This document shows positions 1 to 64,000 of a stretch of DNA of 64,000 nucleotides, one piece after another. The stretch covers positions 62,001 to 126,000 of the forward strand of contig NIVC01000195.1 in NCBI GenBank assembly GCA_002269645.1, in the 5' to 3' direction. Origin of the DNA: Macrostomum lignano. Taxonomy: Eukaryota. The notes below the pieces were generated by a model. That model was not told the origin of the DNA. It ran no database searches and saw only the letters and a program-made list of their open reading frames with translations. Both the position numbers and the translations under genes were made by a program. Positions within the stretch are counted from its first letter, which is position 1; every line of letters starts with the position of its first letter.

Positions 1-1052
1 CTGGGTGTGCAGTGGAGTAGACTGGGTGTGCATTGGAGTAGGCTGGGTGTGCAGTGGAGTAGGCTGGGTGTGCAATGGAGTAGGCTGGGTGTGCAGTGGA
101 GTAGGCTGGGTGTGCAGTGATGTAGGCTGGGTGTGCAGTGGAGTAGACTGGGTGTGCAGTGGAGTAGACTGGGTGTGCAATGGAGTAGGCTGGGTGTGCA
201 TTGGAGTAGGCTGGGTGTGCAATGGAGTAGGCTAGGTGTGCATTGGAGTAGGCTGGGTGTGCAGTGGAGTAGGCTGGGTGTGCAGTGGAGTAGGCTGGGT
301 GTGCATTGGAGTAGGCTGGGTGTGCAGTGGAGTAGGCTGGGTGTGCAGTGGAGTAGGCTGGGTGTGCAGTGGAGTAGACTGGGTGTGCAGTGGAGTAGAC
401 TGGGTGTGCAATGGAGTAGGCTGGGTGTGCAGTGGAGTAGACTGGGTGTGCAATGGAGTAGGCTGGGTGTGCAGTGGAGTAGGCTGGGTGTGCAGTGGAG
501 TAGGCTGGGTGTGCAGTGATGTAGGCTGGGTGTGCAGTGATGTAGGCTGGTTGTGCAGTGGAGTAGGCTGGGTGTGCAATGGAGTAGGCTGGGTGTGCAG
601 TGATGTAGGCTGGGTGTGCAGTGATGTAGACTGGGTGTGCAGTGATGTAGGCTGGGTGTGCAGTGGAGTAGGCTGGGTGTGCAATGGAGTAGGCTGGGTG
701 TGCAGTGATGTAGGCTGGGTGTGCAGTGGAGTAGGCTGGGTGTGCATTGGAGTAGGCTAGGTGTGCAGTGGAGTAGACTGGGTGTGCAATGGAGTAGACT
801 GGGTGTGCAGTGGAGTAGACTGGGTGTGCATTGGAGTAGGCTAGGTGTGCAGTGGAGTAGACTGGGTGTGCAATGGAGTAGACTGGGTGTGCAGTGGAGT
901 AGGCCCAGTGGAGTAGACTGGGTGTGCAAAGGAGTAGGCTAGGTGTGCAGTGGAGTAGACTGGGTGTGCAGTGGAGTAGGCGCAGTGGAGTAGGCGCAGT
1001 GGAGTAGACTGGGTGTGCAGTGGAGTAGGCTGGGTGTGCAGTGGAGTAGACC
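1..1052. repeat. Minisatellite, 21-bp unit (CTGGGTGTGCAGTGGAGTAGG), runs off the window start
   Basis: Directly visible tandem array; explains ORFs 5..235, 133..519, 232..747, 236..760 and 721..942. Confidence 0.97.
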
Positions 1053-1638
1053 AGGGCAGAATTTTAATTTATTTTTTCCTTGTTAAAGAAAATGAAAGCA
1101 TTGAGAGGTGAAAAGTTTCGAGTTGCTGGTTCATGGGAGCGGTCACAATGTCACTAAAGCAGATATTTGACCTGCTGCTGGAGACAGTCCAGCTTGTATT
1201 TGCACTCAACAAAGTCTGGGCTTGTGTGAAGTCGCGATTTTGCTTTGACGCGAGACTCTCAAAATAAAACAAAAACAAAACAACAACTGAACTATTTACA
1301 GATTAAAAGAACACAGTTAGCTGAGCACAAAGTAACACAGTATAACATCGGCAAAGACAGATAGCACAGTTTGAGCCAGGCGAGTCTTTGTAGCTAATTG
1401 TGCGCAGTCTTTGTTCGGCAAGGCTTCTGAGCGGCACTAGAAATAGCTTTGCGCTTTAAAGCATGATTACTAGCGAACAACAGGCGACATGAAGAGTTAA
1501 ATCGGGGATTTTCTTAACCTAGATTTTTCTAAGAAAGCTCAACATCGATCTACTATACGAGCGATTCCAAGAAAGGTGAGACTTCGATGAGAACAGTTGT
1601 GCTGCCAACACAGGGCTACTGACCCCTGCTTGTGTGAT

Positions 1639-24987
<23,349 letters not shown>

Positions 24988-26309
24988 GGCTGATGGGGCT
25001 TTCCGGAGCTGTTGGAGAATGAGGAGTTTCAATTTAAAAATTCCTGTTTATTCAAAATTCAAGATTTTGATTTTTTGTAACTGAAAGTCAGTTAGAAAAT
25101 CTTAGAACCTCATTTTTATATCCTGTCTTTGTTAGATAGAATTATGGAATAATAATAATATGGAATAAAAGAATAAATGAAGTTCATTTTTCTTTTATAA
25201 TTTCTATAGAGCTGTTACAGTTATTTTATGTGATCGATTGAGGAATTTAATTTCTTATCTGTGTCAACTCTATCTTCTGTAGGTTCAAATAAATATTTCA
25301 ATTTTAATATAATTTAGCTATACACTAGAAATACACAATGCTTCAAAGTTATAGTATTACTATCTTATAAGATTTTTAAAATTCAAGTCGAGTGACTCTT
25401 TTAACTTTGAAATCTTATGCTTAACAAAACAATAAAACAGAATTAAAGTGTAAACACTTGAGAATATCAGGAGCCAATATTCATTTAGAATAATATTAGA
25501 ATGAATTCTGCTGTTGTAATCTCAAATGCTGGCATTATAGTCGTGACGACTAACCTATCTAAAATTTCTCTGATTGAAAAAATCAAAAGATATTTATGCA
25601 TATAGTGATAGAAGAGCTGTTTTAATGATAACAATGATGCGTGGACTCCCTAAGTCTAAGATTAAGAATAAATGAAGCTTTCAGTTAGAAACAAAAGATA
25701 GACTGGTTTAAAAATTACCGTTCAGTATTTCAACTTTTACGTAGGAAGTGACTGCAGAGAAGTAATTTGTAAATAAAGACTTGATATACGAACCAAGTTT
25801 ATAAAGATAAATTTGCCGAGCCTCGTGCTCGTGCTATGTTAAATATATAAAATATGATCGCTGGTGGGTAAGTTGAAATATAATGCAGCACTCAATTAAC
25901 TTCTGGATAAGTTGTAGAGATATTTCGTGCTTAACGTCAGCTTAATATATAAAGCCTTAAGGATAGCTTAAAAGTAATTTTTAATCAGTCAATGTTTTAA
26001 TTATTGTATGATTTTTGTTTAAAAAACTGTAAATAATCGCCCGGAGGATTCTATTACGGCCCTATCTGAATCCGTAGGCAAAATTCAATTTATGTTTAAG
26101 TTTTAATTTACAAAAACGAGCCAAGCAAAATGAACCAAGTAATCAATGAAACAAAACAACAGAGACAATTGGCGTTACTTTCGTAATAAGTAACTTGTCC
26201 AGATCGAATAGTCAATGAAGCTATTATAGATGACACCGCCAGACTGCATGAGGCCACGAAAACGCTGGAGAGTGTACCGGTATAATAGACAAGAGTCTAG
26301 CTCTTGTCT

Positions 26310-26363
26310 CAAGGACCACTGTATATAGCTATATATATTCATAGCTATATACAGTGGTCCTTG
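26310..26363. mobile_element. 54-bp palindromic P-like micro-element or excision footprint with 8-bp TSD
   Basis: 23-bp perfect arms CAAGGACCACTGTATATAGCTAT around an 8-nt spacer; TCTTGTCT at 26302-26309 and 26364-26371. Confidence 0.88.
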
Positions 26364-26559
26364 TCTTGTCTATTTTCGGGGCAGAAGATTTATAGTATTC
26401 CACACGAGCAAAAATTGTGTTGCGATACAAGAATATTACACTGCTGCGAATACTGCAACAGCTAGTCAATCACACGCCTTTGCTGACTTGTCTTTAGCTG
26501 TCCTAACTTATTTCACTTTTAAAGCAACCTCTTTTGCGTATACATGCAGGTACATGTAT

Positions 26560-26738
26560 CAGGGACTACTCAAACACCGGGACGGGAAACTAGGAATTTT
26601 TTACGAGGCTGGTCTTTTATCAGCAGTAGAAAATAACCATAGACAACAAAGTAACACAGCATCTCTCTAATGCAAATAATTGCCAGCCAGCCTCGTAAAA
26701 AATTTTAGTTTCCCGTCCCGGTGTTTGAGTAGTCCCTG
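26560..26738. mobile_element. 179-bp MITE with ~53-bp TIRs and 8-bp TSD (P-like termini; hAT not excluded)
   Basis: TIR CAGGGACTACTCAAACACCGGGACGGGAAACTA..TTTTTTACGAGGCTGG at both ends; ACATGTAT at 26552-26559 and 26739-26746. Confidence 0.9.
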
Positions 26739-27557
26739 ACATGTATTTACCGGTAAGAATGCTTGGACTTGGATGACTCGATCGCTTGAACACCCACTTT
26801 TGAGAATAAGAGAATTTGAGGGCTTGCCATGATACAGTCATACAGTACAGTAAATATACAATAAATACGCTTGCATATGCAGCCACATTAAGACACTACC
26901 TAAAGCATCAATTCCTACTACTATTCTAAAGTAAGTCCCTGCATGCACCTTCATGTGGAAATTTACAGATGGTTTTTTCCACTTTATGCCCAATATTTTA
27001 TCAGCTGTATGTTCCCGCAGTTAAAAATTGTTTTTTCGTCGGACAGACAAATTAAACTACATGTTATAACCGCATGTAATTAACTTGTAATTAAACGCAA
27101 AAGGGAACTACTATTATTTTACTGTCCTTTAGGGATATTCATAATGTGCTTCCGTGTGCAATGCGTAGAGGAAACTTCCACTTTCGGTCCATTGTTACCA
27201 AATGGGAGTTCGGTGTGCTAAATCACACATGTACACGCGCGCAGAAGCGCTTACGTACATGCAGCAAGGTATCAAATGAGTATATGCAGTTTTAAACAGT
27301 ATTGAGTTGTTCTGTCTCGCGAAAGCATTCTTGCGATGACGCACAGATCGAATCGTGAGTCGGTCATGGCACCTCGTTCTATTGGTTGATTCACTCCCGT
27401 ATCCTTGCTACTTAAGTTCATAATCTATTGATCAATATGCAGCTCGTATGAAAGCTACCGCGGATCTTTTGAGCTCACAATATTTTATCTGATCTGCATC
27501 AGAGGTGGTCAACACAAAAAGTACAAGTAACAAAAGTAAACTTGGATCACAGAAATC

Positions 27558-28499
27558 ATGGCCGAGAGCGACATTTTCGACATTCTGAACTGCATCAGCA
27601 AGGCGATCTTGGAAATCAAGCCGCTGCGAGACACCAGACCGGAGCTCGGCCGCGCTATCGAAGAGGTCAAAAAGCACGCGGATGTGGTGGAGAAATTCAG
27701 CCTGCCGAAGGGTGAGCAGCTCGATGACTTGAAGCTTTCGAGCAAAGAAAGGAGTTATTGGAAGGCGCGCATCTTGAAGCTGACAGATGCGCTGACTCCG
27801 TTGCTGAGCTCGCTGCAGTTGGAACTGTGCACAGCCCGCGACACCAGCTGCGAGCTCGAGCGCTGGCTTCGTAGCTCCGACACAGCAATCCAAGAATTCG
27901 ACGGCTTTGTTAATAAAATCAAAGCCGGTTCCTCGTCGGTACCACGACAGGTCGTAGAGAACTTGTGCGCCTTCCTGCGGCAGTTTGAGCAGATGGGGGA
28001 AGCCTTCTCCAGCACATTCGAGGCGTTCAACAGTCAGCTGAGCAGGGCGCAGCAGCTGACTGAGCAGCTTCAAGCCGAAATGGACCGGCAGTCGATCGAA
28101 ATAAGCAGAAAAGCGGGCAGAGACATGTGGCTTCGAGTGGTCAAAGCGCTGGGCTGGACGGTGGGCTCTGCCGGTGTCGTGATGCTCGGCTTTTACTACG
28201 GCGATCAGACCTTTGACATGGCCGCTTCGATGTTTAAAAAAGCCATTAAAAATGTAAAACAGGCGAACGGAATCCGGAAGACAAAGCGAGCGCTGCCCCG
28301 CCAGATCCAGCAGAACTGCGACAAAGCCCTTTCCCGCGACCTGACGGTCAGCTGTGACCGAGCCGCCAGCATCCAGTGGAGTCCGCAGTTCACGGAGATA
28401 CTGAAATGCCTGGACGTCATCATCACCACCAGAGCCAGTGAGGAGAGGATCGCTCAGCTGCAGAAGCGACTTCGGGACCTTGGCATTGAGGATGACTAG
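27558..28499 (+). CDS. Intronless 313-aa alpha-helical/coiled-coil protein with a central hydrophobic segment; unknown family, paralogue A
   Basis: Open GC-rich ORF in AT-rich DNA; hydrophobic WLRVVKALGWTVGSAGVVMLGFYY; aligns by eye with the ORF at 34396-35244. Confidence 0.75.
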   Translation: MAESDIFDILNCISKAILEIKPLRDTRPELGRAIEEVKKHADVVEKFSLPKGEQLDDLKLSSKERSYWKARILKLTDALTPLLSSLQLELCTARDTSCELERWLRSSDTAIQEFDGFVNKIKAGSSSVPRQVVENLCAFLRQFEQMGEAFSSTFEAFNSQLSRAQQLTEQLQAEMDRQSIEISRKAGRDMWLRVVKALGWTVGSAGVVMLGFYYGDQTFDMAASMFKKAIKNVKQANGIRKTKRALPRQIQQNCDKALSRDLTVSCDRAASIQWSPQFTEILKCLDVIITTRASEERIAQLQKRLRDLGIEDD

Positions 28500-28799
28500 C
28501 AGATGATGATGTTGGATCGGACTCGTTTCAGCTTCCTCTGCAACCATGGTGACTAGCAATATATAACTGACATCTTCCCTGGTTCAATTCATGCCTAAAA
28601 TCAACCCGGAACGTTTTAAGGACAAATTTGTTCCTCTTCTGATGGCTGAATTTCTTATGAACTCTTGTCGATTGGTTTGTGAGTTCAAAGTTTGTGAGTT
28701 GGCTCGTACTTAGGATTATTAATTAACCAGCTTTCGAATTGGCTTCAAATATATTTGCCTAATACACTAAAGAAGCACAATTTTTCACACCCTCTTTAC

Positions 28800-30044
28800 A
28801 CTGACTGACTTGAGTGAGTGGGTGACTGATTGACTGACTTGAGTGAGTGGGTGACTGATTGACTGACTTGAGTGAGTGGGTGACTGACTGACTGACTTGA
28901 GTGAGTGGGTGACTGATTGACTGACTTGAGTGAGTGGGTGACTGACTGACTGACTTGAGTGAGTGGGTGACTGACTGACTGACTTGAGTAAGTGGGTGAC
29001 TGACTGACTGACTTGAATGAGTGGGTGACTGACTGACTGACTTGAGTGAGTGGGTGACTGATTGACTGACTTGAGTGAGTGGGTGACTGACTGACTTGAG
29101 TGAGTGGGTGACTGACTGACTGACTTGAGTGAGTGGGTGACTGACTGACTGACTTGAGTGAGTGGGTGACTGATTGACTGACTTGAGTGAGTGGGTGACT
29201 GACTGACTGACTTGAGTGAGTGGGTGACTGATTGACTGACTTGAGTGAGTGGGTGACTGACTGACTGACTTGAGTGAGTGGGTGACTGACTGACTGACTT
29301 GAGTGAGTGGGTGACTGACTGACTGACTTGAATGAGTGGGTGACTGACTGACTGACTTGAGTGAGTGGGTGACTGATTGACTGACTTGAGTGAGTGGGTG
29401 ACTGACTGACTGACTTGAGTGAGTGGGTGACTGATTGACTGACTTGAGTGAGTGGGTGACTGACTGACTGACTTGAGTGAGTGGGTGACTGATTGACTGA
29501 CTTGAGTGAGTGGGTGACTGACTGACTGACTTGAGTGAGTGGGTGACTGACTGACTGACTTGAGTGAGTGGGTGACTGACTGACTGACTTGAATGAGTGG
29601 GTGACTGACTGACTGACTTGAGTGAGTGGGTGACTGATTGACTGACTTGAGTGAGTGGGTGACTGACTGACTTGAGTGAGTGGGTGACTGATTGACTGAC
29701 TTGAGTGAGTGGGTGACTGACTGACTTGAGTGAGTGGGTGACTGACTGACTTGAGTGAGTGGGTGACTGACTGACTGACTTGAGTGAGTGGGTGACTGAC
29801 TGACTGACTTAAGTGAGTGGGTGACTGACTGACTGACTTGAGTGAGTGGGTGACTGACTGACTGACTTGAGTGAGTGGGTGACTGACTGACTGACTTGAG
29901 TGAGTGGGTGACTGACTGACTGACTTGAGTGAGTGGGTGACTGACTGACTGACTTGAGTGAGTGGGTGACTGACTGACTGACTTGAGTGAGTGGGTGACT
30001 GACTGACTGACTGAATGACTGACAGACTGACAGACTGACTGGCA

Positions 30045-30075
<31 letters not shown>
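28800..30075. repeat. Minisatellite, 25/29-bp unit (GACTGACTGACTTGAGTGAGTGGGT)
   Basis: Directly visible. Confidence 0.96.
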
Positions 30076-30119
30076 TTAAGCATGTGCTTAAGGTTCTCCA
30101 ATGAGGTTCTCCAATTGAA

Positions 30120-30130
30120 CCTCACTGACT

Positions 30131-30161
<31 letters not shown>

Positions 30162-30166
30162 AGACT

Positions 30167-30200
<34 letters not shown>

Positions 30201-30230
30201 GAGACTGACTGACAGACTGACTGACTGAGA

Positions 30231-30265
<35 letters not shown>

Positions 30266-30382
30266 TGACTGACTGACTGACTGACTGACTGACTGACTGA
30301 CTGACTGACTGACTGACTGACTGACTGACTGACTGACTGACTGACTGACTGACTGACTGACTGACTGACTGACTGACTGACT

Positions 30383-30425
<43 letters not shown>

Positions 30426-30582
30426 TGACTGACTGACTGACTGACTGACTGACTGACTGACTGACTGACTGACTGACTGACTGACTGACTGACTGACTGA
30501 CTGACTGACTGACTGACTGACTGACTGACTGACTGACTGACTGACTGACTGACTGACTGACTGACTGACTGACTGACTGACT

Positions 30583-30625
<43 letters not shown>

Positions 30626-30640
30626 TGACTGACTGACTGA
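30120..30640. repeat. (GACT)n microsatellite
   Basis: Directly visible. Confidence 0.97.
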
Positions 30641-30798
30641 CTTAAAACCATTGGCATTTAAGCAACATGGATTGAAGCAACATAAATTAAACGACTGGGA
30701 TTAAAACAAGGGGGATTTTTGGGATTAAAGCAGCAGAATTAAAGCAACTGAGATTATCAATAGCTTTCATAGTTCAGAGTCCAGTTTTCACCAGAAGT

Positions 30799-31818
30799 TC
30801 AGCGCACCAGACCGAAGAAGCTGCGGATCTCAGCCTCGGTCATTGAGTCGTTCATGACAGCCACTGCCTGCACCGTGCCGTTCAGCATTCGCGAGTCGCC
30901 ACGTTGAAATCCGAGTCTCAGACTGGTGCAGTTGGGAATAACCGATGCAGTATATGAGCCAATCACAGTCCCCTTTTCCGGCGGCACGAAGCCTCCGTTG
31001 GAGAAGAAAGTTCGGCTCGAGACTGACGCCGACGTCAGGCCGACTTCCACGGATGAATTCGCGTCAAAAAAGTTTGTTTCCAGTGCGGTTTGGTAAGAAG
31101 AATAACTCGAAGCGATCCTGACGCCGAACAGGCCTCTTGAAGCTCCGTCCCAGAAGGCGGCTCCAAAGCCACTCCAAGCGGTGCAGTCGTAGCTCTCAAG
31201 AATTGGTGCATCCCCGATCTCCCGCTTGAGCCTGACCAGCCACGTGAGTCCCTGCTGCAGGTTTGCGAACTCCACGTTCTCCAGCCACATCTTGGACGAC
31301 ACTCCGTCGAGCTTGGCTCCCTCGCTGCTCCACTCCACATTCTCCGACATCCACTGCTGCGTCTGGCCGCACACCAAGTTGCTCCTGCTGGCGTCCGCAT
31401 CGTCGCTCATCACCAAGGCGGCCCTCAGCTTCGAGACCACACCCATCACTGCTCAAAGTGATGAAGAACGCAGCTCTGTCATTGGCGAATGCGGCACAGC
31501 GGCGGGGCTGCGAGCTCTCCGCAGCAGCGAGTCCATCGATCAGGTGGCACACTGCGGTGAATTGGAAGAGCGATCAGCAGTCGCGGCTGTACGAGGTCGA
31601 ACTGGGCCACCTGCAGGCCGCTCGAGCCAGCCTCCATGAGGCACTCGCTGATTCCTTTCGGAGTCTGGGCCGCCCGCACTGTCAGATTCTCAGGCAGGCA
31701 CTGCGGGCTGCTCAGGCGGTGCCAGGAGCCCGGCAGGCTCTCGCAGAGGACCAGCTGGGCCAGATAGGCCGCTGCGGGGCAGAACGGAGACTGGAGTAGC
31801 GATGAAGCTGGTTGCCAT
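30799..31818 (-). pseudogene. Disrupted gene for a probably secreted protein: Cys-containing (PAN-like?) N-terminus plus LamG/pentraxin-like domain
   Basis: ORF 30799-31449 has the LamG_3 pattern (LDGVSS...TWLVRLK...LRLG...LNGTVQAVAVMNDSMTEAEIR). Upstream coding-like sequence from ATG 31818 is split over frames, with an in-frame TGA at 31574-31576. Confidence 0.5.
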
Positions 31819-32104
31819 GCTGGCTGCAGTGCGATATTGCGGATGCAAGAGCTGGGAGGGAGGCAGTCGGCAAAAATCTTGCATGTAGTAAAATTTATCC
31901 TGCTCCCGTTGTTGAGCTCAATCGCCCCTACCAGCAGCTGTCCAAGCCATCAGACCCACCTTAGAAACTATCAAATGTCAACTTAAAATGCATAAAACTT
32001 ACCATAGAACTTTAGGAAAGTTTCTAGAATGCCTCAGCTGCTTTATTTAAATGAAGCAGACTCAAATAAGATTACAAAAAGTTTCTCAAACTAAAGGCCT
32101 CAGC

Positions 32105-33599
32105 ATGGACGTGAAGCTACGGGCGCAGTCGCTGATCGAGTTCGGCCTGCCGCGCAACTGGATTGCCCTGGTCGTCGAGCGCTTCGCCCAGGGCGGCATC
32201 ACCAGCCTCACCAGCAACGAGCTGTACATGATCGTCAAGCGGGTTTGCAACATCCTCCGGACCGAGGCCTCCGTGATTGACGTACGAGGCGACTGCCGGG
32301 TGGTCGGCAACCTGCACGGCAGCATTGAGAGCCTGCAGGCGATCTTCCGCACCTACGGCTGGCCAAGCGACGTCTGCTACGTGTTCCTCGGCGACTACCT
32401 TGCCACGATCGACGACAAGATCCAGACGAACGTCTTCGTTCTGCTGCTCATTTTCAAGGTGGTCTACCCGAAGCACATCCTGCTGCTGCGGGGCGCCAGC
32501 GAGTGCGAGCACTGCGCCGCGGACATGGGGCTGCTGGACCTGCGTGAGTTGTGAAGCACCTGCCTGGGCTGTGTCAGGGGGAACAGGACTTAATATCCCC
32601 TATGTATCCGGAATTCAATTTGATGTGGTATGCTGATGCACCTTATGATACTGCTACGAGCGTACTTAGTAAGAAGCATATTGTGTGGGAATGCACCGAA
32701 AAACCATGATTATTCGACTCTAAGGGCGCACTGCTTTTTTATTGCTGTGTTTCAAGCGGGACCAAATTTACATTTGTAGCTCGTAGAATTCATGAGAAAT
32801 TTTTCTACGAACTTGCTACCAATGCCTCCGCAGTGACAACTTCATTCACGGCCTCCCTGTACCGCGAGTTCAAGTCCGTCTTCAAGTACCTGCCGCTTGC
32901 CGCCCGAGCAAACGGCGTTCACCTGATGTGCAACGCGTCTCTCAGCCTGAAGCGAGGCAACCTGCTGGACCTGGAGCAGGTGGTCCGGCCCTGCACCATC
33001 TGCCACCGGGACGGCATCATGCGCCTGCTGGCCAGGCAGCCGTCTCGACTAGGTGACCACACGCTGCAGGCCGACCCGCTTGAGGACTTCGACGAGGGCG
33101 AGACCGAAGGTTTTTGAGTCTTTAGAGACAACTGTTTGAGTTATTATTGAGGGGGACTCAGAAAAAATCTCAAGTTCTTTCTCATTCTACGCACTCACCG
33201 CGTCCAGCAACCAGCAGCAACCAGCAGCCAACAGGATCAGCGTAACAGGGCGCCAACATAGGGAGGGCTTAACTAGGGAACATCTGTTTCAGTAGGAATC
33301 GAAGTTGCTCGCATCCTTTCTCCGCAGATGTCTGCGAGGCCATCAGCTTTATGAAGCGCAGCAACATGAAGATCTGCGTCCGGAACGAGGGCATCGAACA
33401 GTCGCTGGCGGGCGGCTACAACGTCGAGGGCAGGCAGTGCAACGTGATCTCGATTGCGTCCGCCTCGAACATCCGCGGTCAGCCGTGCCAGGGCGTTGTG
33501 CTGGCCGTGCACCGCAACTGCGCCTCCACGCTGCACCCGACTGATCCGAAGGCGGCCAAGCCGGATGTTCGGCTGATCATGTACTGCCCTAATAAGTAG
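32105..33599 (+). CDS. PP1-like (PPP family) Ser/Thr pseudophosphatase, 3 exons
   Basis: Phase-consistent exons 32105(or 32051)-32543, 32834-33109, 33328-33599, collinear with the PP1 fold. Motifs read GNLHG, GDYLATI, LRGASE, MCNAS, VRNEG, SASNI. Confidence 0.85.
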
Positions 33600-34395
33600 C
33601 TGAACCTGCAGTAGCCTCAGGTGCTGATTATTTGCCACTGTTGGATCCCCGATCTGACCTTTCCTGTCCTGTTTGATTACATATAAATCCCACTTTTGCG
33701 TCAGTATGATTCATATGAATGTGGCTGATTCAGACTGCCCCTTTCATACTAGATAGAAACTTATCGTCTTGATTAATATTAAAAAGCATTAACTATATAG
33801 TTGTAAATACAATCTGACTAACGACCATCACAATAATAATAAAGTCCTGCGGATCCCTAGGTTCATATACAGGTAAAATGACGACAAATTAATCGTCTTC
33901 TCTTTTTTACACAAGCAATGATTTGCAGATGTACAAAATCTAAAAGTTATATTGTAAATTCTTTCGAATATTGAAAGCATGATAGTCTTAGAGTTAGCGG
34001 ACACCAACGTCAACCAGCAGACATTTAAAAAATCATTTAATTTGTGGATACATTTGCAAATACAAAGTTGGCCGAAAGTCAGCGTTGATTCCGGTATTCT
34101 TGAAAATGAGACAAGTAAAACCACCATAGCCTAATGCCACCATAAGCAACCATTTCGATCTTATCGGCCTTACGAAAGCCGGAACAGTTACAAGGAACCA
34201 CGTCGAGCACAATGCGCTGAGCTTGGTAATGGCAAGTACACTTGCACGTACAATGACAGGGAACTAAATTGTGCAGACATGTGCTTCGAATTAGGAACTC
34301 AGCGAATGATTATTAAAAGCCCAAGCAACTTGTTGCAGTAGAGGTCTTGTAGCTGCAGAGCAGAGCAATCGAGCAAAATTAAGCCAATTTACTAA

Positions 34396-35244
34396 TTCAA
34401 AGTAATAAGCAATAGCTGCACTCAGATCGATGCACTCAGGAAACTTCAGCAGCATGAGGATGAGGAGTTCAAGGCAAGGCTGATCAAGACTAATGTGTTA
34501 CCAAGACTAAAACTACTGATGGAGAGTCTGCGCGAGGTGAGCGACTCCGGGTACGAGCTGGTGGGGTGGCTCAACACATTTGACAAAGATTTCGAAGCGT
34601 TTTTTAAATCCGTGATGGGAGACATCTATTCCAGCAGCACCACACCTGAGTACATTGAGGCCACTAAGAAATGGTGCAATTTCCTGACTGACTATACGGA
34701 AATGGCTGTCGATTATTCCACGGAATTCAACAAATTTTTCGGCCAGTTGGGCGCTGCGCATCAGCTGGCAGAGAGTCTGGACTGCGATTTTGAGGAGATA
34801 GCTGAGGACATTCGTCGGTGTGCAAAGAAAAAGAAATGCATATTGTGGGCTATGCGAGCTGGTCTTGCCGTGGTGACCGTTGGTGCCGTCATTGCCGGCT
34901 ACTTCCGCCCGGAAATCCTTCCCACAGCCGGTGCTTCTATCGCCAAGTTTGTGTACTCGACGTACAGGTACACCACAGATCAGGCTGAGAGCGCGGCTAG
35001 GTGCGAGCGGGTGGCAGGTGAGATCAGAGCCACCATCAAAGATTCTGCAATCTGCGTGAGGAGAAGCTGCGACGCATTTGATGGAAACGACTGGATCGCG
35101 CAGATAGTGGCAAAACTGGTGGAGTCGCTCGAGACTTTCACCGGTATTAGAAGGCGACTCGTGGCTGAGTGGCATGGGTTCAACTCGATGGCTGATTTTG
35201 AGGAGCTTCCCACCCAGGCCATCTCGCGATGCACTTTTTTGTGA
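34396..35244 (+). CDS. Intronless alpha-helical protein with a central hydrophobic segment; paralogue B (5' end unresolved)
   Basis: Frame is open from 34396, upstream of the tracked GTG, and includes FKARLIK matching WKARILK of paralogue A; no in-frame ATG before the homologous region. Confidence 0.65.
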   Translation, partial: FKVISNSCTQIDALRKLQQHEDEEFKARLIKTNVLPRLKLLMESLREVSDSGYELVGWLNTFDKDFEAFFKSVMGDIYSSSTTPEYIEATKKWCNFLTDYTEMAVDYSTEFNKFFGQLGAAHQLAESLDCDFEEIAEDIRRCAKKKKCILWAMRAGLAVVTVGAVIAGYFRPEILPTAGASIAKFVYSTYRYTTDQAESAARCERVAGEIRATIKDSAICVRRSCDAFDGNDWIAQIVAKLVESLETFTGIRRRLVAEWHGFNSMADFEELPTQAISRCTFL

Positions 35245-36824
35245 TTTTTTCCAGTTTTCGGTACAGGGACGACGGACTTTTTACGATTTTTCCTTGTGAG
35301 CTTCGATTTTTTGTGCCTAAAATGCCAAACCAGAAGAAAGCTTGAAGGTTGGCCTCATGATTTCTTAATTTCCGTAGGCAACAATAGAAATAGCTTATTA
35401 CAATACAGTTGCTTAGCTGTAATGTAATGTACAGTTGGTAATAAAAATAAACTTCTGAAAGCATTTGAGAAAATTAGATAGCAAATTGCACAAATAATCA
35501 TTATTAAATTTCATCATAATCAATAAAGATGACCTATATTTTAGCGCATGACATCACATCAACATTACCTTTCCTCTCGCACTCCGGTTTACTGCATCAG
35601 ATGTGTTTTGGTGTTCCAAATGTAAATTTTAGAATATTGAGTTCTCCTCTCCACAGAATGCAGCATTGTTTTTATTATTTACTGAATTTCTCCTGTATTT
35701 TTTCAGGATTTATATCTTAATTAGTAGAAAAGCTATCATTAAAGCTTAATTATTTTGGTGACTTGGCCTTGCTATTGATGTTGCTTAACATGCATTTTTC
35801 TTCTACATGTTTTGAGACTTCTCAGTTCTCATGCCTAAATTTTATATTTGAAAAACTACTGCTCACAGACTGATATATATGCCCCCTGTTTTGATTTATC
35901 CCCTTCATCCCCTGAGACCCCAAGTGATGGACCTGGATGGGATCTCTAGGCGACTGTAGTCAACTTGTCCAACCATACATGAACAGCTATCGATTCCAGT
36001 CGGTTTTGGTTCCGGAATTGTTTTGGGCTCCATTTCATCTCCTAAGTTGCCTTTGCTTATACATGTATTATGGGCAGCCTTACATAAACGAAGATTTACT
36101 AGACATGTGCCAATGCGCTCAGCCTAAACTACATGTATAATGTATAATTAGGTACGCTTTCACGTGCACTGGTTCGGCCGGAGACAGGCGCGGCGGCGTA
36201 AGAAGAAAAATATTGGGCACAAGACATGGTCAGACTCTGATAATTTTGGATGGCAAAGTCTAAACGGAGATTAAAGGCTAAATTTGCTATATTATCATTA
36301 TTTGACGTAACACGCGGGCTGCATGAAAACACCTGTGCAACCCCTGGGCTCTGGTACTGAAAGGTACAGCCGCTAGGCCTCGTCCCCTAGACTTTGTACG
36401 CCTCTGGATGGTGCAGTTGCTGGACGTTGCGGCCAAGATCCGATAGGGTTGTTTGAAGGTACACACCAGAAGCGCGGCCGTCACCAGTCACCTGTGCAGG
36501 AGTGCACCCGGTAAAAACTCCCACTAACGAGACGGGACTCCCGGTCTGTAACAGACGAAGGTTATTGACCCCAACTGTAGAAATGTTCGATTATTAAGGG
36601 ACTCGATGCTAGTCATACAAAGTACAGTCTAGTCAGTGCGGGAAGCGAGGGCTTTTGCTTTTGGCTGTTGATTCTCTCCATTCGGCTCTGCGTCTCCAGT
36701 CGTCCGAGTTTTGTTTGCTGTTTTTCTTTTTCCAGCCTTCCCCTACGGTATCGTGCGCCTTCTACCTGCCGTGTTCTCTCTCCTTTTCTCCATTGTTGCC
36801 TGTGCGCTTAATGCCTACTTAGTC

Positions 36825-39775
36825 TTGACTTACTTGACTTAGCTGCAGGGGGCGTCCGGCGGATGCAGCGGGGAGGCGGAGGAGACCGCCCATTCCGCTA
36901 GCCCCTGGCGACCAATGACTTCCGTTGAAGTGAAGTCGCTCAGGGGGACCCGTCGGTCTCGCCTGCAGCGCGATCCTCCTCACCGACAGTGGGGAAGAAA
37001 TCGGCTCGTCCCGTGTCCCTGAGGTACCGGGCGAGCAGCGGGATGCTCTCGGGCCTGCAAACGTCGGAGAGAACCGGGTTTGGCCCGAGGGTGAGTAAGC
37101 CTGGCCCTGGTGAAAACCGGGCAGTGGCAGATAAAATGCTCGGCGTTTTCAGTGCCTGAGCGGCAGAAGGGGCACCGCTCCTCGGGTACCTGGCCCTGAA
37201 GGAAGCGGTGGCGAGAGAAGCAGCCATGCCCGGAGAGAGCCATGCTAACTGCTCTGAGGTCTCTGCGGTTGAGCCTGAGGAGGGCTCTACGCAGGAGAGG
37301 GGAGGGGCAGGGGACGGCCGCCCGGGATTGCCTACAATTCCGGGTGTCGTGCCACCTGCGGAGATGCTCGGAGTCAGCCCAGCGCTTAACGCGGGAGTTG
37401 ATCACCGAGGCGGGGATGGGGGCCCCCAGGCCCGGCCCCAGCAGCGCGCCGGCGGAGCCAGCCTTGGCCAGCAGGTCGGCGTGCTCGTTGCCGAGGAAAC
37501 CGGCGTGGCCCGGGATCCATCTGAGCTCTACCTGGTTGCCTAGCGCAAGCCCGTTGAGCTGGGTGTTGCAGTCCAGGACGGACCTGGAGCTGGTGGTGCA
37601 GCGGCAGAGGGCCCGAAGGGCTGCTTGGCTGTCAGAGTGAAAAATAAGCTTCCGACCGCTAAGCTGCCTTCGGCGCAGTTCTGCCGCGCAGGAGCTGATG
37701 GCAAGCACCTGGCTCTGAAAAACACTGGAGTTGAGCCCAGTGTGCTGGGAGTAGTTCCACGCCACTTCTCCCTTGAAGAAGACGCACGCTCCGAAGCCTG
37801 AAAGACCATGCTTCATAGAGCCGTCAGTGTAACAGTGGACTTCAGAATCGCTCCAGCTGTCACTCGCCTCATGTCGAGGCTGAATAGTGACCTTATACCC
37901 TTGGCTCAGGAGAAGGGTGGCTGGAATCGAGTCCGAGAGGATGTTGAGCCCGCCACATTCTTCTAGAGCCTTGAGGCAGAGGTCAGAGTGCGGGATAAGC
38001 GACCGCTTCTTAAAGGCCCGCACTTTCTTGAAGGCCACCCCAGCATCCAGAAGACGCCGGGTGCTCTTCGCCGCCTCTCCTTTGATATAAATATCCAGAG
38101 GAGGGGTGCAGAGGAAGGCATTCATGCCTTCAAAAGGAGTAGAGGGTGGAGCGCCCATAGTCATGCGGCAGGCTCTGCCCTGGATTTTGTAGAGAGCGTC
38201 GAGGTTACTCTTGACGCCCAGACCGCTAGCCCACACGAGGCTGGCGTAACTGATCGAGGGGCGGATGATTGCAGTGTAAATCCACCACAGCTTCCTGGGG
38301 TGAGCCCCCAGGTGGTGCCCACGGCGCGCCTGATCTGAGCCAGGACAGCCAGGGCTTTTTTAGCTTTAGTTTGAATGTGCGGAGTCCAGTTGAGCCTGTG
38401 GTCCAGAGTGAGGCCCAGGCAGCGGACCTGCTTCTCCATGGAAATGTTCTTTCCATAGAGGGTGAGGGGCTTAATGGTCCAGAGCAGTTTGTTGGTAAAC
38501 ATGACCGCTGTGGTTTTCGACTCTGAGAGTCTAAGACCACATTGGTTTGCCCAACGCTCCGCTCGTCCCAGAAAGCCCTGCAGAAGATCTCTGATGGTGT
38601 CAACCGAGGGGCCCGCGCAGATCGCGGTCACGTCATCGACATAGCCCACCTTGAGAATGGGGTCGTGGAGATCACTGCAAAGCAGCTCATCCATGACCAT
38701 GTTCCAGAGAACGGGGGTGAGAACTCCGCCCTGGGGGCCCCCTTTTTGGACAGGCGCCGAAAGAGAGCTGCCGTTCAGGTGGGCCACAACAGTGCGGTTC
38801 CGGATCATGAACATGATCCACCGGACAAGGTGAGGGTGCGTGGCCCTGGATTCCAGGGCTCTGCAAAAGGCCTCGAAGATGACGTTGTCGAAGGCCCCCT
38901 TAATGTCCAGAAAAAGCGAGAGGGCAAAGCCGCTGCCAAGAACGGCCCTCTCTAGGAAGTCAACAATGACATGGAGGGCACTCTCGGTAGACCTGCCCGC
39001 GCGGAAGGCGTGCTGGTTCTGCGAGAGTGGGAAGCGCTTCAGCTCGACTGAAAGTAGGCGCCAGAGCACCAGTCTCTCGAGGAGCTTGAGGCAGAAAGAA
39101 GTGAGGCTGATAGGCCTGAAGGCCTTCACCGATTGGTAATCGCTCTTTCCAGGCTTGGGGATAAAGACCACCCGGGCCTCTCTCCACGCAACTGGTACAT
39201 AGCCCAGTTCCACACAAGCTCGGAGGAGACGACAGAGGAGGTCCAGAAAGCGGTGGTTTTTCACCGCCTCGTGTAAGAACGCTGGGTAGATGCCGTCGGG
39301 CCCAGGCGCCTTGAACGGGTTAAAGGACCTTGCCGCTCTAATAATGCGGTCTTTGGTGATTATAGACTTTGCTAGGCCTTGCCCTCCCACTGTGTGGTCA
39401 GGCGGGCCCTGCTGAGTCGGAGATTTAGGGAAGAAACTGTTGAGCATTAGCTCCAGAGTCTCTTCAGAGCTCCCTGTGACCGAGCCGTCAGGTCTCTTAA
39501 CAACAGAGAGTTTAGAAAAACGGTCATTCGTGAGTGCCTTAACCACGCGGGCTACGGGGCGAGAGCCCTCAAGCCCTTCGCAGTATTGGCGCCACTTGGC
39601 CGTCTTGGCCCTTCTGACTTGGCCCTTAAACTCGTGGATCGCACGGGTATAGACCTCTCTGTCAGATGGGTCTTTGGTTTTGAGCGCTCGCCTTTGGAGG
39701 GTCCTGGCTCGGCGCCGAAGGGCCCCGAGTTCTGGGTTCCACCAGGGAGCAGATTTCTTGCCTTTATAGGCGTGC
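36825..39775 (-). mobile_element. 5'-truncated non-LTR retrotransposon (I group, LOA/R1-like): RT, RNase H, zinc knuckle
   Basis: KAPGPDG, FRPISL, LFLDIKGAFD, PQGGVLTP, YVDD; RNase H YTDGS, SDSQAAL, WIPGHAG, GNEHADLLAK; CPFC...EH..CHC. One 1-bp frameshift near 38296; GTCAAGTAAGTCAA tail. Confidence 0.92.
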
Positions 39776-40279
39776 ATGTAATTATACAGACTATGTGATT
39801 TATGAGGTCAGTCCTTAGACCACTCCGGTGTCTGCGGTAACAAAACAATAGAGGGATCCTTTAGCTGGTGAGCGATTCTAGACTACAATTCCCTCCTAAG
39901 TCACAAGATCCCAAGGCCATTTTAATGTCTTTCCTCCTAGAGCTTGGGTTCGATGCAGCAGGGGTTGGGGAAGTGCAGGTCCCAGAGCTCTCTCGTGGTG
40001 CACATCTTACGGGGACTTATTTAGAAGTATTGATACTGCTACATAATTACTTGGTTGAATTAGGCTCATTCTCGGTGATCTTCTACTCTGATCCTAGCTC
40101 GGCTTCTATTCCATGCCCTGAGACAGATGCACTCTCTACTCACACTTCATGCCACGACTCATGTTAAATAAGTAAACAGACAGCAGCAAACGAGCTGAAT
40201 GGCTAATGCCCCAAGTTACTGGCCCTAAACTTAGCCCTAACAATTCGGTTTACTATGAAAGCGGAATAAATTAAGACAG

Positions 40280-43200
40280 AATATTAGGAGATAGTGAGCA
40301 ATGGGGCGGAAGAGACCGGGCTAACGCGAGCCGACATCCGACAAGGGATGGAACCTGCGCGCAGGTCAGAAGCGTCAAGTGCCGCCGAAGCTCCTTGCCA
40401 CTCCCGTGGCGGGACCTCTGCCCGTGTGGAAACTCCCACGGCCGCGGAGGGATCCAAAGCGGAGGGTGCTGGCCAAATCACTAAGCCAAAGCGCACCTAT
40501 GCGGCTATGGCCAAGAGGCAGCCGGCCCTGATCATCCAAGGCCAGGAGACGCCTCTCACGGCCGAACAGCTCGACCAAATGTGGCGCAGGTTGGACTCCC
40601 ACCTGGTCAAGATGACCTTGAGCAGTACCGCTATTCAAGTCCAAAAGACGAAAGTCGAGGACCAAGCCCTTCATATCCAGCCCGCCGACAGCCAGTCTGG
40701 GCAGCAGCTCCTCGAGATGCTGAAAGCCTTCGACTGGGGTACGGAGCTGGAAAACCTGTTTATCTACAGGGAGGACGAGCGACCCAGGACGCACTGGCAC
40801 CGTGCCTGGATTTCGGCTCGCAGTTCCATCACCAAGGCCGACGAGCTGCGTCGCCTGCTACTGGCTACCAACCCGGAGCTGCCGGCCAATGGCGTCGTAG
40901 TTCACGAGACCATCTCCAAGCCGGGCGGAGACGGTTTCACGGCTATTCTCGGACTGTCGGATAGCTGGATGCTCCGTTATCCGGACATGTCCCTTATCTC
41001 TGTCGGGCTGATGCAGATTCAGCTCTTTAGCTTTGAGTCTGACGCCACCAGCCCACCGCCCCCGGAGAAGCGTAAGCGGGCGAGCGGGGGCTCTGCCGGG
41101 CGGAAACGCCCAGGAAAGGAAACTCCCGTTCGTCACGACCCCTCCGAGGACGTGGACCCCGTGAGGGGGGAAGCCGCGAAAGCTGCAGCAACAGGCGGAC
41201 GTGGAAACGGCCGGAAACCCGCCCGGAACACTATCCGCTCTGGTCTGACTCAGCGCGCGAAGCAGCTGCTGGACACCACCAAGGCCAACAACCGCAGCAA
41301 CCCCCAGCCCAGTGTCACCACTGCGCCCCCCCCCTGGAAAACCTGGAGGCAGCCCTCCTGCACAACTTGCCCTGAGCCGGCAGGAAGCTGCACGGACCAC
41401 TCGTGGAATCCTCGGAGTGGACATCCTGCTGCTTAACCTGCACCACTGCATCGCGGCCTCGACCAACCTGATGCAGGTGGCAAGCTTCGTGAAACCGGGC
41501 ATCATCCTACTTCAGGAGCCCTGGGTGAAGAAAGGTAAGATTCCGAATATCTCTGCTGGTTTGGACTGTTTTCAGGACCCTTGAAACTCCAGAGCAGCCA
41601 TTTTCGTGTCTATCCATCTCAAAGCTTGGCACAGACCGGACCTCTCTGGCAGAGACCTCTGTGTCATTCAGTCCAACCACATAATCACCAACCGCACGGT
41701 CATCATCGCCTCGATTTATAGCCCTGGCGATGGCCCCGCGGTTCCACCCAACCTCACCTCCCTTGTGAACTACCGCTCTAACCGCAGGTTTGAGCTGCTG
41801 GTGGCGGGCGACGTCAACGCCCACCACACCCACTGGGGCAGTAATACCTTCAACAGCAGAGGTGAGAAACTCCTTTCTTACATCTGCACCACCAATACTG
41901 AGTTTTGCAACATTGGTGAAACCCCCACCTTTGACAACGGGCGATGGACGGAGGCCGTCGACGTAACCCTCGTCTCACACGGTTTGGCTCCTCTGGTCAA
42001 GGACTGGGAGGTGTGAGACAAAGAGGAGTCTCTGTCTGACCATCGCTTTGTTCGCTTTCGATTGCAATCCTCTTGCCCCAAACCTAACACCCTGTGGAAA
42101 AGGAACGTCCGGAACACTGACTGGACGGCTTTCGCTGAAAACCTGAAATGCCAGACAGATCCTCTTGCCACCGTCGCTTGCCACCGACCACCGTCGCTCC
42201 AACCACCTGTCAGGAAGTGGATGACCTTGCAGACTTGCTCAGCAAGACCGTCCTGACAGCCCACGAGGCCTCCTGTCCTCTTAAAGCCTACAAAGGCAAA
42301 AAATCCGCCCCTTGGTGGCCCCCGGCGCTTGGATCCCTCCGGCGCAAGGCAAAGTGCCTCCAACGGAAAGCTCGCAAGAGCAAGTACCCAGTTGACCTGG
42401 CCGCCTATCAAGACTATCATGTTCACCAGCCGCCTCTGGTGGATCTACACTGCCATTGTTATACCGGCCATCTCCTTCGCCGGCTTCATTTGGAACAGCC
42501 CTAGAGGTGAAAGGGGTTCTTGAGGCTCTTAACAGGGTGCAAGGCCGCGCATGTCGAGCTATCATGAGCGCGGCTCCCTCTACGCCCTTCGCTGGCATGA
42601 ACTCCTTCCTAGACATCCCCCCTTCGATCTCTTTGTCAGAGGGGAGGCAATGAAGACCACCCGCCGTCTGCTTGACGCAGGTGTCCTAATCCAGTAGGTG
42701 AAGGCGATTACCCTCCACTAGGACAGTCAAGCGGCGATCCATGCCCTTGAGCGCACCACCACCTGCTCGCGTACAGTCCTTGACTGCATCGGGCAGCTCA
42801 ACCGCTTAGGCGCCTCCAACAAGGTGTCTTTAAGGTGGATCCCCGGGCACTCTGGCCACCCCTTCAACGAGTTGGCCGATCGCCTGGCCAAGGCTGGCTC
42901 GACCGGTTCTTTTACTGGTCCCCTGCCCGTGGCCCCCACCCCCACCGCCGTTGTCACCACTCGGATCAACCAGTGGGTGGCTTCTTAGCACAGGGAGAGG
43001 TGGGCTAACGCCCCCGACTGCCGGCAATCCCGCGCGGCTGTCCCCTGTCCTTCCTCCGCCCTGCGCAGGGCCCTCCTTGGACTCAACCGCAAGGACATCA
43101 GGCCGGTGACCATGGCCCTATCCGGTCATGGCTGTTTTGCCAGGCATCGCTACCTCCAGGGAAAAATCCAGGGAACGCCCATTCTGCCTCTCCGGTGTCG

Positions 43201-43489
43201 AGAATGCGGAGCACATCATCTGTGAATGCCCCACCTTTACTCTGGTCAGGCTCACCTACCTCGCCCCAAACCCGGACCTCTCCGACGTTTTCAGGCCCGA
43301 AAATCTCATCCGCTACCTAAGGGCTACCGGGCGAGCGACCATCCACCTCCTGGACTCTCCGGAGGGGGACCGCGCTGCGGACGCCGGCACCACCGGAAAT
43401 CCCTGCGCGACACCTATAGCTGCCCGTGGTCGCCAGGAGTTAGCGAAATGGGCGGCAACGCCTCCCTGCAGCTAGGTCAAGTAAGTCAA
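40280..43489 (+). mobile_element. Internally deleted non-LTR retrotransposon of the same family: ORF1, APE endonuclease, RT missing, degraded RNase H
   Basis: ORF1 40294-41436; endonuclease motifs NLHH, LQEPW, SIYSP, GDVNAHH..WGS, PTF, VDVTL, SDHR with stops and frameshifts. Sequence jumps from AAYQ (~42414) to LWWIYTAIV. The 3' tail matches the neighbouring element. Confidence 0.88.
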
Positions 43490-43758
43490 CGCGACCCAAG
43501 AGCAGCGCAAAAGAGGAAAAATACACGAGCGTACCTTGACAGACGCGGCCGACGAGCAGAGCTGCTTGGCGCGGTGGTCGTCGGATAGTCACGGCGGCGG
43601 CTGCAGTTACGGGCGATCCGAAAGTCTCGGATTGGGGTGGGTGTTAGGGGATGTCGCAAACGATGGGAAGGAAAGGACAGTTAGCGGGTGCTTATTGGGG
43701 AGATCCTGAGGATCTAGGCGAAATCAAAGTATTTAGGGACGAGAATCGGTCCGGGGTT

Positions 43759-43992
43759 TCATAAACTCGAAAATTTCACGTCGAAAACACCTTCCAGCTT
43801 CACAAAGTCAAAAGCTCACGAGGTCGAAATTTCGAACTTGTGAAAGTGGCTCCTATGACCTATATGAGTTTTCAACCTTGTAAAATTTCGACCCTTGCTA
43901 GAATTTTCGATGTTGTAAAATTTTACCATGTGAAATAATTTGCTTTTCGACCTTGTGAAATTTCGACCATGTTTCGACCTTCGACCCACCCC
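43759..43992. mobile_element. Possible MITE with imperfect inverted termini, rich in TCGAAATTTC motifs
   Basis: GGGGT...ACCCC ends and inverted TCGAAA(A)TTTCAC..GTCGAAAA blocks; no TSD found. Confidence 0.3.
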
Positions 43993-44139
43993 AGAGAAAA
44001 GGTGGAAACAGTTGCCGATTCGGGTGCTGAGTTTCTCAAGGAAGGTTCGGTCTCGCGAGAAAACACACGAACAACACAAGGGACCGAAGACCAGAACAGC
44101 AAAGCATAAAGGGTAAAGGATAAGGTAAAGGTTGCTGCT

Positions 44140-44780
44140 CGTTGTTGTTGTTGTTAAACGAGGGTGGGAAGCCGGGGGAAACCTGCGGATCAGCCCAGGG
44201 AAGGGCTCTGCCGCTGAGGGGCACTACCAGGGGCATATAGCCCGAGATACCCGTCTGATTGGACCCTGACGTCGGGGCCAGGCGAAATTTGGATGCTACT
44301 AACCCAAGCCTTATGGACTAAGACACCGCCAACCCAACCCGCGGAATCAGGGACGGTGCAAGGACCGAGTCCACCCAAGCCACCACCCAACGACAAAACT
44401 TGAGTGTGTGCGAAAAGAATTGGAAATTTTAAGAAGCAGTCCGAGAGTGGGGAGACCCCAAAGTCTACGGAAAAGGCTTTAGATTGGAGCGAGTCTGGGC
44501 AGCTTATTTACCAAGGGCGAGTCTCCTATCAGGAGTAAAATTAGACAAAACCTCCTATACTCGTAGGGCTCCAAACCTCAAGGCTTTTTCACCACCCAGC
44601 TCTAAACACTGTTTGGATAATATAAGGTCCGAGAGAGGGATTACCTTAGTCTCGGAAGGGCCGGCCAAGGGGGGGGAGGGGCACAAGGGGCAAGAGGAAA
44701 CCGGACTCAGCCGGTTTTCCCCGATTCAGGACGAACATCCAGCCCAGGACTCCAATCCACTGTCAGTGATGAGAGCCTAG
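44140..44780 (-). mobile_element. Possible 3' end of a retroposon with an (AAC)n tail
   Basis: Minus-strand GTTTAACAACAACAACAAC at ~44140-44158 preceded by GC-rich non-coding sequence; no clear ORF. Confidence 0.3.
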
Positions 44781-45346
44781 ACACAATAAGCAGGGAGACA
44801 ACCAGAGGAGCCAGCAGGTGGTTGCTGCTCAGGGCTCAAAACAGGCTCCTATTTATAACCCTGAGATTAACCCTGCGATCACGTGAGCATGATGCGCGAC
44901 ATTGAAGACCGTGAACTGACGTACTTGACCTCCGTTACCAAGCAACCCTGATGACGCCACCCGCCAGCCGCGCTGTGATTGGACAAAAATTTGGGTTGGG
45001 TAGCAGCGGAGAAAGATGATTTATGATGGGGATTGCATGTACGCAACAGGCGGAGAAAAGCTTGGGGAGATAGGGGGCCAAAGCTTTTGCACGCATGATT
45101 GATTTCAAACAATAGAAAGGTGGGATTAAGTTTTGCGCTGGGGAGTGGGGCGGGCGATAAGCATGAGCATTGAGTCACAGGGGAGGGATGGTGCGCAAAA
45201 ATAAGTGGGGAGCCCGGGACGTGTTTACATCATATTGATGTGATTGAAATATTGGGAAGGCTATGCCCCCCACCCTCAATAAAATTATTGGGTAGCAATT
45301 GTCCACACTGCCCCCCGTCTCCGTCGCGCCTAGCCGGAGACGATAT

Positions 45347-46471
45347 CAAGGACTACTTAAGAACACAGGACGTTACACTTGCAAATATTGGCAGAATTCT
45401 AAAAGGCCGCTTAAAGGCCGCTTTGAATGTATGCTTACCTATGGTTTTAGTGGCCTTTTTGCTTAGCTATTTCGCAAAGCAGCGTAGCATGATTCTCATA
45501 ACCCACAAGTCTAGCTTAGAGCACCAAGCAGAAGATCGCAAACAGCTCACTTCTCTGTGTTCTCTGGATCTTTGATTTCTTTCTTCAATTTAAATTGTCA
45601 ATTGAGTTATACAAGATGCCGACGAAGTGTTGCGTTCCAGGCTGCACCAGCAACTACAAAAGCGGTAAAAGGTGCACCGTGTATACTTTTCCGAAAGAGG
45701 AGGCTGAAATTGACTCCTGGATGAAGGCTTTGCCCATTGCAGCTAAGGTAAGGTAACGTTTTATGCATTCTGGTATTTCCCATTTCGTCTCGAAGCATTA
45801 ATTAAATCGCTCGACTCGTATTGCAGAAGGCTACGGCGTACATGGGCGTATGCCGCAAGCAATTGGCCGGATGATGCTAGAATGAAGCAAGCCGGGCGTC
45901 ACATGCGACCTATCGACCCTCCATCTGTCTTTCAAGGCTGGCCATCCAGTAGCTTACGGCTTTCTGTTTCCAGTAAGTGTTCAATAAAAGTGCATTTGAA
46001 ATATGAGTTATCTTTTTAATGTTCCAGACTGCCTATGACAAACAACATTTTGCATTGTAGAGCGCTCAAGGGATGCCAGCCAACGAGGAGGCGTTCTGCT
46101 TGCTGATAGAGCATGGGCTTTTGCTGACGAGATCGTTGCATTCAATGCCATCGACAAGATTTTGTGCTGGGCCCAGTTAATTTCTGGTATCTGTTATTAC
46201 TCTTGGCTTCGTGACCTCTGGAGGGTGGTTAGTACAGCGACGTACATGAACATCGAGTAGATTATCTTTTCATTTGTGATCGCATATAAACATGCATATA
46301 AAAAGCTCTATTCATTAGACTTTAATTTCTATTCATGTATTATACACATTGCTTCAAATAGCAAAAAGGCCACTAAAACCATAGACACATACATTCAAAG
46401 CGGCCTTTTAGAATTCTGCCAATATTTGAAAGTGTAACGTCCTGTGTTCTTAAGTAGTCCTTGACTCCTTG
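45347..46471 (+). mobile_element. 1125-bp internally deleted P-superfamily DNA transposon with ~110-125-bp TIRs and 8-bp TSD
   Basis: TIRs 45347-45472 and 46356-46463 begin CAAGGACTACTTAAGAACACAGGACGTTACAC. The right end carries an extra ACTCCTTG. TSD GACGATAT at 45339-45346 and 46472-46479. Internal THAP gene. Confidence 0.9.
45616..46260 (+). pseudogene. Spliced THAP-domain-only gene (~158 aa) inside the P-like element, with one extra base
   Basis: Exons 45616-45747 (MPTKCCVPGCTSNY...FPK...W..ALP), 45827-45972 (MGVCRK[H]WP...RPIDPPSVF; extra A at 45861-45862), 46061-46260 (DEIVAFNAIDKI). All junctions are GT-AG. Confidence 0.78.
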
Positions 46472-46968
46472 GACGATATTCGTGTGTATGTTACGTAAAT
46501 ACAAGCATTATTTTAGCTTTCTAAAAGTGTTTCACAATTAGCTAGCTAGAAAAAAATTGCTTTTGAGACTGGCATTTGATGCTTTACATGTACGAGGATG
46601 TAGGAAACCGCTCTATTGTGAGACCGCTCCATTTGGAGACCGCTCCATTTAGGGATTGTTTATGATAAAAGTATTTACAGATTACATATTCACAGTATAT
46701 TTTACAGTTTACAGTTATTTGCAGTTATTTACAGTATTTACTGACGTCGTATTTAATTGTATATTTAATATTTAACTTTGTTAATACTCTTAGTATTTAA
46801 TTTTTCGTTTTGATGAAATATCTGGACTTGTTTTCTAATAGAAGTCTCAGAAAAATTGAGATAACGGAGAAAATTTCAGAGAAATCTCAGTTATCGTCGT
46901 CAGTAGTTTAAGTTGACCTGGTCGCAAAGTTCTGTAGTGTGTAACAATTGGGCTATCAATAACGAATC

Positions 46969-52905
<5,937 letters not shown>

Positions 52906-52955
52906 GCCCCCGGCAGCTTGGTGAACTTTGATTGATATGAACTCCCCGTCACACT

Positions 52956-52961
52956 AATAAA
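52956..52961 (+). terminator. Likely polyadenylation signal AATAAA of MCM5
   Basis: AATAAA ~50 nt after the stop codon. Confidence 0.6.
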
Positions 52962-53514
52962 GTGCACTGTCCTTCACTGCTCCCCAACCTCTTCCTGTAC
53001 TGTAGCCGAGTTACCGTAGGCCGCACGCACCGCATCGCTGCATTTCTAACTATTAGTTAATTATTAATTTAAAACAATGACCGCTTTTTTTATCCCCCAC
53101 CAGAAATTAAACCTGTTTTTATTGCCGCATTTCTGCGCAACGCTCTGTTGAAATTTTCTGCACTTTTTATTGGCACAGTTCGCCTTTCTGCTCATTTAAT
53201 TCAATCTTATTTTTACTCTTAATAATGCAATTCAAATTCTGAATGCCGCATTTTCGCTGAACTGCAATTCGCTAATTATCATTCTATTTTTTATAATTTA
53301 TAACTTGCTTCTACAAGTTTTTGCTCGAGTCTCCGGACAGCCGCTCTGGGAGAACTGGACGCCGCCCTGACCGGCACAACAATGCGCAGTGGTCTCTTGC
53401 GTTTGCTTTGTGATTTACTATGGAAATTTGGGTGAACTGCTGCCCTGAATAACGCAAGTTTTGTCGTGCTTTACAGGAAATCATCTACCGACTCACCCTA
53501 GAAATCGTCTCTGG

Positions 53515-54618
53515 CCCACCCTGACCCACCCTGCATATAACCCATGACCCACCCTGCATATCATCCCTGACCCATCCTGCATATCATCCCTGACCCACCC
53601 TGCATATCATCCCTGACCCACCCTTCATATCATCCCTGACCCACCCTGCATATCATCCCTGACCCACCCTTCATATCATCCCTGACCCACCCTTCATATC
53701 ATCCCTGACCCACCCTTCATATCATCCCTGACCCATCCTGCATATCACCCCTGACCCACCCTGCATATAATCCCTGACCCACCCTGCATATCATCCCTGA
53801 CCCATCCTGCATATCATCTTTGACCCATCCTGCAAATCATTCATGACCTACCCTGCATATAATCCATGACCCACCCTGCATATAACCCATGACCCACCCT
53901 GCATATCATTCATGACCCACCCTGCATATCATCCCTGACCCACCCTGCATATAACCCATGACCCACCCTGCATATCATTCATGACCCACCCTGCATATCA
54001 TCCCTGACCCACCCAGCATATAATCCCTGACCCACCCTGCATATCATTCATGACCCACCCTGCATATCATCCCTGACCCACCCAGCATATAATCCCTGAC
54101 CCACCCTGCATATCATTCATGACCCACCCTGCATATCATCCCTGACCCACCCAGCATATAATCCCTGACCCACCCTGCATATCATCCCTGACCCACCCTG
54201 CATATCATCCCTGACCCACCCTGCATATAATCCCTGACCCACCCTGCATATCATCCCTGACCCACCCTGCATATAACCCATGACCCACCCTGCATATCAT
54301 CCCTGACCCACCCTGCATATAACCCATGACCCACCCTGCATATCATCCCTGACCCACCCTGCATATAACCCATGACCCACCCTGCATATCATCCCTGACC
54401 CATCCTGCATATCATCCCTGACCCACCCAGCATATAATCCCTGACCCACCCTGCATATAATCCCTGACCCACCCTGCATATCATTCATGACCCACCCTGC
54501 ATATCATCCCTGACCCACCCTGCATATAACCCATGACCCACCCTGCATATCATCCCTGACCCACCCTGCATATAACCCATGACCCACCCTGCATATCATC
54601 CCTGACCCACCCTGCATA
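53515..54618. repeat. Minisatellite, 23-bp unit (TGACCCACCCTGCATATCATCCC)
   Basis: Directly visible. Confidence 0.96.
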
Positions 54619-55559
54619 TTGTGCTAACTTTAATGACAGAGGCAGTAGTGTTGAACTCTAGGAGTGAGAAAGAAAGCCCGCTTGAGAGCTTGGCTGATTC
54701 AAATCACTAAGCTGGTCAATAACAATCGCCACTGCTAGTGAGTCAGCAACTCAGTGCACGCAAACTATCACAAAGTTCATGGTGTCACTACATGTATGTC
54801 ACACATCATCGCTGACCCATCACAAGAATGCCCCTGACTCGTCCCAAAACAAATCGCAGAGATCCTGAGTCAATTGGGAATTTCATGCACAGAAGTGCAA
54901 CTTCAAAGGCCTCGGGGGGAATTGCTGTCAGTTTAGCTGCAACCTGCTGCAGTTTAGGCTTTGACAGCTGTGGGATTCCGGGAATTCCTTTTTTGGCCGG
55001 GCCATGGGCCACATCGCGGCTGTGCCTCGCCAGCGCTTTGCGATGGTGCCGAGATTTTATTTGGGAAGTTGCGCCCTGCCTGCGATCGCATCTGCGCTGC
55101 CATCGTGGTTTTCCCCGGGCACCCCCCCCCGCAGCGCATAAACTTTCTCTTACCCAGCCCTTCAGCTTCCCCAGCCCCATCGCTGGTCGGCAACGCGCAG
55201 CCAGCGGGCGAAAACACGGGCTCTGTTTATTTCGCGACATTTTCTGCTGTTACTGTGGGGGCAACTTGCTGCTGCATGGATGGCAACGGCCGCCCATTGG
55301 CCTGCAGGTCCTTATGTATATGGCAGGGCAAGCCTCTCTAAGTCGAATTGGAGTTGCAGTCATGCGTTGCAAGCAGAACAGGCGATTGTAAATTTTTATT
55401 GCACTGATAGAGACAATTCACTTTACCTGATTTTTCTACTTTAGTGCCCGGTCTGCCGCTAAATTGATCCCCCGTGCAAAACTGAAGCTTTGAAAGCTGA
55501 GGCAGATTCCCGCTTGACTCTGCAGTTCCGCTTAAGGTAAGTCTGTATATCGCACTGCA

Positions 55560-56525
55560 GGGGAGAATGAGAGCGAAGGCGGGGAAGAATGAGAGGGGAG
55601 GGTGGGGAAGAATGAGAGGGGAGGGTGGAAAAGAATGAGAGGGGAGGGCGGGGAAGAATGAGAGGGGAGGGTGGGGAAGAATGAGAGGGGAGGGCGGGGA
55701 AGAATGAGAGGGGAGGGTGGGGAAGAATGAGAGGGGAGGGTGGGGAAGAATGAGAGGGGAGGGTGGGGAAGAATGAGAGGGGAGGGTGGGGAAGAATGAG
55801 AGGGGAGGGCGGGGAAGAATGAGAGGGGAGGGCGGGGAAGAATGAGAGGGGAGGGTGGGGAAGAATGAGAGGGGAGGGTGGGGAAGAATGAGAGGGGAGG
55901 GCGGGGAAGAATGAGAGGGGAGGGCGGGGAAGAATGAGGGGAGGGCGGGGAAGAATGAGAGGGGAGGGCGGGGAAGAATGAGGGGAGGGCGGGGAAGAAT
56001 GAGAGGGGAGAGCAGGGAAGAATGAGCGGGAGGGTGGGGAAGAATGAGAGGGAGAGGGCAGGGGATAATGAGAGGAGGAGAGCAGAGGAGAATGAGAGGG
56101 GAGGGCAGGGAAGAATGAGAGGGAGAGGGCAGGGAAGAATGAGAGGGAAAGGGCAGGGAAGAATGAGAGGGAGAGGGCAGGGGAGAATGAGAGGGGAGGG
56201 CAGGGGAGAATGAGAGGGGAGGGCAGGGGAGAATGAGAGGGGAGGGCAGGGGAGAATGAGAGGGGAGGGCAGGGGAGAATGAGAGGAGGAGAGCAGGGGA
56301 GAATGAGAGGAGGAGAGCAGGGGAGAATGAGAGGAGGAGAGCAGGGGAGAATGAGAGGGGAGGGCAGGGGAAATGAGAGGGGAGGGCAGGGGAGAATGAG
56401 AGGAGGAGAGCAGGGGAGAATGAGAGGAGGAGAGCAGGGGAGAATGAGAGGAGGAGAGCAGGGGAGAATGAGAGGAGGAGAGCAGGGGAGAATGAGAGGG
56501 GAGGGCAGGGGAAATGAGAGGGGGC
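55560..56525. repeat. Polypurine minisatellite, ~23-bp unit (GGGGAAGAATGAGAGGGGAGGGC)
   Basis: Directly visible. Confidence 0.95.
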
Positions 56526-57269
56526 AGGAGGCTCTGTCTGCAGTGTGGATATTGGATAGCTACTTGAGCCGGACTGCATGAAAGCCCCCTTCAGAAAGCT
56601 CTGATTCGAGCCTCGGGTACGCGAGAAGTGGCCACACGCGTTGTAATTTATGCGCAGGGCTTGACGCAGACTTCCTGCTCCAGTGCTCTCCTGGAACTCT
56701 TGTAGCAGTTCTGCGCTGACCAGAACTACGAGCTATAGATGCGCACTCGGTCGCGCTAATAGCGGCAGCAGCGGCTTCGGAAATGCGTGGCCTGTCATTC
56801 AAAACTGATGGCGCGCGCGGGTCAAGTAGGGGGCTGCTGGCCTGTCTTGTTGCGCACTTTCCGAACTGTGCTGGGTACGTTTTTTACAGAATCCATGCCG
56901 CATCTGCCATGGCAACCCGCAACCATGCAGGTCCGTTACGCTTTCCACTTCCACCCTGGAAATGATGGACCATCGTAGAGGGAGGGAATTGCGGCCATCA
57001 GTCATCGGGTGGCGGCTGCGCGCAGCTGGCGATGAAGCAGCGACCTCCCTGTTTCTTTTGTATAGAAATGCAACTTCTGCAGCTTCTGAAATGAGGGCTG
57101 CTGGAAGTGCGCGGCGGCTCCAACTTTATCGATCTGTTTACAAATTTTATTGCCCTGATGTAGCTCCGGTATTTGTATGCTGTTGCTAGGCTGTTTCTAG
57201 GACATTTTACACAGTTTCTATATGGTGATGCTAGACTTTAAATATCAATACGCTATTTCTATGGCGTAC

Positions 57270-57785
57270 ACATGTAGCTGTGCTGTTTCTATGTGTTTTT
57301 ATGGTGCTTCTATGGTGTTTCTATGGTGCTTCTATGTGTTTCTATGTGTTTCTATGGTGTTTCTATGGTGTTTCTATGGTGCTTCTATGTGTTTTTATGT
57401 GTTTCTATGGTGTTTCTATGGTGTTTTTACGTGTTTCTATGTGTTTCTATGTGTTTCTATGGTGTTTCTATGTGTTTCTATGGTGCTTCGATGGTGCTTC
57501 GATGGTGCTTCTATGGTGTTTCTATGGTGTTTCTATGTGTTTCTATGGTGCTTCCATGGTGCTTCGATGGTGCTTCTATGGTGTTTCTATGGTGCTTCGA
57601 TGGTGCTTCGATGGTGCATCGATGGTGCTTCTATGGTGTTTCTATGGTGTTTCTATGGTGCTTCTATGGTGTTTGTATGGTGTTTGTATGCGTTTCTATG
57701 TGTTTGTATGTGTTTATATGGTGTTTCTATGTGTTTCTATGGTATTTTATGTGTTTCTATGGTATTTTATGTGTTTCTATGGTGT
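57270..57785. repeat. Minisatellite, ~11-bp unit (TTTCTATGGTG)
   Basis: Directly visible; explains the hydrophobic ORFs at 57222-58067. Confidence 0.95.
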
Positions 57786-58792
57786 TTCCAAGGAGCTGTT
57801 TTTTTTTCTAGAAAAATTTGCAATGCTGTTTCTAGGGCTTTTCTTCATGCTAAATTGCCAGGGCGTTGCTATGGAATCTCTAGGCCCTTGTATGCTGAGT
57901 CTGATGGCTGCAATCCAAATAGCGCCACACGGGAACAGATCCCTACTCGCAAAAAATGGAAGTCTCCTGTTCCGCCCACTTCTCAAATATTTTCTTTGCT
58001 AAAGGCGGGGGGCGCACAGAAAGAGGCTCTGAGGTGCATGATCGATGAGCTCAGGCCTATGCATTGAGTCAACAATTAATGCAGGCGGCCCAGCCTCCCC
58101 CCCCCCGCAACCCGTGATCAGCCACTCGGCCTTCTGCCGATCAGGGCATTATCAGAACCCAATAGCAGCTGGACAAACAGAAAAAAAACATCTTTACGAT
58201 ATCCTAATCCCAGTTTCCTACAAAGCTTCATCATTGCCATCCGGCCGTCTGGAAGATGATAAAGCAATCAGATCGGAAAGGGGAGGATCAGCGGGGCTCA
58301 AGCGATGCTGATTAATCCGCAATCTGTCTGACTGGCGGGCCCGCGCACTCCAGCAGCTCCGGGATTCTGGGAAACGCCATTTCATCCTGCCGCACTACCC
58401 GCGCCCCAGCAACTCGATGGCGTCCTTCAGTTGGAAAGGAAAATCGCCGAGAGGATGAGTGCTTCATCTTGCCCACTTTCTCCATCACAGAGAGAGGCAT
58501 TGGCGGTCTCAATCAAAGTAATGGACTCGGCTTATTGAAGAGCAATATTTGCTCTGAGTGCCTCTACTGGCCCGTGTTTGCTTAAGTTGGATGGCCGGGG
58601 CGGGGGCCGCCAGCTCCCGATAAAAACTGGCCCTCTTGGGGAAATTTCTGGAAGCCAACCAAGCGCTTTCCAGCCCTCCCATCTGCTGCCCTAGCAACTG
58701 GAGCGAGCAGTATAGAAATCGCATATTTTGGAACTCCGAAGGCTGCACTGAATTTTCTCGCTCTCCCCGCCTTGCACAGCTCGCTGGCACCT

Positions 58793-60775
58793 ATGTCGCA
58801 GAATCTCGTCTTCATCATCTGCGTCTGCGTCGCTGCCGCCGCCGCCGCCGCAGCTGGCAGCGACGCCTCCTCGGACATCGCCGAGGCCTCCAGTCTCCTT
58901 GGCAACAGCAGCGAGCCGCCCTGCTACCCGGAGGCCGCCGCCTGCCGCCTCTACGGCGACTGCTGCCACGCTGTGGCCAACCGCAGCGGCGTCGCCCTCC
59001 GGCAGCTCGAATGCGCCCCGGCCAGCAGCCTCGGCGTGCTGTTCAACGACGGAGCCGGCGAGGACGGCGCCTTCGTCAGCCTGGTGCAGAGCTGCCCGCC
59101 CAGCGCTCCGCCCGGCGACCCGGATGTCCGGCTCTGCTACAGCCAGCAGGCCGAGCCGCGCAGCCTCTTCGACCCGCGCCACCTGCCGGCGATGTCGCCT
59201 GACGGCCTGCTGTTCCGCAGCGCCCACTGCGCTCGCTGCAACGGCCGGCGCCGGCTGCTGTGGCCGCAGGTGTCCGTCCTGTGCGCGCCGGGCAGCCCGA
59301 AGACCGCCGACAACCTCAGCAAGGAGCAGATCGAGCAGTTCCTGCGCCAGGAGCTCGCCAGCGGGCGGGACCTGCCGCCTGGCTGCCTGGTGGCCACCCG
59401 CTTCCCCGGCCGGCCGCTGCACCGCTGCTACGGCCCCGGCCTCGTCCAGCACTGCGTCAATTTGTCGGCCACCACCGAGCAGCGCCAGCTATGCGAGGAC
59501 GGCGGCCTGGTGGCCATGAACTACTCCGCCTGCGGCGGCGTGTTCCGCAACCAGGCCTGTCGGGACTGCTTCGGCGTCTGCCCGGAGTTCGGCTTCGGCG
59601 CCTTCGGCAGCTTCGGCTTCGGCGGCGGCGGAGGCGGCGGAGTGCTCAGCAACGTGGTGAACTTCTGGATCCCGCTGCGAGAGCCGGTGTCCAGCGGCGA
59701 CGTCCAGACGTTCGACACGCAGTGGGTGGCGGACGGCTCCTTCGAGGGGAATGTCAGCGACAACGCGACTTCCGCTGCGACGACTGGCGGAGCCGCCACC
59801 GATACGGCCGCCGACGAGGAATCCGGCTGGGTGCAGCGGCTCGTGCTGGTCGTCTCCTACGCCGTGTCCATCGCCTCCCTGACGCTGCTGCTCGCCGTGT
59901 ACGCCTTGCTGCCGCACCTGCGCAACCGGGCCGGCCAGCTGCTGATGTCGCACGCAGCCTCCGTCCTGGCGCTGCAGGCGGCCCAGCTGCTCAGCCTGTG
60001 CGCCGGCCAGCAGCTCGGCGGCGGCTGCATCGCGCTGCACTTCTTCTTTTACTTCTGCATGGCGGCCGCCTTCGTGTGGGCCTTCCTGTTCGGCTGGGAC
60101 CTCCTGCGCACCTTCGCCTCCCTGCTGCGCAACTCCGCCTTCAAGCCGAGCCGCTACGGCCGCTTCGCCCTGGTGGGCTGGGGGCTGCCGCTGCTGCTCA
60201 CCGGCCTGCTGCTCGGCCTCCACCTCGGCATCGGCCTGCTGGACTCCGGCTGCCGCTACCGCCCCGACCGCGTGGCCTTCATGCTGGGCCTCAGCTTCGG
60301 GCCGCTGCTGGCCGCCCTGCTGTTCAACCTGGCCATCGTGCTGCTGCTCGGCCTGCAGCTGCTGCGCACTTACCGGGAGACTCGCTCGGCCGGCCGCAGC
60401 TCCGCCGCCAAGCTCTGCGCCATGACCGCCAAGGTGTCCGTGATCATGGGCGCCGCCTGGCTGCCGTACTTCCTGGCCACTCTGCTGGACCGCGGCCGCA
60501 ACCCCGGCACCGTCGGGTTCGCCTCAGAGCTGCTGTGCAGCCTGCACGGCCTCCTGCTGGCCGTCGGCTTCACCGGCAACCGCCGCGTCCGGGCCCGGCT
60601 GTCTGAGATCACCTCCTCGGCGCTGAAGTCCTCCAGCGGCGGCGGCGGCAAAGGCTCCGAGGCCTCGCGGATGACGCTGGCGCGGCGGTCGCAGGACGCG
60701 GGCCGCGGCGTCCAGGTGCAGCGGCTGCTCGCGGACAAGCCGCAGCCCGGGCAGCTCAACGAGTCTCCGGCTTGA
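58793..60775 (+). CDS. Intronless Methuselah-like (secretin/adhesion class) GPCR with a Cys-rich ectodomain
   Basis: Signal-peptide-like MSQNLVFIICVCVAAA; SMB-like CRLYGDCC; FRSAHCARCN and FRNQACRDC; seven hydrophobic segments with LRNRAGQLL, FVWAFLFGWDLLRTF, GWGLPLL, FNL, MGAAW, SLHGLLL. Confidence 0.9.
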   Translation: MSQNLVFIICVCVAAAAAAAAGSDASSDIAEASSLLGNSSEPPCYPEAAACRLYGDCCHAVANRSGVALRQLECAPASSLGVLFNDGAGEDGAFVSLVQSCPPSAPPGDPDVRLCYSQQAEPRSLFDPRHLPAMSPDGLLFRSAHCARCNGRRRLLWPQVSVLCAPGSPKTADNLSKEQIEQFLRQELASGRDLPPGCLVATRFPGRPLHRCYGPGLVQHCVNLSATTEQRQLCEDGGLVAMNYSACGGVFRNQACRDCFGVCPEFGFGAFGSFGFGGGGGGGVLSNVVNFWIPLREPVSSGDVQTFDTQWVADGSFEGNVSDNATSAATTGGAATDTAADEESGWVQRLVLVVSYAVSIASLTLLLAVYALLPHLRNRAGQLLMSHAASVLALQAAQLLSLCAGQQLGGGCIALHFFFYFCMAAAFVWAFLFGWDLLRTFASLLRNSAFKPSRYGRFALVGWGLPLLLTGLLLGLHLGIGLLDSGCRYRPDRVAFMLGLSFGPLLAALLFNLAIVLLLGLQLLRTYRETRSAGRSSAAKLCAMTAKVSVIMGAAWLPYFLATLLDRGRNPGTVGFASELLCSLHGLLLAVGFTGNRRVRARLSEITSSALKSSSGGGGKGSEASRMTLARRSQDAGRGVQVQRLLADKPQPGQLNESPA

Positions 60776-62561
60776 AGCCCCTCTGCTGGCGGATGAGCAG
60801 ATTAATTATTTCTGCTCAGAGGGGGATAAGAATTCTGACTGAATTCTGATCAACTTTTTCTGTTGTCTACGAGGCTGCTCGATCAGATGTTATTCGACAA
60901 GAAGATATGAATCTAAAATTGATTGTTGAGCTGCTCAAGTCATGAGCACATAGACTCAATGAGCATCTGACAGAAACTAATCGTGGCGACCATCTTTCCT
61001 CTAGTAGCTGCTATACAGCGAAAACAAATTGTTACATAACCAATTTCACTGGGACAGCTGACGCCCTTAAACTCCCCTGAAAGAATCCCTGCTGCAGTTG
61101 AGCATGATCTCAAATGTCAGGAGGCGTTGTAAACCCTTCTCTCAGTACCCGGGGCCGAGAGCAGTCTCTCTGCCCTTCTTTTTCCGTGGAACTGATTGTT
61201 GGGCGATTAGTAAATTCTCGCAACTGTTCATGTTTCCAACATTCATACTAACCAATAAATAACAAATACTGCAACCTCCAAAACATTCTACAGTGTACAT
61301 CGCAGTTACTGTACATTTGTATTCGTTTAGCAGCAGTTTCCGATCCGCAACAAATCCTGCTTAATCGTTTAATTGTAAAATTCAAATAAAACCCTCTCTT
61401 AACCCTATCTTTTATCCGCCGAGATGCCAGTAGCTTGTAGTCAACAATATGCTTATTCTACTACTTAGTTTCCCCCGGGCCGTTGTGAGTAGTGTAGAAT
61501 GCGAATTTGTGTTGTTATCAAACGTGTAAAAAGAGACTATAAAAATTGCTTATTCAAATTATAGCGCTCTATAATTATCATACTCGTACAATTATTATTC
61601 ATGGACAACTAAAGCCCAAAGTCACTGGCTCCTGCTGTCCATGCTATTAGTATATAGTGCGCAGAAGATACAAAAATTTATCAACTGGACTTCAACCCTC
61701 GCATTCTTCGTAGCGTAAATAGCAAGACTGAATCGTTGACTTTTGAATCAAACTATCCTTTTTAAACCAAACCTCAACAGCCTACTCATCAGTAGACAAT
61801 AGGCAAGATTGCATCTATTTTGATCATCTGAATGAACACAGAAGGAATTGAATCCGCGAGTTGCATTCTGCACAGATCTGGTGCTGCATGGCGGCTAACA
61901 GTGAGTGAAGCACAGCAAAGGCGTTAGTTTTGCAATGTATTTGACCAATTAATCAATCTTAATAAATTCAATGATTTGTGCGCGAATCTCCTGATCACAA
62001 ATCCGACAAGCGGCAGCGGCAGCAGCTACAGAGCAGTGTAATATCAGTATAACATAATTCATTTATTGTTAAAGCAGAACAGACCAGGTGTTAACAAGGT
62101 AAAGTAGCAAATGTACGCTCGTACTATCGATTGATCTGTTTAATGTGCGTAAACAGTTTGAATACTCTGTGATAAATAGCATGATTAAAAGATTACACAG
62201 CAAATAATATCAGCTGATGAAGCGGGATCCAGCAGCCTCTCTGAAGTTCCGAAATAGATGATTATAACGTAACACATGTGTAATAAAAACAAGGCCAGGA
62301 AGCAGATAAAATTGGTTGCTAGGGCTAAGTTATTGCACTAAGATCTGCCATGTTAATCAGCTGGCATGCAGATTATAATATAGCAAAGTGTTAATTTTCA
62401 TTGTATAGTACTGCATAAGCATAATAGTCAGTAGTATATGGCATGTGAGTCAGCCAGTTCGGATATATAAAAACCAAAGTTAAAAGAGAACTTTGCTACA
62501 GCTTGCCAAATTTAGATTAGCAAGCCTAAAAATTTATATGAAATAAATTTGAGCATGCAAG

Positions 62562-64000
62562 CAGTGTTCCCACTCCAATCTACCCATTTTTCCTCCGCAG
62601 CCTAAAGAAAATTCCGCAGATAGCTTAACCTATTAAATATGATAAGATTTTCAACAAAACTATGGAAAAAAACTTTTGAACAAGCATTTTTTTAAACTCA
62701 AAATAAGTAAGCAAGTCTAAGTCAATGTATTCTAGACTTCCAGTTTACAATCAAGTTGTCAACCCATCACATTGGCTGTGGATGGCAAAAAGTTCTTTTT
62801 ATTCTACTTTAACGAAAAAACAATGGCTGGCTCAATGTTTGCACTTTACGGAAAAGATTTGACGTGTCACGTGACACACAGGCACAACTGCTATTTAGTT
62901 ACAACTACAAGCATTAAACATTCTTTAGGTTCTATTCAACTGTTAATAAAAGTAAAACTAATTAAGTAAAGTTAACTACTAGAGATACAATACTTTGCTT
63001 ATTAATTAGACTGCTGCCAAGACTAGAGATTGGACAGGATGAAGATTTTTGGGATTGGGATTCCTAATTTCGGGAATCGGGATTGCAATTCATGATTGAA
63101 TTTCAGGTTTCAGCATTTAAAGATATGAATATATAAGATGGTTGGATGGGATCTCAAAATAATTTCAGAATCATGATCATGAGTTTGGCCAGGATCCCAG
63201 GCTTTTGTGATCGGGATCCAATCCTACCTCTAGTCAAGACGCGTGACATTGTCTTATTAGTTACTAGTACGCCCCATTGTTCTGTTTTCTAGTCATTTGC
63301 ATATCATCTTGGCGGCCTTTTTCAGTGCTTCTGCAGCCAGCTCGTCTTGAGTCTTCAACTTTCGCTTCAGCAGCTTGGCGTCATCATGTAGAGCTTTGGC
63401 CTCTCGCTCTTCTAAAGTCCTCATTTTTTTCTGATACTCGAGCAGCATAGCCGAAGCAGCTCGCTTCTCAGCTTCAATTATTTCACGCTCTGCAGCCAAC
63501 TTTTTTTCAGCCGCCTCCAATTCCATCTTCTTCTTGTTTACTTCAATCTCAGCAGCAAGCTGCTCTTCCAACTGTTTAGCGGCAATCCGTGCATCTTTCT
63601 TGGCCTTATCAGCATCTCTTTGCTGTTGAAGGAATTCCATGTACACTGAACGAGCCTTCCCAGCAGACTGAACGTAGACGTCTGTCAATGGAAAGTTTTC
63701 GCAGGTTGTAGGCTCCTCACCAACTAGCCCAGATTGGCGGATGTAGTGTCGAACAAAAAGGCAGGCATCAATAGACAATTCACCAAGCTTGTTGCGTTTT
63801 TTCGTTAACAAGTCCGATAACTCGCTAAAGACTCGCTCTACTGCAGCGTTGCCTGGCTGAATGGTCAGAGCACCCAAAGCTAGTCGGGTTAGTGTGCCGT
63901 ACTTTTTTTGACCACCAAGCTCTAGGGCTGACACGCGAAGCCAAAATGTAACCACATCATTGTCCTTAGCCAAAGCCACTACCTGTTGGTCAACGAGGAA
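62562..64000 (-). mobile_element. hAT DNA transposon, 3' part; continues beyond the window
   Basis: ORF 63293-63979 has the hAT dimerization motif (FW...Y..L..LAL..L.I.P.NAAVERVFS...KKRNKL). Candidate terminus CAGTGTTCCC at 62562 with subterminal CCGCAG repeats. Confidence 0.8.
63024..63232. mobile_element. 209-bp hAT-type MITE nested in the hAT element's 3' region
   Basis: Imperfect TIRs TAGAGATTGGACAGGAT / TAGAGGTAGGATTGGAT (13/17); flanks GCCAAGAC and GTCAAGAC (7/8 TSD); internal GGGAT(T/C) repeats. Confidence 0.75.

Follow-up and report, generated by a model that had tools for sequence, protein, structure and literature searches.

Two open reading frames, ORF1 and ORF2, lie in a 64,000-nucleotide stretch of Macrostomum lignano DNA (contig NIVC01000195.1, positions 62,001 to 126,000), here called the window. 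A first-pass annotation, made from the sequence alone, had read them as paralogous helical proteins with a layout like that of pore-forming toxins. The questions raised by this locus are whether the two ORFs are related genes, and what kind of protein they encode. Their features are collected in Table 1.

Table 1. Features of ORF1 and ORF2, with positions counted from the first letter of the window
Feature	Position	Strand	Basis
ORF1, an intact gene with one exon (313 aa and stop codon), divergent family member	27558..28499	+	ORF listing; homology
Hydrophobic segment at the centre of ORF1 (residues 192-213, LRVVKALGWTVGSAGVVMLGFY), after basic residues	28131..28196	+	hydropathy, alignment
ORF2, 282 codons and a stop in an open frame without start codon	34396..35244	+	sequence, alignment
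Point at which 129 bp are deleted in comparison with L001:16074-17021	34421..34422	+	pairwise DNA alignment
First remaining in-frame ATG of ORF2 (MESLREV...)	34519..34521	+	read from sequence
Hydrophobic segment at the centre of ORF2 (KCILWAMRAGLAVVTVGAVIAGYFR), after KKKK	34834..34908	+	hydropathy, alignment

Two paralogous open reading frames

The first-pass annotation had placed open frames at 27558-28499 and 34396-35244, and both were found there. In BLASTP with compositional adjustment on, ORF1 and ORF2 were 26% identical in an alignment of 186 columns (E=7e-12). A non-significant pairwise alignment, named earlier as a ground for giving up the paralogy, was therefore not obtained. The three motif pairs that had been aligned by eye, including WKARILK/FKARLIK and RDTSCELERWL/SDSGYELVGWL, all fell within this alignment. 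In tblastn, the domain of the family protein P0002 was matched separately by ORF1 (E=1.6e-31) and ORF2 (E=9.5e-15), which also bears out the paralogy. Both ORFs showed significant similarity to other family members and carried the shared motifs in the alignments. By these comparisons, ORF1 and ORF2 are true, distant paralogues in a previously undescribed M. lignano gene family.

The homeolog of ORF1, BOX15_Mlig005639g1, is annotated as one 954-nt CDS, and ORF1 is 95% identical to P0001. The earlier description of both genes as intronless thus holds for ORF1, because its homeolog is a single CDS. It does not carry over to ORF2, which in this window is a 5'-truncated copy. The GC content at third codon positions (GC3) of ORF1 was 0.73, versus approximately 0.43 GC in the surrounding 26-28 kb region. 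ORF1 is probably a working gene. On the minus strand, an antisense ORF of 375 aa (27432-28559) was considered as the true gene and dismissed, because several paralogues break the antisense frame and none breaks the sense frame.

For ORF2, position 34396 is the first codon past a stop, not a start. An intact counterpart of 315 aa was found in a near-identical second locus (L001:16074-17021). Compared with this copy, the window ORF2 has lost its ATG and its first 43 codons through the deletion of 129 bp, and the sequence flanking the deletion is about 99% identical between the two loci. A start at the first remaining ATG would yield a product of 241 aa without the first helices. A CTTCAG site lies at 34444-34449, where the AUG with which the M. 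lignano spliced leader ends would be in frame. The ORF2-type gene was unannotated both in the window locus and in L001, and was absent from the protein collection searched. With neither its start nor its N-terminus left, the window copy is probably either a pseudogene or a null allele of the intact homeolog.

A Macrostomum family of single-exon genes

The family was defined as P0001-P0011 and the unannotated copies. When 1.84 billion representative proteins were scanned exhaustively with HMMER, eight family representatives were found, all eight from M. lignano, and the profile search recovered the family at E-values from 1e-31 to 2e-6. In word-indexed protein searches, ORF1 retrieved the 95% identical homeolog alone, ORF2 retrieved nothing, and a 10-sequence profile added no new protein; the rest of the family came to light through the exhaustive scan alone. 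The scan agrees with the earlier view of a lineage-specific family, which appears restricted to Macrostomum as far as the databases show.

At least 14 gene copies were counted in the eight sequences examined, i.e., the window and seven other loci. The copies are often in tandem, as several same-strand pairs or triplets. All are single open frames, generally of 281-341 aa; those of the P0006 clade are longer, at about 420-490 aa. Core members (e.g., PAA93849.1) have about 300 aa and no signal peptide. No N-terminal hydrophobic segment was present in ORF1 or ORF2 either, in line with the lack of a signal peptide stated in the first-pass annotation. The members share the motifs L-E-x-W-L and F-x-x-F-x-x-x-L-x-x-[AS]-Q, the hydrophobic block at the centre and, within the C-terminal helices, S-C-D...IQ/W.

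GC3 was 0.53-0.74 across copies, versus about 0.43 GC in the window regions with both genes. In GenBank, the gene models of family members were built from RNA-seq transcripts (PMC5730564). Three intact family ORFs and one truncated copy were identified, and the GenBank scaffolds carry no called gene for the intact three. Six family gene IDs were not mentioned in the full text of the papers searched for expression data or in the Macrostomum paper supplements searched as text. The result is useful mainly for annotation, i.e., the family definition, the three uncalled intact ORFs and the truncated copy. As it stands, the family is one among many uncharacterised lineage-specific families of a repeat-rich, partly duplicated flatworm genome.

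The ratio dN/dS was 0.39-0.48 for the L005/L006 copies, 0.82 for copies a and b of L002 (over 179 substitutions), and 0.87-1.13 between the window and L001, where only 10-18 substitutions were available. Values of 0.4-1.1 among close copies point to fast evolution, as had been proposed. The values near 1 between the window and L001 are equally compatible with relaxed constraint and with loss of function.

These values enter a further reading, which we regard as very unlikely: the ORFs would be non-functional, i.e., decaying duplicates or cargo of repeats or mobile elements, open by chance in GC3-rich sequence. It is consistent with a dN/dS of about 1 for both ORFs between the window and L001, with the truncated ORF2 that is unannotated in both loci, with the very repeat-rich genome, and with a non-LTR retroelement 1.7 kb downstream. 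Several copies also have an open codon-aligned antisense frame. However, frames of approximately 300 codons are open in 14 of 14 copies although dS between clades exceeds 1, and motifs and lengths are conserved. The antisense frame, by comparison, is broken in several copies. Transcript-based gene models exist for several members. No flanking repeat is common to distinct clades, and ordinary host-gene neighbours are conserved between homeologs. A mobile-element origin was rejected because the flanks are not shared between clades and the neighbours are ordinary, intron-containing host genes.

Helical layout and the central hydrophobic segment

In core members, an N-terminal bundle that includes two helices of 60-70 residues is followed by a hydrophobic hairpin and then by C-terminal helices, with helix boundaries taken from the AlphaFold2 model. 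The family has the layout noticed at first, in which long amphipathic helices precede a hydrophobic segment at the centre and more helices follow. The core hairpin, defined as an uncharged, Gly/Ala-rich pair of helices of 45-50 residues, surrounds the motif ALGFFTGG; across core members it has 44-61 residues, of which 0-4 are charged and 55-80% are G/A/S/T; its maximum Kyte-Doolittle value is 1.5-2.1. The first half of the hairpin and the FFTGG turn form the best-conserved block of the family (mean BLOSUM pair score 2.05 vs 0.8-1.5 elsewhere). Basic residues flank the hydrophobic block on either side.

Both window ORFs have the basic residues, the Gly-containing hydrophobic stretch and the later helices that had been described for them. 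The stretch reads RKAGRD followed by LRVVKALGWTVGSAGVVMLGFY in ORF1, and RRCAKKKK followed by CILWAMRAGLAVVTVGAVIAGYFR in ORF2. The hairpin suggested for these two genes was not found, and a single hydrophobic segment of 20-25 residues is present instead. The first helix is retained in both, the turn is degenerate (LGFYYG, AGYFRP), and of the 7-9 charged residues in the region aligned with the hairpin, most lie in the second half. In the alignment, the ORF1 segment corresponds to the first helix of the family hairpin. Its maximum Kyte-Doolittle value in a 19-mer window is 1.53, which makes it borderline as a transmembrane helix; the ORF2 segment reaches 2.01. On this comparison, ORF1 and ORF2 are a divergent subgroup of the family. 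They may differ in behaviour from core members, because the ORF1 segment is marginal and the second hairpin helix is charged in both.

The outcome that had been named as contrary to the toxin-like layout, i.e., a tail-anchored or SNARE-like coiled coil, is not what the proteins resemble. The hydrophobic block is central, at approximately residues 165-215 of 300, and 90-120 helical residues follow it. Matches to Syntaxin Habc were set aside as noise (E=0.05).

The family is lineage-restricted and probably membrane-inserting. As an overall explanation, a Macrostomum-restricted, single-exon, duplicating and fast-evolving family of helical proteins with a membrane-inserting central segment has, in our judgement, an even chance of being right. 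Under this explanation, the family would spread by tandem and segmental duplication. Its all-helical proteins would be synthesised in the cytosol, since a signal peptide is absent. An elongated bundle would comprise two short helices at the N-terminus and two of 60-70 residues; the conserved hydrophobic segment rich in small residues would come next, and then at least two C-terminal helices and a short coiled-coil-like tail. We infer that this hydrophobic segment most likely inserts into a membrane. Core members would have a helical hairpin there, with both ends in the cytosol, as suggested by its basic flanks and by the lack of charge in the FFTGG turn. The window genes would have a single, weaker membrane helix instead. 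Gly/Ala faces may mediate helix-helix packing or oligomerisation, and the outcome would be either a pore or mere anchoring of the helical domains.

If insertion or permeabilisation is true, the family would be a new, independent animal case of the solution that combines a bundle of long helices with a hydrophobic hairpin. Transgenesis and RNAi work in Macrostomum lignano, so the family is directly testable there.

The same hydrophobic stretch could be a buried packing element of soluble coiled-coil or structural proteins, i.e., cytoskeletal, ciliary or scaffold proteins. The marginal segment of ORF1 fits such proteins. The Foldseek matches of both structure models were mostly generic long bundles, i.e., BAR, F-BAR, SMC arms and axonemal proteins, and the noise matches in PDB and Pfam were coiled-coil families. 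However, a nearly uncharged stretch of 44-61 residues with Kyte-Doolittle values up to 2.1, as in core members, would be unusual in a soluble protein. The hydrophobic block is also the best-conserved part of the family, and it is bordered by basic residues at both ends. Soluble proteins are thus considered rather improbable, and membrane insertion is kept as the preferred reading.

Comparison with pore-forming toxins and other membrane proteins

The first-pass annotation had pointed to ClyA/Hbl-type toxins and to apolipoprotein L, and had proposed AlphaFold and Foldseek as a check. The AlphaFold2 models reached pLDDT 51.7 with a 3-row alignment and 58.8 with an 11-row alignment, with values below 50 in the hydrophobic region and in the greater part of the C-terminus. 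No Foldseek match against PDB was found at E of 0.001 or below for either model. The comparison with ClyA-type folds gave nothing significant, with no E below 0.05 and no TM above 0.39. With the better model, itself poor and of low confidence, ClyA chains were found at E 0.2-0.8 and TM 0.29-0.36, amid F-BAR domains and designed bundles, together with AhlC (E 0.40) and SmhB (E 0.70). ClyA-family matches were absent with the other model.

Kinship by sequence was not supported either. Pfam scans of 17 family sequences gave no match above the gathering threshold, and recurring weak matches were set aside as coiled-coil or two-transmembrane compositional noise. HlyE and Bacillus_HBL were matched by none of the members scanned per protein, and no solved structure gave a sequence match. 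ApoL (PF05461) was not matched in the members scanned per protein at E up to 0.1-1. In a scan of ten members, HlyE, Bacillus_HBL and ApoL (the last at E up to 5) were not among the 25 most-matched Pfam families. Of the solved members of the toxin superfamily, the PDB profile search gave only SmhA at E=3.9, and none with the 10-sequence profile. Other PDB matches, i.e., designed repeat proteins, Rad50, nucleoporins and syntaxin, had E of 5e-5 or weaker and were rejected as coiled-coil noise. Kinship with MLKL, one of the folds named earlier for comparison, was not supported, as no N-terminal four-helix bundle of the MLKL/HeLo/SesA type was found. SesA was matched at E=0.006 and 0.018, with 15.6-17.2 bits against a cut-off of 26.3, and only in the C-terminal part (residues 210-279 of two members).

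A conditional alpha-pore-forming family acting like ClyA/Hbl/Nhe/AhlB or APOL is accordingly unlikely, but somewhat less so than the soluble proteins discussed above. Here a soluble, elongated bundle would shield the hairpin, which at a target membrane would swing out and oligomerise to a pore, with a role in defence, prey killing or cell death. The family resembles ClyA in element order and length; ClyA is a protein of about 300 aa without signal peptide and comprises a pair of long antiparallel helices, a Gly-rich hydrophobic centre and two C-terminal helices. ClyA, AhlC and SmhB were among the top natural matches of the better model (1qoy, TM 0.36, probability 0.72), and the SmhA match, though not significant, has the same direction. 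The hairpin repeatedly gave sub-threshold matches to two-transmembrane lytic or effector families, i.e., Holin-X, SLATT_1 and Bacteriocin_IIc. High dN/dS and tandem expansion are typical of conflict genes. Against this, F-BAR domains and designed helix bundles scored equally, and the second hydrophobic helix is no longer present in either window gene.

The ClyA/Hbl/Nhe/AhlABC/SmhABC/YaxAB toxins share with the family a length of about 300 aa, an elongated bundle (only predicted for the family) whose basis is a very long antiparallel helix pair, and a hydrophobic, Gly-containing stretch of 20-50 residues between the long and the C-terminal helices; ClyA likewise has no classical signal peptide. 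These toxins are bacterial, whereas the Macrostomum family is eukaryotic and putatively cytosolic, and has no bacterial relatives in the 1.84 billion proteins. The Macrostomum hairpin is also much higher in Gly/Ala.

APOL is a lineage-restricted, fast-evolving and tandemly expanded animal family of helical proteins with hydrophobic helix hairpins, a C-terminal coiled-coil or leucine-zipper tail and mostly intracellular members without signal peptide. The family is like APOL in all these traits, but its motifs differ.

A toxin or immune role of the family is a plausible hypothesis. More specifically, the members could be animal-encoded, cytosolic alpha-pore-forming or membrane-permeabilising effectors analogous to ClyA/APOL, either diverged past recognition or born in the Macrostomum lineage, with tandem duplication going on in an arms race; we consider this full scenario rather doubtful. 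Its arenas would be immunity, killing of prey or parasites, or sexual conflict. The ORF1/ORF2 subgroup would then have lost one hairpin helix, and its members would perhaps be regulators or decoys of the core members.

Holin-X (PF07332), SLATT_1 (PF18181) and the class IIc bacteriocins are like the family in their uncharged hairpin, rich in small residues and with basic flanks. Unlike the family, they have neither the N-terminal bundle of approximately 165 aa nor the C-terminal helical domain of approximately 90 aa. These matches are probably compositional, since all were below the gathering thresholds. Holin-X was matched by four of ten aligned members at E of 5e-3 or weaker, and the matches with reported positions lay over the hairpin.

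Family relationship and genomic copies

Both open frames described in the first-pass annotation were confirmed in the window, which is flatworm DNA, and the resemblance noted there by eye was reproduced. ORF1 and ORF2 were aligned by BLASTP at 26% identity over 186 columns (E=7e-12), and the motif pairs cited earlier were recovered. Because the match is significant and the motif pairs recur, the similarity is real. The two proteins share 26-29% identity with each other and 26-32% with the core members, i.e., those with an uncharged Gly/Ala-rich hairpin around an ALGFFTGG motif. Since their mutual distance is about that of each to the core family, they do not form a recent pair.

By word-indexed search, the sole relative of ORF1 was BOX15_Mlig005639g1 of Macrostomum lignano (95% identity). 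The exhaustive search of 1.84 billion representative proteins, using a HMMER profile built from both ORFs and the ORF1 homeolog, gave eight matches (E 1e-191 to 2e-6), all from M. lignano. Seven of the eight are named 'hypothetical protein', and one UniProt model (P0002, 3511 aa, apparently chimeric) is named 'ribonuclease H'. In P0002, the family domain is joined to vWA-like and papain-like motifs, recognized by eye, and to retroelement sequences.

By tblastn on the window and the loci of seven family proteins (P0001, P0003, P0005, P0007, P0009, P0010, and P0011), 14 copies were counted, several adjoining on the same strand. Three copies lie in locus L002 (one unannotated) and two each in L005, L007 (one unannotated), the window, and L001 (the ORF2-type unannotated). 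The intact genes that lack a GenBank Mlig_3_7 gene call are listed in the table, and their products were not found in the protein collection. For P0011, the gene model extends over two distinct L005 copies with 23 kb between them. A single uninterrupted frame was found in all family copies; the genome average is 4.9 introns per gene (PMC5730564).

Transposon cargo was considered and rejected, because no flanking repeats common to different clades were found in the fetched family loci and the window, and the neighbours are ordinary host genes, i.e., kinase, LRR protein, Zip transporter, and SHIP-like genes. The family is real, undescribed, and lineage-restricted. No expression or functional data were found for six of its gene IDs in literature full text and Macrostomum paper supplements.

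Features of the window, its duplicate L001, other family loci, and the ORF1 protein
Feature	Position	Strand	Remarks
SHIP-like gene, 3' part	window 19043-24658	minus	SH2 and inositol 5-phosphatase
Antisense ORF	window 27432-28559	minus	375 aa; overlaps ORF1, codon-aligned frame
ORF1	window 27558-28499	plus	313 aa
(ACTG)n microsatellite	window 28800-30643		1.8 kb; 116-bp higher-order unit
PPP/Metallophos-like phosphatase gene	window 32051-~33600	plus	homeolog L001:13748-15247
ORF2 open frame	window 34396-35244	plus	earliest ATG 34519
Candidate splice acceptor	window 34444-34449		CTTCAG
Antisense ORF	window 34513-35175	minus	220 aa; overlaps ORF2, codon-aligned frame
Non-LTR retrotransposon	window 36980-39777	minus	two overlapping ORFs
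ORF2-type gene	L001:16074-17021		315 aa; no gene call
Family gene	L002:4988-5878		296 aa; no gene call
Family gene	L007:7419-8375		318 aa; no gene call
Short N-terminal helices	ORF1 residues 3-25, 27-46		predicted
Long helices	ORF1 residues 62-122, 130-197		predicted
Hydrophobic region	ORF1, after residue 197		predicted
C-terminal helices	ORF1 residues 239-270, 276-307		predicted

Duplicated locus and the 5' end of ORF2

BOX15_Mlig005639g1 sits on scaffold NIVC01001143.1 (L001), whose DNA is about 95-99% identical to, and collinear with, the window. Both carry, in order, the SHIP-like gene (minus strand), the ORF1-type gene, the Metallophos-like gene, and the ORF2-type gene. Because of this collinearity, and because 180 Mb of the Mlig_3_7 assembly lies in duplicated blocks at least 95% identical (PMC5730564), L001 is a duplicated (homeologous or allelic) copy of the window locus.

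The frame claimed for ORF2 is open, but 34396 is not a start; it is the codon following a stop. Against L001, 129 bp is missing from the window at junction 34421/34422, and its L001 counterpart holds the ATG and 43 codons of the intact ORF. Because the N-terminus missing from the window aligns to that of ORF1, the long form is ancestral and the window ORF2 5'-truncated. In M. lignano, the spliced leader carries an ATG at its end, and acceptor sites follow the motif YTNCAG (PMC8629364). A fitting site lies in frame with the start-less ORF2; speculatively, trans-splicing there might provide ORF2 with a start codon.

In the first-exon ORF of the phosphatase gene, GNLHG, GDYLATIDD, and RGASE stand in place of the GDxHG, GDxVDRG, and GNHE of active PPP phosphatases, which suggests a pseudophosphatase without catalytic activity. 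Pfam matched Metallophos weakly in the L001 homeolog and gave no match for the window exon. Immediately downstream of ORF1, the (ACTG)n array gives rise, on the minus strand, to spurious 'SVSQ' ORFs of 446 and 189 aa. The retrotransposon, 1.7 kb downstream of ORF2, encodes reverse transcriptase (PF00078, E=6e-29) and RNase H (PF00075, E=7e-11). The SHIP-like gene, assigned via L001 collinearity, is broken up by 26-bp, 39-bp, and 33-bp minisatellites and a (TGTC)n run, with repeat copy numbers differing between the window and L001.

Protein anatomy and comparison with known folds

No N-terminal hydrophobic segment was found in family proteins. The better AlphaFold2 model of ORF1 (11-row alignment, pLDDT 58.8) reached pLDDT 60-82 at residues 60-190 and fell below 50 at residues 200-282; its elements are given in the table. 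As the hydrophobic block is central, the layout is not tail-anchored. In core members, this region spans 44-61 residues with 0-4 charges and 55-80% G/A/S/T, a near-invariant ALGFFTGG at the middle, and basic residues at both flanks, a pattern characteristic of a helical hairpin whose two ends lie on the same side of a membrane. Its first half and turn form the best-conserved block (mean BLOSUM pair score 2.05 vs 0.8-1.5 elsewhere). The C-terminal tail is kept even in ORF1 (RIAQLQKRL..RDLGIE). In the P0006 clade, a 13-residue EKDDRIAQLETEG unit is repeated 5-8 times in tandem.

The reading with the best support is a helical protein, made in the cytosol, that engages a membrane via this conserved, small-residue-rich central segment. 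The window genes retain one hydrophobic helix (Kyte-Doolittle 1.53 in ORF1, 2.01 in ORF2), but unlike core members they carry 7-9 charged residues in the hairpin-aligned region, mainly in its second half. For these copies, a soluble structural role or decay is conceivable.

A pore-forming-toxin-like layout had been proposed for both ORFs. Within about 300 aa, ClyA combines one short N-terminal helix with two long ones, a hydrophobic tongue, and a pair of C-terminal helices; the elements of the ORF1 family resemble these in order and length. This likeness is a lead. In Pfam, every member stayed below the threshold of every family, and the ApoL, HlyE, and Bacillus_HBL models did not match the members scanned. 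The recurring weak matches reflect composition; they involve coiled-coil families and, at the hairpin, the two-transmembrane families Holin-X, SLATT_1, and Bacteriocin_IIc. SesA membership was rejected, its matches being sub-threshold and in the wrong protein region. PDB sequence and profile searches gave only coiled-coil noise, with SmhA at E=3.9. Foldseek with the better model found nothing at E <=0.001; ClyA chains appeared at E 0.2-0.8 (TM 0.29-0.36), and ClyA, AhlC, and SmhB were interspersed with PACSIN/F-BAR domains and de novo bundles. The ClyA family was wholly absent with the first AlphaFold2 model. A ClyA-like or APOL-like conditional pore would be the most interesting version of the membrane-engaging protein, and an unlikely one.

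Evolutionary rate and coding strand

Between the window and L001, dN/dS was 0.87 for ORF1 (18 substitutions) and 1.13 for ORF2 (10 substitutions), counts too few to separate fast evolution from decay in this pair alone. The ratio was 0.48 for P0003 vs P0009 (8 substitutions), 0.39-0.48 for L005/L006 copies (23-42 substitutions), 0.82 for L002 copies a vs b (dS 0.28, 179 substitutions), and 0.37-0.52 for deep, saturated pairs. Frames and motifs are kept across the family, but constraint on its evolution is weak or positive selection episodic.

The assignment of the coding strand is secure. Every copy keeps its sense frame open, even at dS >1, and GC3 is 0.53-0.74 across copies vs about 0.43 GC in the parts of the window holding ORF1 and ORF2. 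The antisense ORFs have similar lengths in several paralogues and are much shorter in others; they were rejected as genes because the frame is broken in several paralogues. They look like a side effect of GC3-rich codon use rather than an additional gene.

What the first reader, a model, noticed from the sequence alone, without database searches (positions are those of the whole stretch)
32105..33599. PP1-like pseudophosphatase missing nearly every metal ligand
Seen versus the PP1 consensus: GDxHG>GNLHG, GDYVDRG>GDYLATI, RGNHE>RGASE, HGG>NAS, RAHQ>RNEG, SAPNY>SASNI, while the frame, splice sites and hydrophobic core pattern stay intact. Established: these Asp, Asn, His and Arg residues bind the two metals and phosphate in PPP enzymes, and PPP pseudoenzymes are uncommon in animals. 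Inference: a maintained, catalytically dead scaffold or decoy.
Basis: partly seen in the sequence, partly recalled or inferred. Interest (0 to 1): 0.7.

Follow-up and report, generated by a model that had tools for sequence, protein, structure and literature searches.

The report
Flatworm PP1-like dead phosphatase gene
This is an intact, transcribed, three-exon gene of the flatworm Macrostomum lignano encoding a phosphatase-fold protein that has lost most of its catalytic residues yet is kept by selection; it is a rare animal case of a "dead" PPP-type phosphatase, and its function is unknown.

Summary
Window 32105-33599 (+) is a three-exon GT-AG gene of 328 codons. It is identical to GenBank BOX15_Mlig024376g3 of Macrostomum lignano, an annotation built from RNA-seq transcripts. 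The protein has a PPP fold and scores best against PP1 (E about 1e-20; predicted-structure TM 0.65-0.75).

Four of the six metal ligands are replaced: D64N, N124A, H173N, H248E. Also lost are the general acid His125 (to Ser), both phosphate-binding arginines (to Asp and Glu) and Tyr272. The equivalents of His66 and Asp92 remain.

It is not a decaying pseudogene:
- Three copies about 1-2% apart all keep the frame and splice sites, with dN/dS of 0.08-0.16.
- A second M. lignano family, 43% identical with the same two intron positions, is also catalytically stripped.
- dS between the two families is saturated, and neutral simulation left no open frame at that divergence (0 of 5000).

No relative was found outside M. 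lignano. The residues of the RVxF groove are not kept, so a decoy for PP1 regulators is unlikely. Tissue, partners and lack of activity remain untested.

Verdict: a lineage-specific PPP-type pseudophosphatase under purifying selection, of moderate interest.

The parts
32044..32051 (+). TATA-like box TATTTAAA, about 27-34 nt upstream of the annotated transcript start
   Evidence: Motif scan and the position of the annotated 5' end. A promoter role is inferred.
32078..32104 (+). Short 5' leader of the annotated transcript. The GenBank CDS is '5' partial' and starts here. The in-frame ATG at 32051 lies upstream of it.
   Evidence: P0001 begins KVSQTKGLSM. The gene span in L005, 10001-11522, equals window 32078-33599. 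ORF list.
32105..32543 (+). Exon 1 (aa 1-146 plus 1 nt). It carries GNLHG (N69 codon 32309-32311, H71 32315-32317), GDYLATI (D97 32393-32395) and RGASE (A131-S132 32495-32500), followed by the family motif SECEHCAADMGL.
32544..32833 (+). Intron 1 (GTGAGT...CCGCAG, phase 1, 44% GC against 63% in the CDS). Its position is shared with the paralogue family.
32834..33109 (+). Exon 2 (aa 147-238 plus 1 nt). It carries FKYLPLAA and NAS in place of HGG (N180 codon 32932-32934). The acidic DFDEGETE segment stands where the PP1 Arg221 loop would be.
33110..33327 (+). Intron 2 (GTTTTT...CCGCAG, phase 1). Its position is shared with the paralogue family.
33328..33599 (+). Exon 3 (aa 239-328 plus the TAG stop). 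It carries RNEG in place of RAHQ (E259 codon 33387-33389) and SASNI in place of SAPNY (I287 codon 33471-33473).
33778..33843 (+). Candidate polyadenylation signals: ATTAAA at 33778 and AATAAA at 33838.
   Evidence: Motif scan. Not verified with reads.

Best explanation
The locus is one of three near-identical copies (Mlig024376.g1-g3) of a Macrostomum lignano gene. It encodes a PPP-fold, PP1-nearest protein whose two-metal phosphoesterase site was dismantled long ago, before the split from a second M. lignano family (Mlig016765/Mlig023519).

Shown:
- The gene is intact and spliced, and its annotation comes from RNA-seq transcripts.
- It is under purifying selection.
- The N-terminal core of the fold (about aa 63-146) is the most conserved and most confidently predicted part.
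- The former catalytic positions drift freely: N, S or K at the Asp64 site, A or L at Asn124, N or C at His173, E or G at His248.

Inferred:
- The protein no longer hydrolyses phosphoesters by the PPP mechanism.
- It works as a non-catalytic binding or scaffolding module through the conserved core surface, which includes the family-specific SECEHCAA(D/E)MGL segment.
- It probably does not work through the PP1 RVxF groove or by trapping phosphate.
For: - Gene model and identity to PAA88332.1.
- PPP homology and fold.
- Residue map.
- Three copies with intact frames and GT-AG sites. Synonymous to non-synonymous differences are 8:4, 8:2 and 14:4, giving omega 0.16, 0.08 and 0.09, with p from 2e-3 to 3e-6. 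The only coding indel is in frame (6 nt), while introns carry 7-16 gapped columns.
- Non-synonymous changes between copies avoid aa 70-174. One falls on the former Asp64 site.
- The paralogue family is 43% identical, equally stripped and shares both intron positions.
- dS between families is about 1.5. Neutral simulation left 0 of 5000 ORFs open at 0.5 or more substitutions per site.
- In the core, dN is 0.31 against dS of at least 1.1. In the C-terminal third, dN is 0.89.
- The GenBank annotation was derived from StringTie/TACO RNA-seq assemblies: PMC5730564.
Against: - No assay of activity. Motif-based calls of 'pseudophosphatase' have been wrong before; yeast Ppn2 is active despite a degenerate motif (PMC13216928).
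- His71 and Asp97 are retained, and N69, N180 and E259 are possible metal ligands.
- No tissue or expression level was found for this gene.
- RNA-seq reads cannot be assigned among the three near-identical copies, so transcription of this particular copy is not proven.
- dN/dS among copies rests on only about 20 substitutions.
- No orthologue from another species was available.
- The binding-module mechanism is inference, with no partner known.
Confidence: 0.72

Rival explanations
1. The protein is a still-active hydrolase with a remodelled site. It would use the retained His71 and Asp97 plus Asn69, Asn180 and Glu259, or the CxHC cluster, to bind one or two metals and act on a different substrate.
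For: Five of the six former ligand positions in this copy still carry side chains that can coordinate metals. Cys134, His136 and Cys137 are invariant in both families. Yeast Ppn2 is a precedent for an active enzyme with a degenerate PPP motif.
Against: The same positions are S69 in copy g2 and K, N, L, C, G in the paralogue, so they are not conserved as a site. The general acid His125 is Ser in all copies. Arg96 and Arg221 are Asp and Glu in this copy, a charge reversal that would repel phosphate.
Confidence: 0.1
2. The protein is a decoy for PP1 regulators. It would bind RVxF, SILK or other PP1-docking motifs and titrate regulatory subunits or inhibitors away from active PP1.
For: PP1 is the nearest family by sequence and by predicted structure.
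Against: Of 11 residues of the RVxF groove, only about 3 are conservatively retained, and they differ between the two families. SILK-pocket acidic residues are also not kept. The C-terminal half that builds the groove is the least conserved part (22-35% between families) and has pLDDT below 50 over aa 213-246 and 269-283. The alignment there is uncertain, which weakens this argument somewhat.
Confidence: 0.1
3. The locus is a non-functional relic: an unprocessed pseudogene or neutrally drifting duplicate that merely has not yet acquired a stop.
For: Overall exon divergence among the three copies (0.4-2.5%) is similar to intron divergence (1-2.5%). At that divergence an open frame alone is uninformative; 47% of simulated ORFs stayed open at 0.03 substitutions per site. 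No orthologue was found outside the species.
Against: Substitutions in exons are overwhelmingly synonymous, with omega 0.08-0.16. The only coding indel is in frame. A paralogue family at saturated dS keeps the frame, the splice sites and long identical motifs. The gene is in a transcript-derived annotation. GC3 is 0.88.
Confidence: 0.06

Closest known systems
PP1 catalytic subunit (PPP1C; PPP family, Pfam PF00149 Metallophos)
   Same: Same fold and domain length. It is the best sequence match (E about 1e-20 over aa 28-218) and the best structural match (TM 0.65-0.75). Hydrophobic core motifs are shared: LRG, YLFLGDY-like YVFLGDY, and LPLAA.
   Different: Only 2 of the 6 metal ligands are retained. 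The general acid, both phosphate-clamp arginines and Tyr272 are lost. The RVxF groove is not conserved and no STPPase_N domain was detected. Identity to PP1 is only about 20-25%, whereas true PP1 orthologues are extremely conserved (own knowledge). PP1 outscores calcineurin by only about 8-12 bits.
PfPPP8 and apicomplexan relatives (PPP-type pseudophosphatase of the Plasmodium basal complex; PMC10317984)
   Same: A PPP-fold protein with mutated metal-binding aspartates that is nevertheless functional. Its authors describe it as the first experimentally characterised PPP-type pseudophosphatase.
   Different: It has an independent origin; no apicomplexan or other outside protein is specifically related. 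PfPPP8 is a large multidomain protein mutated mainly in GDxxDRG. This protein is a bare 328-aa domain with almost all motifs degraded.
Kinetoplastid kPPP and PP2B-like predicted pseudophosphatases (TriTryp phosphatome, PMC2175518)
   Same: Lineage-specific, fast-evolving PPP paralogues with substituted catalytic residues, predicted from sequence only.
   Different: They are from protists and are unrelated lineages. None has been described in an animal. A 2026 survey states that no pseudophosphatase is reported in the human PPP-like fold (PMC13216928).
Mlig016765.g1 / Mlig023519.g1-g2 (M. lignano hypothetical proteins PAA81591.1, PAA47705.1, PAA80181.1)
   Same: The only true relatives found: 43% identity, the same three-exon structure with both intron positions shared, the same loss of catalysis, and shared motifs CRVVGxLHG, YGWPS, YVFLGxYL, SECEHCAA(D/E)MGL, FKYLPLAA and HRN..T.HP.
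   Different: The residues at the dead positions differ (K, N, L, C, G). The introns are longer and there is a 25-aa C-terminal extension. They lie at a different genomic locus.
RNA815_7008, the testis-specific divergent PP1-like gene of M. lignano needed for spermiogenesis (Arbore et al. 2015, PMC4490696)
   Same: A divergent PP1-like gene in the same species with a reproductive function. It shows that PPP duplicates are recruited to the testis here.
   Different: It is a different gene; its transcript begins MQKNKKKDDKATEGF.... It gives no evidence on the expression of the present gene.

Membership tests
PPP-fold phosphatase superfamily (Metallophos, PF00149) | Significant sequence similarity to the PPP catalytic domain | tested here: met
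   Pfam 28.3 bits against a 21.5 cut-off. PP1 E about 1e-20. 1071 library proteins at E<=1e-10.
PPP-fold phosphatase superfamily (Metallophos, PF00149) | Alpha/beta sandwich fold of PPP enzymes | tested here: met
   AlphaFold2 pTM 0.77, core pLDDT about 90. Foldseek top hits are all PP1, PP2A or calcineurin, with E about 1e-16 to 1e-17 and TM 0.65-0.75. The C-terminal half is of low confidence.
Active PPP enzyme | Signature motifs GDxHG, GDxVDRG and GNHE | tested here: not met
   The motifs read GNLHG, GDYLATI(D) and GASE.
Active PPP enzyme | Six metal ligands (PP1 D64, H66, D92, N124, H173, H248) | tested here: not met
   They read N, H, D, A, N, E in this copy, S at the first position in g2, and K, H, N, L, C, G in the paralogue.
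Active PPP enzyme | General acid His125 with its Asp95 partner, and phosphate-binding Arg96 and Arg221 | tested here: not met
   They read S132, I102, D103 and E234.
Active PPP enzyme | Phosphatase activity in vitro | not testable with these tools
   Needs recombinant protein and a pNPP or phosphopeptide assay.
PP1 subfamily | Scores better with PP1 than with other PPP subfamilies | tested here: inconclusive
   PP1 scores 72-76 bits and calcineurin 64 bits. With the family profile, a nematode PP1 scores 100 bits and calcineurin 91 bits. No phylogeny was made.
PP1 subfamily | Conserved RVxF-binding groove (I169, D242, L243, F257, R261, V264, L289, M290, C291, F293) | tested here: not met
   These positions read H, K, I, gap, C, I, C, A, S, L. 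The alignment of this half is uncertain.
PP1 subfamily | PP1 N-terminal domain (PF16891) and the SAPNYC beta12-beta13 loop | tested here: not met
   No PF16891 hit. The loop reads SASNIR.
Pseudophosphatase (functional class) | Phosphatase fold with catalytic residues lost | tested here: met
Pseudophosphatase (functional class) | Evolutionary maintenance (purifying selection, intact frame) | tested here: met
   Omega 0.08-0.16 among copies. The paralogue family is intact at saturated dS. Neutral ORF survival was 0 of 5000.
Pseudophosphatase (functional class) | Expressed as mRNA or protein | tested here: inconclusive
   The GenBank model BOX15_Mlig024376g3 comes from an annotation built only from RNA-seq and de novo transcripts. 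No reads, level or tissue could be inspected, and the copy of origin is ambiguous.
PfPPP8 family | Specific sequence relationship (orthology) | tested here: not met
   Only M. lignano proteins pass E<=1e-30 in the exhaustive scan. All other hits are generic PPPs at 41% identity or less over partial stretches.
Unprocessed pseudogene | Disabling mutations or omega near 1 | tested here: not met
   No stop, frameshift or splice-site loss in any of 3+2 loci examined. Omega is well below 1.

The most novel reading that the evidence does not exclude
The two M. lignano families would be the first metazoan PPP-type pseudophosphatases with a genuine new function. The conserved core, including the invariant SECEHCAA(D/E)MGL segment with its Cys-x-His-Cys cluster, would have been re-purposed as a new binding, metal or redox site. 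That function might lie in the germline, as with other divergent PP1 duplicates of this species.
Probability: 0.3. Interest if true: 0.6.

Novelty: new member of a known kind. Interest (0 to 1): 0.42.

Why it matters
Pseudophosphatases are well known in the Cys-based folds but barely documented for the PPP fold. One apicomplexan family (PfPPP8) has been characterised and kinetoplastid candidates predicted. In the papers searched, none is reported for humans and none turned up for any animal.

This would be an animal example with clear purifying selection and an old, duplicated lineage. M. lignano has RNAi, in situ hybridisation and transgenesis, so the question of what a PPP fold can do without its metals becomes testable.

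There is also a practical point. UniProt entries for these proteins carry the enzyme name 'protein-serine/threonine phosphatase', which is probably wrong.

Tried and rejected
- **Gene identifiers in paper supplements.** I searched for Mlig024376, Mlig016765 and Mlig023519 to find tissue or germline classification. Nothing was found, or no files were held, for PMC5816591, PMC7336406, PMC5730564, PMC10786194, PMC12896417 and PMC8629364. The full-text search was also empty.
- **The published testis PP1-like RNAi gene RNA815_7008.** I checked whether it is this gene. It is not; the sequence is different.
- **P0002 (68% identical, 'CRAL-TRIO').** I considered it as a divergent paralogue for dN/dS and rejected it. 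It is the same gene from the older ML2 assembly, read through frameshifts and fused to upstream sequence.
- **Other copies in the window.** None were found.
- **An antisense gene as the cause of conservation.** Only the usual GC-rich antisense ORFs are present.
- **Orthologues in other species.** None turned up by word-indexed search, profile search or the exhaustive HMMER scan. Other Macrostomum genomes are not in the collections offered.
- **Other motif-less PPP-like proteins among the top 150 hits** (P0015, P0070, P0083, P0093, P0135 and others). All come from unnamed metagenome or Logan contigs and share no derived motif with this family. They look like independent losses.

Full report
**1. 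What is there**

The region is GC-rich coding sequence (63% GC, GC3 0.88) interrupted by two AT-richer introns (44% and 48% GC). Translation and splice-site inspection give one clean model on the + strand:
- exon 1, 32105-32543
- intron 1, GTGAGT...CCGCAG
- exon 2, 32834-33109
- intron 2, GTTTTT...CCGCAG
- exon 3, 33328-33599, ending in TAG

The CDS is 987 nt and encodes 328 aa. The start codon has A at -3 and G at +4.

The product is 100% identical to GenBank PAA88332.1, 'hypothetical protein BOX15_Mlig024376g3, partial' of the free-living flatworm Macrostomum lignano. The window therefore comes from contig NIVC01000195.1 of assembly Mlig_3_7. That CDS begins 27 nt upstream of the ATG, at window 32078, because the reading frame is open to the 5' end of the transcript. 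A TATTTAAA box lies about 27-34 nt further upstream, at 32044-32051. An in-frame ATG at 32051 lies outside the annotated transcript.

**2. The observation**

I aligned the protein with human PP1-alpha and five active PPPs.

| PP1 residue | Role | This copy (g3) | Copy g2 | Paralogue |
|---|---|---|---|---|
| D64 | metal ligand | N69 | S | K |
| H66 | metal ligand | H71 (kept) | kept | kept |
| D92 | metal ligand | D97 (kept) | kept | N |
| N124 | metal ligand | A131 | A | L |
| H173 | metal ligand | N180 | N | C |
| H248 | metal ligand | E259 | E | G |
| H125 | general acid | S132 | S | S |
| D95 | partner of H125 | I102 | I | V |
| R96 | phosphate binding | D103 | D | Q |
| R221 | phosphate binding | E234 | E | R |
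| D208 | not assigned (invariant Asp in the five active PPPs) | Q215 | Q | L |
| Y272 | beta12-beta13 loop | I287 | I | V |

So four of six metal ligands are replaced in this copy, not 'nearly every' one. With the acid and both arginines gone, the PPP catalytic machinery is clearly dismantled.

Homology itself is not in doubt:
- Pfam Metallophos scores above its cut-off.
- PP1 structures match at E about 1e-20.
- An AlphaFold2 model (pTM 0.77, pLDDT about 90 over aa 50-190) matches PP1, PP2A and calcineurin structures at TM 0.65-0.75.

**3. Is it a live gene?**

Three lines of evidence say yes.

(a) The GenBank annotation of Mlig_3_7 was built only from RNA evidence. It used StringTie/TACO assemblies of RNA-seq plus a de novo transcriptome, with gene ends cut by trans-splicing and poly(A) data and ORFs called by TransDecoder (PMC5730564). 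The deposited CDS uses exactly the two introns I derived independently.

(b) The assembly holds three copies, g1, g2 and g3. This fits the reported duplication of this genome. At least g1 and g2 share flanking genes: a SHIP-like SH2 inositol phosphatase upstream and an MCM gene downstream. The copies differ by about 1-2% in exons, introns and flanks alike. Within the CDS the differences are mostly silent:
- g3-g2: 8 synonymous, 4 non-synonymous, omega 0.16
- g3-g1: 8 synonymous, 2 non-synonymous, omega 0.08
- g2-g1: 14 synonymous, 4 non-synonymous, omega 0.09

Binomial p against neutrality ranges from 2e-3 to 3e-6. The only coding indel is an in-frame 6-nt insertion in a loop of low model confidence. 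The introns carry 7-16 gapped columns each. All GT-AG sites are kept. The amino-acid changes avoid aa 70-174, and one sits on the former Asp64 position (N or S).

(c) An exhaustive HMMER scan of 1.84 billion representative proteins found just one further relative, P0011 (E 3e-60, 43% identity). It is another M. lignano gene, Mlig016765.g1, with copies Mlig023519.g1 and g2. It has the same three-exon structure with both introns at the homologous codons. It is also stripped of catalytic residues, mostly to different amino acids.

Between the two families dS is saturated (about 1.5) and dN is 0.62. In the core, aa 63-146, dN is 0.31. A substitution-only neutral simulation left no open frame in 5000 trials at 0.5 or more substitutions per site. 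The shared Ser at the His125 position and the shared, non-PP1 motif SECEHCAA(D/E)MGL indicate that inactivation predates the split. Both lineages have been kept since. The 'unprocessed pseudogene' alternative is thus rejected.

**4. What it probably does**

Conservation between the two families is concentrated in the N-terminal core:
- aa 63-100: 66% identical
- aa 101-146: 57% identical
- from aa 201 on: 22-35% identical

The C-terminal part is also where the model is poor, with pLDDT below 50 at aa 213-246 and 269-283.

The residues that form the RVxF docking groove of PP1 are not kept and differ between the families. The SILK-pocket acids and the acidic and hydrophobic groove residues are also largely changed. 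A decoy for PP1 regulators is therefore unlikely, with the caveat that the C-terminal alignment is soft. A 'grab-and-hold' phosphate trap is unlikely too, because Arg96 and Arg221 are Asp and Glu here.

My best reading is a non-catalytic binding or scaffold module that uses the conserved core surface. This is inference, since no partner or tissue is known.

A minority possibility is a remodelled metal or redox site. Candidates are His71, Asp97 and the invariant Cys134-x-His136-Cys137. Yeast Ppn2 is a reminder that degenerate PPP motifs do not always mean inactivity.

**5. Comparison with what is known**

The protein belongs to the PPP fold but fails every test for an active PPP. It is nearest to PP1, but only by about 8-12 bits over calcineurin, and it lacks PP1-specific features. 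I would call it a divergent PPP-type, PP1-nearest pseudophosphatase.

Known PPP-type pseudophosphatases are:
- PfPPP8 and its apicomplexan relatives, called by their authors the first characterised case (PMC10317984)
- predicted kinetoplastid kPPPs (PMC2175518)
- fungal Ppn2-type proteins (PMC13216928)

The last paper states that none is reported in the human PPP-like fold. My literature searches found no animal case. From memory, phosphatome surveys note degenerate PP1-like genes in nematodes, and I could not check this.

Among the top 150 library hits, about 20 other proteins lack several motifs. The ten whose sources I looked up all come from unnamed environmental eukaryote contigs, and those I aligned share no derived motif with this family. 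Loss of catalysis in PPP duplicates therefore recurs, but this lineage is independent. On present data it is restricted to M. lignano.

**6. Verdict**

- The interpretation 'maintained and catalytically dead' is supported by new evidence.
- 'Scaffold or decoy' and 'gonad' remain open, and the RVxF-decoy version is disfavoured.
- It is a new, lineage-specific member of a known but sparsely populated class, in an experimentally tractable animal.
- Interest is moderate.

Noticed in passing
window 1-1049, 3328-3704, 5975-6406, 9823-10300, 11504-12050, 12574-13624, 17037-17654, 18025-18694, 20319-21268, 22165-22788, 28800-30643, 50789-51459, 53519-54619, 55557-56523, 57284-57788: Minisatellites are extraordinarily dense: about 25 unrelated tandem arrays (units of 4-41 nt, up to about 450 copies, 80-99% matches) in 64 kb. 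They explain the strong local GC- and AT-skew blocks in the composition profile. The 1.8-kb ACTG/116-nt array at 28800-30643 lies about 1.4 kb upstream of the gene's annotated transcript start.
   Followed up: partly
window 32495-32524 (aa 131-140); L003 and L004 homologous positions: The segment replacing GNHECASIN reads (A/L)SECEHCAA(D/E)MGL and is invariant across both dead families. Its Cys-x-His-Cys cluster is absent from active PPPs. It could be a new metal or redox site. This is unexplained.
   Followed up: partly
P0002, P0008, P0009, P0010 (UniProt entries from the older ML2 assembly): UniProt names these copies 'protein-serine/threonine phosphatase', which is probably wrong for a protein without the catalytic residues. 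P0002 is a 558-aa 'CRAL-TRIO domain-containing' model that fuses upstream + strand sequence (window about 31600-31780) with a frameshift-riddled reading of this gene. P0009 reads into intron 2.
   Followed up: partly
window 22078-24987 (-); L003 13362-15181 (+): Both dead-PPP loci sit next to SH2-domain phosphatase genes. A SHIP-like SH2 plus inositol-5-phosphatase plus C2 gene lies upstream of this gene in all three copies. An SH2-SH2-PTP (SHP-like) gene lies downstream of the paralogue. This is probably coincidence.
   Followed up: no
window 30799-31446 (-): A 215-aa gene without any Pfam hit is annotated on the minus strand between the ACTG array and this gene. The g1 locus instead has a 317-aa + strand gene without Pfam hits at L002 6254-7207.
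   Followed up: no
window 32051-32053: An in-frame ATG lies 54 nt upstream of the start codon, directly after the TATA-like box. It would add 18 residues (MKQTQIRLQKVSQTKGLS) if transcripts start further upstream than annotated.
   Followed up: partly
P0015, P0070, P0083, P0093, P0135 (metagenome and Logan contigs): Several PPP-like proteins from unnamed environmental eukaryotes lack all five catalytic motifs. P0135 even shares VVGNLHGS and RGAQEC-like strings with this gene, but nothing else. These look like independent, undescribed dead-PPP lineages.
   Followed up: partly
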